Assembly (NCBI GenBank): GCA_000092065.1
Contig: CP000585.1
Length of the DNA: 64,000 nt
From: Ostreococcus lucimarinus
Taxonomy: Eukaryota
Direction: 5' to 3' (one strand)
Part shown: positions 1-64,000 of the stretch, one piece after another
Layout of the letters: each line of letters opens with the position of its first letter
How positions within the stretch are numbered: the stretch's first letter is position 1
Notes under the pieces: model-generated
What the model was told of the DNA's origin: nothing
Databases searched by the model: none
Seen by the model: only the letters and a program-made list of their open reading frames with translations
Made by a program: the position numbers and the translations under genes

Positions 1-677
1 GAGCGAAGAGAAAACGAGATTTAGAGGATCTGGAGGCGCGGGAGCGGAAGGCGGCGAGCGCGGGGGAGGTGGGGGCGGAGCGCGCGGCGCGAGAGCGGTT
101 GCGAGGCGAGTTGGAGCGTTTGCGGCGTCGACGCGAGGAAGCGACGCGGGGGGGGAAGGCGCGAGATGGCGATGGCGTGGGGACGGCGGCGACGACGTCG
201 ACGGTGCCGGAGCACTTGTATCGAGCGCTCAAGGTGGTGTGGCGACGCGACGGCGACGCGGACGACGACGCGTACTCGGCCAAGGAGCTGCGGGAGATTT
301 TTGAAACCTTTGGTCGCATCGAGGACGTCGTGATTCGCGAGGGGAAGAAGAAGAAAGGCAGCGCGCTCGTCGTGTTTGCAGACGGCGACGCGTGCGCCAC
401 GGCGTCTGGGGCGACGTGTGGGCGGTCGAGTAATCCGTTGGTCGTCGCGCGCGCCGCGATTCCTCCGAAAGTCGACGCGGGGGAACCGGCGAAGCGACGG
501 GACGACGCGGCGTCGGGAGGCGTTTCACCGGCGCCGGCGAGCGAAACGACCGCGGCTCGAGCGCCGAGCGTCGCGAATCTAGACTTTGAGAGCGTGGTGC
601 TGGAGCGATTGAAACGCGCGCAAGAGCGCGCTCGGCTCGTCGCAGAGGCGGAAGCGGAAGGCGACGACGAATCGTGA
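1..677 (+). CDS. DnaJ-C17-like protein, C-terminal coiled-coil plus RRM-like region (5' end cut by window edge)
   Basis: The frame stays open from the window start to TGA at 675-677. Segment 'LKVVWRR..ELREIFETFGRIEDVVIREGKKKKGSALVVF' resembles the RRM of DNAJC17/Cwc23-type J proteins. It is preceded by a Glu/Arg-rich coiled coil. Confidence 0.45.
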   Translation, partial: AKRKRDLEDLEARERKAASAGEVGAERAARERLRGELERLRRRREEATRGGKARDGDGVGTAATTSTVPEHLYRALKVVWRRDGDADDDAYSAKELREIFETFGRIEDVVIREGKKKKGSALVVFADGDACATASGATCGRSSNPLVVARAAIPPKVDAGEPAKRRDDAASGGVSPAPASETTAARAPSVANLDFESVVLERLKRAQERARLVAEAEAEGDDES

Positions 678-851
678 TTTTTTATAGCGTGGTAGACACA
701 TCGTGTCGCGTGGCGCGGCGCACAATCTAGTAATCATTGCAATACCGAACATTTCGTGATCGCATCGCGCTCTGAAAGAGTGCTAGAAGAAGTCAAGAGC
801 GACTGCGTCCTCGAAGGCGAGGTCGCGTCTCTTTGCTAAGAATACCCGTCC

Positions 852-1283
852 TCACTTGGCGTACTTCGCCGTCCACTCTCGCGCCGTTTGCAGCGCTCCG
901 TGTTCGTCCGTTTTCCAGTGCTCCGCCACGTTCTCTCGCAAAGGGTCATCTGGGTTCGGCGCGCTCATCAACGCCTGCACGCTGAGTAAAATCGTACGAA
1001 TCTGCAGCGCCGGAGACCACTTATCCTTCAACACGTCCAAACAGATGCGCCCAATCTTATCCGTGTTCGGGTGATAAATTTTCGTCCTGAAGAACACCTC
1101 CGGCGGCGCCATGGGATAATCCGCGGGTAAGAACAGCTCCAACTTGAACTTCCCGCCCTCGTACGCCGTTCCCCGCGGTCCCTCCACGACGACGAAAAAG
1201 TGTCGCAGGTTCGTCTCGCTCACCTCCACCGCGATCCCCGGAATCGGTTCCTGCTGCAATCGCTGCGCCTCCTGCGTCGTCAT
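852..1283 (-). CDS. UBE2N: ubiquitin-conjugating enzyme E2 N (Ubc13)
   Basis: 143-aa product '[82 protein letters not shown]' is near-colinear with Ubc13, including the HPN..C active site. ATG sits at 1283-1281. The ORF continues in-frame upstream to 1694, but only as low-complexity Arg/Thr-rich sequence. Confidence 0.85.
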
Positions 1284-1669
1284 CGCGCGTCGCGCGCGTC
1301 GTTTCGTCATTCTCGCGTCGTCGCGTCTCGTCGCCTTCCCGTCTCCCGTCTCGCGCGCGCCGTTTTCCCGCGCGTCGCCTTCGCCGCGGTCCGCCGTCGT
1401 CGCGCCCGATTTCACCGCGTCGCGCGTCGTCGTCTCGTTCGTCGTCGTCGTCGTCGTCGCCTTCGCGTCGTCGCCTTCGTCGCGCGTCCGCCGCACCTTG
1501 AGGATCCGTCGCGGGAGCGACGACGCGTCCGCCATCCTCGTCGACCGGCGTCGCCGCGTTCGCGCGCGCGCGTCGCTCGCGTCGCGCGCGTCGCGCGCGT
1601 CGCCGCCCTCGCGCGCTCTCGCGCGTCTCGCGCGCGCGCGCTCGTCGTGCGTCGACGCCGCGCGTCGCG

Positions 1670-2683
1670 ATGTTCGGTCGCGTCGTCGCGGCACTCGCGC
1701 GCGCGATGGCGCCGACGCGCGTCGCCGACGCGCGTCGACGCGGGCCGCACGCGCGCGGGGTCGCGCTCTTCGTCGCGCTCGCGCTGCAGTACGCGTCGCA
1801 GCCGTTCCTGCGCGCGCGCTACGCGGCGAACGCGCGCGCGTCGGCGCTCGTGCTGAGCGTCGAGATCGCCAAGGCGACGCTGTGCGCGTGCGCGCTGCTG
1901 CGACGACGCGAGACGCGAGGGGCGCTGCGACGGGCGTCCGCGCGGTCGCTGCTCGCGTCGGGCGCGCCGGCGGCGGTGTACGCGGCGCAGAACGTGCTGC
2001 TGCAGAGGGGCGCGCGCGCGCTGGACGGCGTGACGTTCAACTGCCTGAACCAGACGAAGCTCGCGAGCGCGGCGGCGTTTCTGTGGCTGGGAGGGGCGCG
2101 GCAGAGCCGAGCGCAGTGCTTGGCGCTGGTGGGGACGCTCGCGGCGGCGGTGAATCTGTTCGGGGGGGAGACGGCGGCGAGCGGCGGCGGCGGCGCGGCG
2201 AGCGCGGCGGCGCGCGCGGCGGGCGCGACGAGCGTGTTGGTGGCGTCTGCGCTGTCGGGATTGTCGGGAGCGATGTGTCAGTTCGCGCTGCAGGGGAGCG
2301 AGAAGCTTCCGGCGATGATGACGCTGGAGATGGCGATCACGGGGGTGCCGATGGTGTTGCTCGCGGAGCGCGTCGCCGCCGGCGACGAGTTTCGCCTGAG
2401 CGCGGTGTACGAGTCGTGGACGGCTTGGGCGCTCGTTCCCGTGCTGTCGAGCGCGATCGGTGGGATACTGGTGGGGGAGATCACGAAGCGATTAGGTTCG
2501 ATCGCGAAGGGGTTCGCCGTGACGTGCGGTTTGGTGCTGACGGGGGTGTTTCAGAGCGTCTTCGCGGGCGCGGCGCCGCCTCGCGCGCACGTCGTGAGTT
2601 TGATCGTCATCGTCATCAGCACTTGGGTGCACACCGCGTTTCCGCCAGTCGAGAAGCGTAAGAAGAAGCGCAAGACGGGTTGA
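1670..2683 (+). CDS. nucleotide-sugar transporter (SLC35A/UDP-Gal-type, multi-TM)
   Basis: 337-aa hydrophobic protein. Motifs '[10 protein letters not shown]', '[40 protein letters not shown]' and a C-terminal K-rich tail are typical of Golgi nucleotide-sugar transporters. Confidence 0.6.
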
Positions 2684-2777
2684 GCGAGGGTGTGTCGTAG
2701 CGATAGCATTCGGTTGGAATAGTATTTGGTAGTATTTCTAAGCGCCGAGGGCGCGTGCCCGTTGAGGGCGCTATGCG

Positions 2778-4328
2778 CTATCTTCTATAATCTTTCCACG
2801 ACTCGCGAGCGGTCATCGCGCGCATGAGGCTTAGAAATAAAATACTCAGCACGCTTCCCGTCATAGCGGCCACGTTGAACGTCATCGAAAAGTCTGGCGT
2901 GGGAAGAAGCAGGAGGAGACTGTTCATGTACAGCGTCTCGGGAGCCACTGAGGATGCTCGAAGTTTATCGAGAAACGCGCTCGCCTGCTGCGTACGAGGC
3001 ACACGTGTGTCGGCGTGGATGACACGGAACGCATCGAATCGAGCCGGAGGTAAGTCGAACCCACGGTTCGCGTCCGGAGGAAACTCTTGCGCTCGAAGGA
3101 AACCTTTGTCGAAATCAAGGCGCAAGCGAAGCATCGAGGCGTTCGCTGGAAGCACCATTTGTAACTCAAGCAATGAAGAACGCACGCGATCTTCTGCGGG
3201 CACGAAGTGCATTTCATCCAACACTTCGCGCGACACCGCGACTCCGTCCAGCTCGATAGAAAGCGTGTGCATGTACAGCTTCACGAACCAAGGAAGCGGC
3301 TGGAACAAACGAGCACGTATGGGCGGCGACGAGTTCGCGCTCGATTCCAGCGCCGGCCGCTCGATATCGATCACAATACCACCGAACTCATTCCCAGTGC
3401 CCGTCAAGAACCGTTCGACGTACAGCGTGGGCGTGCGATGGTTGACTCCGAGAGCGTCGGCGTCGAACGCCGCCGACGACGACAAATTGAAAGTCGCGAT
3501 ATCATCTCCATCGCGCGCGTGAACGTACGAGCCATCGGCGGCGACGCAGACGTCACTCGCCACTCGCTGGATCGTTCCGATAATTTCAGCGTACGACTCG
3601 CTAGCATCTGGCAACACCATCATCAAAGTTTGCTCGGATCGCGTGTAACCGTCGCCATCCTTGGACAACCTCACGCCGAACGTCAAATGTCTCGCGCTAA
3701 ACACTTCGTGCGCAGTTTTCAGCGCCTTTGCCAATCCCGCTCTATCGCGACAAGGCAACTGCTTCAACCACGGCGCTAAGTTCTCCACGCACACCGCCTC
3801 TTGCGGTAAACTCGCGTGCTTCACCGTCGCGGCGTCGCTCGCCCGTCGCGCCGACGACGCCTCCCCATCCCAAGCGTTAAATCCCAACACCGGTGACGTC
3901 ACCGCCGTAGACGTCCCCAGCGCGCTCAGAGACGCGCAGAACGTCCCGCCGAGCGCCGTCGTCGCGTCTCGCCACCCTCGCTCGGCGTCCTCGTCCGCGC
4001 GCCACGTCCCGAGCGCCTCCGCGCCGATCGGTTTCGCCACCACCGGCGGCGCCCCCCATCGCCGCGCGTTCCAACGCCCGCGTCCGAACCACAGTTCGAG
4101 CGTTTCTGCGCGTGATTTCGCGAGCACCGCGCGCAGGGGCTTGGCCATGACGGCGGAGTGTCGTTCGAGCTCATGCTCGGTGGTGGTGAAGGTGAACACC
4201 AAGGCGACGGCGTCGTCGCGTAAACGCTCGATGAGGACCTCCTCGACGAAAGATGCGCGCGCCGCGACGATGGGGATCATCGCGGCTAACGCCAGGAAGA
4301 CGGCGCATGGGAACGCGCGCGCGCGCAT
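2778..4328 (-). CDS. GPI-transamidase subunit PIG-T/Gpi16-like (signal peptide plus C-terminal TM)
   Basis: 516 aa. N-terminal signal peptide 'MRARAFPCAVFLALAAMIPIVAARA' and C-terminal TM 'LLLLLPTPDFSMTFNVAAMTGSVLSILFLSLM'. The luminal domain has PIG-T-like blocks ('PWFVKLYMHTLSIELDG', 'FDKGFLRAQEFPPDANRGFDLP'). The family assignment is from memory of motifs, not a search. Confidence 0.45.
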   Translation of the reverse strand: MRARAFPCAVFLALAAMIPIVAARASFVEEVLIERLRDDAVALVFTFTTTEHELERHSAVMAKPLRAVLAKSRAETLELWFGRGRWNARRWGAPPVVAKPIGAEALGTWRADEDAERGWRDATTALGGTFCASLSALGTSTAVTSPVLGFNAWDGEASSARRASDAATVKHASLPQEAVCVENLAPWLKQLPCRDRAGLAKALKTAHEVFSARHLTFGVRLSKDGDGYTRSEQTLMMVLPDASESYAEIIGTIQRVASDVCVAADGSYVHARDGDDIATFNLSSSAAFDADALGVNHRTPTLYVERFLTGTGNEFGGIVIDIERPALESSANSSPPIRARLFQPLPWFVKLYMHTLSIELDGVAVSREVLDEMHFVPAEDRVRSSLLELQMVLPANASMLRLRLDFDKGFLRAQEFPPDANRGFDLPPARFDAFRVIHADTRVPRTQQASAFLDKLRASSVAPETLYMNSLLLLLPTPDFSMTFNVAAMTGSVLSILFLSLMRAMTARESWKDYRR

Positions 4329-4369
4329 CGCGTTCTGCGGCGTATAGTGTTTGATGATTCGTCAACTGG

Positions 4370-6588
4370 CTAGAGTGGAAATTCGCGTCGAAGAGCGCCG
4401 ATGTCGTGCTTGTCGACGTGTTCTAAGAGATCTAATCGTCCGGTGCAACCAAGACTGATGCGGACGTAGCCCCAGGTCGGACTTTCGGGGTTGGGATTCA
4501 TCGATAACGCGCGAATGTAATAAGGCATCGACTCGGCGTACCGGCCTTGGTTGGCATAACTGATGCCCATGTTTGACCACGCGCGAACGTAGTTGGGTTT
4601 GATGGTCAGCGCGCGGCGATATGCCCCTACTGCGTCGGCACTCTCGGCGCCGTTCGCCTGCGTGGCGCCGATTTTGTTCCACAATGAATGGTCGTCGGGG
4701 CGCAAATTGGCGGCTCGTTGAAAGGCGTTGACTGCGTCTTCGTAATTCCTCGTCAAATGCGCCATGACACCGAGCACAGTTTGCACGTCAGCGTCGTTCG
4801 GTGCTTGTCGAGCGGCTTCTCTGAACATTGCCATGACGTTTTCGGGCGTGTGTGGCGCTTGTCCGGCGGCGATGTGTTTGAAGCGCTCTTGACTTCCGAG
4901 CCACTCACACGCGTGGCCGAGGGCTTCATCCTGGTCCAGCTCGTTCGCGTGGCTCACAGCGAGGGCGAGTAGAACATTTGGATTTTGCGGGTTCGCCTCG
5001 TACGCTTTTGACATCGCCGCGATGGCTTGCTGGTCATCGTCATTTTCCGCTTGGATGCGTCCCAGATGGTACCACGCTTCGCTGTTGCTCTGATCTTGAC
5101 GCACCCACGCCTCAGCGGCGAGGGCAGCTTCGGCGAGTACGCCCGTCTTTGCCAATTCCATCGTTTTCTCTTGCAAACCACTTTGACCGAGGTATGGGTT
5201 CGGGTCGGTGAATTTGTAGTTGCTCCGTTCTGAAAGCGGATTTTGTTGCATTTCGTCCCAAACGTTTTGCATCCATTCTGGGTTGTTGCGCTGCATATCT
5301 TCAAACTCGCTCGCCCACTCGCGCGGTACGTTCTTGAACTCTTCTGCCCAATCGTCGACGTTTGACTGCCTTTGCGATTCCATCTCGCGCTGCGAGAATT
5401 GCTGCGCCCACGCTTGGCTCGTCGGATTTTGACGCTGCATCTGCGCTGTAAACTGGTCCGCCCATTGAGGTTGCGGTTGCTGTGTTTGCTCGATGAACTC
5501 GGCCGCCCATCGCTCACCTTGGTCCACATGCCGCGCCTGAGGTGCCGCGTTTACCTCCTGCAAACCGTCTTCTCTCACGACGACTTGCCCGCTACCAAGT
5601 TTGGACATGAGTTGCGCGAATTTAGAATTCGCAAACTTTGGATCGGCGTTCAACGTCGCCGCAAGCTCACTACTTTGTTTCGCAGTTTGTGCCGCAACGT
5701 CAGTAAGCGGTGCTTGCACATCACTGGCGTGTTGTTGTGAAAACTCGTCCGCCCATCTGTTTTGCGCCGCGCCAAACTCCTCGCCCCAGCGCGTGCCTTG
5801 ATTTGATCTGTACTCTTGCGCCCACGCATCGGCGCGCGGTGGCGCGTGCATCGTGTGTGGCGGCGGCGGGTGGTTGTGAAACTCGTTTGCCCACTGCGCG
5901 TGCCTTGAAGTCTCAACATTCGCGAATTCTTCCGCCCAGGAACTCGGCGACGCCTGCGCGTGAAGTGGTTGCTGAAATCCGCGCGCCCAGCGGTCGCCGC
6001 GCTGCATCTCGCGAAGCATCGCCGCATTATGCGCCATCTGCGCTCGGGCGCTCATCTCAGCGTCATCCATGCGCATGCGCTCGAAGCCGTCTTCCATCTC
6101 CCCCTGCGACTGCAAATGTCTCGCCATCACAGCGCTCCTATTTCGAGCGAACGACTTCTCCAGCGCCGACGCCCCGCGCGCGTCCAACCTCGCATCCGGC
6201 ACCATCTGCACCGGTGCCGCCGCATATCGACCACTCGCACGCATCGTTCCTTCACGCACGTCTTCCACACCGTCCAACAGCCCCTCTCTCGCTAAATGTA
6301 ACCCATTCGCCGCGTTCGCCGCGCCTCGCGCGAGTTGGTCTGCGCGCCGAGTCCAACCGTCAGTCACGTCGTCTCGCGCGTCGTCTCGCGCGTCGCGTCG
6401 AGCGTCCGCGCGCACGAACCTCGTTCGCTCGCGCGCTGTATCTGTTGTTCGCGCGCGCGCGTGCCTCGATCGCCGAGTAAGACGTCGGCGACGCGCGCGA
6501 TTGGATTCGCGGCGCTCGACGGACCGGCGCCGTCGCTGGGTTCGCACGACGCGCCGCCGGTCGCGAGATCGCGCATGAACCTCGACAT
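4370..6588 (-). CDS. PEX5: peroxisomal targeting signal 1 receptor PEX5 (2 exons: 6588..6420 and 6339..4370)
   Basis: C-terminal TPR domain matches PEX5 ('LWNKIGATQANGAESADAVGAYRRALTIKPNYVRAWSNMGISYANQG'). The N-half carries at least 10 WxxxF/Y pentapeptides (WAEEF, WANEF, WAQEY, WADEF, WADQF, WAQQF, WASEF...). The conserved PEX5 N-terminus 'MSRFMRDLATGG..SSAANPIARVADVLLG' lies in a separate upstream ORF (ATG 6588). It is joined in phase by an 80-nt intron (G|GTTCGT..CTGAC..CAG|AC), and the split codon G+AC gives Asp. Confidence 0.8.
6340..6419 (-). other. predicted spliceosomal intron of PEX5 (80 nt)
   Basis: On the minus strand: donor GTTCGT at 6419-6414, branch CTGAC at 6363-6359 (A is 19 nt upstream of the acceptor), acceptor CAG at 6342-6340. 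Splicing restores frame between the exon with the conserved N-terminus and the TPR/WxxxF body. Confidence 0.55.
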
Positions 6589-6704
6589 CGCGCCGCGGGT
6601 TCGAGCGTGCGGTCGGCGCGGTCGCGCGGGTCGAGTTGTAACGTAGGCGTCTGCGTTGGGTTGCGTCACGTCGCGTTTGGTATTGCAATTGACGGCGCAA
6701 GGAA

Positions 6705-8282
6705 TCACGTGAGCACGAGGGCGATCTCGCTAGGTTCTAAATCTTCCAATATCCGCCAGTTGTAGAGGTAATAGTGCAAATTCCCGTCGCCGATGCCGAA
6801 ATTGAGCGCGCTCAGGAAGGATTCGTTTTCCATCAAATCGAGCGCGTTGAAGACGTCGAATGCGTTGTTTCGCGCCAAAATGAGGGCGTCTTCCATGAGC
6901 TTCACGAGCGGCATGGACGTCGCGACGTTGTAATACGAGTACGCCGCCTTCAGAGTTTTGTGCTTGGTTTTGCTGTGAATGATTTGCGACGGTAAGTTGT
7001 AAAAGCTGACGAAGTCGGTGATCTTGTTCGTCTTCTCGTCCTCGACGACGTATGAAAACACGACGTCCTCGCGCGGCAACAACCAGTGCCGAACTTCGGC
7101 CTCATTCATTATGGGCGCCACGGCGAATCTAGTCAAATATTTGCTCAACAACGCCGTCACGCGTGGAACGTCGGCCTCGGTCATGTGACGCAACCCTTCC
7201 GATTTTGGCTTCGCGGCAAGCTTGAACATCTGCACCGCGCGTGACATCGAGGCGTCGCGACCCAGGCGCGTGAATCCGATGTCGACGAGCTTTTTAATAT
7301 CCAAACTCCGATGCCAATAACGCGCTTTCGATATCGGCTTCGGCAACAGCACTCCCGCGGTGTACGTCGCTTGCCACACATCTTTCGCGTTGACCCGTCG
7401 CGTAATCTCCTTGATGAGCGTCGGCGCGATGCGCTTCGAGCGCAACTTTTTATGAATGCACAAGAAATTGATCTCCGCCAAGTCGATTTCTTTCCCCTTC
7501 ACCCTGAGTTTCGCCGGCACGCCCGTGATGAACGCCACGAGCGTCTGCGTCACCTTCAACCGCACTCCAACGTGCCAATCACCGTGATACTCCGGCGGTC
7601 GCAGCGCCCACTTTAAAAACTCTTGCGAGTATTGAAATCGAAACATCGCGTCGTCGTCCTCCACGTAGTTGTTCGTCAACAGCTCGTACACCTCCTCCTG
7701 CGTCCTCGAGTCCGTCATATCGCACGAGCACCACTCGTACCCCGGCGGCAGCGCGCCTCCGCTCTCGCTCGTCTCACTCGCGAGTTTCGGCGGGTCGATC
7801 GGTCCTTCCCGCAGCTCCGCGCCGCGCGACGTGTCCTCGCCGAATTGTCGCACGGGTTGCGTCTCCCAGAATTCGTGCGACGGCATTCGCGACGTCCGCT
7901 TCCCTTCGCGTTCGGCGAGGTGATGCTTCACGAGCGCGTCGACCACGCTCGACACCGTCGGCGCGTCGCCGTCGCGCGCGCGATCGACATCGCCTTCGAC
8001 ATCTCGTCCGCGCACCGCGTCGTTTCGCGCGTCGCGCGCGTCCGACGCGTCGGCGCCGACGACGCGCGCGTTCGCGTCGGCGCTCGCGGCGCGCGGCGCC
8101 GCGTCGGCGTCGGCGTCGGCGCGCATGTCGCGTCCAGCGCGTCGGAGTGCGGGCCGACGCCGTTCATCGGCAGAGCGCGACGCGTCGGCGAGCGCGCGAG
8201 ACACCGAGTCGGCGCGCGAGCGCGCGCGAGCGATCGACGCGTCGACGCTCAGACGCATAGACGCCCGGACGCGTCGAGACAT
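6705..8282 (-). CDS. NMT: glycylpeptide N-tetradecanoyltransferase (N-myristoyltransferase)
   Basis: 'FWETQPV..FGE', 'FRFQYSQEFLKWAL', 'EINFLCIHKKLRSKRIAPTLIKEITRR' and the C-terminal 'GDGNLHYYLYNWR' are canonical NMT blocks. There is a long basic/Ala-rich N-terminal extension; an alternative ATG lies at 7886. Confidence 0.85.
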   Translation of the reverse strand: MSRRVRASMRLSVDASIARARSRADSVSRALADASRSADERRRPALRRAGRDMRADADADAAPRAASADANARVVGADASDARDARNDAVRGRDVEGDVDRARDGDAPTVSSVVDALVKHHLAEREGKRTSRMPSHEFWETQPVRQFGEDTSRGAELREGPIDPPKLASETSESGGALPPGYEWCSCDMTDSRTQEEVYELLTNNYVEDDDAMFRFQYSQEFLKWALRPPEYHGDWHVGVRLKVTQTLVAFITGVPAKLRVKGKEIDLAEINFLCIHKKLRSKRIAPTLIKEITRRVNAKDVWQATYTAGVLLPKPISKARYWHRSLDIKKLVDIGFTRLGRDASMSRAVQMFKLAAKPKSEGLRHMTEADVPRVTALLSKYLTRFAVAPIMNEAEVRHWLLPREDVVFSYVVEDEKTNKITDFVSFYNLPSQIIHSKTKHKTLKAAYSYYNVATSMPLVKLMEDALILARNNAFDVFNALDLMENESFLSALNFGIGDGNLHYYLYNWRILEDLEPSEIALVLT

Positions 8283-8404
8283 CGAGGCGCGCGCGCGCCG
8301 CGCGCGCGAACGCGTCGAACGCGCGCGCGGAAGACGCCAGGTGGTGACGAGAACGGCTTTGACGACGCGCGCGAGACGCGAGACGCGCGAGACGGAAGCG
8401 CGCG

Positions 8405-9547
8405 ATGAAGTGGTACCTAGGGTATACCACCGCGCACCACGTCACGGGGTTCTTAGCGTGGACGAGCGCGATCGTCGCCGTCGCGCTCGTCGCCATGCAC
8501 GTGAAGCACTACACCATGCCGCGGGTGCAGCGACACATAAATCGAGTGATTCTCGTCGTGCCCGTGTTCTCGTTGCTGAGCTGGATCTCGCTCGTGATCG
8601 AAAATAATAAGGCGGAGTTCTACATCGAGGTCGTGCGAGATTGCTACGAGAGCTGGGTGGTGTACAACTTTTTGAATCTTTGTCTGGCGTACGTCGGCGG
8701 ACCGGGCGCCATCGTGAACGCCATGGCTGGGAAGGAGATCAAAGTCGGTTCTTGGTTGCGCGGGACGTGCATCTTTGATCGTGATTTAGTGGTAGATGGG
8801 AACTACATTCGGCGGTGCAAACAAGGATGCTTGCAGTTCGTGTTTATCAAGCCGATTTTGTCGGTTATAGAAATCGTGCTGCAAGCCAAAGGGAAGCTCG
8901 GCGACGGACAGATCAACTTTTTGAAGGCGTACGTGTACATTCTCTTCGTGTATAACATTTCATACACACTCGCTTTGTACGCGCTGTGGATGTTTTACTT
9001 GGGCGCACACGACCCACTGGCGAAGTACAATCCGTTACTCAAGTTTATCATCGTCAAGAGCGTGATCTTTTTGAGCTTTTGGCAAAGCTTCTTCACCGCC
9101 ATGGCGGTGCGCACGGGAAGTTTGGATAGCCCCGAAGAAGGTCGCGCGGTGCAGGACGTACTTATTTGCTGCGAGATGTTCGTCGTATCGTTGATGATGT
9201 GGTTCGCGTTCCCATACACCGATTTCGTCGACCCAACGGGCGCCAAGCGTGGCTTCGTCTCCAACGTCGTCAACTTTGTCTCTGTGCGCGACGTCTTTGA
9301 CGATACGGTGCATCAGTTTGGGGCGACATATCAAGACTACACGCTTCACGGTGACGGAGAGACACCGGATAGGACGGTGAAGATGCGTACATTCGTTCCT
9401 ATGGGTCGTTCGAGCGCACCCGAGCACGACACCGCGAGCCTGTCGGCGAACGCGTCGGTGTGGGACGACCTGGAAGCGGCGGCAAACGCGCCCCCGCTTC
9501 GAAGCGACGCGCCTGAACACGAGTTGGCGACGATCGGCGAAGAATAA
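8405..9547 (+). CDS. TMEM184/OSTalpha-family (DUF300) 7-TM transporter-like protein
   Basis: 380 aa. 'YESWVVYNFLNLCLAYVGGPGAI', 'FVFIKPILSVIEIVL' and 'KFIIVKSVIFLSFWQ' are typical of the TMEM184/Solute-carrier OST-alpha family. Confidence 0.65.
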   Translation: MKWYLGYTTAHHVTGFLAWTSAIVAVALVAMHVKHYTMPRVQRHINRVILVVPVFSLLSWISLVIENNKAEFYIEVVRDCYESWVVYNFLNLCLAYVGGPGAIVNAMAGKEIKVGSWLRGTCIFDRDLVVDGNYIRRCKQGCLQFVFIKPILSVIEIVLQAKGKLGDGQINFLKAYVYILFVYNISYTLALYALWMFYLGAHDPLAKYNPLLKFIIVKSVIFLSFWQSFFTAMAVRTGSLDSPEEGRAVQDVLICCEMFVVSLMMWFAFPYTDFVDPTGAKRGFVSNVVNFVSVRDVFDDTVHQFGATYQDYTLHGDGETPDRTVKMRTFVPMGRSSAPEHDTASLSANASVWDDLEAAANAPPLRSDAPEHELATIGEE

Positions 9548-9618
9548 AATTAGGAATGAGTTAGCGGATGAGTTGTTAGTACCAGATATAATTACATGGA
9601 CGGAAATACATGCCAGCG

Positions 9619-10545
9619 TCAATCCAGATAGAACAAGGTGACGAGCTTTCGCATAGTTTTCGCGTTGCGGCACGTTTCGAGCAAAAGTCTGGAATCGTGA
9701 AAAGCGAAGACGATGATTTGTTTCACCTTACTCACGATCGTGTCGTTGCATATCCTCGACGCCTCTACGAGAGGCATGCCGTCGTTCTCCGGGGCTTCGA
9801 CGATTTGCGCCACGCCCTCCAACAGCTCCCTCGATTCTCGCGGTTGCTTGGCCAGACTTTGCGGTAAAACCACTGTGAGCAATTCGGGCTGCTCGGCGCG
9901 AAGCGCCCCTCTGATCACCGCCGCGTTCGTCCCGGTGGCACCACTCGTGTATATGTGATTCCCCGTCAAACAAAGCGCGTACGCCAAAATTTCAATCAAC
10001 TGCTGGTGCATGAAACCCATATTCCTCGTCCCGAAGAAGCCGATTTCCTTCGGGCAGTCCTCTTGAATCGCGATGAGCTCTTGCAAGTAATCCACATCCA
10101 GCGTCATCCCGCTCGGTTTATCCTCAACCGCGGCCACACCTTTCACGACAGCCTCACCTTGCGTCGACAGCCCGTCGCCCGAGTAATCCGCGCCGAACAA
10201 ACCCTCCAAATCTTCTCGCGGTCCGCCGCGCGTCGTCTCGCGACCCCGGTCGCCGACGTCGCCGGCGTCTCGCGACACCGACGTCTCATCCCGCGCGCCC
10301 GCGCGCGCCCGCGCGTCTCTCTCGCGCGCTCCGCGCGTCATCGTCGTCCGCGACGCGCGCGTCATCGCGTCTCCGCGCGTCGCGCGTCGCGCGTCGTCGC
10401 CGCGATGATCCCATCGCACCGGTGCCGACACGCGTCGCCGTTCGAGCGTCGCGACCGGTCCCGCGCGCGCGCCGGCGCCGCGCGCGCGCGCTCGAAACGC
10501 TCGCGCGTCCCCCACCGCGCGCGTCGCGCCGCGCATCGTCGACAT
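9619..10545 (-). CDS. DprA/SMF-like (SLOG Rossmann) family protein with Arg/Ala-rich presequence
   Basis: The C-terminal 200 aa, 'GFFGTRNMGF..YTSGATGTNAAVIRGAL..LLTVVLPQSL..EAPENDGMPLVEASRICNDTIVSKVKQIIVFAF', follow the DprA recombination-mediator Rossmann pattern. The N-terminal ~110 aa are Arg/Ala-rich, like an organellar transit peptide. Confidence 0.4.
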   Translation of the reverse strand: MSTMRGATRAVGDARAFRARARGAGARAGPVATLERRRVSAPVRWDHRGDDARRATRGDAMTRASRTTMTRGARERDARARAGARDETSVSRDAGDVGDRGRETTRGGPREDLEGLFGADYSGDGLSTQGEAVVKGVAAVEDKPSGMTLDVDYLQELIAIQEDCPKEIGFFGTRNMGFMHQQLIEILAYALCLTGNHIYTSGATGTNAAVIRGALRAEQPELLTVVLPQSLAKQPRESRELLEGVAQIVEAPENDGMPLVEASRICNDTIVSKVKQIIVFAFHDSRLLLETCRNAKTMRKLVTLFYLD

Positions 10546-10636
10546 CGCGCGCGCGTCGCGATCTCAAGTTTCGACGCCACCATCGCGCGCGCACGACGCC
10601 CGTCCCGCCGCACTGCGCGACGCGCGGTCGGCGGAG

Positions 10637-13519
10637 ATGCACCGCCTCGGCGCCGTGGCGTCGTCGTTCAAGCACGGCGCGTCGAGCGTGGCGAAAAACA
10701 TCGTCTTCGGCGCGCCCGAGGACGATTCGGGCGCGGGCGCCGAGCCGTTGCTGGACGAACTCACCGAGGGCGTCCTCGGCGCCGATCGCATCGCCGCCGC
10801 GGAAGCGCTGCGACGGTTGATCGAAAAGGATGAACGCGCGCGGTCGTTCGTCGCCGAGCGAGGGCTGGTGAAGATGTTCGAGACGCTGCGGGATACGAAC
10901 GATGACGACGGTTTGGTGCGCGCGACGCTGGAGACTATGCGAGCGGCGGCGAGCGGAGAAGCGAGCGAAGGACGCGAACGGGCGCGAGAGGTGATCACGG
11001 GAGACGTGAATAACGTGAAACAGTTGGTGAGTGAGCTTAGGGGGGTGGATTTTTATTCAAAGCTGCACGCGGCGCAGACGCTGAGCGAGGCGAGCGAGAC
11101 GCGAGGCGAGGCGATGCGAGCGGGAATGTTGGCGGATCCCACCGCGGTGCCGACGCTGATGGATGCGATGAAGGAAAATGAAGTGATTCGTAATGAAATA
11201 CTATTGCTTCTTGTGTCGCTGACGAGAGGAAACGAGGAGTTGCAAAAGATCGTTGCGTTTGAGGGCGCGTTTGAGCGCGCGTTCGCCGTGATGCGAGAGG
11301 AGGGTGGCGTCGACGGCGGCGTGGTCGTGCAAGACTGTTTGGAGTTGTGCAATAACTTACTCAGGGATAATCCTAGCAACCAGACCTTGTTTCGCGAGAG
11401 CGGGTTTGTGCGCAGCGTTCCGGGCATGGCGGCGGTGGAGCGTGAGATTGGTAATGCCGGCATGCAAGGAATTTCGGCGCAAAAAGCAGCGAATACGTTG
11501 TGCGCGCTCGAGACGGTGCATCTACTGGTTAGCCCTGATGAAGAAAGTGGGAAACGTAAGCACTTGAACAGAGATGACGAGCTAGATGCGATGATGAAGC
11601 AGCAACGCTTGCAGGGTTGTCGAGCGAACCAAAGCGAATTGGCCAAGCACGGAACGGTGGAAATTCTTGTGCGAGCGGCATTGGGAGATTCAGCGGTGAA
11701 CGCCGTCAGTGTGCGCGTCGCAGCCTTACGCGCATTGGCGGCGCTCGTGCGCGACCATGAAGGTAACCAGACCGCGTTGTTTAGCGCCACGGCTGATCGT
11801 GCGGGCACGGTGACTGAACCAGCGCTGTTGTCGTGCGGCCGAGCGGCGCTACATAGCGAATCGCCAGCTGAGCGCAGTGCCGCAATATTAGTTTTAGGCG
11901 CGGCGATGCTCGGAAATCCCGATGGTCAGCTACTGCTCGTATCCACGCTCGCACCGACTGGTCTAGGAGCTGATGACAGGAGTGAGGAGTCGTCGCTTGG
12001 TGGGTTACTTGCCCGAGCTCTTATGCAGAAGGGCGGATCGAGCGTGGCGTTCGACGAAGCCAGCACAGCGGCGGCGAGTGTTCTTCGCGACATGCTGCAC
12101 AAAAACGATCAAAGTAAACTCAAAGCACTACGGGTAAACTTGGAACCACTGAGCTCACGCTCGAACGCGTCTGAACTGTTGCTTCCTCGTTGCGTGCGCC
12201 AACTCGCGGTGACGCACGCTCGGGAAGAGGATGAAGAAAAGGTGGAAAAGCTGCAGTCGGTTCTCTTGCGGCTTTTGATCGTGTGGCTATACGAGTGCAA
12301 GGCGGCGGTTGAAGCGTTTTTGTCGTCCCCGGGGCATCTTCCCGCCATAGCCGATCTGGCACGAACTGGCGGAAGCACAGAATCGCCCCATGTCGCCGCG
12401 CTCGCATGCGTCGTGTTGGGATGCTGCTTGCTCGAAAACTCTGGGAGCGTGCTCGACGTCGTCTCTGCCCGAGTGGGATTGCAGAATTTCTTCATGAAGT
12501 GGGAGACGATGACGAAGTCATCGCTGTACGCCGACGCGTCGAGAGCACCCACGTTGCCAAAACCTTTGACGCGAGCGAATGCGGCGAAGTTCGCGACGCA
12601 GAGTGAGGGAGCGGAGGATGTCTCACCCGGTGGAGGATTGTACGATCACGACATTACAGTGTTCATCAACGAGTTAGAAGAGCGCGTGAAGTCGGCAATA
12701 ATGTCACTGTATGCGAAGCCTTCGGGCGCTGGAGATGAGTGTGCGGTGTCGAGCGTGGCTAAACGAGAGGACGAAGACGACGTCTCATACGCGCGGCGCT
12801 TACAAGAGGCACTTCAAGCGAGTGAGTCGGAATTAGCGGAGGTGCGCTCGCGAAACGCCGTACTGGCAGAACAGATTTTGGGCGTTGCACCGACATCGGC
12901 AAACGCGAGCGATGATCCATCCGCAGTGGCGAAGAACGGCGCGCGTCACGCGTCCGCCGAAGCCCTTCACGCCGCCGTCGAGGCGGCGAAGCGAGCGAGC
13001 GCCCAAGAGATCGCATCCCTAACTTCCGAGCTTGAGGAAGTCAAAAAAGTGGCCGAAGAACGTCAGGAAGCCCTCACGTCATTGAGCACGGCGTATAACG
13101 GTTTAGAAGCGGAGGTGTATCGTCTCGAAACTGAAGCCAATGGCTTGCGCGAAAAGCTCCACGCGTCTTCGGAATTTGGCGGCGGCGCCGCGCCCGAGAC
13201 CTCATCTTTAGACATCGCGCGAGAAGCCGGCCGCGAAGAAGGTCGCCGTCTCGCTGAGGCTGAAGCAGAGTTACGCATCCGTGACGCCGTCGACGCCGCG
13301 CTCGTGGACGCCGATTCTCGCCTCCGCGCCGCCGTCGAAGCCGCCGTCGCCGACGCTCGCGCCGCCGACGAAGCAGAGCTCAACGATCTTCTCGCCTGTC
13401 TCGGGCAAGAGGAAGCGTCCAAGGAGCACTTGCTCGCTAAACTCATCGCCGCGGGCGAGAGCGAGGCCGCGCTATTGGACGAGCTCGCGTCCATCGTCAT
13501 CGAGGACGTCGACGCGTAG
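10637..13519 (+). CDS. USO1: general vesicular transport factor p115/Uso1 (armadillo N-domain, coiled-coil, acidic tail)
   Basis: 'VIRNEILLLLVSLTRGNEELQKIVAFEGAFERAFAVMREEGGVDGGVVVQDCLELCNNLLRDNPSNQTLFRESGF' is near-identical in pattern to the p115 armadillo core. It has a C-terminal coiled coil and the acidic end 'IVIEDVDA'. Confidence 0.75.
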   Translation: MHRLGAVASSFKHGASSVAKNIVFGAPEDDSGAGAEPLLDELTEGVLGADRIAAAEALRRLIEKDERARSFVAERGLVKMFETLRDTNDDDGLVRATLETMRAAASGEASEGRERAREVITGDVNNVKQLVSELRGVDFYSKLHAAQTLSEASETRGEAMRAGMLADPTAVPTLMDAMKENEVIRNEILLLLVSLTRGNEELQKIVAFEGAFERAFAVMREEGGVDGGVVVQDCLELCNNLLRDNPSNQTLFRESGFVRSVPGMAAVEREIGNAGMQGISAQKAANTLCALETVHLLVSPDEESGKRKHLNRDDELDAMMKQQRLQGCRANQSELAKHGTVEILVRAALGDSAVNAVSVRVAALRALAALVRDHEGNQTALFSATADRAGTVTEPALLSCGRAALHSESPAERSAAILVLGAAMLGNPDGQLLLVSTLAPTGLGADDRSEESSLGGLLARALMQKGGSSVAFDEASTAAASVLRDMLHKNDQSKLKALRVNLEPLSSRSNASELLLPRCVRQLAVTHAREEDEEKVEKLQSVLLRLLIVWLYECKAAVEAFLSSPGHLPAIADLARTGGSTESPHVAALACVVLGCCLLENSGSVLDVVSARVGLQNFFMKWETMTKSSLYADASRAPTLPKPLTRANAAKFATQSEGAEDVSPGGGLYDHDITVFINELEERVKSAIMSLYAKPSGAGDECAVSSVAKREDEDDVSYARRLQEALQASESELAEVRSRNAVLAEQILGVAPTSANASDDPSAVAKNGARHASAEALHAAVEAAKRASAQEIASLTSELEEVKKVAEERQEALTSLSTAYNGLEAEVYRLETEANGLREKLHASSEFGGGAAPETSSLDIAREAGREEGRRLAEAEAELRIRDAVDAALVDADSRLRAAVEAAVADARAADEAELNDLLACLGQEEASKEHLLAKLIAAGESEAALLDELASIVIEDVDA

Positions 13520-13627
13520 TCGCCGACGTCAAACCAACCGTCGCCGAGTTGTAATCCACGCGCACTTCCCCCCGCACACCGCACCGCGCGCGCGAGCTCG
13601 CGCCCACACACCGCGCGCGCGCATTCG

Positions 13628-14818
13628 ATGGGCGCCGCCGCGGCCAAGCTTCGCGATCTCCGCGCCGGCCCGCTCGACGCGTCCGAGTGCGCCGAACTCA
13701 AACCAGTCTGGGGCCCATTCGTGGACACCTTCGTCGCCACCTTACACGCCCAAGGCGCCGCCGTCGCGCCCGTCGACGTCGACGAACGAACGCCGCGATC
13801 GCCCGCGACGCCGTCGGCGGCGCACGCGTCGACGTCGACGTCGTATCGACGCCCGAGCGTCGAACGATTGGTCGCCATCGGCGACGTGCACGGAGACCTG
13901 GCGAAGACGCGCGAAGCGTTTCGCGCGGCGAAACTGACGAACGCGCGCGACGAATGGGTCGGAGGGACGACGACGTGCGTGCAAGTGGGCGATCAGCTCG
14001 ATCGAGGGAAGGACGAGGTGGCGATATTGCATTTTTTGGAGCGGTTGCGAGGCGAAGCGCGAGCGGCGGGGGGCGAACTCGTGGTGATGAATGGAAATCA
14101 CGAGACGCTGAACGTGAGCGGGAGGTATAGGTATTCGTTAGCGGAGGGTAACGCTGATTTCACGCGATGGCGGGCGCGACAGGACATTGGGAAGGTTTTG
14201 CGAGCGAATTGCGGGTTGGCGGCGGGCGTGTGCGAGTCGCGCGCTGGCGAAGCGGCGAAGACGGATACTCTACCGAGTTTCGTGAAAGAGGGCGAGGGTG
14301 ATCGCTGGCGCGCGCTCGCTCCGGGAGCACCGTTGGCGCTGAGGTTTTTGGCGCACCAGCCGGTGGTGGTGGCGATCGGGAGCACTTTGTTCGTGCACGG
14401 CGGTGTGTTACCAGAGCACGTCAAGTACGGCTTGGATACGCTCAACGAAGAGATCTCGCAGTGGATCAAGCGGGGTAAAATCAAAAGTGCGCCGCCGTTA
14501 AGCGTCCAAGGGCGAGATTCGGTGGTTTGGGCGCGCGATTACTCGCACGTGCAAGAACATAAGTGCGATTGCGACTTACTAGAGGAGACGCTTCGGATGA
14601 TTCCCGGCGTCGAGCGCGTCGTCGTCGGGCACACCATCCAGCATCCGCACGGAATTACCTCCGCGTGCGACGGTAAAGTCATCCGTATCGACGTGGGTAT
14701 GTCGAAAGGGTGCGTCGACGCCAAACCTGAGGCGTTAGAGATTTTAAAGGACGGCGAGTCCATCGCGAAAATGAAGCTTGGTGACGACGGCGAAACCGTC
14801 GAGACGACGACGTTGTGA
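13628..14818 (+). CDS. PPP-family Ser/Thr phosphatase, Shewanella-like (SLP/Shelph) type
   Basis: Metallophosphoesterase motifs GDVHGD, GDQLDRG and GNHE are present, with a bacterial-like SLP architecture. The N-terminus 'MGAAAAKL' fits the N-myristoylation consensus. Confidence 0.7.
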   Translation: MGAAAAKLRDLRAGPLDASECAELKPVWGPFVDTFVATLHAQGAAVAPVDVDERTPRSPATPSAAHASTSTSYRRPSVERLVAIGDVHGDLAKTREAFRAAKLTNARDEWVGGTTTCVQVGDQLDRGKDEVAILHFLERLRGEARAAGGELVVMNGNHETLNVSGRYRYSLAEGNADFTRWRARQDIGKVLRANCGLAAGVCESRAGEAAKTDTLPSFVKEGEGDRWRALAPGAPLALRFLAHQPVVVAIGSTLFVHGGVLPEHVKYGLDTLNEEISQWIKRGKIKSAPPLSVQGRDSVVWARDYSHVQEHKCDCDLLEETLRMIPGVERVVVGHTIQHPHGITSACDGKVIRIDVGMSKGCVDAKPEALEILKDGESIAKMKLGDDGETVETTTL

Positions 14819-14854
14819 GCGCATCGCCGCACGCACCGTTGACGCAGTAGTATT

Positions 14855-14859
14855 TGTAA
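14855..14859 (+). promoter_or_regulatory. TGTAA poly(A)-signal-like motif ~37 nt after the phosphatase stop
   Basis: Similar TGTAA motifs lie 10-35 nt downstream of the stops at 13519, 22829, 25650, 31918 and 60387, and on the minus strand after 9619. This is about half of the genes inspected. Confidence 0.4.
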
Positions 14860-14959
14860 AAGAATATTCTCTCATCTGATTCATATTCACAAGCTTCGCC
14901 GATGCGAATTTCTAATTTTACTGGGACAACGAGAATGCTATGAAAAGAAAGAAGTCGCC

Positions 14960-15334
14960 TTACGCGTTCATGCAAAGGGTGGCGCACCCAGACTCGGGAA
15001 ACCCGATCGGGTTGTTCGTAGTGCTCGTACTCGTCGGCACGCACGTGTTGACGAACGAGCTGCACCCAGACATCGCCGCCTTCACCCACGGCAAGAGCGC
15101 CGGCAAAGTCGTCGGCGCCGTCTTCGAGGCGTCGTTCCCGACGTAACGGAACATACCCAAGTATTTCGGCGGCAAGTGACGGTACGGCGCGTGTCGCATA
15201 CCGGTCGTGATGAAAATCAACGCCGCGTAAATCCCCGAGAAGAACGTCCAGAGACAAAGGATGTACACCGCGAGCTTGGCGATGTTTTCCTTGCTCATCT
15301 CGTACCCCGGTTCCACCGGCGCCTTTTCGACCAC
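14960..15334 (-). CDS. signal peptidase complex subunit 1 (SPCS1/SPC12)-like small membrane protein; 3' end uncertain
   Basis: '..IKLAVYILCLWTFFSGIYAALIFITTGMRHAPYRHLPPKYLG' has two TM segments followed by the SPCS1 signature P-x-Y-R-[RH]-x-P-[LP]-K-[WY]-L. A ~50-aa non-conserved tail follows, and a GTATGT sits right after the motif, so the last part may be intronic. Confidence 0.4.
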   Translation of the reverse strand: MVEKAPVEPGYEMSKENIAKLAVYILCLWTFFSGIYAALIFITTGMRHAPYRHLPPKYLGMFRYVGNDASKTAPTTLPALLPWVKAAMSGCSSFVNTCVPTSTSTTNNPIGFPESGCATLCMNA

Positions 15335-15752
15335 AACCTACGTTCCGTCGCGTCGCGTCCATCGTCAGTCGCGCGTTCCGATCGTCGATCGATTTTTCAT
15401 TCACCGCGCGCGCGTCGTCTCGTCCCCGCGCGTCGTTCGCGCGCGCGTCCGACGCCGTCCGCGTCGCGCCCGCGAGAGGTTTTCGCCGTCGCGTCGATCG
15501 CGTCGCGCGCGCGCCGCGCGACGTCGATCGCGCCCGCGGCGCGCGCGCGATCGATGTCGAGCGACGCGTTCGCGCCGTCGCGCGCGTCGCGCGTCGCGCA
15601 CCTTCTCTTTCTTCGCCGCCATCGTCGCGCGTCGTGTGGCGTCGACCGCGGACCTTTCGCGACGGCGGGGTCGACCGACCGCGGTCCGCGGGGCGATGGC
15701 GCGGTTTTAGGGCGGGCCGTACTGTTTGCGCATACGATTGGAATGTGATGCT

Positions 15753-16835
15753 TTAAAAGAGCGTCTTGGACAGCGTCGCGACGGCGGCGCGGAGGACTTT
15801 GGCGTCGCCGCACGCGATGACCTCGCCCTGGAATTCGCCGGACTCTAGAGACGCGCGATCGGCGGTGAAACGCAAGGCGTTGCCCTTCCAGTCGGTCATG
15901 TAACCGCCCGCGCCCTTGACGATGGGGACGAGCGCCATGTAGTCGTACGGCTTGAGGTCGGCTTCGACGACGAGGTCGGCGAATCCCATGGCGAGTAAAC
16001 CGTAGGCGTAGCAGTCGCAACCGTACATTGGAATCTTAACCTTACGCGCGAGGGTTTCGTAACGCGCGGCGTTCATGCCTTCGAACATTAACGGCGTGGT
16101 GCTGTACATGTACGCGTCGCCGACGCTCTCGCACGGCTTGACGGATATCGGCTCGCCGTTCATCGTGCTCACGCGTCCACTGACCCCTATCCATCGCTCC
16201 TTGAGCACGGGTTGATCTAAAATCCCAAGCACGGGCTCGCCGTCGTGCAAAAGCGCGATTAACGTCCCCCAAAGTGGTTTACCCGTGATGAAACTCTTCG
16301 TCCCGTCGATTGGGTCGAAGACCCACGTCCACTCGCTCGACCCGCCCGCGCCGAGTTCGATCCCGTGTTCCTCCCCGAAGATCGCGTGCGTCGGGTACTC
16401 TCGCGTCACCATCGCTCGCATCACCGCCTCCGCCTGCTGATCCGCGATCGTCACCGGCGACGAATCCTTTTTATCCTCCACCTCGACGCCGCGCGCGCGA
16501 AAGTACTTCGTCGTCGTCCCGCCCGCGGCGTCCGCGAGCGCCTCCGCGAATCGCACGTACGCCTCCGGCACGACGACGCGCGGCACATCGCTCGCATCGC
16601 CCATCGCCGCGCGCGCGGTCGCGCGCGCGCGCGTCGCGCGTCGCCTCGAATTCGCGTCGCCTCGAATCCGCGTCGACGCCGACGCGCTCGCCGCGCTCGC
16701 CGCGCGCGCGTCCGCGGCGCGCATCGCGCGCGGGACGCGCGACGGAACGCGACGCGCGACGCGAGCGCGCGACGCGAGCGCGCGACGCGAGCGCGCGACG
16801 ACGTGTGCGGTCGACCGAAGCGGCTCGGTCGACAC
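15753..16835 (-). CDS. inositol-monophosphatase-family enzyme, bacterial/plastid HisN (histidinol-phosphatase/IMPL2)-like
   Basis: IMPase motifs 'FDPIDGTKSFITG', 'WGTLIALL..GEPVLGILDQP' and 'DWKG'. The Arg/Ala-rich N-terminal ~75 aa look like a transit peptide; an alternative ATG lies at 16604. Confidence 0.65.
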   Translation of the reverse strand: MSTEPLRSTAHVVARSRRALASRARVARRVPSRVPRAMRAADARAASAASASASTRIRGDANSRRRATRARATARAAMGDASDVPRVVVPEAYVRFAEALADAAGGTTTKYFRARGVEVEDKKDSSPVTIADQQAEAVMRAMVTREYPTHAIFGEEHGIELGAGGSSEWTWVFDPIDGTKSFITGKPLWGTLIALLHDGEPVLGILDQPVLKERWIGVSGRVSTMNGEPISVKPCESVGDAYMYSTTPLMFEGMNAARYETLARKVKIPMYGCDCYAYGLLAMGFADLVVEADLKPYDYMALVPIVKGAGGYMTDWKGNALRFTADRASLESGEFQGEVIACGDAKVLRAAVATLSKTLF

Positions 16836-16884
16836 ATTTGGTCGTCACAGAGCGACGCGCCTCCGCGTCACCGCGCGCGCCGCG

Positions 16885-17531
16885 ATGGCGGACACGAACC
16901 GAATCATGAAAGAGCTGCGCGAGATCGCGAGCGACGTCGCGTCGCAGGTCAAGGTGACGCAGCACGGGGACAGTTTGGTGCACATGAAGGGCACCATCGC
17001 GGGTGCGTGCGCGCGATCGCGACGCGGCGAAACGCGTCGCGAGAGACTGACGGGCGACGGCCGCGCGCAGGACCGAGCGAGACGGTGTACGAGGGCGGGA
17101 CGTTTCACATCGACATACAGATCGGGGCGTCGTATCCGTTCGAACCGCCGAAGATGAAGTTTCTCACCAAGGTGTGGCATCCAAACGTGTCGAGCCAGAC
17201 GGGGGCGATTTGCCTGGACGTGCTGAAGGATCAGTGGTCGCCGGCGTTGACGCTGAAGACGGCGCTGTTGTCGTGTCAGGCGCTGCTGGCGGCGCCGGAA
17301 CCGGACGATCCGCAGGACGCGCAGGTGGCGCAGATGTACACGGAACGACGAGGGGAGTTCGACGAGACGGCGAGGACGTGGACGAAGAAGTACGCCACGG
17401 AGGATCAGAAGGATCCGGTCGTCGGGGAGTTGATGGAGATGGGGTTCAGTGAGGGTGCGGTATTGAAAGCGCTGACGAAGTGCGGTGGGAATAAGGATCG
17501 CGCGGTCGAGGAGCTGTTGGGGGGGGCTTGA
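16885..17531 (+). CDS. UBE2K: ubiquitin-conjugating enzyme E2 K (Ubc1-type, C-terminal UBA); 2 exons 16885..17002 and 17071..17531
   Basis: Exon 1 'MADTNRIMKELREIASDVASQVKVTQHGDSLVHMKGTIA' is the UBC N-terminus. Exon 2 '(G)PSETVYEGGTFHIDIQIGASYPFEPPKMKFLTKVWHPNVSSQTGAICLDVL..' plus the UBA tail 'LMEMGFSEGAVLKALTKCGGNKDRAVEELL' are colinear with E2-25K. The two frames are joined by a 68-nt GT..AG intron, with the split codon G+GA giving Gly. Confidence 0.8.
17003..17070 (+). other. spliceosomal intron of UBE2K-like gene (68 nt)
   Basis: GTGCGT donor at 17003, CTGAC branch at 17046-17050, CAG acceptor ending at 17070. Removing it restores the conserved ..TIAG|PxxTxYEGG.. junction. Confidence 0.7.
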
Positions 17532-17637
17532 ACGCCGCCGTCGATTCGGTTTGCGCGAACGATGAACGTCGAAACGAACTACAATAGCACAGCACAACGC
17601 GCTTCGAGGCGCAATAGCGGATACGTACGATAAATAA

Positions 17638-18279
17638 ATGACACATAATGATCGCATCCAATTTATTCCCAAGTGGCACGTTCTGCTCGTGATTTTGTGC
17701 GCGTTCACGTCGTCGTACGCGGCGGCGGAGTCGGAGGCGAGGGCGCGAGCAACCGCGGCGCGAGTTCGCACCGCCGATGTCCGCACGTGCACCGGTCGAC
17801 CGGTAGACGCGCTCGTCGTCGGGCAAGCCATATGCTTGCGACAGCAAATCGATACCGCTTTGATTCAACCGCTTCCTCTGAGCGACGTGGACGTGGACGT
17901 AAAGGTGCTCGTCGGCGACGTCCAACAGCCTCTTCGAGGCGAACCTGTCGTCGACGCAGCGACGGATTCTATCACGTTTACATTCGTGCCGACGCGCGAT
18001 GCACGAAGCGGACGACTAAGTGTGGAGACTAGTGTGCAGCCGTCGAGCGATCCTCGCGTGAGTGCGGGGTATTACGATGTCATCTGGTACGAATTGAGTG
18101 TTGTGTGGCCAACATTTTTCTCGTATCGCGAGGTGGATGTGGCGCCGTCGACTGTGGAAGAGGAAGAGGAAGAGGAAGAGGAAGAGGTCAAGGCGGAGGT
18201 GGAATTCAACCCATTCCCCTGCACGTGGTTTCTCGGCGCCGATTATTTGTGCAACTCCACGACGTGGATATCAGGATGA
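17638..18279 (+). CDS. hypothetical secreted protein with poly-Glu tract
   Basis: 213-aa ORF in the only sizeable gap between UBE2K and the helicase. It has an N-terminal signal-peptide-like segment 'WHVLLVILCAFTSSYAAAE' and a (GAAGAG)5 microsatellite encoding E10. No recognisable family. Confidence 0.25.
   Translation: MTHNDRIQFIPKWHVLLVILCAFTSSYAAAESEARARATAARVRTADVRTCTGRPVDALVVGQAICLRQQIDTALIQPLPLSDVDVDVKVLVGDVQQPLRGEPVVDAATDSITFTFVPTRDARSGRLSVETSVQPSSDPRVSAGYYDVIWYELSVVWPTFFSYREVDVAPSTVEEEEEEEEEEVKAEVEFNPFPCTWFLGADYLCNSTTWISG
18157..18186 (+). repeat. (GAAGAG)5 microsatellite, coding for poly-Glu
   Basis: Direct read of the sequence; it lies inside ORF 17638..18279. Confidence 0.9.
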
Positions 18280-18324
18280 CTACTTTAAGATTGTTGAAAT
18301 GTACAGCTCTACATCTACGATTTT

Positions 18325-20931
18325 CTACTCGGCTTTTCTTCGTCGCGGAGCTCGCTTCGACTTAGGACCAGACGTCGCGTTTTCTGACGACAGCGTGCTC
18401 GAATCTTTTATATTCGCATTCACTGCCTTAGCTTTTCGCAGTGGAAGGGGTAGCAGCGCGTCGGAACCCGTGACTTTTGCGATGAGATCGCGAGACTTCT
18501 CAATTCTGTCTCTCGGCGTGCCTTCTCGCTTCCGCGTCGGCGGCGGAAGATCAACCGCAACTCGAGCGCCCCAATCGGTTTTACTTTTCCCACGAGACGT
18601 ACGTGATGTTGCCTTACCGCGCGAAGTCGACGGTATCGACACCGAGCGCTCCGGTTTCTTCGATCCAGTGAGCATCGCCGAGATACTGTCGAGCAAAAAC
18701 GAACGCCTCGCCGGTTGCGCGCTCTGCCCAAACCTTCGGCGCTCGCGCGCGTGACACAACATCAACTTGCGCTTCGCACGTGTGATGCCGACGTAAAACA
18801 GGCGAACTTCTTCATCTTGGTCGTCTTCACTATCGCCGTTACGCACAAAAGGAATCAACCCTTCCTCGACGCCAGAAATGAATACGCTGTTGAACTCCAA
18901 ACCTTTACTCGCGTGCATGGTCATAAGTTTGACCGTGTCTCCTCCTTCTTCTTCCTTGCTCTCGGCACTCGTGAGTAACGATATGCCTTCCAAAAACGAA
19001 CCTAAAGCTTCCAGGCCAACGCGATCCTGGATGGTTTCGTCAATGTCTTGCGGTGGCTCTTTCGCCAAGTTGATGAGCTCCTGCACAAACGCCCAACGCT
19101 CGTTGCCATCGTCGGCATCTTGCACGAGGGTGTCGTAACCCGTACATTTGATAATCGCTTCCAGCAGTTCGCCCGGTGTCGAGCTTTTCGCCTTCTCTCG
19201 GGTTTCCGCCATGAGCTGTGAAAATTTTAGTACAGCAGATCTCGCGCGCGTCGTCAATCCCATTTCCTCCGCGCTCGGCAGCAGTTCGGTCTGCCCTTCG
19301 TCGCCTTTGGTTCTCCAAGCGCCGTTGAACAGGGCGTCGCCGATTGACGGTGGAACGCCATCTGTTTTCGGAAGCGTATCAATCCATGCGCTGAGCTTTT
19401 CGATGGTTGAGTTCCCGATGCCTCTCGTTGGCGTGTTGATGATTCGGTTCAGACTCACCGTGTCCGCCGAGTTGGACACCACGCGCAGGTACGCGATCAT
19501 ATCTTTAATCTCCTTACGACCGTAGAACGATGTGTCGCCGATAACTTTGTGCGGTACGCCCGCACGAATAAACGCTTCCTCGAGCACTCGAGCCTGCGAG
19601 TTGGTTCGATACAAGACAGCGATTTCTGAATACCGTAAATCCGGGTCCTCCTTGACTGACTTGCGCGCCTCTAAAGCTATGAATTCGGCCTCTTCGCGAT
19701 CGTCATTTGCCTCGACGATCGCGACGTCACGTCCACCCGGGGTGTTCGCGACGAGGTCCAATGGCGACGGGAAAGCGCTTTCCTTGATGACTGCCTGCGC
19801 CGCCTCGACGATGGTCGCCGTACTTCTGTAATTCGTCGTCAGCATGTGCGTCTGGACATCCTTGAAGTCTTCATCGAACTGCGTGCGAATGTTTGCGACC
19901 TCGGCGCCGCGCCAACCATAAATAGCCTGATCGGCGTCGCCCACGACGAACACTGAACCTTGCGGCTGAGATAATTTTCTAATCAACTCGTACTGCGTCG
20001 TCGAAGTGTCTTGAAACTCGTCAACGAGTACCTGGCTCCATCGATGCTCATAATACGACCGTACGTCCGGGCACATCTCCAACATCGCCACTGTCGCCGA
20101 AAGCAAGTCATCAAAGTCAAATGCGTTCGCTTGCCGCAAACCGAGCTCGTACTCGTCGTAACACTCCACGAAGCGCTCGTGCGACATCGGCGGTATGGGC
20201 TTGTGCGCGTCCAAAAGTGCCCGCAACATGTGTGACCCATTCAACCCGACCGAGTGTTTCACGCACGACTTCGACGTACTAATCCAGTTTCTCATCGGTC
20301 CCGGCTGCGCCGTCTTCTTCGTCTCCCCAAACTTGTTCACCAACACGCCCTGCACGATTTGCTTGCTGTCGTCGGCGTCGTAAATCGTAAACTCTCCCGT
20401 TCGTCCTATGCCCGGAATTCGATCGCCGTGTCGTCGCAGCATCCTCGCCGCGACGGAATGAAACGTCCCTGCCGTGATCTCTCGCGCCGCGGCGTCGCCA
20501 ATCTTATCCCTCAATCTTTCTCGCAGTTCGCGCGCCGCCTTATTCGTAAACGTGATGCACAAAATCTCCCTCGGCGGCGTCTTCAGCTCGTGAATCAGGT
20601 GCGCGACGCGTCCGATGAGCACGTGCGTCTTCCCGGACCCCGGACCCGCGAGCACGCGCGTCGCGCCCACGGGCGCGAGCACCGCGGCGCGCTGGTCGTC
20701 GTTCAAACCGCGCACGTGCGGCGGTTCGAGCGCATCAACCGTCGCTTCAGCGCCCCACGGCGCGGCGGTGTACGTCCTCGCGCGCGCGCGCGCCTCGGGA
20801 TCGACCGCTCGCGTCACGCGCGACATTCCCGCCGCGCGCCGCGCGCACGCACGCGCGCACGCGCGCGCGCGCGTCCCGAGAGACGCGCTCGATGGCACCA
20901 TCGCGTGCGGCGTCGGCGCGCTCGCGCGCAT
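18325..20931 (-). CDS. UvrD/PcrA/Rep-family ATP-dependent DNA helicase with Arg-rich presequence and long basic C-tail
   Basis: Walker A 'LAGPGSGKTHVLIGRVAHL'. Also 'ILCITFTNKAARELRERL', 'VLVDEFQDTS', 'VVGDADQAIYGWRGA' and 'MTMHASKGLEFNSVFISGVEEG' (superfamily 1A motifs I-VI). The N-terminal ~60 aa look like a transit peptide. Confidence 0.8.
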   Translation of the reverse strand: MRASAPTPHAMVPSSASLGTRARACARACARRAAGMSRVTRAVDPEARARARTYTAAPWGAEATVDALEPPHVRGLNDDQRAAVLAPVGATRVLAGPGSGKTHVLIGRVAHLIHELKTPPREILCITFTNKAARELRERLRDKIGDAAAREITAGTFHSVAARMLRRHGDRIPGIGRTGEFTIYDADDSKQIVQGVLVNKFGETKKTAQPGPMRNWISTSKSCVKHSVGLNGSHMLRALLDAHKPIPPMSHERFVECYDEYELGLRQANAFDFDDLLSATVAMLEMCPDVRSYYEHRWSQVLVDEFQDTSTTQYELIRKLSQPQGSVFVVGDADQAIYGWRGAEVANIRTQFDEDFKDVQTHMLTTNYRSTATIVEAAQAVIKESAFPSPLDLVANTPGGRDVAIVEANDDREEAEFIALEARKSVKEDPDLRYSEIAVLYRTNSQARVLEEAFIRAGVPHKVIGDTSFYGRKEIKDMIAYLRVVSNSADTVSLNRIINTPTRGIGNSTIEKLSAWIDTLPKTDGVPPSIGDALFNGAWRTKGDEGQTELLPSAEEMGLTTRARSAVLKFSQLMAETREKAKSSTPGELLEAIIKCTGYDTLVQDADDGNERWAFVQELINLAKEPPQDIDETIQDRVGLEALGSFLEGISLLTSAESKEEEGGDTVKLMTMHASKGLEFNSVFISGVEEGLIPFVRNGDSEDDQDEEVRLFYVGITRAKRKLMLCHARERRRFGQSAQPARRSFLLDSISAMLTGSKKPERSVSIPSTSRGKATSRTSRGKSKTDWGARVAVDLPPPTRKREGTPRDRIEKSRDLIAKVTGSDALLPLPLRKAKAVNANIKDSSTLSSENATSGPKSKRAPRRRKAE

Positions 20932-21278
20932 CTACCACCGTCGACGACGCGACGCTCGACGATCTCGCGCGCGCGACGATCGGCGATCTCGATCGCTGTG
21001 CGTCCACGCGCGCGCGACACGTCGGCGTCGGCGTCGACGCGCTGTGCGGCGGCGAGTGCGCGCGTCACGATGACGAGGACCAACACCCACGATTTCGAGC
21101 GACACTCTGCCGCGCGTCCACACGCGATCGCACGTCCTCGACGCGAATCGCGGCGGAGGAAACGATCTAGATCTCGCGTTTTCGACCGCTTGATCGACGT
21201 GTGCGCGCGCTGCGTTGAGCGCGAGACGCGATCTTGATCGCGATTGTGAATCGTGTCGGAGGCACCGGAACGCGGAAA

Positions 21279-22829
21279 ATGGCGGTGATGCGCGCGAGAG
21301 CGAGCGCGAGAGCGAGCGCGATTGCGTTAACGATCGTCACGTTCGTGGGCGTCGCGGCGACGGCGCGAGCGGAGATGTTTAACCCGTTTCAGAGGCCAAA
21401 GACCAAGGGCAAGGTGAGCGAACACGAAATCATTGCCGAAGCGCCGACGGATGATCACGTGTTGAAGCTCGATGCGAGCATCTTCGACAACGAGTTGAAA
21501 AAGTCGAAATATAACTTCGTGATGTTTTACGCGCCGTGGGATGGGCACTCAAAGGCGTTCATGCCGCGTTGGATGTCTTACGCGCAGTCGCATAAAATGG
21601 CGGGCACGGAGATGACGTTTTCGCTCGTGGACGCGACCAAGGAACGCGATTTGGATAAGCGATTCGAAATCGAGGAATACCCGACGCTCATATTGTTCCG
21701 TGATGGTGTGCCGAAGAGGTACGTGGGCGATCGATCGCCGCAACACTTGGATAAGTTTGTTCGAAGAAACTTGCTCAAGCCGGCGCGTTGGCTGGAAGGC
21801 ACGGACGACGTCGAAGTTTTCTTGATGGGTCGCGACGTCACCGTTATCGGGTTCTTCGATAACAAGGATGATTTGGACGTGTACCACCACGCCGCGGCTG
21901 AGTTTGATCTCGACTTTGGCGAGACGAAGAGCAAAATCGCCACTGAAGACTGGAAAGCGCCGTTCCCGACCATCAAGATGTGGCGCGACTTTGACAAAGA
22001 ACCCGTTAGGTACCCCGGCGACGTGCGCGATTTGGATGCTATCAAGTCCTGGATCGCCACTGAAATGGTCCCACCGATCGTGAAGTTCGAAAACAAGAAG
22101 CAACTCGAGCGCCTTTTCATGGGTCCGATCGCTGCGAACATCTTCGTATTCTTACCCGAAGACGCGACCGAAGCCGAGAAGATGTCGAAATCTTTAGAAA
22201 GTGCGGCCAGACAACTTCGTGGTAAGGTGCACATCATCACCGTCGATGCCAAAGAAACTGTCATGCATGACTACTTCTCTCTCCGCGAGAGCGACGGGCC
22301 GACGATTCGCCTTCTCTCGCATGACTTGAAGTATCAATACAAGGGCTCATTGGAGGCCGCCGAGATCTCAAACGATGTCGTGCACTTTTTCAAGGAATTC
22401 GAGGCGAAAAAGCTCGTGCCGTTGCTCAAGTCGCAAGATCCGCTCCCCAAGGACGGTGACGTTCTGCAAGTTGTCGGTAAGACGTTCCAGTCGTTGCTCA
22501 TGGATAACGACAAGCACGTCTTTGTTTGGTTCTACGCGCCGTGGTGCCGCACGTGCAAGGCGATGAAGCCGGTGTGGGATAAGCTCGCCACGCTTTACAA
22601 GGATGAGAAAGACATCATCATCGCCAAGATGGATGCGACGAAGAACGAGGCGAAGGATTTGCACGTTCGACACTATCCGACCGTGTACTACTATCATTCC
22701 GGTGATAAGCCCAGACACGAGGAATACGACGGACACATGGAAACGGATGCGTTCACCGATTTCCTCACCGAACGCACGGGCAAGAGTCCGCACAAGAGAC
22801 GTCGCCGAACGCCGCACATGGAGCTTTAA
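21279..22829 (+). CDS. protein disulfide-isomerase family protein (signal peptide; first Trx domain redox-dead WDGHSK, last domain CRTC)
   Basis: Signal peptide 'MAVMRARASARASAIALTIVTFVGVAATARA'. First thioredoxin domain 'FVMFYAPWDGHSKAF' with both Cys replaced; last domain 'FVWFYAPWCRTCKAMKP'. The C-terminus reads ..HMEL. Confidence 0.75.
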   Translation: MAVMRARASARASAIALTIVTFVGVAATARAEMFNPFQRPKTKGKVSEHEIIAEAPTDDHVLKLDASIFDNELKKSKYNFVMFYAPWDGHSKAFMPRWMSYAQSHKMAGTEMTFSLVDATKERDLDKRFEIEEYPTLILFRDGVPKRYVGDRSPQHLDKFVRRNLLKPARWLEGTDDVEVFLMGRDVTVIGFFDNKDDLDVYHHAAAEFDLDFGETKSKIATEDWKAPFPTIKMWRDFDKEPVRYPGDVRDLDAIKSWIATEMVPPIVKFENKKQLERLFMGPIAANIFVFLPEDATEAEKMSKSLESAARQLRGKVHIITVDAKETVMHDYFSLRESDGPTIRLLSHDLKYQYKGSLEAAEISNDVVHFFKEFEAKKLVPLLKSQDPLPKDGDVLQVVGKTFQSLLMDNDKHVFVWFYAPWCRTCKAMKPVWDKLATLYKDEKDIIIAKMDATKNEAKDLHVRHYPTVYYYHSGDKPRHEEYDGHMETDAFTDFLTERTGKSPHKRRRRTPHMEL

Positions 22830-22835
22830 CAATTG

Positions 22836-22840
22836 TGTAA
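22836..22840 (+). promoter_or_regulatory. TGTAA poly(A)-signal-like motif 7 nt after the PDI stop
   Basis: 'taacaattgtgtaatg' directly follows the stop codon. Confidence 0.4.
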
Positions 22841-22866
22841 TGTCATCCGCGCTGTATCTATTACAA

Positions 22867-24252
22867 CTATGCGAACGCTAAGAAATACTGCGCTACGCCC
22901 GTCAAAGCGCCTAATACCCCACCCACGACGATGAGTTTGATTTCGTCTTGCTCGAAAACCGGATGCAAAACGCGCTCGAAATCCTTTGCAGGAAGCTTTT
23001 GCATTCGCTCGCGCACCGTATCCTCGATGCCGAGCGCTTCGTTTTGATAATCGTATGTCACGGGCACGCAATCGGGAATCGAAGCAAAAATCATGTCTAC
23101 GATGGTGCACTTGATTTCGTCATACTTTTCCGCGCCGATGATGAGCTTTGCCGTCGTCACCGAGCCGATGGCTTTATCAAAAAAGTTTTCGGCGTTTCGT
23201 CGCACGAGGGCTTCAAACTTTTCCTTGTACGTTCCGTTCATCATCTCTTCCCACAAGTTCTCGGCGTTGCAAAAGTGAAGTTGATTCAAGCGCGCAAACT
23301 CTTCGCTCACTTCGTTTTGGCGCCTCAAAAACACGCCGTGCAACGTGACGCCGCACACGCGCTTTGGCTCGATTGGCTGGAAAATCACCTTCAACGCGAC
23401 GAAATTCGTGAGGTAGCCCACGGCGAATCCGAAAAATGGAAGCAACCACACTCCCTGCTCCGGAGCATGCTTGTCGACAAAGTAAAACACCACCATCTGC
23501 ACCAAACCAAACGCAAAACCAAAGTAAATCCCGCTCCGCTCGATGAATACGAACTCATTCGCGCCGACTTCTCGAAACATGTTGACCACCTTGTCCTTAT
23601 TATTCACCGCCAGCGTCACCACCATCGTCTTCAAATCCAGCACGTCGTACACATTTTCCATCAAATCCGCGATTATGTCTTCCAACAACCCACTCGATTG
23701 CGCCATGGCCTCCGCGACCATCTCCTCCCGCACCACTCTCGGCAATCCTTGCCAAAACGTCGGCGCCTCCCGCGCGAGCACCGTCTCAAATATATCCTCC
23801 GTCACGCACCGCATCTCGGGATCCATGATGCTCGCGAACGTTTTCGGCTCCAACCTCGTGAAAATTTCCTTGATATCGATCAATTTCTTCGTCATGAGAT
23901 CGACCAATATCTCCGCCATCTCTCCCGCCTTGCTCGGGATGATCCCTTGCCATCCGCCGAGCGCGCCGAACGGCTGCCCTTTCACTTGCGCAAACCTCAA
24001 GAACCCCGGGAAGAACTCGAGCGGATAGAACGTCATCTTCAGCGCGACGACGTTCGTCCCCCAGCCCACGGCGGCGGCGATGAACGGGATGAGCGCGTAT
24101 CGCCAGAGCGGCGTGGTCGAGTCAGCGGCGAGCAGTCGTCGCCGGAGACGCGTCGCGCCGTCGTCGTCGTCGGTCCAGCGCGCGAGCGCGAGCGTCGCGG
24201 CGACGTACGTCGTCGCCGCGAGCGTCACCGCGCGCGGGAATCGCCGGCGCAT
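22867..24252 (-). CDS. DUF445-family membrane protein
   Basis: 461 aa from ATG at 24252. 'LWRYALIPFIAAAVGWGTNVVALKMTFYPLEF..GWQGIIPSKAGEMAEIL..' and the C-terminal 'LIVVGGVLGALTGVAQYFLAFA' match the DUF445 (YheB-like) pattern. Everything upstream in the 841-aa ORF is Arg-rich translation of GC-rich DNA. Confidence 0.5.
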   Translation of the reverse strand: MRRRFPRAVTLAATTYVAATLALARWTDDDDGATRLRRRLLAADSTTPLWRYALIPFIAAAVGWGTNVVALKMTFYPLEFFPGFLRFAQVKGQPFGALGGWQGIIPSKAGEMAEILVDLMTKKLIDIKEIFTRLEPKTFASIMDPEMRCVTEDIFETVLAREAPTFWQGLPRVVREEMVAEAMAQSSGLLEDIIADLMENVYDVLDLKTMVVTLAVNNKDKVVNMFREVGANEFVFIERSGIYFGFAFGLVQMVVFYFVDKHAPEQGVWLLPFFGFAVGYLTNFVALKVIFQPIEPKRVCGVTLHGVFLRRQNEVSEEFARLNQLHFCNAENLWEEMMNGTYKEKFEALVRRNAENFFDKAIGSVTTAKLIIGAEKYDEIKCTIVDMIFASIPDCVPVTYDYQNEALGIEDTVRERMQKLPAKDFERVLHPVFEQDEIKLIVVGGVLGALTGVAQYFLAFA

Positions 24253-24327
24253 CGCGTCGAGCGCGCGACGCGGCGGAGAAGTGGCGTCGTCGGCACAGGG
24301 AGACGCGCGGTCGCGGTCGCGTCCGTC

Positions 24328-25650
24328 ATGGCGTCGCGCGCGTCGATCGCGTCGCGCGCGACGCCGGTTCCGCGCGCGCGCATCGCGCGGACGCGCGGAC
24401 GCGCGGGCGCGCGCGGAGGCGACGCGACGCGCGCGACGCGACGCGACGACGACGACGACGCGCGTCCGCCTCAACCGTCGACGCCATCGACGACGCGACG
24501 ACGCGCGCTGGCGCTGGCGCTCGCGTCCGCGACGACGCCCGCGATGGACGCGCGCGCGGCGAACGTGCCGACGCCCGCGATCGCGTCGAGCGGCGCGCTG
24601 GGCGCGCTGGAGTCGCAATTCATCGACGTCTTCGGACGCGCCGAACGCGCGGCGGTGAACGTCGTCGACCTCACGGTGCTGAATCAGAGTGGGAATCAGA
24701 GCGCGTTCGCGGGAGCGATCGTGGCCGAAGGGAACGGCACGGGAGTGGTGTGGGACGACGAAGGACACGTGGTGACGAATTATCACGTGCTGGGAGGCGT
24801 GCTCGCGAGCGCGCCGAAGGGGCGGAAGCTCGGCGAGGTGGCCAAGGTGACGATACAGACGAATGAGGGGAGTCGGACGTTCGCGGCGACGCTCGTGGGG
24901 GCGTCGAAGGAGAAAGATTTGGTGGTGATTAAGGTGGACGCGCCGAAGGAGTTGCTGAAGCCGGCGGTGGTGTCGTCGTCGTCGGAGGGCGTGCGCGTCG
25001 GGCAGGCGGTGTTCGCCATCGGTAACCCGTTCGGGTTCGATCACACGCTCACCACGGGCGTCGTGAGCGGGCTCAATCGAAGCATTCAGTCGCAGGTCGG
25101 GAGCTTGATCACCGGGGCGATCCAAACCGACGCGGCGATCAATCCTGGGAACAGTGGCGGACCGCTTTTGGATTCGCGCGGACAACTCATCGGCATCAAC
25201 ACCGCCATTTTCACCCCCACGGGGACGTCCGCGGGCGTCGGATTCGCGATTCCGATCGACACCGTCAATGCCGTCGTGCCGCAGCTCATCGCGAACGGCG
25301 AGGTGGTGTTCCCATCGTTGAACATTAAATTCGCCAACGCGAGCGTTGAACGCGATTTGCAAGTCCCCGTCGGTGGCGGCGCGCTCATTCAATCCTTCAT
25401 AGGCGACTCCGCGGCGTCAAAAGCGGGTTTTCTCGCCACTCGTCGAGGTATCGCCGGTATCGCACCCGGAGACGTCATCATCGCCGTCGACGGCGCGCCC
25501 TGCGGCGTCGCCGCCGACGTCGTCAGAGCCATCGAGCGCAAGCGAGTCGGCGACGACGTTCAAGTCACCGCCCTTCGCCGCGCCGCCGTGGGCGACGCCA
25601 AGCCCGAAAAGGTCACGCACACCATTCGCTTAGCCGCGGCGAACGCGTAG
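24328..25650 (+). CDS. Deg/HtrA-type trypsin-like serine protease with PDZ domain and twin-arginine bipartite presequence
   Basis: Catalytic His 'VVTNYHVLGG', Asp 'KDLVVIKVD' and Ser 'GNSGGPLLD'; C-terminal PDZ 'GDVIIAVDG'. The N-terminus has an Arg/Thr-rich stretch, then 'TTRRRALALALASATTPAMDA' (RR, hydrophobic core, AxA), like a lumenal Tat signal. It shares a reading frame with the antisense of the DUF445 gene, which is why the ORF track shows a 900-aa ORF. Confidence 0.8.
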   Translation: MASRASIASRATPVPRARIARTRGRAGARGGDATRATRRDDDDDARPPQPSTPSTTRRRALALALASATTPAMDARAANVPTPAIASSGALGALESQFIDVFGRAERAAVNVVDLTVLNQSGNQSAFAGAIVAEGNGTGVVWDDEGHVVTNYHVLGGVLASAPKGRKLGEVAKVTIQTNEGSRTFAATLVGASKEKDLVVIKVDAPKELLKPAVVSSSSEGVRVGQAVFAIGNPFGFDHTLTTGVVSGLNRSIQSQVGSLITGAIQTDAAINPGNSGGPLLDSRGQLIGINTAIFTPTGTSAGVGFAIPIDTVNAVVPQLIANGEVVFPSLNIKFANASVERDLQVPVGGGALIQSFIGDSAASKAGFLATRRGIAGIAPGDVIIAVDGAPCGVAADVVRAIERKRVGDDVQVTALRRAAVGDAKPEKVTHTIRLAAANA

Positions 25651-25760
25651 TCGCCCGTTCATCGTGTAACGCACAATCCTTCGCGCGTCGTCCCGCGTCG
25701 GCTCGTCGCCAGCCGCGCCGCGCGCGTCGCCGCACATCGGCGCACTCGATCCGCGCAGAC

Positions 25761-27206
25761 ATGGGCGGCCGCCGCGCGCACCACGAAAACGGCGATCACC
25801 CCATGTGTTCGTTCGCGGCGTGCGTGCCGCCCAAGGAGTGGAGCGCCGAGCGCGTGAGGTGCGTCGCGACGCGCGCGATCGTCGCGAGATAACGACCTCG
25901 AGATATCGCTTGAGTTTCGTTCGAAACGCGCTCGCGCGACGCGCGCGCGCGACGCGGGCGGGCGACGAGGGATGCGACCGAAGCGAACGCGCGAACGCGA
26001 CTGACGAACGACGCGCGCGCGACGCACGAACGCAGGACGTGCGTGGATGAGTGCTTTGAAAAATTGCCGAAGACGTACTACAAGGTGGAACGACGCGAGT
26101 GCGGCGGATTGGCGCGGTCGATGACGCACAAGGTGAAGTTTGCGAGCGGTAACTCGTATGAGCTGGCGCTGGTGAGCGATACGCTCGGGGCGGAGGAGGT
26201 TGGGAAGAAGTTTGAGGCGATTCGCGAGGAGCACGCGGACCTGCGCGAACGGTCGCTGGCGTTGAAGGCGTATTTGAAAGAGTTGAGCGGCAAGCATAAA
26301 TTTTCGTTCGTCGTGATCGACGATACGACGAAACGTGTTTTTGCCGCGGCGACGCAGTTCAGCGCGCCGTTGTCGTTCGGCCATTCGAAGGATGGGATGC
26401 TCGTTTTGTTTTGCGGCGCGGGGGGGAAGTCGGTGGCGACGCACTGGCCGCTCAACGAGCAAGAGGTGACCCAATGCGCGCAGCACGGCGAGGCGGCGCG
26501 ACGTCGAAGCATTGATGTGAGAGATCGTCCACCCGCGAACGCGGCCGGCGGCAGTAGGCGAAGCGTGGACGGCGGTAGGCGAAGCGTGGACGGCGGCAGG
26601 CGAAGCGTGGACGGCGGTCGCCGCAGCATCGACGAAAAAGCAGTCTTCACGTCTGAAGTCGGCTGGGTCGATCCGGGCGCCACCGTGCCAGTGGATTTCA
26701 CTCACAACAGGATCGTGCTCACGCATCTCCCAGTCGGGCGCTTCGTGTACGGGCACGGGTACCTACAGCCGTACGAGTTCACCTCGTTTTGGAGCAGCGC
26801 CCAGAGCAACCGCGCCGGCGTGCCCGAGCGGGCGTTCCACAGCGGCAATGACTGGTCAAAGGAGTCGCCCAACAGCAGCCGAAGAAGTAGTTTCGACGTC
26901 AACAGCGCCGACGGCGCGCCTCGACGTTCCAGCATCGACGAACGTCATCGCAAATGGGAAAGCACCAATTCAAAGTGCGACACCGAGGCGAGTTGGAAAA
27001 AACCCGCCGCAGAAGCGAAGCGCCCGCTCCCACCGCGTTCGCCGATAAAAAGCCAAGAACCCATCGTGCCTTCGCTCGAGAAATTATCCGTCAAGGACGG
27101 CGAGAAGAAAAAGAGCTCGCTCGGGTCAAAAATCCGTCGAAACCTGTCTGTCGAAAGTCTCAAAAAAGCCTTCGGCGTCGCGGGCAAGAAATCCGAAGAC
27201 GCGTGA
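25761..27206 (+). CDS. hypothetical protein with (GGRRSVD)x4 repeat; predicted 2 exons 25761..25858 and 26036..27206
   Basis: The track ORF begins at a GTG (26043), not an ATG. Upstream is an ATG exon 'MGGRRAHHENGDHPMCSFAACVPPKEWSAERV' ending AG|GTGCGT, then a 177-nt intron with CTGAC 30 nt before CAG|G. This joins in phase to '..RTCVDECFEKLPKTYYKVERRECGG..'. No family recognised. Confidence 0.4.
25859..26035 (+). other. predicted intron (177 nt) of gene 25761..27206
   Basis: GTGCGT donor at 25859, CTGAC at 26001-26005, CAG acceptor ending at 26035. It is frame-preserving, with the split codon AG+G giving Arg. Confidence 0.4.
26551..26634 (+). repeat. 21-bp x4 in-frame tandem repeat encoding G(G/S)RRSVD
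   Basis: ggc(agt/ggt/ggc)aggcgaagcgtggac x3, plus a diverged fourth unit (..cgccgcagcatcgac). Confidence 0.9.
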
Positions 27207-27463
27207 CGCGAACGACCAGATATTCCGCCCCGCGCTCGCCTCGCGCCATTGTATTCTTAAACGCCACCCCATCCGCCTCGCCACTCGCCTCGCCGCTCAC
27301 ATTCCAGCATCGTCGCGTCGTGATACGCGAGGGTGTTAACCACCTCAATCAATCCAGTCATCCCGCGCGACCGCACACGCGCGCGTTTCGTCCGCGTCGA
27401 GCCGTGCGCATCGCGTGCGACACCGATCGACGCGTTTCGTCGAGCGGCGTCGCCGGACGCGTC

Positions 27464-27529
27464 ATGGGCGCCGAACCGACGGCGCGATCGGTCGTCACGA
27501 CCGCGAGCGGTCGGTTGACGACGGTGAAA

Positions 27530-27560
<31 letters not shown>

Positions 27561-30500
27561 TGAAAACGGCGCAGGGCGATGGCGAGAGCCCGTCGAGCGT
27601 GGCGTCGCCGTCGTCGTTCGGACTCGACTACCTGTTCGGTGTTTTTCGCGGAGGCTCGACGGCGAGCGAGGACGCGCCGGACGCGCCGGACGCGGACGCC
27701 GAGCCGAGGGACGACGACGCGAAGGCGGATGGCGTTCACGCGAAGGTCGGCACGGTGGTGCGAAGGTTTCAGGATGTTTACGATCAAGCGGAGGTGCGGA
27801 TGAGCGCGGCGCAGATGGTGTTTGAACGCGCGGCGACGGAGGCGACGACGGCGCAAGAACGCGCGGCGGCGGCGAAGAAGAGCGGACTGCCCGGAGCAGC
27901 GCAAGTCGCGGATGCAGTGCTGAAGCAAGCGAATATGAAACTGGAGCGCGCGTCTGTTGACTTTCAAGAGGCGGAGAAGGAGCTCAAGAGAGCAGCGGCG
28001 ACGAAGCGCGACGCGGAGGTGGAGCTCGCGGCGAGCGACAAGGCGCGGCGAGCGCGCGAGCGTTTGTTCGAGGGCAAAGGAAGAAAGGGAGGTTACGATG
28101 CAGACGTGGATGTCGAGGCGAAAAAGCTTGCCGCGGTGATTAAGCTCCAGCGTGCTTGGCGCCGATACGCGGAGCGGAAGCGAGCGAAACATCCGGATGC
28201 AATCGCGAGGACCATCGTTCGGCGTATTTTCTCTCGCGAAAGCGCCTTCGCAATTCTCGTCGCCTTTCTCGTTTTCTCCGGGTCGTTGTTCGCTGACGAC
28301 GCCGTGGGCGTTGGACAAAAAGGAGTTGGGATGATGGAAGCGATCCGCACGTTCTCGGCGCTCGATCACGGCTATCTGGCCCGCGGCGTCACCTCTGGCA
28401 CGGTCATGGCTGAGCTCACCGTGTTGCGAACGCGGCATGAAAATCTTCTCAGCGATGTCGACGAATGCGAGGCATCTCTAGACGCCCTGCGTCGTGGTGA
28501 GAGCGATGGCTGGGGAGGCGCTATGAAATCACCGCTCGCGGGCTCGTGCAGTTACAAACTACGAGAGGCCGAAAAAGAGTTGGCACGCCTGAAAAAGAAC
28601 AGCGAAGTCGACTCTGCGATCGCTGTGGATAAGCAAATCCGGCTTCTTCGCGCTGAGCTCACGCTTTCGAGACAACAATTCGAGCACCAGAAGTTCAAAC
28701 ACGAAGAGGATGTTGCGTATTTAACCGCCGTTCACGAGGCCGAGAACGAAAAGCTCATGGCGCACGCACAGGCAAACATCATGGACGCAAAGCACGAGGG
28801 AGCGCGATGGTTGCGTAAATCCCAACTCGAGCTCGAAGACGCGCAGATGGAGGTTTCTACGCTGCAAGATCGAGTGCTGGTCTATGAAAGAGAGCTTCGA
28901 GGTGATCCTTCCAGTTCAACGAACTTGCTCAAACAACACGACGCGCTAGTCAAGAAGCTCAAGAAGAAGCACGCCGCCGCCATTCAAGCGCTCGATTCGG
29001 ACTTCCGCGCCAAGCTGTCCGAAAGTAAAGCTGAAAACGTCAAATTTAAGAATCGCGATATCGACAGTCTTGAAAAGCTCAAGGAGAAACATGCGATCGT
29101 GCAGCGAAGCCTTGAGGAGACGATCAAACTTGCGAATGAACATGCGAATGCTGCAAAGGATCAAGTGTGCAAATCAAAGAAATCAAGCACCTTGACTTTC
29201 CTCGTCTACCCGCTCATCGCCGCTGTAGGTCTCCTGTTGGGTGTCGTAGCGAATTCAAACCACCAAACCGTCTCGAGTACGTCGAAATCAAAAGAACCTA
29301 CCGTGGAACCAGTTGTAGGCGTGCCAGTGTGCAAGCGATGCGAAGCCGCCGAAGCGCGGAGTAAGCAAATGCAGACAAGATGCGAATTCGCGGAAGACGC
29401 TAGTGCGAATCTTCGAAAAGAAATCAAGACACTTCAGGAGGACAACGCACGTGTGACCAAACGTTTGTCGCAACGCGTTGTTGTCAAGACCTCGAAGCTT
29501 GAGGGTAGTGAAGCACGAGAGCACGCCGAAGACGAGCACGGGCTCGAACAAGAGAACATTAAACTCACGACTCGAGTACACGAAGCGCAAGCGCGAGCGT
29601 TAGAGCTTACCGAGCAGAAAGAAATGTTGACGGTACGCGTTAACACAATTCAAAAGAAGTTGATTGAAGAGGGTGGGGTCATCAAAGAGCTTTCAGACAA
29701 ACTCGTTCACTCCGAGAAGGAGAATTTTGAGCTTCGACAAGTGGTTGAAGAATCTCGCGCGGACACGGCATCAGCAGAAAAGCGAATGGCCGATCTTATC
29801 AACTCACTCGATAGCACTGGTAAAGAGCGAGGTGGCCTGCAAAACGAGCTCGAGAGTGCAAACAAAAGGCTCAAAGACGCCGCGGCGCAACTCACCAAAT
29901 CCTCGGCGGCAGCGAAACAAAAGGATGAAAAAATTGAGACACTTCTTTCATCGAAGGAAGACGTCGAGAAGCAGCTCACGTTGGTCGCAGAAGATTTGGC
30001 TATTTTCAAAGAGCGATACGCCGCCGGTGAGCGCACCAAAGCGCAGCTCGAGGCGCATAATGCTGATTTGCAAGCACAACTGCGCAGATCAAAGTCGATG
30101 CACGAAACTCAAATTACGCAGCTTCAACAGCGACTCAGCGAAATTGATTCTGATCGCGAAGGCTTGAATAATGAGCAGGAGCGTCTCCTTGAAGAAGTCG
30201 TGTCCAAGCAAGAGGAAGTGGATCAACTGATGGCGCAAGTCATTAAGCTCCAAGACAGCGACGAGGCGTTGGGTGATGAGCTCGCTGATTTGATCAAGAT
30301 CAACGAATCCATGCGAGAACGATTGGAAATGCAAGAAGAGCTCCTCGCGCAGTCGCGCGAAAAGGATTTGGTCATCGTCGAGCACGAGTCTAACTTGGAT
30401 GCCCTGAATTCGCGATATGAAAAGACAAAGTCCAAGTTGAAGGCGTGTGAAATTTCGCGTGACGAAGGAGTTACTCAGCTTCGCAACCGCGATACTCGCA

Positions 30501-31918
30501 TCGAATTTTTGGAGGAGGAGCTGGCGTCAATTCGAGAGCTGCAAGGAGCCAATAGCGCGCGTCTTTCTGATCAGCTCAAACGTCTGGGTGAACTCGAAAT
30601 GGACGCTGGACGAAAGAAAGCGGCGAAGGAAGCGGCGGAATTGAAACTTGAGCAATCAGAGGCTGCGGCGAGAAAGACTGTGGCGCATTTGGAAGAAGAA
30701 ATTTCCAACTTACAAAACCAGCTCGCGAGCGAAAGGACGGCCGCAGAAATTTCGAGAGCGTCTGGTGACGTGAACGCTGCGAGACTTCGTCAAGAGACGC
30801 GCCAGCTGCAGGAGAAGATTGACGCGTTGAACGCTTGCGAAAGCGAAAAGGCGCAAATGAGTCAAGAGATCGCGCGACTTGAACAAGAGATGGAAGAGCT
30901 ACGCAGCCGGTTGGCTGAGCTTTTAGCGGAGTTAAGCGATATGAAACGAACTGGACAAGCTACTTCGCCCCTTGAAGTCGTGCAAGTCGAAGAAGAACGT
31001 CAAACGTTGGTGTACGACGAAGCCGCGGATATGCTACGAGGATTGAAACGAGTCTCCTTATTCAATCTCCTGTACTCTGTGTCTTTTGCCAAGGTTAGGG
31101 ATCAACGACAGTGGAATTCGTTGACGCTCAGTGCTTTATCTACTGCCGTGCGTCCGATCCCAACGCCACGGAAGCGCGACGCTGCGTATTACGCAAAGAA
31201 GCGCTGCGCCCGCGTTTTGGTTCACTTGGCGACGACGCCGGCTCATCACAACATTCCCCGCTCCGGCTGGCTCGAACACGAACAAGGGTCGATGTCGAAA
31301 GCGGTTGGCTGGCACGATGCCGAGGACGTATGGACATGGGCGACGCGCGCGCTCGCCGCAATTTCTCGCGTCTTCCAAGGACCAAATGCGCATCAAATGT
31401 ACCAACTCGGCGGCTTGCAAACCGCTTTGGAGTTGATGCGTCACGCCGAGTCGGCCGTAGATATTCAGCTTCACGGAGCAAGATCAATCAGCGGATTGAT
31501 ATCTGGCGAGCTTGCGTTTTTCGGCCGCGACGCTCCTCAAATTGTCAGCGGCAGCGCGCTCGAGACGCTCGCGGTGACCCTGCGCACGTTCCCACTCGAC
31601 GTTCGAGTCGTTCGTGCAGCCGCCCGCGCAGTGTGGGTGTGCATCCACCTCGGTGGTCAATTCGGACAGCACACCTTTGTGCAACAACAAGTCTACGAAC
31701 CGCTCATGTTCGCCATGAACTGTCACCTTGGGGATTTGAAAGTCGTGGAATCGTGCTGCGGCGCCGTCCTCGCGGCAGCGTCAGCCAATCCTGACACCCA
31801 ACAGAAACTTGCGGACTCGGGTGTTCGTGATGTCGTCCGCGACACGTTACAAACTATCAGCGAAGTGTCGTTCAGTGGCGCGTTTACCGACCTCAGTGAT
31901 TGGCTTTTCGAAGCGTAG
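27464..31918 (+). CDS. large coiled-coil protein (IQ-like motif, hydrophobic segment, C-terminal armadillo-like helical domain)
   Basis: ~1480 aa from ATG 27464 ('MGAEPTARS..'). It has long heptad-rich K/E/Q/L stretches, an IQ-like 'AAVIKLQRAWRRYAERKRAKH' and a (ACG)9 Thr9 tract. The track ORF start at 26954 overlaps the previous gene in another frame and is spurious. Confidence 0.45.
27530..27556 (+). repeat. (ACG)9 trinucleotide repeat encoding Thr9
   Basis: Direct read; it lies inside the coiled-coil gene near its N-terminus. Confidence 0.9.
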
Positions 31919-32092
31919 CCGCGCTTTCGTGTAACACTGCGTTTTCTAAAACTTTTACACTTCAACACTCTCCGACACGAGCTTCATAGATCGGCGCTCG
32001 GCGTTCGAGCGACCCCTCGCCGCTGCCCTCGGCATCGCCACATCGAACGCACGCGACGCACGCGCGCAGCACGACGCACACGGCCGCTTTCG

Positions 32093-32908
32093 ATGCCCTC
32101 GACGTCCAAAAAGTCGATGAAGAGCGCCGCCGCCGCCGGCAAAGAGATGGAAAAAACCGGCGACGTCATCCCGCTCGCCTCGGTGTCGACGAAGAAGGGC
32201 AAGGCGGGAGGTAAAAAGGAACTTCCTCGCGTGATTTACGTCGGCCACGTCCCGCACGGGTTCTACGAGGCGCAGATGAAGGAGTACTTTGGGCAATTCG
32301 GCGAGGTCACTCGAGTCAAAGTGAGTAGGAACAAAAAAACGGGAAAGAGCAAGCACTACGCGTTCGTGGAGTTCAAGCACCCCGAGGTAGCGTCGATCGT
32401 GGCGGAGAGCATGAATAATTATTTGCTCGCGAATCAAGTGCTGAAGATAACGCTGCTGGAGCCGGAGAAGGTGCACCCGAAGACGTTTGAGGGGACGGGG
32501 ACAAAGTTCAAGACGGTGCCGTGGCAACGAAGAGCGGCGGCGAAGCACAATAAGGAGCGAACTGACGAGGAGAAGGTGAAACGCAATGTTGGTTTGGTGA
32601 AGGCGGAAGAGAAGCGTCGAGCGAAGATCGCAGCCGCTGGGATTGACTATGATTTCCCGGGCTACAAGGCTATTTTGTCGACGGAGAAGCCGAAGGTGGT
32701 GCCCAAGGAAGCCAAGGCGAAGGCGAAGACGCCGGCAAAGGAGAAAAAGACGCCTGCGAAAGCACAGGTGAAGGAGAAGAAGTCAAGCGAAGAAGAGCCC
32801 GCGAAAGGGAAGAAGAAAGAGCCGACGCCCGTCGCGAAAAAGACTCGAGCGTCAGTGAAGCGCGCACAAGAAACACCCGCTAAGCCGGCAAAGAAGTCAA
32901 AGAAATAG
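32093..32908 (+). CDS. NIFK: nucleolar RRM protein NIFK/Nop15-like
   Basis: 'VIYVGHVPHGFYEAQMKEYFGQFGEVTRVKVSRNKKTGKSKHYAFVEFKHPEVASIVAESMNNYLLANQVLKI' matches the Nop15/NIFK RRM. A lysine-rich tail follows. Confidence 0.7.
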   Translation: MPSTSKKSMKSAAAAGKEMEKTGDVIPLASVSTKKGKAGGKKELPRVIYVGHVPHGFYEAQMKEYFGQFGEVTRVKVSRNKKTGKSKHYAFVEFKHPEVASIVAESMNNYLLANQVLKITLLEPEKVHPKTFEGTGTKFKTVPWQRRAAAKHNKERTDEEKVKRNVGLVKAEEKRRAKIAAAGIDYDFPGYKAILSTEKPKVVPKEAKAKAKTPAKEKKTPAKAQVKEKKSSEEEPAKGKKKEPTPVAKKTRASVKRAQETPAKPAKKSKK

Positions 32909-32940
32909 TCGTACAGTAGCTTTCTATCGAATACAGTGTT

Positions 32941-32965
32941 TTACAGTGTTTTACAGTGTTTTACA
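32941..32965 (-). promoter_or_regulatory. three tandem TGTAA poly(A)-signal-like pentamers, (tgtaaaacac)x3, starting 3 nt after the ATG9-like stop
   Basis: Plus strand reads cagtgttttac x3. They lie within the 59-nt gap between the convergent Nop15-like and ATG9-like stop codons. Confidence 0.5.
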
Positions 32966-32967
32966 TT

Positions 32968-35175
32968 CTAATGTTCTCTCCATGTGGCGTCCTCCACCGG
33001 CGGAAGAACCGTTGATGTTGGCAGCAAGCAAGAGTCGAGCACAGAAGGCTGCCCGTTTTGCGCGCGGTCAATCGAAGCTTCTTCCGGAAACGACACCATT
33101 TGCGTGACTGTCGCGGCAGGACGCTGATACATTTGAATCATATCAATCGTTGGTGTCCCAGCTTTTATGGCGTCGCCCGAAACATCGTCACGGGTCGGGC
33201 TGTTCCTAGCCGCGGTGTCGACATCGTGCGTATCTGCTTGATCCTCGTAGAAGTGTTGCAACACGGTTTGGCTCGCGCTGAGCGCCTCAACGAGCGAGTC
33301 TCCGTCTCGTATATCGCTAACAAACGCCGGTTGAAACATCGATCCGCTCCCATGCGCTGGTTGACGCAAGATGGCGTTACCATTGCCACCTCGATGACGT
33401 ACGCCGGCTTTCTCGGGAGACGTCGACAGATCCTTCAGGCGAGTTGATCTTTTCAGAACACTCGCACTCAAGTCAGCAGATCGGCCGAGCGCACTCTCGT
33501 TGGCGTTAGTAAATCCATTGAGTGAGTTCAACATGTCGCGTCCGCTTGCGTCCGGTTCCCACGCAGGATAAGTCGCCTGAAACGTCAAGAAGCTCTTCTC
33601 CATTTTCCCTTGGCGGCTGCGCTGCTCCTTGCTCGCGTGACTTGGCGCGCCGTAGTGCTTATTCCCATGGCGATTGAAATCAAACGCACTCAAAGAGCAC
33701 ATGTCCCCGACCCCTGATTTGTTCACCGTGAACTGTCGGACGAACTGAATGATGTCGTCCGCAGAATCGCACAAGGGAAACCAAAGCACGAAGGGCGCCG
33801 CGAAGACGGATGCAATCTCTTCCAGAAACATCACAGCCTTGAGCGAAAAGAAAGAGTTGAACTCGTGTTGAACTTCTTCCTTGTGTGCGGCATCCCGCCA
33901 GTGCTTGGGCAAGTAATGAGTATGCGCGACAATCTTTGACATGATGACGTTGGGTTCGAACACGGCGTTTTCCGTCGCCATCAACGCCCGAGAGGACGCG
34001 AGAATGGTACCGAGAACCGCCGTAATCCAAAGTAAATCGCGATCGCCGACGTAAGCCTGCAACAATCGATCGTCCACGATCGCACAAAACAATGCGCATG
34101 CCGCGAACGCGCCGACGACGTATGACACAAACTTTGCCAAAATGTTTACCACCGGCGACGGAAACTGCGCGACGTACTTCTTCGCGTGCGGGTACGCTGC
34201 GGCTAATCTTTGCTGCGTAAAGTGCGGAAGCTCGTTGAACTCGCGCATGCGCCAGTATGCGTAAGAATTCCAGTCTCGCGCTCCGACCGCGGACGGGGTG
34301 TTGTAAAACTTTTCAGCGTACGACAACACAAAGTACATGGAGAGGAAAATCGCGACGAATGGCGAAAGAATGGCGTTGATGATGGCGAGGCATCGAAAAC
34401 GATGACGCAACGCAGAAACGTCGTAAAATGACGGCACAATCGTGAAGTTGTCATCGAACATGCCGTGGAAAACCGCTAGATCGATATTCCACTCGATGAC
34501 TTTCGTGAACCAGCGATGGTTTTGCAATCCTGGAGCGTCGAGCGAAAGCTTGAGCACGTCTCTGTTGACCATACCGGTGAGATAATTCTCCTTTCGCAAA
34601 ATCCGGGCGACGATGTCGTGCTCGTTCAAATCTCGCGCGATGCTCAACCTCGTCGTCGCTTGCAAATGTACCACGCGCTGTAGCACCTCTGGCCACGTGA
34701 TTGTGTACAAATCCCTATCGCTCAGCGCCAGCTTTTGGTTGCAAAATTTCCGCATCGTCGCCAACGGCGCGGCGTCGTGTGCCAACCGCGTCGCGCTCCA
34801 CACCCAATACGCCGAGAACAACAGCAAATACATCGTCACCACGGCGTTTCGCACGAAACCACCGTACTGATACGGCTCGCTAAACACCGCATCCCGCAAA
34901 ATATCGCACTGCTCCGCCTCGGACGCGCACTGGTTTCGCAAATAATCGTAATCCACGTACAGCAACAGCAACCCACTCAACCAAATCGTAAATCCGAGCG
35001 TGCACAAGTTCACCACCCTCGACGTCAGCGCGCATCGGTACCCTTTCGCGTTAAAGTACGCGTACAATCGCGCGAATTTCCCATCCAGGTCCTCGCCGAC
35101 GCCCGAAAACAGTCGCGCGTCGTCGCCGTCCCGCTCGCGCGCCTCGTCCTCGCGCCCGGCTTCCGCCTGCAGCAA
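32968..35175 (-). CDS. ATG9: autophagy-related protein 9 (ATG9)-like multi-pass membrane protein
   Basis: 735 aa. The N-terminus 'FARLYAYFNAKGYRCALTSRVVNLCTLGFTIWLSG' and blocks 'ILRKENYLTGMVNRDVLKLSL' and 'FHGMFDDNFTIVPSF' follow the ATG9 core pattern. The C-terminal third is disordered. Confidence 0.6.
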   Translation of the reverse strand: MLQAEAGREDEARERDGDDARLFSGVGEDLDGKFARLYAYFNAKGYRCALTSRVVNLCTLGFTIWLSGLLLLYVDYDYLRNQCASEAEQCDILRDAVFSEPYQYGGFVRNAVVTMYLLLFSAYWVWSATRLAHDAAPLATMRKFCNQKLALSDRDLYTITWPEVLQRVVHLQATTRLSIARDLNEHDIVARILRKENYLTGMVNRDVLKLSLDAPGLQNHRWFTKVIEWNIDLAVFHGMFDDNFTIVPSFYDVSALRHRFRCLAIINAILSPFVAIFLSMYFVLSYAEKFYNTPSAVGARDWNSYAYWRMREFNELPHFTQQRLAAAYPHAKKYVAQFPSPVVNILAKFVSYVVGAFAACALFCAIVDDRLLQAYVGDRDLLWITAVLGTILASSRALMATENAVFEPNVIMSKIVAHTHYLPKHWRDAAHKEEVQHEFNSFFSLKAVMFLEEIASVFAAPFVLWFPLCDSADDIIQFVRQFTVNKSGVGDMCSLSAFDFNRHGNKHYGAPSHASKEQRSRQGKMEKSFLTFQATYPAWEPDASGRDMLNSLNGFTNANESALGRSADLSASVLKRSTRLKDLSTSPEKAGVRHRGGNGNAILRQPAHGSGSMFQPAFVSDIRDGDSLVEALSASQTVLQHFYEDQADTHDVDTAARNSPTRDDVSGDAIKAGTPTIDMIQMYQRPAATVTQMVSFPEEASIDRAQNGQPSVLDSCLLPTSTVLPPVEDATWREH

Positions 35176-35670
35176 TCCCTCGTGTTCGTGCGCGCTGCGA
35201 CGATGCGTTTCCGTCAGTCATTCCGCTCGACGCGCGCCTCGCGCGTCGCGCGCCTCGCGCGCGTCGCGCGCGTCGTCGTCGTCGTCGTCGCTCGCGCATC
35301 GTGCGCGTCGTCGACCGCGCACCTCTCCAACGCGTCGTACGCCTCGTCCTCGTCCTCGTCCGCGTCCGCGCGCGACGCGAATCGCATCGCTCGTCCGCTC
35401 TTCGTCGCGCACCACCGCGCGGCGCGCGCGCGCGCGTGTGCGGTCGACGATTTCGTCGCAGGTGGCGACGGTGACAGTTTAAAAATCCGACGCCGCGACG
35501 CGACGCGACGACGACGCGAGAGACTCCGAGCGAGACGCGGCGCGCGTTCGAACGCTCGCGGCGCGATCGCGTCGAAAATAAGCGCGACGGCGCGCGCGAC
35601 GATGAAATGCGCGTGAATACGAATTGAAACGCGCGACGTTCGTCGGCGGCGCGCTCGGACGCGTCTCGCG

Positions 35671-36309
35671 TCATCCCGAAAGCAACGCGTGGACGCCGAA
35701 TAATAAAAACAAACATCCTCCGATCCCGGTGACGACGCGCTCGGCGTTGGCCGCGCGGTCGGCGAGTTGTCTACCACCGATCACGGCCACGCCCGTGCAC
35801 ACGGCGTGCCCGAGCGCTCCTCCCAGGGTGACGCCCGCGACGTCGCTCTGCGCCGCGAGTCCCACCGTCGCGATTTGCGACCTGTCGCCCCATTCCGCCA
35901 AAAAAGTCACCGCGAACGCCTCCGCGAACACCGCCCACGACGTCGTCGCCTTTTTCTTCGCGTTTCGCTGTCGTCCCGCGAGTTCGGCCTCGACTTCTTT
36001 CAACTCGTCGTCGTCGTCGTCGCCTCGCGCGCACGCGTCCCGAACGCCTCGCGCGCCGAATGCAAAAAACAACCCCGTCGCCGCCCGTTTCGTCACCACC
36101 GGCGACAGCGCTCTCGCCGACATCGTCCCCGCGCACGCGCTCAGCGCCGTCATCGCGAACAGCGCGCTCCACGCCCCCAGAAACACGTCGACGCGTCGTC
36201 GTTTCATCGCCATGAGCGCCGCGATGAAGAACGTCTTGTCGCCGATTTCGCTCAGCACGATCAGCCCGAACGCCTTCGACAGGCCCTCGACGAACGCCGT
36301 CGTCGTCAT
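35671..36309 (-). CDS. GDT1/TMEM165 (UPF0016) family cation (Ca2+/Mn2+):H+ antiporter
   Basis: It has two copies of the E-x-G-D-(K/R)-(T/S) signature ('LSEIGDKTFF' and 'LAEWGDRSQI') in a 212-aa 6-TM protein, with an acidic central loop. Confidence 0.8.
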   Translation of the reverse strand: MTTTAFVEGLSKAFGLIVLSEIGDKTFFIAALMAMKRRRVDVFLGAWSALFAMTALSACAGTMSARALSPVVTKRAATGLFFAFGARGVRDACARGDDDDDELKEVEAELAGRQRNAKKKATTSWAVFAEAFAVTFLAEWGDRSQIATVGLAAQSDVAGVTLGGALGHAVCTGVAVIGGRQLADRAANAERVVTGIGGCLFLLFGVHALLSG

Positions 36310-36413
36310 CGTCGCCGTCGCCGTTCGCCGTCGCCGTTCGCCGTTCGCGCGCGTCGTCGAGTGCCGTCGCGTCCGTCGTCGTTCGACCCCGCGTCACGCC
36401 GCGACGCCCGCGC

Positions 36414-37913
36414 ATGCGCCGTCGCGACGCCGCGCGTCGTCTCGCGCGCCTCGCGTCGTCCAACGCGCCGTCCTTCGTCGCGTGTCCCGCCGCGATGCGT
36501 CGTTGGCTCGTCGTCGACGGCGTCGCGGACGCGTTCGCGCTCGCGCGACCGAGCGCGGGGGCGGAGGCGCGCGCGCCGCGCGCGACGCTGTGGACGGAGC
36601 AGGACGAGGAGCCGCTGCCGAATCGCGCGGCGACGGTGCGAGAGGCGTTTCCCGCGCGCGGCGGGCGAGAGGGAGGGGTCGAGCGCGCGTTTCGAGGCGC
36701 GACGGAGGCGGAGCGCGCGCGAGGCGTCGACGTGGTGCTGGCGCGCGAGAACGCGAGGGAGAAACCGTTGGTCGTGGACGCGTACGCGCGCGAGAGCGCG
36801 AGAGAAACGTTTAGGCTGACGGATGCGGGCGTGGACGCGATCGCGTGGTTCGCGGCGCGCGGCGCGCGCGTGGGGGTGGAGACGGACGACGGGAACGGGT
36901 TGAGACGCGTCGAGCCGAGCGACGGATTGTTCGGAGGCGCGGAGACGTCGATCGAGGCGGGAAGGAGAGCGACGCATGGAGGGCAGAGCGCGAATGAGTG
37001 CTTGATGATCGTGCCGAGCGCGTTCGGGACGAACGCGCAGGCGGCGCGCGATAATCACTTTATGGCGTCGACGAGCGACGGATTGAGCGTTTTGGAGATT
37101 CGCGAACGCGCGGTGGCGGAGCATAAGGCGCTGTATCGAGGTTTACGAGCGCTCGGGATCGAGATTAATTTGTTCACGCACGACGAGAAGCACGCCACGC
37201 CGGACGCGTGTTTTCCGAACAATTGGCACACGCTTCGCGATGGAAAGTTGAAACTCTTTCCGATGAAGGACGAAAACCGCCGACTCGAGCGTCGGGAGGA
37301 TATCATCGAATTCTTGAAGCACAAGCACCCGAATTTGGTCGTGGACGACTCGCTGTTGCGATACGAGCGTCAAGACCCTCCAAAGTTTCTCGAAGGCACG
37401 GGATCGCTCGTGGTCGACCACGAAGAACGCGTCGCGTACGTCGCGCTTTCCGAACGCGCGCACGAGGAAGTCGTCGCCGAGCACTGCGCCGCCGAAAATC
37501 TCACGCCGATTACGTTTAAAGCCCTCGACGCTCGAGGTCGACCGATCTACCACACCAACGTCATGATGAGCGTGTGTTCTTCCGTCGCCATCGTCTGCGC
37601 CGACTCCATCGCCGATCCCGCCGATCGTCGACGCGTCCTCGACGCGCTCGCCGCGGGCGGCCGCCGTGAAATCATCACCATCACCCACGCCCAAGTCGAC
37701 GCCTTTTGCGGCAACGTCCTCGAGCTGCGCACCGCTTCCGGCGAGCCCGCCCTCGCGTGTTCCGCCCGCGCTTTCGCCGCCTTCGACGACGCGCAGCGCG
37801 CGCGACTCCGCGCCGCCTTCGACGACCGCGTCGTCGCCGTCGATTTCTCAACCATCGAGCGCGTCGGCGGCGGCGGCGTGCGCTGCGCCGTCGCCGAGCA
37901 CTTCGTTCCCTGA
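36414..37913 (+). CDS. amidinotransferase-superfamily hydrolase (DDAH/CtlX-like) with N-terminal extension
   Basis: The C-terminal 300 aa carry 'IYHTNVMMS' and the terminal catalytic-Cys motif 'VGGGGVRCAVAEHF', typical of the DDAH / arginine-deiminase / amidinotransferase fold. Start codon choice is uncertain. Confidence 0.45.
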   Translation: MRRRDAARRLARLASSNAPSFVACPAAMRRWLVVDGVADAFALARPSAGAEARAPRATLWTEQDEEPLPNRAATVREAFPARGGREGGVERAFRGATEAERARGVDVVLARENAREKPLVVDAYARESARETFRLTDAGVDAIAWFAARGARVGVETDDGNGLRRVEPSDGLFGGAETSIEAGRRATHGGQSANECLMIVPSAFGTNAQAARDNHFMASTSDGLSVLEIRERAVAEHKALYRGLRALGIEINLFTHDEKHATPDACFPNNWHTLRDGKLKLFPMKDENRRLERREDIIEFLKHKHPNLVVDDSLLRYERQDPPKFLEGTGSLVVDHEERVAYVALSERAHEEVVAEHCAAENLTPITFKALDARGRPIYHTNVMMSVCSSVAIVCADSIADPADRRRVLDALAAGGRREIITITHAQVDAFCGNVLELRTASGEPALACSARAFAAFDDAQRARLRAAFDDRVVAVDFSTIERVGGGGVRCAVAEHFVP

Positions 37914-38184
37914 TCGTCCCGACGCGCGCGCCGCACCCGCGCGCGCGACGACGCGCGTTCGCGCCCATCCGTCCGACCGACCGCCTCTGTAACGACCGAC
38001 CGCCTCTGTAACGAAACCCGTTTTCGAATGCCAATGCGACATTCTCCGACGCGATCGCGCCGACGCGACGCGCCGACGCGACGCGCCGACGCACGCGCGC
38101 GACGCGCGCGAACGAACGCCGACGCGTCTCGGCGAATCGATCGCGTTCGCGATCGCGCGCGAATCCACCTAAAGTCGACGCGCC

Positions 38185-39645
38185 ATGTCGCTGCGCAAAA
38201 TCGAAGCCTCGATCCCGAACAGTCATCGGCAGCTCGTCCTCGACGCGCTGACGCACGAGGGAGGGATCGGACACGAAACGCACGTCGGGGAGTACATCGT
38301 GTGCAAAGAGTGCGAAAATTGCGTCGTCGTCATGGTGGTGTGCGTGGCGGCGCGCGCGGGCGAATTGATGAACGTGCTGACGAATTGCGGCGTCGGCGTG
38401 GTGTTCGGCACGGTGACGTCGATTCAGGTGGCGAGTCATCGACCGAATCCGGCGGCGTTGGTGCAAGAGTTTCGCGATTTGAAGACGAAGGTCGAGGCGC
38501 AGGCGGAGGGGGCGCTGGCGAAGGATCGACAGTTCGCGAGACGGTGGAAGCGGCGGCGGGACCGGTTGGAGAAACGGAAAATTGAGTACATCTCGGCGGA
38601 TACGGGGAAGAGTGTTGAGGAGCTTTTCAACGAAATCGTCGATCAATCGTGCGATGGACGAGGGTTTTATGTGTCGGTCATGTGCGCGAGCGTGATCGCG
38701 GGCGTTGGTTTGTTGACGAATTCCGCCGTCGTCGTCTTGAGCGCCATGCTCATCTCGCCGCTCATGGGGCCGATTTTGAGTTCTGCGTTTGGGCTCGCGA
38801 TCGGGGATCCGGTGCTGTTTTGGGGCTCGATTGCCGCTGAGTGTCGCGCGGCGGTCGTGACTTTCCTCATGGGCGCGGTTGTGGGCGTCGTCTACGGACC
38901 TTTCGCCGTGGCGTACGGCGAAAATCCAATCCCGACGACGGAGATGGCTGGTCGCGGACAGACGAACGGTCTCGTCGGAGGCTGCTTAATCGCTGTCGCC
39001 TCGGGCGTCGTCGTCGCGAACGCCATCTCGAGTAGTGGTGTCAACTCACTCGTCGGTGTCGCCATCAGTGCATCACTTTTGCCGCCAATCGTCAACTCTG
39101 GCGTCATGATCGTCTTCGCGTTGGGCATCGCCAAGGGATGCGACAACGCCGCCGACCTCATGTGCACCTTCTCCAAGAAAGAGTTCTTGACCAAGGCGGG
39201 AGTCTCCTTCGCACTCTACGCCATAAACGTCGCCGTCATCATCGTCGTCGCCGGTGGCATCTTTTACAACCAAAAGATTGGTAAATTCCGAGGCTTCCTC
39301 GTCGCCACCGAGACGCACGAGCTCCTCGACACCGCGAACGCCCACGTGCGCAAAAAGTTACAAGTCGCCACCGGCATCAAGGGCGCCGTCACCGACTGCA
39401 CCTTTGACAAACTCATCGACGAGGCCAGTAAAACGCAAGCCGTTCGCAAAGTCGACGTCGAGAACGCGCCCGAGGACTCGCGTCTCAAGCACATCTTGTC
39501 CGAGCACGTCCACCAGTCGCACTACAGCGTCCTCCGCCCCTTCGACGAGCCCAAGGGCGTGAAGCGCGCCGCGTTCGCGCTTCACGAGCAAAACGCCAAG
39601 ATTTTCGACTGGGTCAAGGACGTGCACGATCTCCTCAAGCGTTAG
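38185..39645 (+). CDS. DUF389-family (TIGR00341-like) integral membrane protein
   Basis: Hydrophobic core with 'SAMLISPLMGPILSSAFGLAIGD', characteristic of the DUF389 family. There is a soluble C-terminal domain. Confidence 0.5.
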   Translation: MSLRKIEASIPNSHRQLVLDALTHEGGIGHETHVGEYIVCKECENCVVVMVVCVAARAGELMNVLTNCGVGVVFGTVTSIQVASHRPNPAALVQEFRDLKTKVEAQAEGALAKDRQFARRWKRRRDRLEKRKIEYISADTGKSVEELFNEIVDQSCDGRGFYVSVMCASVIAGVGLLTNSAVVVLSAMLISPLMGPILSSAFGLAIGDPVLFWGSIAAECRAAVVTFLMGAVVGVVYGPFAVAYGENPIPTTEMAGRGQTNGLVGGCLIAVASGVVVANAISSSGVNSLVGVAISASLLPPIVNSGVMIVFALGIAKGCDNAADLMCTFSKKEFLTKAGVSFALYAINVAVIIVVAGGIFYNQKIGKFRGFLVATETHELLDTANAHVRKKLQVATGIKGAVTDCTFDKLIDEASKTQAVRKVDVENAPEDSRLKHILSEHVHQSHYSVLRPFDEPKGVKRAAFALHEQNAKIFDWVKDVHDLLKR

Positions 39646-39863
39646 TCACCGTCGGCGTCCGTCGGCGCATGTATTTAACTCCATCCAACGTCTCGTCGCG
39701 CCGCCGCCGTCGCCGCCGCCGCCGTCGGTCGACACACCCGCGTGTCGCTTCGTTTTCCAGGGGGGCCCATGCGCGGATTATCCATTCGCGATGACTCATC
39801 CGCACACGCACGCGCGACGCGCGACGCGGACCGCACTCGCGACGCTCGGCGCACCGAAGTCCG

Positions 39864-41438
39864 ATGATGACGCACGCGATGCCGACGCGCGCGGCGATGC
39901 CGACGCGCGCGGCGACGACGCGACGCGAAAGATGCGATGACGGCGTCGCGATGACGACGACGACGACGACGCGCCGACGCGCGGTGACGCGACGCGCGGC
40001 GACGCGAACGACGACGCGGACGCGAACGGTGATGCGCGCGGTGATACCGCGACCGGGCGCGAGCGTGGCGGAGGGACTGGAGATACCGTCGTACGAACAC
40101 GTGCGAGAGGCGTACGAAAAGGTGAGCGGAGGGGTGGTGCGCTCGCGGTGCACGCACTCGAAGACGCTGAGCGCGCTGACGGGGATGGAGATTTACTTGA
40201 AACACGAGTGGGAACAAGCGACGGGGTCGTTTAAGGAGCGAGGGGCGCGGAACGCGCTGATGGCGCTCGACGCGGAGCAAAGAAAGCGAGGCGTCATCGC
40301 GGCGAGCGCGGGCAACCACGCGCTGGCGCTCGCGTATCACGGAAGAGAACTCGGGATTCCGGTGACGGTGATCATGCCGTCGATCGCGCCGCTGACGAAG
40401 ATTACGAAGTGCCAAAAGTTGGACGCGCGCGTGATTTTGGAAGGGGACACGATCGCGGACGCGGCGGCGTATGCGAAAGAGAACTACGTCGTGAAGGGCG
40501 AAATGCTCAAGTACATCAACGGTTTCGACGACTTTGAAATCATCTCCGGCGCCGGTTCGGTCGGTATCGAGATGCTCGAAGACGTTCGCGACGCGGACGC
40601 CGTGGTGATTCCCGTCGGCGGTGGTGGCTTGATTGCCGGTATCGCGCTCGCCGTGAAGCACCTCAAGCCGGGGTGCCAAGTCATCGGCGTCGAGCCCGAG
40701 CGCTGCGCCTCCATGACGCTCGCGCTCGAAGCGGGTGAACCCGTCAAGGCGCCGACGACGGCGACGCTCGCTGATGGTCTCGCCGTTCCTACCGTGGGTC
40801 CGCGCTCGTTCCAAACCGTTAAAAACTTGATTGACGATATCGTACTCGTCAGCGAGTCAGACATCGCCGTCGCCATGTTGAGACTTCTCGAAAACGAAAA
40901 GCTCGTGCAAGAGGGCGCTGGGATTTCCGGTTTGGCCGCACTCTTGACCGATAAGCTCCCCGGTCTCAAGGGCAAGAAAGTAGTGGTCGCCATGTGCGGT
41001 GGTAACATCGATACGAGCACGCTCGGTAAAGTGCTCGAGCGCGGCTTGGTCTCGGACGGGCGACTCGTGCGCTTCGCGTGCGTCGTTCCCGACAGACCGG
41101 GTGGTATCGCTGGCGTGTGCAACAAGATAGCCGACGTGGGTGCTTCGATCAAGCACATCGTTCACGAGCGCGCTTGGTTAGACCAAGACTCTCACTGCGT
41201 CCTCGTCGATGTCGAATGCGAAGTGACCGACAGTAGCATGGGCGAGGAGCTCTACGACGCCATCAGCTCGGCGTACGTCCTGCGTACCGCTAACTTTGGA
41301 CCGGCGAACCGCCCGAAGGTCCCCGCGCGAACGCCCGCACGTCGAGACGACGTCGACGCAAATGATCTGAAGAATCCTGTGACGTCGTGCGATTTGTTCG
41401 ACGAAGACTGCACGTCCATTTACCCCGAAGACGAGTAA
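39864..41438 (+). CDS. threonine dehydratase (PLP fold-type II, C-terminal ACT-like regulatory domain) with transit-peptide-like N-terminus
   Basis: PLP-lysine motif 'TGSFKERGARNA', glycine loop 'VIPVGGGGLIAGIA', and an IlvA-type C-terminal regulatory domain. The N-terminus is Thr/Arg-rich and includes an 18-bp x2 duplication encoding AMPTRA x2. Confidence 0.75.
   Translation: MMTHAMPTRAAMPTRAATTRRERCDDGVAMTTTTTTRRRAVTRRAATRTTTRTRTVMRAVIPRPGASVAEGLEIPSYEHVREAYEKVSGGVVRSRCTHSKTLSALTGMEIYLKHEWEQATGSFKERGARNALMALDAEQRKRGVIAASAGNHALALAYHGRELGIPVTVIMPSIAPLTKITKCQKLDARVILEGDTIADAAAYAKENYVVKGEMLKYINGFDDFEIISGAGSVGIEMLEDVRDADAVVIPVGGGGLIAGIALAVKHLKPGCQVIGVEPERCASMTLALEAGEPVKAPTTATLADGLAVPTVGPRSFQTVKNLIDDIVLVSESDIAVAMLRLLENEKLVQEGAGISGLAALLTDKLPGLKGKKVVVAMCGGNIDTSTLGKVLERGLVSDGRLVRFACVVPDRPGGIAGVCNKIADVGASIKHIVHERAWLDQDSHCVLVDVECEVTDSSMGEELYDAISSAYVLRTANFGPANRPKVPARTPARRDDVDANDLKNPVTSCDLFDEDCTSIYPEDE
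39878..39913 (+). repeat. 18-bp x2 tandem duplication (gatgccgacgcgcgcggc) in the threonine dehydratase presequence
   Basis: Direct read; it encodes AMPTRA AMPTRA. Confidence 0.85.
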
Positions 41439-41535
41439 CTCCGGTTACGCCGTCGCAGCATCGCATGCATCGCGCTGTATCTGTACATAATGCAATATCA
41501 TGACAACCTCTAATGAATCACTATTCCCTAATCCG

Positions 41536-42348
41536 CTATAGCTTAACTACGTATACATCTTTTGTGTGCGCTCCGATCAATTCCGCAACCGTTTCGCGCG
41601 CTTCAGCGGTGAGAGCGCTACTCAGCGCTGCTTTTTTGCCGCCGGGGAGGATGTACTCGATGAAGACGCTGATGAACGTTTTTGCCCCCTCTAGCAACTC
41701 ACTCGAGCTCGCGTCGGACGTGTACATCGCGCATACCGTCGACACGCCGTTACGTCTCATGAAGTCGCGCTGAGAATTCTGATCATCAGCGACGACGACG
41801 AGCAATAACTCGAGAATTTCCACTTTGTTCTTCTGATCCTCTGTCTCGTCGAGTAAACGCGCCAACAGCGATTCCATTTTCTCCCCGACAAACTTCTCGC
41901 GCATCTTCGAGATGAATAGACAAAGCCCTCGCAAAACGCGTAAGCATAAACACGACTCGCCCGCGTCACGTTGGGTCGTCGCGTTCACGAATAACGCGTC
42001 CATAACGTCCCATTTGCCATGTTCGAGGAGCTCTTGGAGAACGTCACGCAGCTGTTCGCTTCTTTCGTGATGAAGCATATCCTCCAAGTGACCCAGCCAA
42101 TCTTTGTAAGCACTCAACCTCAAGTTCGCGGATTTTTCGTGCAAGTCGTGCCGCAAACGTTCGATCGCAAGCCGCCAATCTACGGACACATGCTCGTGCT
42201 CCAACACGCCCACGAGCGCTCGCCATTCTGGCTCCCATTCGGCAGTGTTGAAATGTCGCCAAAACGGCTCGCATTGACCGCCGATACGAACCTTCGAGCG
42301 TCCTGATGTTGATTCAGTGACCATGCTGCGATCACGCGAGTTATGCAT
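41536..42348 (-). CDS. hypothetical alpha-helical protein
   Basis: 270-aa ORF with coding-like composition and TGTAA-poor flanks. No recognisable family. Confidence 0.3.
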   Translation of the reverse strand: MHNSRDRSMVTESTSGRSKVRIGGQCEPFWRHFNTAEWEPEWRALVGVLEHEHVSVDWRLAIERLRHDLHEKSANLRLSAYKDWLGHLEDMLHHERSEQLRDVLQELLEHGKWDVMDALFVNATTQRDAGESCLCLRVLRGLCLFISKMREKFVGEKMESLLARLLDETEDQKNKVEILELLLVVVADDQNSQRDFMRRNGVSTVCAMYTSDASSSELLEGAKTFISVFIEYILPGGKKAALSSALTAEARETVAELIGAHTKDVYVVKL

Positions 42349-43002
42349 CGGTCAGTCGACCCTCGAGGAGCGCTTCGCTTCGCTTTCCATCGTTAGCTTC
42401 GTTCCGTCGTCGGTTCAGCTGCACTTGCTTTGATCATTCACTTATCCAACGCATCCACCTCTTGCACGCGCGCACACGCCACCGATTATTTGCGCGCGTT
42501 TGACATCACTATGAGCGTCACAAGGGACACCGACGGATTTCTACACCGTCGACGCGTATCTGACGGACGCTCGAGTCGGTTGTTCGCGAGCGCGTTGTCG
42601 CGCGGCGCCTTTGCCCATCCCAGGGTCGCTTTCTTGGGATGGGTCTCACATGCCGCGCGCGTCAAACGCGCATCGTGAGGCGTGTGCGCGCTCGATATCG
42701 CGCGCGGTGGTCGACACGCCGCGAGGGCGGTGGATTCAGACCTTTTACCAACAATTGCTCATCACGACCGAGACGGACGATTGACGCGACGATCGACGCG
42801 ATCGCGGCGACGCGTCGCACGGACCTGCGAGAGTTCACGCGCACGTCGGCGGTGACGCGCGAGAGGCGTTCGTCGGACGTCTCGCGGTGATGCTGAGCGG
42901 CGAGTCGACGACTGGTGTTCGACGGGCCAAACGAAGATTGGGTAAACTAAATCGTCTAAATGTTGTTATTACGGTGCTTACGGCGCGCGACGCATCGGTG
43001 CG

Positions 43003-44109
43003 CTAACGGTAGTCTCTGCGATCGCGCTTGTCCCTGCGATCGCGCGGGGACGGCGAGCGCGAGTCGCGGCCGCGTTTGCGTTCTCGCGAGCCGTCGCGGT
43101 CGCGGTATCTGTCGCGATCGTATCTATCGTCGCCGAAACGACCACGACTTCGGCCGTCGTATCTGTCGTCGTGTCTGTCGCGACTGGGCGAACGATCGCG
43201 TCTTCTATCCTCGGGCGGCGGTGGAGGCGCCGGCGCGCGCTCGCCGAGTTCGCCCTCTTCCTCAGAGGAGGGCGAGCGCGGCGGCGGCGGCGCGGCGCGA
43301 CCGCCGCGCGGCGGCGAGCGCGGCGGCGAGCGCGGCATCTCTCTACGCTCGCGTTCGCGACGATCATCATACGTTCGATCGCGACCGCGCGCCTCGACGT
43401 TTTCACGTTTTGACCCCGCACGCGTGCGACCGACGCCGCCGCCGAGACGGCGAGGTAACCACCCTTTATTTGTGCGCCCACGCTCGACGTCCGCGATCAC
43501 CCTTCGATCTTCGATGCGACGATCATCCATGCCCCTGTACGCCGCGCGCATGTCGCCCTCGCGCTCGAACTCGATGAAGGCGTAGCCGCGAGATTTCCCC
43601 TTCTCGTCGCGAACCAACTTGACGTCGGACACGGCGCCGTAGTACTCCGCCTCGCGCCTGAGCTTGTCTTCATCTACGTCGTACGCCAACCGTGCGATAA
43701 ACAGCGTGCGATACGGATCGCTCGTCGCGTTCGGGTTTTCGTTCGGACGATATCCGTCCAAACCCGCCTCGATCAACTCGCGAGATTTCCGTTCGGCGGC
43801 GGCGCGCTTGCGCGCCGCGCGTTCCTCCTTGGTCACCACGACGTACACCCCGCTCGGTTTTCGCCCATCATCGTCCTCGTCCACCTCAATCTCGCCCTCG
43901 TCCGCGTCCTCATTCCTCTTCTTCGACGCCTTCCGCTTCTGCGTCGCCGTCTTCGACGCCGTTTCAAACTCCTTCACGCACGCCGCCACCCCCTGCATCC
44001 GCTGCGTCTTTTTCGGTTTCGCCGGCGGCGCGCACCACTTCAGCGGCGCCCTCGGCGCGAACATCCGCAACAAATCCGGCGACAGTCCGCTCGGGTGCGT
44101 GATCGCCAT
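43003..44109 (-). CDS. SNRNP70: U1 small nuclear ribonucleoprotein 70 kDa
   Basis: '[16 protein letters not shown]', RRM '[58 protein letters not shown]', '[18 protein letters not shown]', and an RD/RS/RE-rich tail. The annotated ATG at 44109 corresponds to the conserved start; the ORF also stays open in-frame upstream to 44505. Confidence 0.85.
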
Positions 44110-44864
44110 CCCTCGAAACTGTCCCGGCGTCGGTCGTCCGCCCATCGGCGGCGGTCCCGTCCCCATCCCCGTCGCCGCGCCCATCCCGAACGGCGGTCCC
44201 ATCCCGAACGGCGCGCCGCCGCCCATCGGCGGCGCGCCGAACGGCGCGCCGCCCGCGATCGGCGGTCCCATCCCGATCGCGCCCGGCCCGCCGCGCGGCG
44301 GCGCCCCTCCGCCGAACCGCGGCGGTGCGCCCATCGTCGTCCCGCCCGCGCCGATCGGCGCGTGCGTCACCGCGGCGCGCGCGAGCGGAACATTCGGCGT
44401 CACCACCGCGCGTCGCGCGTCGTCCGGCGGCGGCGGCGCGCGCCGCATCGCGCGCGCGCGTGTGCGGCGCCGACGCCGCGCGGAATCGTCGCGCGCGAGA
44501 CGCAACCCTAAACCCTAAACCGCGCGATGCTCCGTGTTGTACCCAAGTCTTGTTTCTGCGACGCGTGTGCGCAAACAGTCAGCGGCGTCTTTCCGTCGCG
44601 CGTTTGAAAATTCGAACGCGCGCGTCGGACCGCGACGACGACGGACGACGACGCGCGCGAACGACGACGCGCGCGACGCGACGCGCGGAGGTGCGCGCCA
44701 TTCACGCGCTCGCGAGACGGGCGCTCGGTCGACGGGCGATCGAAAGTCTCGCGCGCGCGACGACGACGCGCGCGAACGCGACTTTGAATTCGAACGCGAC
44801 GCGACGCGGGACGACGACGACGGCGACGGCGGCGCGAGGAATGAAACGAGACCGCGCGAGCGCG

Positions 44865-46364
44865 ATGAACGATGGAAAGTTTCAAGTCGTCGTCGCGGCG
44901 ACGCGCGAGGGAGGGATCGGGAGGGAGAACGCGCTGCCGTGGCGACTCGCCGGGGACATGGGATACTTTAAAAAGATTACGAGCGAGACGCGGGACGGGG
45001 ACGCGATGAACGCGGTGGTGATGGGGAGAAAGACGTGGGAATCGATTCCGGGGAAATTCAGACCGCTGCCGGGAAGGTTGAACATCGTGCTGAGTCGAAG
45101 CGGGGGATTGGCGGAGGCGAACGACGAGAATAATAACGGCGCGGAGACGCTGCCGGAGGGGGTGCTGGTGCGTAAGTCCATCGATGACGCGCTGAGCGCG
45201 ATTTCGTCGAGCGAAAAGAGGATTGAGAAGACGTTTGTGATCGGTGGGGCGCAAATTTACGAAGAGGCGCTTCAAAGCGAAAAGTGCGAAGCCGTGCACC
45301 TCACCGAGGTGGAGGGCGAATTCGAATGCGACGCCTTCATCCCGAAGATCGACGCCACCAAGTTCAAGCTCTATGGACAGTCCAAGCCCATGATTGAGAA
45401 AGGCACGAGGTTTCAATTTTTGACGTACGTCACTGCCGACGCCGAGAGCGGAAAGTTCCGCCCGAAGGCCGACGAGGTTCTGCCCGCGGGTTGCTCGATC
45501 AAGCACGAAGAATACCAGTACTTGGAAATGATTCGCGAAATCATCGATCAAGGCGCGGTGAAGGGCGATCGCACCGGCACTGGGACGATTTCTACGTTTG
45601 GCAATCAAATGCGTTTCGATCTTCGCCGATCGTTTCCACTTCTCACGACCAAGCGCGTCTTCTGGCGCGGCGTCGCGGAAGAGTTGCTGTGGTTCGTCGC
45701 CGGCGAGACGAACGCGAACAAGTTGGCCGAGAAAAAGATCAACATCTGGGATGGTAACGGAAGTCGCGAGTACTTGGATTCTATTGGTTTGACTGAACGC
45801 GAAGTCGGTGATCTCGGTCCGGTGTACGGATTCCAGTGGAGACACTTCGGCGCCGAGTACACGAACATGCACGCCGACTACACTGGCAAGGGCGTGGACC
45901 AACTCGCTGAGGTCATTCACAAGATCAAGAACAACCCGAACGATCGTCGCATTTTACTCACGGCGTGGAATCCGGCGGCGTTGAAGGAGATGGCGTTGCC
46001 ACCGTGCCACATGTTCTGCCAGTTTTACGTTGCCAACGGCGAGTTGAGCTGCCAAATGTACCAACGCTCGTGCGACATGGGTCTGGGCGTTCCTTTCAAT
46101 ATCGCTTCGTATTCCTTGCTCACGTGCATGATTGCGCAAGTTTGCGGTTTGAAACCTGGTGATTTTGTGCACTGCTGCGGAGACACGCACGTATACTCGA
46201 ACCACGTGGAGCCGCTCGAAAAGCAGCTCGCGTGCGAGCCGCGACCGTTTCCGATTTTGAAAATCAACCCGGAAAAGAAGGATATCGACTCCTTCACCTT
46301 TGACGACTTCGAGATCGTCGGTTACGATCCCCACCCTAAAATTGAGATGAAAATGGCCGTCTAA
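44865..46364 (+). CDS. DHFR-TS: bifunctional dihydrofolate reductase-thymidylate synthase
   Basis: DHFR '[35 protein letters not shown]' is joined to a TS domain with '[26 protein letters not shown]' and '[15 protein letters not shown]'. An alternative ATG lies at 44841. The 180 codons upstream in the same ORF are Arg-rich GC-rich read-through. Confidence 0.9.
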
Positions 46365-46464
46365 CGGCGCCCCGCGTACGTTGTGTCAGTATCAATATCC
46401 ATTTACGTAACGACGCTTCGCCGCGCCTCGCTTCACTTCGCGCCCACACGCGCGCTCGCGCACC

Positions 46465-47493
46465 ATGCTCTTCGACGTTTTCGCGCGCGTCCGATGCCGT
46501 CTGGACATTCTGAACGACATCCTCCTGCAGCGTTATCACTGCAAGCACCTCCCGAGCCGCGCCGAGGACGTCATCGTCGACGACCTGCGCGGCAAGACGT
46601 GCGTTGTGACCGGACCGACGAGCGGAATCGGCGTCACCACCGCGCGTGCGCTCGTCAAACGCGGCGCGCGCGTCGTTTTGGCGTGTCGCACTCCCTCAAA
46701 GGCCGAGGCATTGGTCGAGCGTTGGACGAAGGAGGCGGCGGCGGTCGGGACGGCGCCGCCGGACTGCGCGGTGATGGCGTTGGATTTGGACTCGCTCGCG
46801 AGCGTCGAAGCGTTCGCGAAGGCGTTTCAACAACGTGAGAAACGGTTGGACGTGTTGATCAATAATGCCGGGATTTTCGATATGTCTGGAGCGTACGTCA
46901 GGACGAGCGATGGGCGGGAGCAGCATTTACAGGCGAATTTCCTGGCACCGGCGTTGCTGACGATGACGCTGTTGAACGCTCTGCGAAAGACTGGGGCGGA
47001 GACTGGGGATGCGAGGGTGGTTTTCGTGAGTAGTAAGCTGCACGAATTGTGCACGGGGTTAAATTTGAGTGATATGGACTTTAAACGCTCGTCGTACAGC
47101 TCGCAAGCGGCGTATGCGTCCAGCAAGCTCGCGGAGGTGCTATTCGTAAAGGCGCTCGACGCGCGTCTGCGCGCAAAGGCGCCGGGCACGCGCGCGCTGG
47201 TGTTGCACCCTGGAAACATCGTCACTGGCGTCGTTCGCACGCTTCCGATGTGGTTACAGTCTTTGTATAAGATATTATTCGAGCGAATTTTGCTCACTGC
47301 TGACCAAGGCGCGCGATGTTCGCTGTACTGTGCGACAAGAACCGAGGCGGTGGCGAGCGCCACCATCGGGCCGTATTTTACATCCGAGTGCGAGGAGCGT
47401 ACGCCGAGCAAGTATGCGCTCGTCGAAGGCGAGGCAGAGAAGCTGTGGCGATACACACTGAAGGAATTAGGCTTAGAAGATGATATCATCTAG
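46465..47493 (+). CDS. short-chain dehydrogenase/reductase (retinol-dehydrogenase/WWOX-like classical SDR)
   Basis: 'KTCVVTGPTSGIGVTTARAL' (TGxxxGIG), 'LINNAGIF' (NNAG) and 'YASSKLAEVLF' (YxxxK). Confidence 0.75.
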   Translation: MLFDVFARVRCRLDILNDILLQRYHCKHLPSRAEDVIVDDLRGKTCVVTGPTSGIGVTTARALVKRGARVVLACRTPSKAEALVERWTKEAAAVGTAPPDCAVMALDLDSLASVEAFAKAFQQREKRLDVLINNAGIFDMSGAYVRTSDGREQHLQANFLAPALLTMTLLNALRKTGAETGDARVVFVSSKLHELCTGLNLSDMDFKRSSYSSQAAYASSKLAEVLFVKALDARLRAKAPGTRALVLHPGNIVTGVVRTLPMWLQSLYKILFERILLTADQGARCSLYCATRTEAVASATIGPYFTSECEERTPSKYALVEGEAEKLWRYTLKELGLEDDII

Positions 47494-47515
47494 ACTTAGA
47501 CTATTATAAGCGATA

Positions 47516-50500
47516 CTATGAGTGCGAAAAGCTGTCGTCGCGCGAACGACTTTTGCTTTTCTCATCGCGATCCTCTCGCTCCTCCCACTGGGACAACATG
47601 CTTTGCCATCCGCTCCTCGTCGAGCTTTGCGGCGAAAATGGTTCGGAGTCGCGAAGTGACGTGCTTGCTCGCACGCCGTCTCCATCGCTCGGGAAGCTGA
47701 AGAGATTACTAGAATGTAGACCTGTAGTCGATCGAGCGTCACCGCTCCACATGTCGCCGTTTCCGCGGCTGGATGCGGGTGCTGCCCACATGTCGTAATT
47801 GCGAACGCTGCTCGGTCGCGAATGCGGAGGCGTCGTATATTCGCGCACAGATCCAGGTGGCGTGCCTTGCTCTGATCTACGTGCGTACGAATCGTCACCG
47901 ATCGCTTCTGAAAACATCGTGTTGTACATATCAAAGTGCGCCTGAGGCGAACCCCTTTCGCCGGCGTGCGATGTCGCCTTGTCCGACGAAGCGACTGATA
48001 GTGTTTTTTTACGAAAAACAGAGCGTGGTGCTAACCGAACGGGGCCAAGCGGCTTGGTCACAACGTTCTGCGTCTTTTCAGCTTCGACTCTTTGCTGCGA
48101 TTTTTTATCACGGGCTCGTCTCTGCTTTTGATCGGTCTCAGAGCGGGACCCCTTCGCCTTGTCTCTGCCTGTCTCTGCCTTCTCTTTCTTGCGAGGCGTC
48201 GTTTCATTCTCCTTCTTTCCTTTACGTCGGTTTGGCTCTTGCACTAGTATGCGATCGACCGGCGGTTTGTGCTTCTCAACTGCCGTCAATTCGTGGTTGA
48301 TCAAGGCAGAATCATCACTTTGCTGCGTCGCAGCGACAGACACGGGCTCTTCGAGCTCAGGTTCATCGACGATTTGTTCCCGCTCTGCTTCTGAACTTGA
48401 ACTTTCTCCATGAATCATCTCACCAATTCGATCCACGGTTGCTTTCTCCGCATCTTCATCATCCACGGAGCACGGCTCTTGCGCGGATCGTCGGAACATT
48501 TCATCTTGGACAGCGTCGCGCGGTGAGCCCGCGGGCGAATCAATTTCTCGTCGCGACGCTGTCCCATAGACCACCACGATGCACGCTAACGCCAACACAA
48601 CACGAACATAAATCGATGTACTCATCGGAGTCTCCGTCTCAACTACTGATGTACCAGAGTACCCGATGAGCTCGATACATTCCAGGAGCGTGTCGTCATT
48701 TTTTATGCACACGGCCGCCTTGTACGTCGTTTGACGCGAACGAGGATCGAACACGGTGGACAGCACGTCTATCTGTTGCTCAGGTCTCAAGCATACGCCA
48801 CCGCGATCGATCTTGTAGTTTGGAACAAAACCTGGATCGACCGATGTTTGTCGGAGCCCATTTTCATAAACGCTCGCGTACGCTCGCGCGGCTCTGATAT
48901 TTGTTTGGAAAAGCGATTGCTCGAGCGTCTGCGTCTGCCGACCATTCCATCGGCGAGATGGAGCCGAGTTCGTGAGGATTGGGAGAACACGCAAGCACAA
49001 TACGCGCGTGGTCGACGGATTTTTCACGCTGATTACTGTCGGCACGTCCTTTGTCGCGATAACGACGTGCTCCGACGTACCCAAAACGTTGACGTCTTCG
49101 GACGTGACGTCTAAAAATCTGGGAAACGTGATTTTCGCACGCACTTCAACCGTATGATGGCCATTCTGTGCTTCCGAAGAAAATATCACTCGACCGGACG
49201 CAGTCAATGCTCCATCTTCTTCGAGTCGCTTCATGGAACGGTGAAGCTTTTCTAACCGACGCACGTCTACTTTCGATATTGATTCCTCGAGATAGTCTTC
49301 TTCGATGGCTCCCTTGTATTTCTTGAAGCGATTGGACCACGATTTCAGCCGCGCAGTTTCTGCGAAATGCGACAACTCGTTCCTTTGACGCGTAGTGTCG
49401 AACGTTATCACACCAATCGAACTCGATTCGCCAGCGTGCACTGTGGAGTCCACAATACTTTCAAACTCTAAAAAGTCTGACTCCGTCTCGAGGTTTCCAG
49501 AAACGGCAACCGGAATGCCGTGCGTGCTATGCACCATGACCTCACGCCTGATCGGTATGAGATCCTTTTGAATAAGTTCAGTGACTGGAACTGTAACTTC
49601 TATTTCGCCGTCCTCACTAAAGACTTTACCATCCGTCGACACTAGACGTAATCGCGTCGCCGTTTTAACACCAAGGCTCGTGGTGAGCGCCAGCTCGGCA
49701 CCTTCTTTCTCCAATTTTTCCAATTCCGTCGGCGCCGCGGTTAACTGTAAATCTAAAGTCGCTCCCGGCTCAAGCTTACCCTGAACTACTTGAGTACACG
49801 TCGATCCAGAACGTTCGATGCAATCATCGATTGCGAATACTTCGTCAACGTCAACGTCAACGTCGCGATAGCTTGCGTCGGCGTTCAATGAAAACATCGA
49901 TCCGGTAACGCTGCGCGTCCCTTTGATGATCATCGTGTTCACTTCGACCACCACTGGGTTGTGGTTGGTAAATTTGACGCGCATTTTGCGTTTGAGGCCT
50001 ACACCAACCACGCCAAAATCAACTGTGCTCGACACCGTGAGCTCACCGCTATAAACAATCACTGGAATCTTCGTCCCCGTTGACGTGTTGTTGTGCAACA
50101 GACTCAACGTCGTCGCCATTGCCGTCAGGAAGCTCTTCGGGCGATATTCTATTTCGACGGTGAATGACTGTCCTGCGCTAACGACTTCTTCGTTGATGTG
50201 TGTCAGTGGAACGATCTGTGCGCCAGTGCTGATGATATCCTCCACTGGAAGTTTCCATGAGCGTAACTTCACCGCTTGAGTAAAGGTGTTTTTTATTTGT
50301 ATCTTGCGCTTGACGATGTGCGAGTCAGTCGGAACTGCATCGCCGAAAGGTCCGACAGGGGCTTGAAATATCAACTGGTCGGCATCATACGTCAGTGATC
50401 CGTGCACGACTTGGGCCGAATAAGGCACGCGTAATAGCGCGGACGAGATGTTCGTGTGCACGCGAATGACGCCGTGAAAGTTGCCCTCGACGCTTCCTGT

Positions 50501-51709
50501 GCGTGTAATACGCGCGACTCGCATTGTCGTGAGCGATGGTACGATGGTTCCTTTGCCAAACTTGATCGATAGCTCTCTATCCATGTCTTCGGTGAACACC
50601 GAACGAATCTCAATTGGGGTTTTGCGAGCGTTGAATATGTGCAAATACTTGGTGCTCTTGTCCCTCGCGCTTGCCAAATCTTTGAACTCGAAATGTTTCT
50701 CAACAACGTAAATCAAATCGCGCTGAGGTGTAACCGTGAACGGAATCCGCATGAGCGCGGATTCAGAGGTGATATTGAGCACCACTGTACCTTTGATACT
50801 CGTGCGCTTGTCATCCGTTCCAGCGAATTCATCTTTGCGAATTAATACGCGCAAGCGTAAAATCGGAGCGCGCTCGCCCGGAAGTAAATCCCACTTCCCT
50901 ACCTGCGAAACTCTATCGGCTTCGTTGATCACCTTTTGTGAGCGCACGCTCTCTTCGCTAATCTCAAACAACGCAGGCTCGAGAGTGACTTCTGGCGTCG
51001 TCGTGAATGCGCTCAAGATCGCGACTGATGCCGCAGTCGGATTATACATGACCAAATCGTACTCGACCGGCACGTCAAAGGGTACGCTTTCCTGCAACGC
51101 CGTAAACTCATACGGGCTCCTATACACCGTCGACGTCAGGAGCTGAACCAGCGGTCCCGCACTGGTGTTAAACAATAATGTGTTGCGAAATTGGCCAACC
51201 TGCTGCGGATTAAACCGCGCGTCGTACGCGCGCTTCTTCCCAGGCTCGATCCTCTCCCCCGGCTCGAAATCGTTCAAGTACCACCACGAACTATCCGTGG
51301 ACCATCCGTGCACGACGACATCTTCCGTTCCGAGATTCTCCAAGCGAACAGCCGTCTCAGTCTCGCGAAACAACGCCACGCCATCGCTCACGACGACGTT
51401 CGGCGTCGCCTTCGCGCACACCGCGTTGTCCGGCGTCGAGCAGCTCCCCGCCTTGGGCAGCCCGTTGGACATCTTGTACAGCGCCTTCAACGCGTCGCCG
51501 TCCGGCAGGCGTATCTTATGCATAAACTCGAACGTTCGGTCGGCCATGTCCGCGCCCGCGCCCGCGCACGACGGCGCGACGACGGCGAAGATCGCGAGGA
51601 CGATTCCGACGAAATCTAATCGCGACGCCAAAATCGTTTGACGCCGTCGCGTCGCGCGCGCGCGCGGCGTCGCACGAGACCCATCGAGAATCAGTCTGTG
51701 TTGTTTCAT
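47516..51709 (-). CDS. large type-I transmembrane protein (signal peptide, ~1000-aa beta-rich ectodomain, 1 TM, Ser/Arg/Asp-rich cytoplasmic tail); possibly TMEM131-like
   Basis: 1397-aa single ORF. Signal peptide 'VGIVLAIFAVVAPSCAGAGA' and one TM 'IYVRVVLALACIVVVYGTA'. The family guess is only from architecture. Confidence 0.4.
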   Translation of the reverse strand: MKQHRLILDGSRATPRARATRRRQTILASRLDFVGIVLAIFAVVAPSCAGAGADMADRTFEFMHKIRLPDGDALKALYKMSNGLPKAGSCSTPDNAVCAKATPNVVVSDGVALFRETETAVRLENLGTEDVVVHGWSTDSSWWYLNDFEPGERIEPGKKRAYDARFNPQQVGQFRNTLLFNTSAGPLVQLLTSTVYRSPYEFTALQESVPFDVPVEYDLVMYNPTAASVAILSAFTTTPEVTLEPALFEISEESVRSQKVINEADRVSQVGKWDLLPGERAPILRLRVLIRKDEFAGTDDKRTSIKGTVVLNITSESALMRIPFTVTPQRDLIYVVEKHFEFKDLASARDKSTKYLHIFNARKTPIEIRSVFTEDMDRELSIKFGKGTIVPSLTTMRVARITRTGSVEGNFHGVIRVHTNISSALLRVPYSAQVVHGSLTYDADQLIFQAPVGPFGDAVPTDSHIVKRKIQIKNTFTQAVKLRSWKLPVEDIISTGAQIVPLTHINEEVVSAGQSFTVEIEYRPKSFLTAMATTLSLLHNNTSTGTKIPVIVYSGELTVSSTVDFGVVGVGLKRKMRVKFTNHNPVVVEVNTMIIKGTRSVTGSMFSLNADASYRDVDVDVDEVFAIDDCIERSGSTCTQVVQGKLEPGATLDLQLTAAPTELEKLEKEGAELALTTSLGVKTATRLRLVSTDGKVFSEDGEIEVTVPVTELIQKDLIPIRREVMVHSTHGIPVAVSGNLETESDFLEFESIVDSTVHAGESSSIGVITFDTTRQRNELSHFAETARLKSWSNRFKKYKGAIEEDYLEESISKVDVRRLEKLHRSMKRLEEDGALTASGRVIFSSEAQNGHHTVEVRAKITFPRFLDVTSEDVNVLGTSEHVVIATKDVPTVISVKNPSTTRVLCLRVLPILTNSAPSRRWNGRQTQTLEQSLFQTNIRAARAYASVYENGLRQTSVDPGFVPNYKIDRGGVCLRPEQQIDVLSTVFDPRSRQTTYKAAVCIKNDDTLLECIELIGYSGTSVVETETPMSTSIYVRVVLALACIVVVYGTASRREIDSPAGSPRDAVQDEMFRRSAQEPCSVDDEDAEKATVDRIGEMIHGESSSSEAEREQIVDEPELEEPVSVAATQQSDDSALINHELTAVEKHKPPVDRILVQEPNRRKGKKENETTPRKKEKAETGRDKAKGSRSETDQKQRRARDKKSQQRVEAEKTQNVVTKPLGPVRLAPRSVFRKKTLSVASSDKATSHAGERGSPQAHFDMYNTMFSEAIGDDSYARRSEQGTPPGSVREYTTPPHSRPSSVRNYDMWAAPASSRGNGDMWSGDARSTTGLHSSNLFSFPSDGDGVRASTSLRDSEPFSPQSSTRSGWQSMLSQWEEREDRDEKSKSRSRDDSFSHS

Positions 51710-51814
51710 TTGACCGCGCGCGCGACGCCCGCGCGCGCGACGCCGACGCGTGGCGCTGTGCGGTTTGCGACGCGGCGTGTCGGTGAATCTTTCTTTTTTA
51801 CAGTGCTTCGAGCG

Positions 51815-52648
51815 CTAGCGCGCGCCGGTTCCGTCATTCATCGCGCGGCGTCGTTCTAGGGGCGTGCTATTTTTGAGACGTTTTTCTCGCGGACTCGTCG
51901 TGGTCTGGGTCGACGGGGAAGGCGCGGCGACGCGACGCGGTATTTCTCTGCGTTTGGACGTCGCCGCCGCTTTGGGCGTCGCCGGCGATTTGGACGTCGC
52001 CGGCGAGAACTCGGGGACGGCGGCAGAGCGCGAAGACCTACCGGTTTGAGCGTCCGAATCGCGCGGTGGTGTGGCTTGACCCAGTCGTTTCGCTCGTAAC
52101 TCCGTGCGTTTGGCGTTGACGTCGCGGGCGAACGATTCCACTTCGCGTTCCTTCGCGTTGGCCGCCTCGACGATGGCGTCGAAGCGTTCCGTGGCGGCGA
52201 CGAATTCGCGCGGTAACACCGGTTTCACCGCGCTCGGCAGGATCGACGTCCCCGATATGACGAGCGCCACGAGCGCGGCGCCCAAGATGTACGGCCCGAG
52301 CGCGATCGCCGTCGCGATCGCCAACGCCGCCGCCGCCTCCTCCGGATGCGTCGAGATTTCCTCCGCCGCGCGCTCCAAAAACTTGAGCGTCTCCACCGGA
52401 TGCGCGATCGCCGCGATCGCCCCCACCGCGACGAGCGACGGAAACAACAAAAACTTCCACGCCGCGTCGACCACGAGCGGGACGAGCCAAACCAGCGCCA
52501 GTCCGCACGCCGCCGCGAGCGCCGGGTGCGTCGACGCGTACGCGAGCGCCCCCAGCGCGTCGGCGCTCGACACATCCCCCACGACGCGCCCGTCCATCGC
52601 CCGCGCGACCGCCGACGCGACGCGTTCGTCGAGCGCGTACTCTTCCAT
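51815..52648 (-). CDS. hypothetical membrane protein (2 hydrophobic segments, C-terminal coiled coil)
   Basis: 'MEEYALDE..' ORF with segments 'LAAACGLALVWLVPLVV' and 'ALAIATAIALGPYILGAALVALVI'. The upstream part of the 571-aa ORF is low-complexity and overlaps the CRIPT-like gene on the other strand. Confidence 0.3.
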   Translation of the reverse strand: MEEYALDERVASAVARAMDGRVVGDVSSADALGALAYASTHPALAAACGLALVWLVPLVVDAAWKFLLFPSLVAVGAIAAIAHPVETLKFLERAAEEISTHPEEAAAALAIATAIALGPYILGAALVALVISGTSILPSAVKPVLPREFVAATERFDAIVEAANAKEREVESFARDVNAKRTELRAKRLGQATPPRDSDAQTGRSSRSAAVPEFSPATSKSPATPKAAATSKRREIPRRVAAPSPSTQTTTSPREKRLKNSTPLERRRAMNDGTGAR

Positions 52649-52883
52649 CCCACCGAGCGCGCGCGCGCGCGTCGGCGTCCCCGTACCGTCGTCGCCCCGT
52701 CGTCGCCGCGTCGTCGCGCGCGTCATCCGTCGTCGGCCCAGCGCCCGCGCGCCGTCGCGCGCCGACGTCCGCGCGCGCGCGCGCGCGGCGCGCGTTCGCG
52801 CGATCGCCATCGCGCGCCGTCGCCGCGGCGAGGCGTCGCGCGCGCCGCGCTGTCCGGTCGTCGCATCGCGACGCGCGGGCGAA

Positions 52884-53717
52884 ATGGTGTGCGCGGCGTG
52901 CGAGCGAAAGCGACGCGCGCGCGGCGACGACGCGCTCGTGCACAGCCGACCGATGTCGCGGCGGGACCTCGCGCTCGAAGGCGCGCGCGCGCTCGACGCG
53001 CGAAGGCCGGTGAACGAGAACAAGGCGCTCGCGGCGATGCGACGGACGCCGTACGGCCGACCGGGCGAGCGACGCGCGACGTGCGCGGTGTGCCGGTGCG
53101 CGCTGCGGGACGGTGGGACGCACTGTAACGCGTGCGCGTACGCGAGAGGGGTGTGCTCGGGGTGCGGGGTGAAGATTATGGACGTGAGCGCGTACAACGG
53201 GCACGACGCGGCGGCGACGACGACGACGAACGCGAGGGACGCGGCGGCGAGCGTGAGGGATCGCGCGGACGTGAGCACGGAGGACGTCGAGCGGAAGGAG
53301 GCGGTGAAGACGAGGGCGAGAGTAGGGACGAAGGCGACGGCGATGGCGAAGGAGGAGGACGAGGACGAGGACGAGGGCGAAGACGCGGCGGAGGCGGAGG
53401 CGGAGGCGGAGACGCGCGCGCCGCCCGCGACGTCGACGGCGTTGGCCGGACCGACGAGCGCGGCGGACGCGGCGCGAGAGATGGGACAGGCGGCGAACGG
53501 GGGTGAGGTGAGCGCGTGGCGGTTGGACACGAAGAGTGGGTACTATTACGACGTCGCCGCGCAGGTGTATTACGATCCAAAGACGGGCGGGTACTTTGAC
53601 TGTAAGACGCAGCAGTGGACGATGCCGGAGAAAAAGACCAGCAGCGAGATCCAGAAAGGAATTAAAACCGGGTCGTTCAAGGATGGCACGCGGAAACCCG
53701 ACAGATTCGGGCTTTGA
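52884..53717 (+). CDS. CRIPT: CRIPT-like cysteine-rich protein with C-terminal acidic linker and OCRE-like Tyr-rich motif
   Basis: 'MVCAACERK..NENKALAAMRRTPYG..CAVCRCALRDGGTHCNACAYARGVCSGCGVKIMDV' is colinear with human CRIPT ('MVCEKCEKK..NENKAL..CRICK..HYCQGCAYKKGICAMCGKK'). The ORF then continues ~170 aa to '..SGYYYDVAAQVYYDPKTGGYFD..'. Confidence 0.55.
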   Translation: MVCAACERKRRARGDDALVHSRPMSRRDLALEGARALDARRPVNENKALAAMRRTPYGRPGERRATCAVCRCALRDGGTHCNACAYARGVCSGCGVKIMDVSAYNGHDAAATTTTNARDAAASVRDRADVSTEDVERKEAVKTRARVGTKATAMAKEEDEDEDEGEDAAEAEAEAETRAPPATSTALAGPTSAADAAREMGQAANGGEVSAWRLDTKSGYYYDVAAQVYYDPKTGGYFDCKTQQWTMPEKKTSSEIQKGIKTGSFKDGTRKPDRFGL

Positions 53718-53779
53718 GTCTTCCGTCTCGTCTAATCAAAAACGTTTGTATTATAATACTGTCCTCGCGGGAGCAACTT

Positions 53780-54682
53780 TTACGCGCAGTTCGTCATGAG
53801 CCATTCGACGCACTCCTGAACATCGCCGCCGCACGTGTCGAGCGCATCGAGGCAATTCTTTCGTGCAAATCCCATGTTCATCAGCATCTCCACCGGACCA
53901 TCGCTCTCGACGACGGCGATGGTTTCGTACGCCGCGTCGTCGTCGCTGTCGTCGGTTTTGGATTTCTTGTTCCCTCGCTTCACCGGCGTCTTCGTCGCGC
54001 GTTTCGCGGCCGGGGCCGGGGTCTTTTTCGCCTTATTCTCTGCGGTGGTGGCGGCGGTCGTGGCTGCTTCGTTCAGTTGCACGCGCAAATTCTCGACGCG
54101 ACTGCGAAGCGCCTTGAGCATGGCAATCTTCTGCGACTTGTTCAACCCTTCCGGCGACAACGTCGTCGCGTCCGCCTTCACGATCGTCTTCGCCTCGGCC
54201 GGCACGATATCATTCTTCCCCATGTATCTCTGCGCCCCGAGCGCGGCCGCGCGCGGCGGCGCGGGGAGTTCAATCGCCTCCACCTCTTCCTCCGACAGCC
54301 CGTATTTTTTCAAATTTTCCTCTCGCAGCTCCTTGAGCGCCTCCTTCGCTCGAATCCCCCCTTGATTCGTGATCAACCCATTCTTCCGCGTCACGTCCGT
54401 CAGCGCGTCGTTATCCATTCTGATCCGATCGACGTCCAATTTCATCCCCGAATACGCCGCCAGCGACTGTATCCCGAGCAACCGTTGCGTCTGTCCGTTC
54501 AGCTGTTGAATCTGCTTCCCCGGCAGCACGCCGCTGTCGACGATCTGCACCCACTTCCCGATCCCAAACTTCTTCAGGCACTGTCGCAGCGCGTACGCCT
54601 CATCCTTCGTCCATCCCGGGCTCGGCGTGAAGTTCCACAGCGACCGCGCGTCGCCAATCTTCGGTCCGGCGCCCTCCGCCAT
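53780..54682 (-). CDS. Myb/SANT-like domain protein with C-terminal UBA domain
   Basis: From ATG 54682: 'WTKDEAYALRQCLKKFGIGKWVQIV' (SANT/Myb-like), a coiled middle, a K-rich linker, and the terminal UBA-like 'MLMNMGFARKNCLDALDTCGGDVQECVEWLM'. Confidence 0.4.
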   Translation of the reverse strand: MAEGAGPKIGDARSLWNFTPSPGWTKDEAYALRQCLKKFGIGKWVQIVDSGVLPGKQIQQLNGQTQRLLGIQSLAAYSGMKLDVDRIRMDNDALTDVTRKNGLITNQGGIRAKEALKELREENLKKYGLSEEEVEAIELPAPPRAAALGAQRYMGKNDIVPAEAKTIVKADATTLSPEGLNKSQKIAMLKALRSRVENLRVQLNEAATTAATTAENKAKKTPAPAAKRATKTPVKRGNKKSKTDDSDDDAAYETIAVVESDGPVEMLMNMGFARKNCLDALDTCGGDVQECVEWLMTNCA

Positions 54683-54884
54683 CGCGTCGTCGCCCGTCGC
54701 GCGTCCCCGTTCGAGCCTTCGCGCGCGGTCGCGCCGTTCCCTCGTCTGTCGCGCGCTATCCCGCGCGGCGTCGAGTCGCGCCTCACGCGCGCGTCGTCGC
54801 GCACTCGCGAGCGCGCGTCGTCGCGCGCGTCGTCGTGTGCGAAGGATCGTTTTCAAATCCCACCGAAACGCCCGCAGACGGCAG

Positions 54885-55397
54885 ATGGCGACGCGCGCGG
54901 GCGCCGCGGACGCGCGCGTCGCGGTCCCGCGCGCGCGTCGGTCGACGCGCGCGTCTCGCGCGCGCGCGAAGGCGCGTCGCGGCGACGAAACGCGCCGCGC
55001 GTCGACGCTGTTCGGGGACGAAACGCGCGGAAGCGTCGACGCCGACCAAGCCTGGGTCGCCGGCATGGTGCGATTTTGGCTCGACGAGGAGTGGGAGCGC
55101 GGCGCGACGATCAATCGCGACATCGGCGTCGCCGCGGGCGCGAGCTACGCGAGGTGCGTGGCGCAGATGGCGCGCGAGGGCGAGGACGAGGTGCTGCAGC
55201 GACTCGTCATGGCGCTCGCCGCGGATCTCGCGGATTTCGACTTCGCCGACAGCTTCGTGAGCGCGTTCGAGGTGGCGAACAAAGTGATCGAGATGTTGAT
55301 GCTGCGCGCGGGCGTTGACGTGTGCTGCGTGGGCGAGGATGACATCACGCGGGCGGCGCGGTACGAGGCGACGTTGGAGTCGAGGCGCGACGACTAG
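54885..55397 (+). CDS. hypothetical small protein with Arg-rich presequence
   Basis: 170 aa from ATG 54885. It is divergent from the SANT-UBA gene. No family recognised. Confidence 0.3.
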   Translation: MATRAGAADARVAVPRARRSTRASRARAKARRGDETRRASTLFGDETRGSVDADQAWVAGMVRFWLDEEWERGATINRDIGVAAGASYARCVAQMAREGEDEVLQRLVMALAADLADFDFADSFVSAFEVANKVIEMLMLRAGVDVCCVGEDDITRAARYEATLESRRDD

Positions 55398-55600
55398 ACT
55401 GTGATTTATAAACGCGCGCGTCGATTGATTGATTGATTTGATTGATGATTTATTTCGGCGCGTTCGCGTGATTCGTCGTCGATCGTCTCGCGCGGCGCAA
55501 CGACGACTAGACTGTGATTTGTAAACGCGCGCGTTGATTTGATTGATTTATTTCGGCGCGTTCGCGTGATTCGTCGTCGATCGTCTCGCGCGGGACAACG
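55390..55600 (+). repeat. ~110-bp intergenic tandem duplication (2 copies, second with a small deletion) between gene 54885..55397 and STT3
   Basis: Copy 1 'gacgactagactgtgatttataaacgcgcgcgtcgattgattgattgatttgattgatgatttatttcggcgcgttcgcgtgattcgtcgtcgatcgtctcgcgcgg..'. It is repeated from 55500 as 'cgacgactagactgtgatttgtaaacgcgcgcgttgatttgattgatttatttcggcgcgttcgcgtgattcgtcgtcgatcgtctcgcgcgg..'. Copy 1 includes the upstream gene's stop codon. Confidence 0.85.
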
Positions 55601-55628
55601 TCGCGCGGCGACTCGACGCGAGCCAGCG

Positions 55629-57956
55629 ATGCAGCGCTTGATCGATCTCTCGCTCGGTGGGTTCGTGCGCGCGATCGCGCTCGCGATCGCCGTCTACGCC
55701 GCCGTCGACATTCGTCTGTACGCGGTTCGAGATTACGGAAGGATCATCCACGAGTTCGACCCGTGGTTTAATTATCGCGCCACGGTGTACTTGGCGGACA
55801 ACGGATGGAGTAAATTCAAGACGTGGTTCGATTACATGTCGTGGTACCCGCTGGGACGGCCCGTGGGGACGACGATTTATCCCGGGATGCAGATCACGGC
55901 GGTGTTTCTCTGGCGCGTCTTCAACGCGATCGGGTTAAAGATGTCGTTGAATGACGTCTGTGTGTTCTTCCCGGCGTACTTCGCGGCGGTGGCGACGTTC
56001 TTAGTCGCGCTGTTGACGAAGGAGTGCAGTGGAAGCGGCACGGGAGCGGTGGTGGCGGCGTTGGTGATGGCGATCGTGCCGGCGCACACGATGCGATCCG
56101 TAGCGGGCGGTTACGATAACGAATCTTTGGCCGTCACGGCGATGTGCCTGACGTTTTACACGTGGTGCCGCGCTTTGAGAACCCCGAAATCTTGGTGGGT
56201 CGGTGGATTGGCTGGTTTGGCGTACACATACATGGTCGCCGCTTGGGGCGGGTACACGTTCGTGCTCAACATGGTTGGTTTGCACGCCGCCGTGCTCGTG
56301 CTGTACAAGCGTTACAGCTCTTCGCTGTATAAGGCGTACTCGTTATTCTTTGTGGTAGGTACGATCGGGGCGCTTCAGTTTCCCGTCGTCGGTACGCTTC
56401 CTTTCACGTCCGCGGAACAACTCGGACCCATGGGAGTGTTCCTCGGTTTCCAAGTGTTGGAGTTTGTCGAGCGCACGATGAAGCCGGGTATGGAGTCGCG
56501 CGAAAAGTGGCAGCGACGCATTCGGATGTACACATTGGCTTTCGCCGCCGCCATCGGCGCGATAACAGTGCTCAGCGCCACTGGTGTCTACAACATTAAC
56601 GGCTTGTCCGTGCGCGTGAAGAGCTTATTCATCAAGCACACGAAGACCGGTAATCCGCTCGTTGATAGCGTTGCCGAGCATCAGCCGGGTAACGCCGACT
56701 CGTATTACCGATTCTTACACTTCAATTATTTCATCGCCCCGATCGGGTTCTGTTTCTCTGTCGTGCACTTTATGTTTGACGGTTCCGCGGGCGCCTTGTT
56801 CTTGCCGTTATACGGCTTGGTGGCGTACTACTTCGCTAACCGCATGGTCCGTCTCATCATCTTCCTCGGCCCCGTTGCGGCGTGCTTGGTTGGTGTGTGC
56901 ATCGGATACGCCATTGAAGACGCGCTTAGCATCATGCGGAACGACGACATCGAGCAAGCTGAGACGCCGTCAGAAACCGAGACGCCAAAGTCGGCGAAGA
57001 AGAAGTCGAAACAAGCCGCGTACAAGAAGCCCGAACCCTTGAGCGTTACGGTCAAGAGAGACATGACAAAGTGGTGGATGTCGTCCACGGTTCGCCAAAT
57101 TCGCTTGATCGTCACTGTCCTTGCTTTGGTGTTCACGTCGACCAAGATTCCAGTCTTCTACAAGTACTCGCACCAAATGGCGGAGGGCATGTCTCAGCCG
57201 AGCATCATGTTCAAAGGTCAGCTCAATGATGGCAGAACTGTGATGGTCAAGGATTACGTCGAGGCTTACGACTGGTTGCGAACGCAAACCCCCGAAGACG
57301 CTCGCGTCATGGCGTGGTGGGACTACGGCTACCAAATCACTGGAATTGGTAACCGAACGTCCATCGCAGACGGTAACACGTGGAATCATGAGCACATCGC
57401 TAACCTCGCTCGCATGTTGACCTCGGACGAAGCTAAAGCGCATAAGGTCATTCGACACTTGGCCGATTACGTGCTTGTTTGGGCGGGCGGTGGAGGAGAC
57501 GACATGGCCAAGAGCCCTCACCTTTTCCGCATCGGCGCTTCCATCGGGAGCGGCCGCGCCACGGCGGTGGAGATGGAGAAGATTACGAGTACTTTTGGCG
57601 TCGATCGATCTGGTCGTCCGACGCCCAAAATGGCGTCGTCTTTGCTCTTCAAGCTCGTTTCCCCTCAAGGCTCCGTCAGTCCGGAGCACTTCCGAGAAGT
57701 GTACACGTCCAAGTATCGCAAGGTTCGCATTTACGAAGTCGTCAACGTAGACGAAGGTTCCAAGGCTTGGGTCGCTGATCCCGCCAACCGCATGTGCGAT
57801 AACGCCGACGGAACTGGATTCTGCCCGGGTGCTTACCCGCCGGCGTTGAAAAAGTTCCCGAGCATCATCAAGCCGGCGTACAAAGTTCCCGCCTGGATCA
57901 AAGCCAAGCGCGCAGCCGCCAAGTCCGCCAAATCCGCGGCAAAGGACGAGCTTTAA
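55629..57956 (+). CDS. STT3: dolichyl-diphosphooligosaccharide-protein glycosyltransferase catalytic subunit STT3
   Basis: 'YGRIIHEFDPWFNYRAT', 'WYPLGRPVGTTIYPGM', 'WWDYGYQITGIGNRTSIADGNTWNHEHIA' (WWDYG motif) and 'DYVLVWAGGG'. The track ORF begins at a TTG inside the upstream tandem duplication. The first ATG is at about 55629; one codon of uncertainty remains between my reading and the track translation. Confidence 0.9.
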   Translation: MQRLIDLSLGGFVRAIALAIAVYAAVDIRLYAVRDYGRIIHEFDPWFNYRATVYLADNGWSKFKTWFDYMSWYPLGRPVGTTIYPGMQITAVFLWRVFNAIGLKMSLNDVCVFFPAYFAAVATFLVALLTKECSGSGTGAVVAALVMAIVPAHTMRSVAGGYDNESLAVTAMCLTFYTWCRALRTPKSWWVGGLAGLAYTYMVAAWGGYTFVLNMVGLHAAVLVLYKRYSSSLYKAYSLFFVVGTIGALQFPVVGTLPFTSAEQLGPMGVFLGFQVLEFVERTMKPGMESREKWQRRIRMYTLAFAAAIGAITVLSATGVYNINGLSVRVKSLFIKHTKTGNPLVDSVAEHQPGNADSYYRFLHFNYFIAPIGFCFSVVHFMFDGSAGALFLPLYGLVAYYFANRMVRLIIFLGPVAACLVGVCIGYAIEDALSIMRNDDIEQAETPSETETPKSAKKKSKQAAYKKPEPLSVTVKRDMTKWWMSSTVRQIRLIVTVLALVFTSTKIPVFYKYSHQMAEGMSQPSIMFKGQLNDGRTVMVKDYVEAYDWLRTQTPEDARVMAWWDYGYQITGIGNRTSIADGNTWNHEHIANLARMLTSDEAKAHKVIRHLADYVLVWAGGGGDDMAKSPHLFRIGASIGSGRATAVEMEKITSTFGVDRSGRPTPKMASSLLFKLVSPQGSVSPEHFREVYTSKYRKVRIYEVVNVDEGSKAWVADPANRMCDNADGTGFCPGAYPPALKKFPSIIKPAYKVPAWIKAKRAAAKSAKSAAKDEL

Positions 57957-58257
57957 TCAATTGACACACACTTCGCAGTATTGGTGACGCGTAGTCAGAT
58001 TTAGATGAATCCGCGCCCACGCGGCGCGGTGCATTGTAGACATCAACAATTAGGCATCGCTCAACGCGGCGACCGAAAAAGCGCATCTGAGATTCCTCCA
58101 AACGACACATCAACACTCTCGCGCGCGCTTCGCACGCCGCACGCATCGCGTTCTCGTCGGATTATTCGCGAGCGCGCGTTCCGTGGTTCAGTGCGCGCGC
58201 GCGACGCGTACGGCGCGCGCGACGCGTACGGCGCGCGAAGCCGCGACCAATCCAAAA

Positions 58258-60387
58258 ATGCAGCAACCGCACGAGTACGACGACTGGTTCGCGCACGCGG
58301 ACGCCGATGGCGACGGCCGCGTCTCCGGCGCCGAGGCCGTGCACTTCTTCATGCGCGCTGGGCTCCCGAAGACCGATCTCGCCAAGCTCTGGGACGCGGC
58401 GGACCACGAACGGGAGGGATCGTTGGATCGACGGGCGTTTTCGTTGGCGTGCGCGCTGATAGGAGCGTTGCAGCAGTACGGAACGATCACGAGAGACGTG
58501 TTCGATCGCGCGCTTGCGGGAGATACGCGAGGATTTCCAAAGCCGAAGATGCAAGGGTTGGAGTTACCGGCGGCGCCGACGGCGACGACGAGTCAACCGC
58601 CGGTTGCCGCGGCGACTGGCGGGACGTTTGGGAACGTTGCGCCGTCGCCCACGATGGAATTTACGTCGCCGCCGAAGGACGATTTATTCGCTATATCGAG
58701 TGGGGTCGATGATTTCGCGCCGGTGGCGCCGGCGCCGATGGAGCGAGCGCCGGCGCCCGTCGCGCCGACGAGTCTCGCGTTTGACGCGCCTCCGCGCGCG
58801 ACGTCGGTAGAGCACACGGTGCAGGCGTATCAAGCGCCTGCAGTTGCCGTACCCGTGGCGCCGGAGGCGAACGTTGATTGGCCGGTGATCGGTCCGAATG
58901 ATTGGCAGCGATATCAACAGATTTTCCTTTCGAACACGAACGGGAACCCGGAGGGACGGTTGAGCGGGCAGCAAGTGGCGCCAATTTTACTCGGTATGAA
59001 CGCGCCTAAGCAAGTATTGAAAGACGTGTGGGAACTTAGTGACTCCGACAAAGATGGGTCTTTGGTTTGGACAGAATTCGTCGTGGCGGCTTACCTCACG
59101 GAACAGGCGAGGAACGGCTTGATGCCTCCCAAATCGCTTCCGCCCGGGCAATTTCCACCATTTAGCATGACGGCGGGTGAGCAACCCGCGCCAGTAGCTC
59201 CCGTCGTTCCAGAAGCCGCGCCAACATCAGTGCTACAGGTGAACGCGGTCATGACGGACGGGTTAATGACACCTAGCATCGCGCGAGAGCAGTTACAAAA
59301 CATCACCGCACCCGCGCAAGCGGCACCGCAAGTGAATGAGGCTTACACATACAGAGGGCCAATGGCAAACATCGACGCCATCCCTGAACAAGATCGTGAT
59401 TTGGCGGGAAAGGTCAAGGAAAACGCGGAGAAGAGCGATCGGCAATTGTGGGAACAAGAAATGAACGAGCGACAGAACGTTCTGAGCGCGCACGCGGCTC
59501 AAGAAGTGTTGGCAAATCTCGCATTGTTTGTTCGTAAATGCGAAGCCGGAATGACAGAAGCGTCCTACAGGGCACAAGTTGCCGAATCGCAAGTCATCGA
59601 ACTTAGGCAGAAATGTGAGGTGATGGAAGGACGTGTGACGCAGCTCGTCGAACAACTGGCCGGACCCATTGAGCGCATCGAGGCGAGCAAGAAGGAACAC
59701 GAGGAATTGAGTGCGCGATACCAGCAACTCGAAGAGCGTCACGCCGAGTTGTCGCAGAACGCGTCGCAGCAAAATCATTCGCAGATGATGCAAGATAACG
59801 TGAGTCTGCGTGCGAAAGTCGAGGCGAAATCCACGCAAATAGTGATGGAGGAGACGCGCGCGAGTCAAGCCGCGACAACGTCGTTGAGCGCTCAGATGCG
59901 AGAAACGCAGCTCACAGCGACGCAACCGCCTGCGACAGCGGCGTTGATGGATTTCGGCGGCGTTTCGGCGGCGTCCACAAATATATCACCGGCCTCAGCC
60001 AATGCGAAGAGCACTTTCGAAGAGTGGGACAATTGGGGCACGACGGCGCGCGAAGAGGCGTCGACTCAAACGCGAGCGTCGTCGATGCCCGCGCAGCGGC
60101 ACCGAAAAGTCCCATCCGAAATCCCCGCCGTCACCGCCGCGCTCATCGAAGGCGACGGCGGCTTTTTCGATAGCATCGACTCCGACCCGTTCGGCCAATC
60201 GAACGAGTCGACGTCGCCCGCTCCCGCCATTCCTCCGTCGTCCTTCGGCGACGACCCCTTCGGCGCGCCGCCGCCGACGCCGCCCGGCGACTACGACGAC
60301 CCTTTCGGCGCGCCACCATCCCCCGGCCCGACGCCGCCGCAGAGCGCGCGCGCATCTTTCATAGACATCGATCCATTCGCGATGTGA
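58258..60387 (+). CDS. EH-domain endocytic adaptor (Eps15/Ede1/Pan1-like: 2 EH domains, coiled coil, C-terminal DPF repeats)
   Basis: EH1 'YDDWFAHADADGDGRVSGAEAVHFFMRAGLPKTDLAKLWDAAD' and EH2 'WQRYQQIFLSNTNGNPEGRLSGQQVAPILLGMNAPKQVLKDVWELSDSDKDGSL'. A coiled coil follows, and the tail carries four DPFG/DPFA motifs. Confidence 0.75.
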   Translation: MQQPHEYDDWFAHADADGDGRVSGAEAVHFFMRAGLPKTDLAKLWDAADHEREGSLDRRAFSLACALIGALQQYGTITRDVFDRALAGDTRGFPKPKMQGLELPAAPTATTSQPPVAAATGGTFGNVAPSPTMEFTSPPKDDLFAISSGVDDFAPVAPAPMERAPAPVAPTSLAFDAPPRATSVEHTVQAYQAPAVAVPVAPEANVDWPVIGPNDWQRYQQIFLSNTNGNPEGRLSGQQVAPILLGMNAPKQVLKDVWELSDSDKDGSLVWTEFVVAAYLTEQARNGLMPPKSLPPGQFPPFSMTAGEQPAPVAPVVPEAAPTSVLQVNAVMTDGLMTPSIAREQLQNITAPAQAAPQVNEAYTYRGPMANIDAIPEQDRDLAGKVKENAEKSDRQLWEQEMNERQNVLSAHAAQEVLANLALFVRKCEAGMTEASYRAQVAESQVIELRQKCEVMEGRVTQLVEQLAGPIERIEASKKEHEELSARYQQLEERHAELSQNASQQNHSQMMQDNVSLRAKVEAKSTQIVMEETRASQAATTSLSAQMRETQLTATQPPATAALMDFGGVSAASTNISPASANAKSTFEEWDNWGTTAREEASTQTRASSMPAQRHRKVPSEIPAVTAALIEGDGGFFDSIDSDPFGQSNESTSPAPAIPPSSFGDDPFGAPPPTPPGDYDDPFGAPPSPGPTPPQSARASFIDIDPFAM

Positions 60388-60503
60388 GTGCTCGCCCTAG
60401 CTCGGCGCGAGCGACGCGCTTGTAAAACCCTCGGCGCCTCGCCTCGCCTCGCCGCCGCGCAATCTCGCACCCCCCCCGCCCCCACACCTCGACGCGCGTC
60501 GCC

Positions 60504-63500
60504 ATGCTGAAGAAACTCGGCAGTCGCAAAGATCGCGTCGTCACGTTCGTCGTCACCGTGCGCACGCTCGAACCGTGGCCCACGCGCGCGTCGGGCCGTC
60601 CCGGACAGTTCGCCATCGGTTGGCAGCGCGGCGCGAATAAACGCGGAACGACGCCCGTGCGCGCGGGCGAACGCTCCGATGACGGCGCGCGCGCGACGTA
60701 CGCGTTCGATCACACGTTTGAGGTCGAGGCGACGGTGCGCAGGGCGGGAAAGACGGGACACAAGGAGAAAACACTGACGCTGTACGTGTTGGCGCTGCCC
60801 GAAGACGCGACGCGCGGACGCGAGGTGACGGCGGCGAAGGTCGGGGCGTGCGACGTCGATCTGGCGAAATACGTCGATCGCACGGAGGATGAGACGATAA
60901 TGATCGACGTGGAGTGCGGCGAAGGGGTGCGACGGGCGGTGGGGACGCCGAAGCTTTCGATTTCCGTGCGCGCGAAGGAGGGCGGCGCGAACGCGGAGGG
61001 ACGCGAGGGCGAGGCGAACGCGGCGAACGCGTCGCCGTTGAAATCACCGACGGCGAGCGAACGCGGGGGCGAGTACCAGTGGGCGTCTTCGAGGTTTCAG
61101 TCGGAGCAGGCGAGCTCTTCGCAGGCGGATCAAGTGGAGGCGTTGACGAGCATGGCGAGCATGTTCAAAAAGCGCGCCGCGCCCGTCGAGGAAACCTCGG
61201 TCGTCGACGACGTCGTCGACGAGGGTTCCGAAGCCACGGCCAATGACGAAGCCGACGTTGAAGCGAATACGGCTCGAGCGGAACTAATCGTCGCGCGGGC
61301 GGCGACGCCGAAATCGGACGAATTTTCGTCGACGCCCGACGGCACTCCCGCGTTGGAGCAAGAAGATCCAGAGTTGACGCGAGCGCGCGACGAATTGTTT
61401 GGTGCGCCACCAAAAGATGCCGCGACGTCACCACGCGGTGACGTCGACTCCGATGGTTTCTTGCTCGATTCGGATCTGGACACCGAGGGCGAAGCGGACG
61501 AAGAGACCCCAGCGGAGTTCACTCGTCCAGTCGAAGAGTCGCCGGCGCGAGACGACTCTGAAAACGCCGCGGAGCAAGCGAGATTGGCCGAAGAAGAGGC
61601 GAGAATACGCGCTGAAGAAGACGCTGCTGTAGCTCGCATCGAAGCCGAACGCAAGGCATTTGAAGAAGAGGAGCGCCAGCTCGAAGAGCAAGCGCGACTC
61701 GAAGCTCAGCGAGCAGAGGAAGAAAGAGTTCGCGTCGACGAGGAAGCGAGGTACGCACGCATGGAAGCCGAACGCGCGCAAGCGGAAGAAGAAGCTCGAA
61801 GGTTGGCGGAAGAGGACGCGCTCTTCGCTGAAAATGCCGAGTATCAAAGACGCGCAGAGGAAGAGCAGCGCCTGCGCGCAGAGGAAGAGCAGCGCCTGCG
61901 CGCAGAGGAAGAGCAGCGCCTGCGCGCAGAGGAAGAGCAGCGCCTGCGCGCAGAGGAAGAGCAGCGCCTGCGCGCAGAGGAAGAGCAGCGCCTGCGCGCA
62001 GAGGAAGAGCGACGATGGGCTATGGAAGCCGAGGCTGAGCGCGCGCGCATCGAAGAAATTGAAAAGGCCCGAGCTCATGAAGCCGAAGCTGCGCGTAGAG
62101 CCGTGGAAGATGAAGACGTGGCGGCGGCGCAAATCGCTTCGATTGCACAGCAAGAACGTCAACAGCTGGCAGAAGAGGAAGCGATTAGAGCCGCTCAGGA
62201 AGAAGAGGAGCGACAGCGATTAGAAGATGAAAATCTTCGCACATCTGAACACGAGGCTCGATTGCAAGAGGAACGAGAACTTCAAGCCGAAGAGAACGCG
62301 AAGGCGGCTGCACGCGGCGACATTGATGTGTACGCTAAAGCAGTCATCACCGAGGGCGCGTCATCTGTCTTATTTTCGGACTCTGCTGACGACGTGACTG
62401 CGTTTGGTACACCGTCATCGCACAGCGACGACGCGTTCTACACTCCAGCCACTCGCGGGACGCGTTTCGCGGATTCGGTGCTTAAATCATCTCGCAATCG
62501 CGATTTGGAACACGAGATCGTGAGTATGTCCATTTGTGATATTCTCATTCACAGCACTGCGGAGGATTCGAGCTTCACTACCGCTCTTGGTCTTCAAGAA
62601 CGAATTGCGAGCGTGCGCGCCACGCTCGGAGAGCGCGAGTCTCAACTCGAGTTCAACAGAATCACGGACGCTTTCGGTGTCGCGATTAAAGGGGCGATGC
62701 ATAATCCAGCACGACTCGTGTTCTTATGTGCTCAGCTTATCGCGCTGCGAATTTGCGTGGCCACGATGGATGACTTGGACACGCGCGACGTGATCGAACT
62801 CGAAGTCTTGGCTCGAAACGCCGCGTTTGAGTCGCTCTGGAAGCACACTTGCAGTGCATTAGTAAACCCTGGCGAAGTGACGGAAACGCTCGCACACTTC
62901 ATGAAATCCTTCTGTGGGCCTTCGCCGAATGGAGATGGTGAGAAGATAGGTCGCGCCTGGTCTGCAATGTTTCAGCTCGCCAAGACGCGACTCGACATCA
63001 TCGGTGGCGACGCCGACGACGCCGGCTGCTCTTCGCAACTACTATTGACGCAGCTCCGACAAGGCATCTTGAAGGAGATTATTCTTGCACTTGACAAGTC
63101 TGTATTAGATGCATTGATTCATCCGTCTGGCGATGCCCTGGCAAACCCGATGATACCCGGTGGCGGCGCGTTGACGTTTTCAGCGGGTGCCGAATTGAAG
63201 CGAGCAATTTCTGTACTCGCCAGCGTCGCCAAAGATCTCAACGTTGGCACGAGTACTGAATCGATCATCCCGAAACTCAGAGCCGTCGCAGATGTGTGCA
63301 TGATTCCGAAGGACGCATTGATTGACGTCAAGCTTCGCACGGATATCGTGTGCGGCAAACTCACGGACGAGGAACTTGCCAGCGTCGTCTCGCGATTCCG
63401 CCCTGACGATTTCGCGCCCCAACCCGTGGACCCGGACGTCATCTCCGCCGTCGTCGACGCGGCGACGAATGGAAAGGGTGACACGCCCCCCGCGATCGGA

Positions 63501-63650
63501 CCTTACACCCCAATGAGCACGGAAGGCGCGCCGTGGATCGCCAACTTGGCCCGAGCGCTCGCCGCTTTCGACGGCGTTTTGCAGTCGCGAGCGCCCGGTC
63601 CCAGCGCGCACGCCACGCGTTGGTCCCTAGTCGCCGACGCTCTGCCTTAA
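60504..63650 (+). CDS. NT-C2 (EHBP1/PMI1-type N-terminal C2) domain protein with E/R-rich coiled coil and conserved C-terminal helical domain
   Basis: The N-terminal 150 aa, 'VVTFVVTVRTLEPWP..GQFAIGWQRG..KTLTLYVLAL..', follow the NT-C2 pattern. Then come an acidic region and a coiled coil containing the tandem EEQRLRAE repeats, then a ~350-aa C-terminal domain. Confidence 0.5.
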   Translation: MLKKLGSRKDRVVTFVVTVRTLEPWPTRASGRPGQFAIGWQRGANKRGTTPVRAGERSDDGARATYAFDHTFEVEATVRRAGKTGHKEKTLTLYVLALPEDATRGREVTAAKVGACDVDLAKYVDRTEDETIMIDVECGEGVRRAVGTPKLSISVRAKEGGANAEGREGEANAANASPLKSPTASERGGEYQWASSRFQSEQASSSQADQVEALTSMASMFKKRAAPVEETSVVDDVVDEGSEATANDEADVEANTARAELIVARAATPKSDEFSSTPDGTPALEQEDPELTRARDELFGAPPKDAATSPRGDVDSDGFLLDSDLDTEGEADEETPAEFTRPVEESPARDDSENAAEQARLAEEEARIRAEEDAAVARIEAERKAFEEEERQLEEQARLEAQRAEEERVRVDEEARYARMEAERAQAEEEARRLAEEDALFAENAEYQRRAEEEQRLRAEEEQRLRAEEEQRLRAEEEQRLRAEEEQRLRAEEEQRLRAEEERRWAMEAEAERARIEEIEKARAHEAEAARRAVEDEDVAAAQIASIAQQERQQLAEEEAIRAAQEEEERQRLEDENLRTSEHEARLQEERELQAEENAKAAARGDIDVYAKAVITEGASSVLFSDSADDVTAFGTPSSHSDDAFYTPATRGTRFADSVLKSSRNRDLEHEIVSMSICDILIHSTAEDSSFTTALGLQERIASVRATLGERESQLEFNRITDAFGVAIKGAMHNPARLVFLCAQLIALRICVATMDDLDTRDVIELEVLARNAAFESLWKHTCSALVNPGEVTETLAHFMKSFCGPSPNGDGEKIGRAWSAMFQLAKTRLDIIGGDADDAGCSSQLLLTQLRQGILKEIILALDKSVLDALIHPSGDALANPMIPGGGALTFSAGAELKRAISVLASVAKDLNVGTSTESIIPKLRAVADVCMIPKDALIDVKLRTDIVCGKLTDEELASVVSRFRPDDFAPQPVDPDVISAVVDAATNGKGDTPPAIGPYTPMSTEGAPWIANLARALAAFDGVLQSRAPGPSAHATRWSLVADALP
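61851..62010 (+). repeat. 24-bp x ~6.6 perfect in-frame tandem repeat (cgcgcagaggaagagcagcgcctg) encoding RAEEEQRL
   Basis: Direct read. Six identical units plus a partial seventh lie inside the NT-C2 protein's coiled coil. Confidence 0.9.
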
Positions 63651-63828
63651 GAAAAGCGATGAAGCGTTGAACAAAGGCGCGTCATTCACCATAGCGACGC
63701 GTTATTCTTGCAATTCCACAGCACCATCGTACCATCGTCGGCGCCGTCCCGTCCGGGCCGCCGCCCCTGCCCGCCCGTCTCGGCCCTCTACGCGGCACAC
63801 CGCGGCGCGGCCGTTCCTAGCGCCCATC

Positions 63829-64000
63829 ATGAACGCCTACCCGAAGAAAAAATGGGAGCCAGAGCTCAAGCTGAAATCCGCCAAGGTCTCGCGCACGGGT
63901 GACTTCACGAACGACCAAAACTTGAAGATTCGGTGGTACTCGTGGGAAGTACCGAAACCCAAAGCTATAATCGTATTCGCGCACGGCCTGGGCGTGTACG
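63829..64000 (+). CDS. alpha/beta-hydrolase, monoacylglycerol-lipase/lysophospholipase-like (3' truncated by window edge)
   Basis: 'MNAYPKKKWEPELKLKSAKVSRTGDFTNDQNLKIRWYSWEVPKPKAIIVFAHGLGVY' matches the N-terminus of MGLL-type hydrolases up to the HG oxyanion motif. Confidence 0.5.
   Translation, partial: MNAYPKKKWEPELKLKSAKVSRTGDFTNDQNLKIRWYSWEVPKPKAIIVFAHGLGVY

Follow-up and report, generated by a model that had tools for sequence, protein, structure and literature searches.

The question raised by this locus is where the gene for the peroxisomal import receptor PEX5 begins. In the window (the whole stretch of 64,000 nt of Ostreococcus lucimarinus DNA that was analysed), the recognizable parts of the receptor are found on the minus strand in two different reading frames. 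A 776-aa ORF (4370..6700, minus strand) encodes both the WxxxF/Y motifs and the TPR repeats; over the first ~120 residues it is an Arg-rich low-complexity read-through, and its earliest in-frame ATG is found at 6244. The other frame contains a 114-aa ORF (6364..6708, minus strand, listed start GTG), which includes an ATG at 6588 that opens the sequence MSRFMRDLATGGASCEPSDGAGPSSAANPIARVADVLLGDRGTRAREQQIQRASER. If the latter frame is read from ATG 6588 without splicing, a stop codon is encountered within the presumed intron (...TRETT*).

A two-exon model of the PEX5 gene

According to our analysis, the region 6588..4370 (minus strand) is very likely to be a two-exon gene for PEX5, the PTS1 import receptor, whose transcript would be spliced to encode 712 aa. 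The proposed features of PEX5 in O. lucimarinus are as follows:

6420..6588, minus strand: PEX5 exon 1, 169 nt (56 codons and 1 base), begins at ATG 6588
6340..6419, minus strand: PEX5 intron, 80 nt, phase 1, GTTCGTG ... GACTGACG ... CAG
6367..6390, minus strand: 12-nt unit CGCGAGACGACG in two tandem copies within the intron, present also in the 95%-identical strain L011
6358..6365, minus strand: branch-point motif GACTGACG, its branch A separated from exon 2 by 20 nt
4370..6339, minus strand: PEX5 exon 2, 1970 nt including the stop codon, encodes the WxxxF/Y motifs and the TPR domain
6245..6339, minus strand: 5' segment of exon 2 preceding the earliest in-frame ATG (6244), encodes the invariant LA.EGL block

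The final base of exon 1 is the G at 6420, the donor GTTCGT occupies 6419..6414, and the acceptor CAG is located at 6342..6340, its AG being the sole AG downstream of the branch site. Joining 6420 to 6339 combines G with AC to a codon for Asp (GAC) in phase 1 and opens a CDS of 2139 nt (712 aa). The protein encoded by this CDS is identical in all 712 residues to XP_001418009.1 / ABO96302.1 / UniRef100_A4RXJ8 (exact-sequence look-up and string comparison). Hence, the two-exon model of PEX5 is already public in GenBank/RefSeq and is not new. XP_001418009.1, annotated as the peroxisomal targeting signal 1 receptor of O. lucimarinus CCE9901, represents the same gene with no difference at the protein level, and the same exon junction is implied by this identity rather than by the deposited exon coordinates; as far as can be told, the deposited gene model is itself a prediction. 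The nearest named relatives of the spliced protein are PEX5 (peroxin-5) sequences of plants and green algae.

The original prediction, made from the letters of this DNA and a list of its ORFs, had placed the conserved PEX5 N-terminus in a separate upstream exon followed by an 80-nt intron, and every coordinate and motif that it gave turned out to be correct; the GTTCGT donor directly after exon 1, CTGAC 19 nt before exon 2, the CAG acceptor and the phase-1 join at Asp were all matched base for base. Its view of the gene as consisting of two exons agrees with the identity of the product to the deposited 712-aa protein, and the Arg-rich upstream part of the long ORF, which it dismissed, is indeed junk and has no in-frame ATG before 6244. 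The further assertion that the long ORF has no plausible start stands for the part upstream of 6244, where no ATG is present, and has to be qualified for 6244 itself, where an in-frame ATG is formally available.

The expression of the gene may be envisaged in three steps. An 80-nt spliceosomal intron (6419..6340) of the canonical U2 type would be removed, as judged from the sequence and from the established knowledge of splicing; the 169-nt first exon would thereby be spliced in phase 1 onto the 1970-nt body; and ATG 6588 would be used as the translation start, giving rise to the 712-aa receptor. Exon 1 would provide the N-terminal motif with Cys15, and the body would provide the WxxxF/Y motifs predicted to dock on PEX14 and PEX13, together with the putative PTS1-cargo-binding TPR domain. 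As to the start codon, no ATG was found in the 116-nt intergenic stretch upstream of 6588, i.e. after the stop codon of the preceding gene, so a scanning ribosome would meet 6588 first. The use of ATG 6244 (MRASGRY...) would cost 87 residues, conserved ones among them.

Comparison with orthologous loci

The window was compared with six orthologous loci identified in metagenome and SRA assemblies, whose PEX5 proteins exhibit about 63% to 95% identity to that of the window. The gene order NMT (N-myristoyltransferase), PEX5, Gpi16 is common to all 7 lineages including the window, in which the identity of both neighbours was confirmed by Pfam. An alignment with PEX5 orthologues from green algae had been suggested as a check of the predicted junction, and the six loci indeed revealed a phase-1 intron at the same codon; thus, the intron at the homologous codon and the exon-1 peptide are present in 7/7 lineages. 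Likewise, all seven segments exhibit a donor of the form GT(G/T/A)CG(T/C), an AG acceptor and, between them, ACTGA(C/T), whose branch A is followed by 16–31 nt. The lengths of the introns are:

window: 80 nt, remainder modulo 3 = 2
L011: 80 nt, remainder modulo 3 = 2
L001: 81 nt, remainder modulo 3 = 0
L009: 92 nt, remainder modulo 3 = 2
L006: 96 nt, remainder modulo 3 = 0
L004: 85 nt, remainder modulo 3 = 1
L007: 78 nt, remainder modulo 3 = 0

In the frame of exon 1, a stop codon occurs in five of the seven segments, and all except that of L001 exhibit either a frame break or a stop; splicing yields a full-length PEX5 of about 701–721 aa in every one of the seven loci. Within the intron, alignment is restricted to the two termini and the branch motif. 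In exon 1 the third codon position is the most variable one (0.24, 0.17 and 0.40 differences per site between lineages for the three codon positions), and a coding-like distribution is also observed in the part of exon 2 upstream of ATG 6244 (0.40, 0.37 and 0.55). The LA.EGL block, encoded just past the acceptor and upstream of any in-frame ATG, is invariant across the lineages. As far as sequence comparison can tell, this pattern is that of a real, conserved spliceosomal intron; neither a sequencing error nor a separate upstream ORF would look like this.

The latter reading deserves to be spelled out. It would dispense with the intron, start PEX5 at ATG 6244 and regard the upstream ORF of 56–81 aa as a separate small ORF, a uORF or non-coding DNA. 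An ATG does exist in frame at 6244, and truncated models of this kind are picked by many metagenome gene callers. With a start at 6244, however, the protein would lack the N-terminal cysteine motif, whose counterpart is found at the very beginning of PEX5 in plants and algae. It would also lack the invariant LA.EGL block (6339..6245), for which no separate start codon is available and which can therefore be translated only if joined to exon 1. Moreover, exon 1 exhibits coding-type substitutions across the 7 lineages, each of which has consensus splice signals at the homologous codon. We therefore regard a start at 6244 as a highly improbable alternative to the spliced model.

Even less credence, close to none, can be given to the explanation of the frame break by indels introduced by sequencing or assembly into a single-exon gene, or by a true frameshift in a decaying pseudogene. 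It could appeal to the lineage of L001–L003, in which the N-terminus and the body form one continuous ORF of 730 aa, but this ORF is explained by an 81-nt segment that is free of stops and carries GTGCGT...CTGAT...CAG. In the other lineages the lengths differ by non-multiples of three and stops are present. Outside this segment, the gene is intact and conserved. Furthermore, many independent assemblies contain the ORF with its start within the intron (the 665-aa form P0094 alone was found on 378 contigs), and the 95%-identical strain carries the same 80-nt segment.

Two of the orthologous loci call for separate comments. In L001 (3173..3253; also in L002 and L003; 70% protein identity) the orthologous intron of 81 nt is in frame and stop-free, and ORF callers consequently report for this lineage a 730-aa PEX5 with 27 spurious residues; a retained intron, if it occurred there, would still leave a full-length product. 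In L011 (ENA ERZ10646634 contig_16020) a frameshift is found in the TPR region, in the C-terminal third of PEX5, and the corresponding protein P0004 ends with Arg-rich junk; this frameshift probably reflects an indel in the assembly and not a biological feature.

Among the Ostreococcus-like lineages examined, the intron is found at one codon in every case; in more distant prasinophyte-like homologues, the gene calls run through this region as uninterrupted ORFs. A search for spliced sequences was also carried out. Neither the 29-mer that spans the spliced junction nor the 26-mer shared with the 95%-identical strain was detected in the metagenome contigs by exact search, and this absence says little, since for this organism the collection apparently consists of genomic DNA. 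Profile searching with six spliced N-termini yielded nothing but exon-1 ORFs in unspliced form and fragments truncated at the 5' end, and the PEX5 gene is not mentioned in the supplementary files of the O. lucimarinus EST paper.

Splice signals of PEX5 and other introns in the window

The EST-confirmed introns of O. lucimarinus outside chromosome 2 are characterized by an atypical 5' splice site consensus, GTGCGTG (Irimia & Roy 2008, PMC2483917), and by a branch motif that comprises ACTGAC in 87% and the extended form GACTGACG in 66.5% of cases (PMC2483917). The PEX5 intron resembles these canonical introns in its exact GACTGACG branch motif, in its short length and in the use of the first AG after the branch as the acceptor; it differs from the consensus in the donor, GTTCGTG, which matches 6/7 positions and has T instead of G at +3. 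At the same place strain L011 has the donor GTGCGCG. On the basis of these signals, the predicted intron 6419..6340 fits the U2-type class of O. lucimarinus introns outside chromosome 2.

Taken by themselves, the motifs are weak evidence, and the signal of the intron comes from the context and from the comparison between lineages. The bare 8-mer GACTGACG is not enriched (6 occurrences in the window vs 4.1 expected), and a loose donor–branch–acceptor pattern is uninformative alone (21 matches vs 13 +/- 6 in Markov-simulated sequence). As regards context, 5/6 of the GACTGACG sites are located 19–31 nt before an AG, after a GTKCGY donor and a short first exon initiated by ATG, and the same fraction (5/6) lies in an intron configuration that restores an ORF.

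Two alternative donors were considered for PEX5 and rejected. The second donor-like site, GTGCGCG at 6415, located 4 nt downstream of the main donor, would define a 76-nt intron, shift the frame and lead to an 86-aa product. The use of GTCCGT at 6524 would define a 185-nt intron of the same phase and delete the conserved NPI..LLGDRG block. Neither of them is conserved in the orthologues.

These sites are nevertheless the basis for a further reading, in which the intron is real and partly retained or alternatively spliced (with donor 6415 or 6524), so that an 81-aa peptide or unproductive transcripts tune PEX5. The near-consensus sequence of the former site and the phase of the latter speak in its favour, as does the existence of one lineage in which the intron is in frame and stop-free. 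On the other hand, the donor at 6419 is the only one conserved in position and phase across the lineages, and unusually strict splice signals have been reported for this genome (PMC2483917). Partial retention or alternative splicing thus seems to have a very small chance of being right, about as small as that of a start at 6244. The related idea that the 5' intron of PEX5 could act as a regulatory switch, with retention or donor 6415 giving rise to an 81- or 86-aa peptide with the Cys motif or to an unproductive transcript and thereby tuning the abundance of the receptor, may be a trifle less improbable, yet we would still call it very unlikely. If the switch were true, the lineage with the 81-nt stop-free intron would gain upon retention an isoform of the receptor with 27 extra residues.

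The window provides a control for this splicing grammar. The gene for an E2 ubiquitin-conjugating enzyme with a C-terminal UBA domain exhibits GTGCGTG, a GACTGACG whose branch A is followed by 20 nt, and CAG, i.e. the same grammar as the PEX5 intron, and its spliced product reveals an unbroken match to Pfam UQ_con (positions 1–139 of 140). Because the E2 domain continues without interruption across the join, it supports the intron grammar from within the window. The introns observed in the window apart from that of PEX5 are:

17003..17070, plus strand: 68-nt phase-1 intron in the E2 gene (16885..17531)
35322..35195, minus strand: apparent 128-nt phase-2 intron in the gene for autophagy protein 9, ATG9 (35387..32968)
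25859..26035, plus strand: candidate 177-nt phase-2 5' intron, GTGCG(T/C) donor and GCGACTGACGA branch motif, in a gene for 422 aa with no Pfam match
15601..15338, minus strand: candidate 264-nt phase-0 5' intron after a first exon of 7 codons, GTGCG(T/C) and GCGACTGACGA, in a gene for 132 aa with no Pfam match

The candidate intron of ATG9 follows an acidic first exon of 65 nt and reads GTGCGCG ... TGACTGACG ... CAG. It appears to be an intron on the grounds of its motifs and of ORF continuity only, as the match to Pfam ATG9 begins at residue 56, past the junction. All five introns seen in the window, including that of PEX5, are preceded by a short first exon.

The PEX5 protein and its fate in ORF-based catalogues

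Exon 1 encodes the conserved N-terminal motif and the NPI..ADVLLGDRG block. The expectation that its peptide mirrors the N-terminus of PEX5 agrees with BLASTP searches, which aligned residues 5–39 to residues 3–35 of a plant PEX5 with 51% identity (E = 5e-6) and detected a more distant prasinophyte-like PEX5 N-terminus, the cysteine included (E = 5e-7). The first 100 residues contain a single Cys, Cys15, which does not vary among 6 lineages. Eleven WxxxF/Y motifs were found by a pattern search between residues 174 and 402. The C-terminal part matches the TPR families of Pfam, and phmmer searches against the PDB identified human PEX5 (1fch_A, E = 6.3e-44, query 400–708), trypanosome and other PEX5 chains (E about 1e-42 to 1e-44), as well as full-length receptor chains such as 8ggd_E, which match residues 292–711 of the query. 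The Pfam family PEX18_PEX21_C gave a weak match to residues 267–314 (E = 5.2e-4), with 20.4 bits, short of the curated 25-bit cut-off. This match bears on a PEX7-binding box, a feature of plant PEX5 and mammalian PEX5L, the PTS2 co-receptors.

The protein shares with PEX5 of land plants and animals the cysteine-containing motif M(R/K)(D/E)L..G...C...NP(L/I)...L.G, several WxxxF/Y motifs and the C-terminal TPR domain. It differs from them in the linker that connects the Cys motif to the first WxxxF/Y, and the overall identity to plant PEX5 (e.g. P0019) is only about 35–38%. Mono-ubiquitination of the PEX5 cysteine serves the recycling of the receptor. The N-terminal cysteine of PEX5 has been described as the site of this modification, and the WxxxF/Y motifs as binding PEX14 and PEX13 (PMC8172628). 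By analogy to this literature, roles in ubiquitination and in docking can be predicted for Cys15 and for the WxxxF/Y motifs, respectively, and homology suggests that O. lucimarinus would use the parts of its receptor as they are used in known PEX5 proteins.

ORF-based annotation had been expected either to truncate this gene or to furnish it with a junk N-terminus, and every failure of these kinds was encountered among the metagenome gene calls:

P0001 (665 aa): begins within the intron, at a GTG (VTDGWTRRA...)
P0005: likewise begins within the intron, at an ATG
P0006, P0007, P0011 and P0012: truncated, starting at downstream methionines
P0010 (758 aa): junk N-terminal extension
P0002 and P0003: in-frame read-through of the intron, with 27 residues added
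P0130–P0138: exon 1 called alone as orphan ORFs of 78–114 aa

The same errors have propagated to clustered public proteins. The representative of the O. lucimarinus PEX5 cluster (147 members) is the erroneous 665-aa form with its start within the intron, and the correct 712-aa protein is only 1 among the 15 members listed; exon 1 additionally forms several separate orphan clusters of 78–114 aa without Pfam annotation. Thus, prokaryote-style ORF calling on metagenome contigs of picoeukaryotes consistently breaks PEX5 and offers a clear example of how protein catalogues become corrupted. Surveys of marine algae that rely on such data to score the PEX5 cysteine motif would erroneously report its absence. 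The biological import is slight: the PEX5 of O. lucimarinus is complete and includes the recycling cysteine, as the public annotation already shows.

Finally, the PEX5 gene is closely flanked on both sides. The stop codon of NMT is separated from the PEX5 ATG by 116 nt (6589..6704), and the PEX5 stop from the ATG of the downstream gene Gpi16 (GPI transamidase) by 41 nt (4329..4369). As NMT, PEX5 and Gpi16 are packed so tightly on the same strand, their UTRs and promoters must overlap the neighbouring genes.
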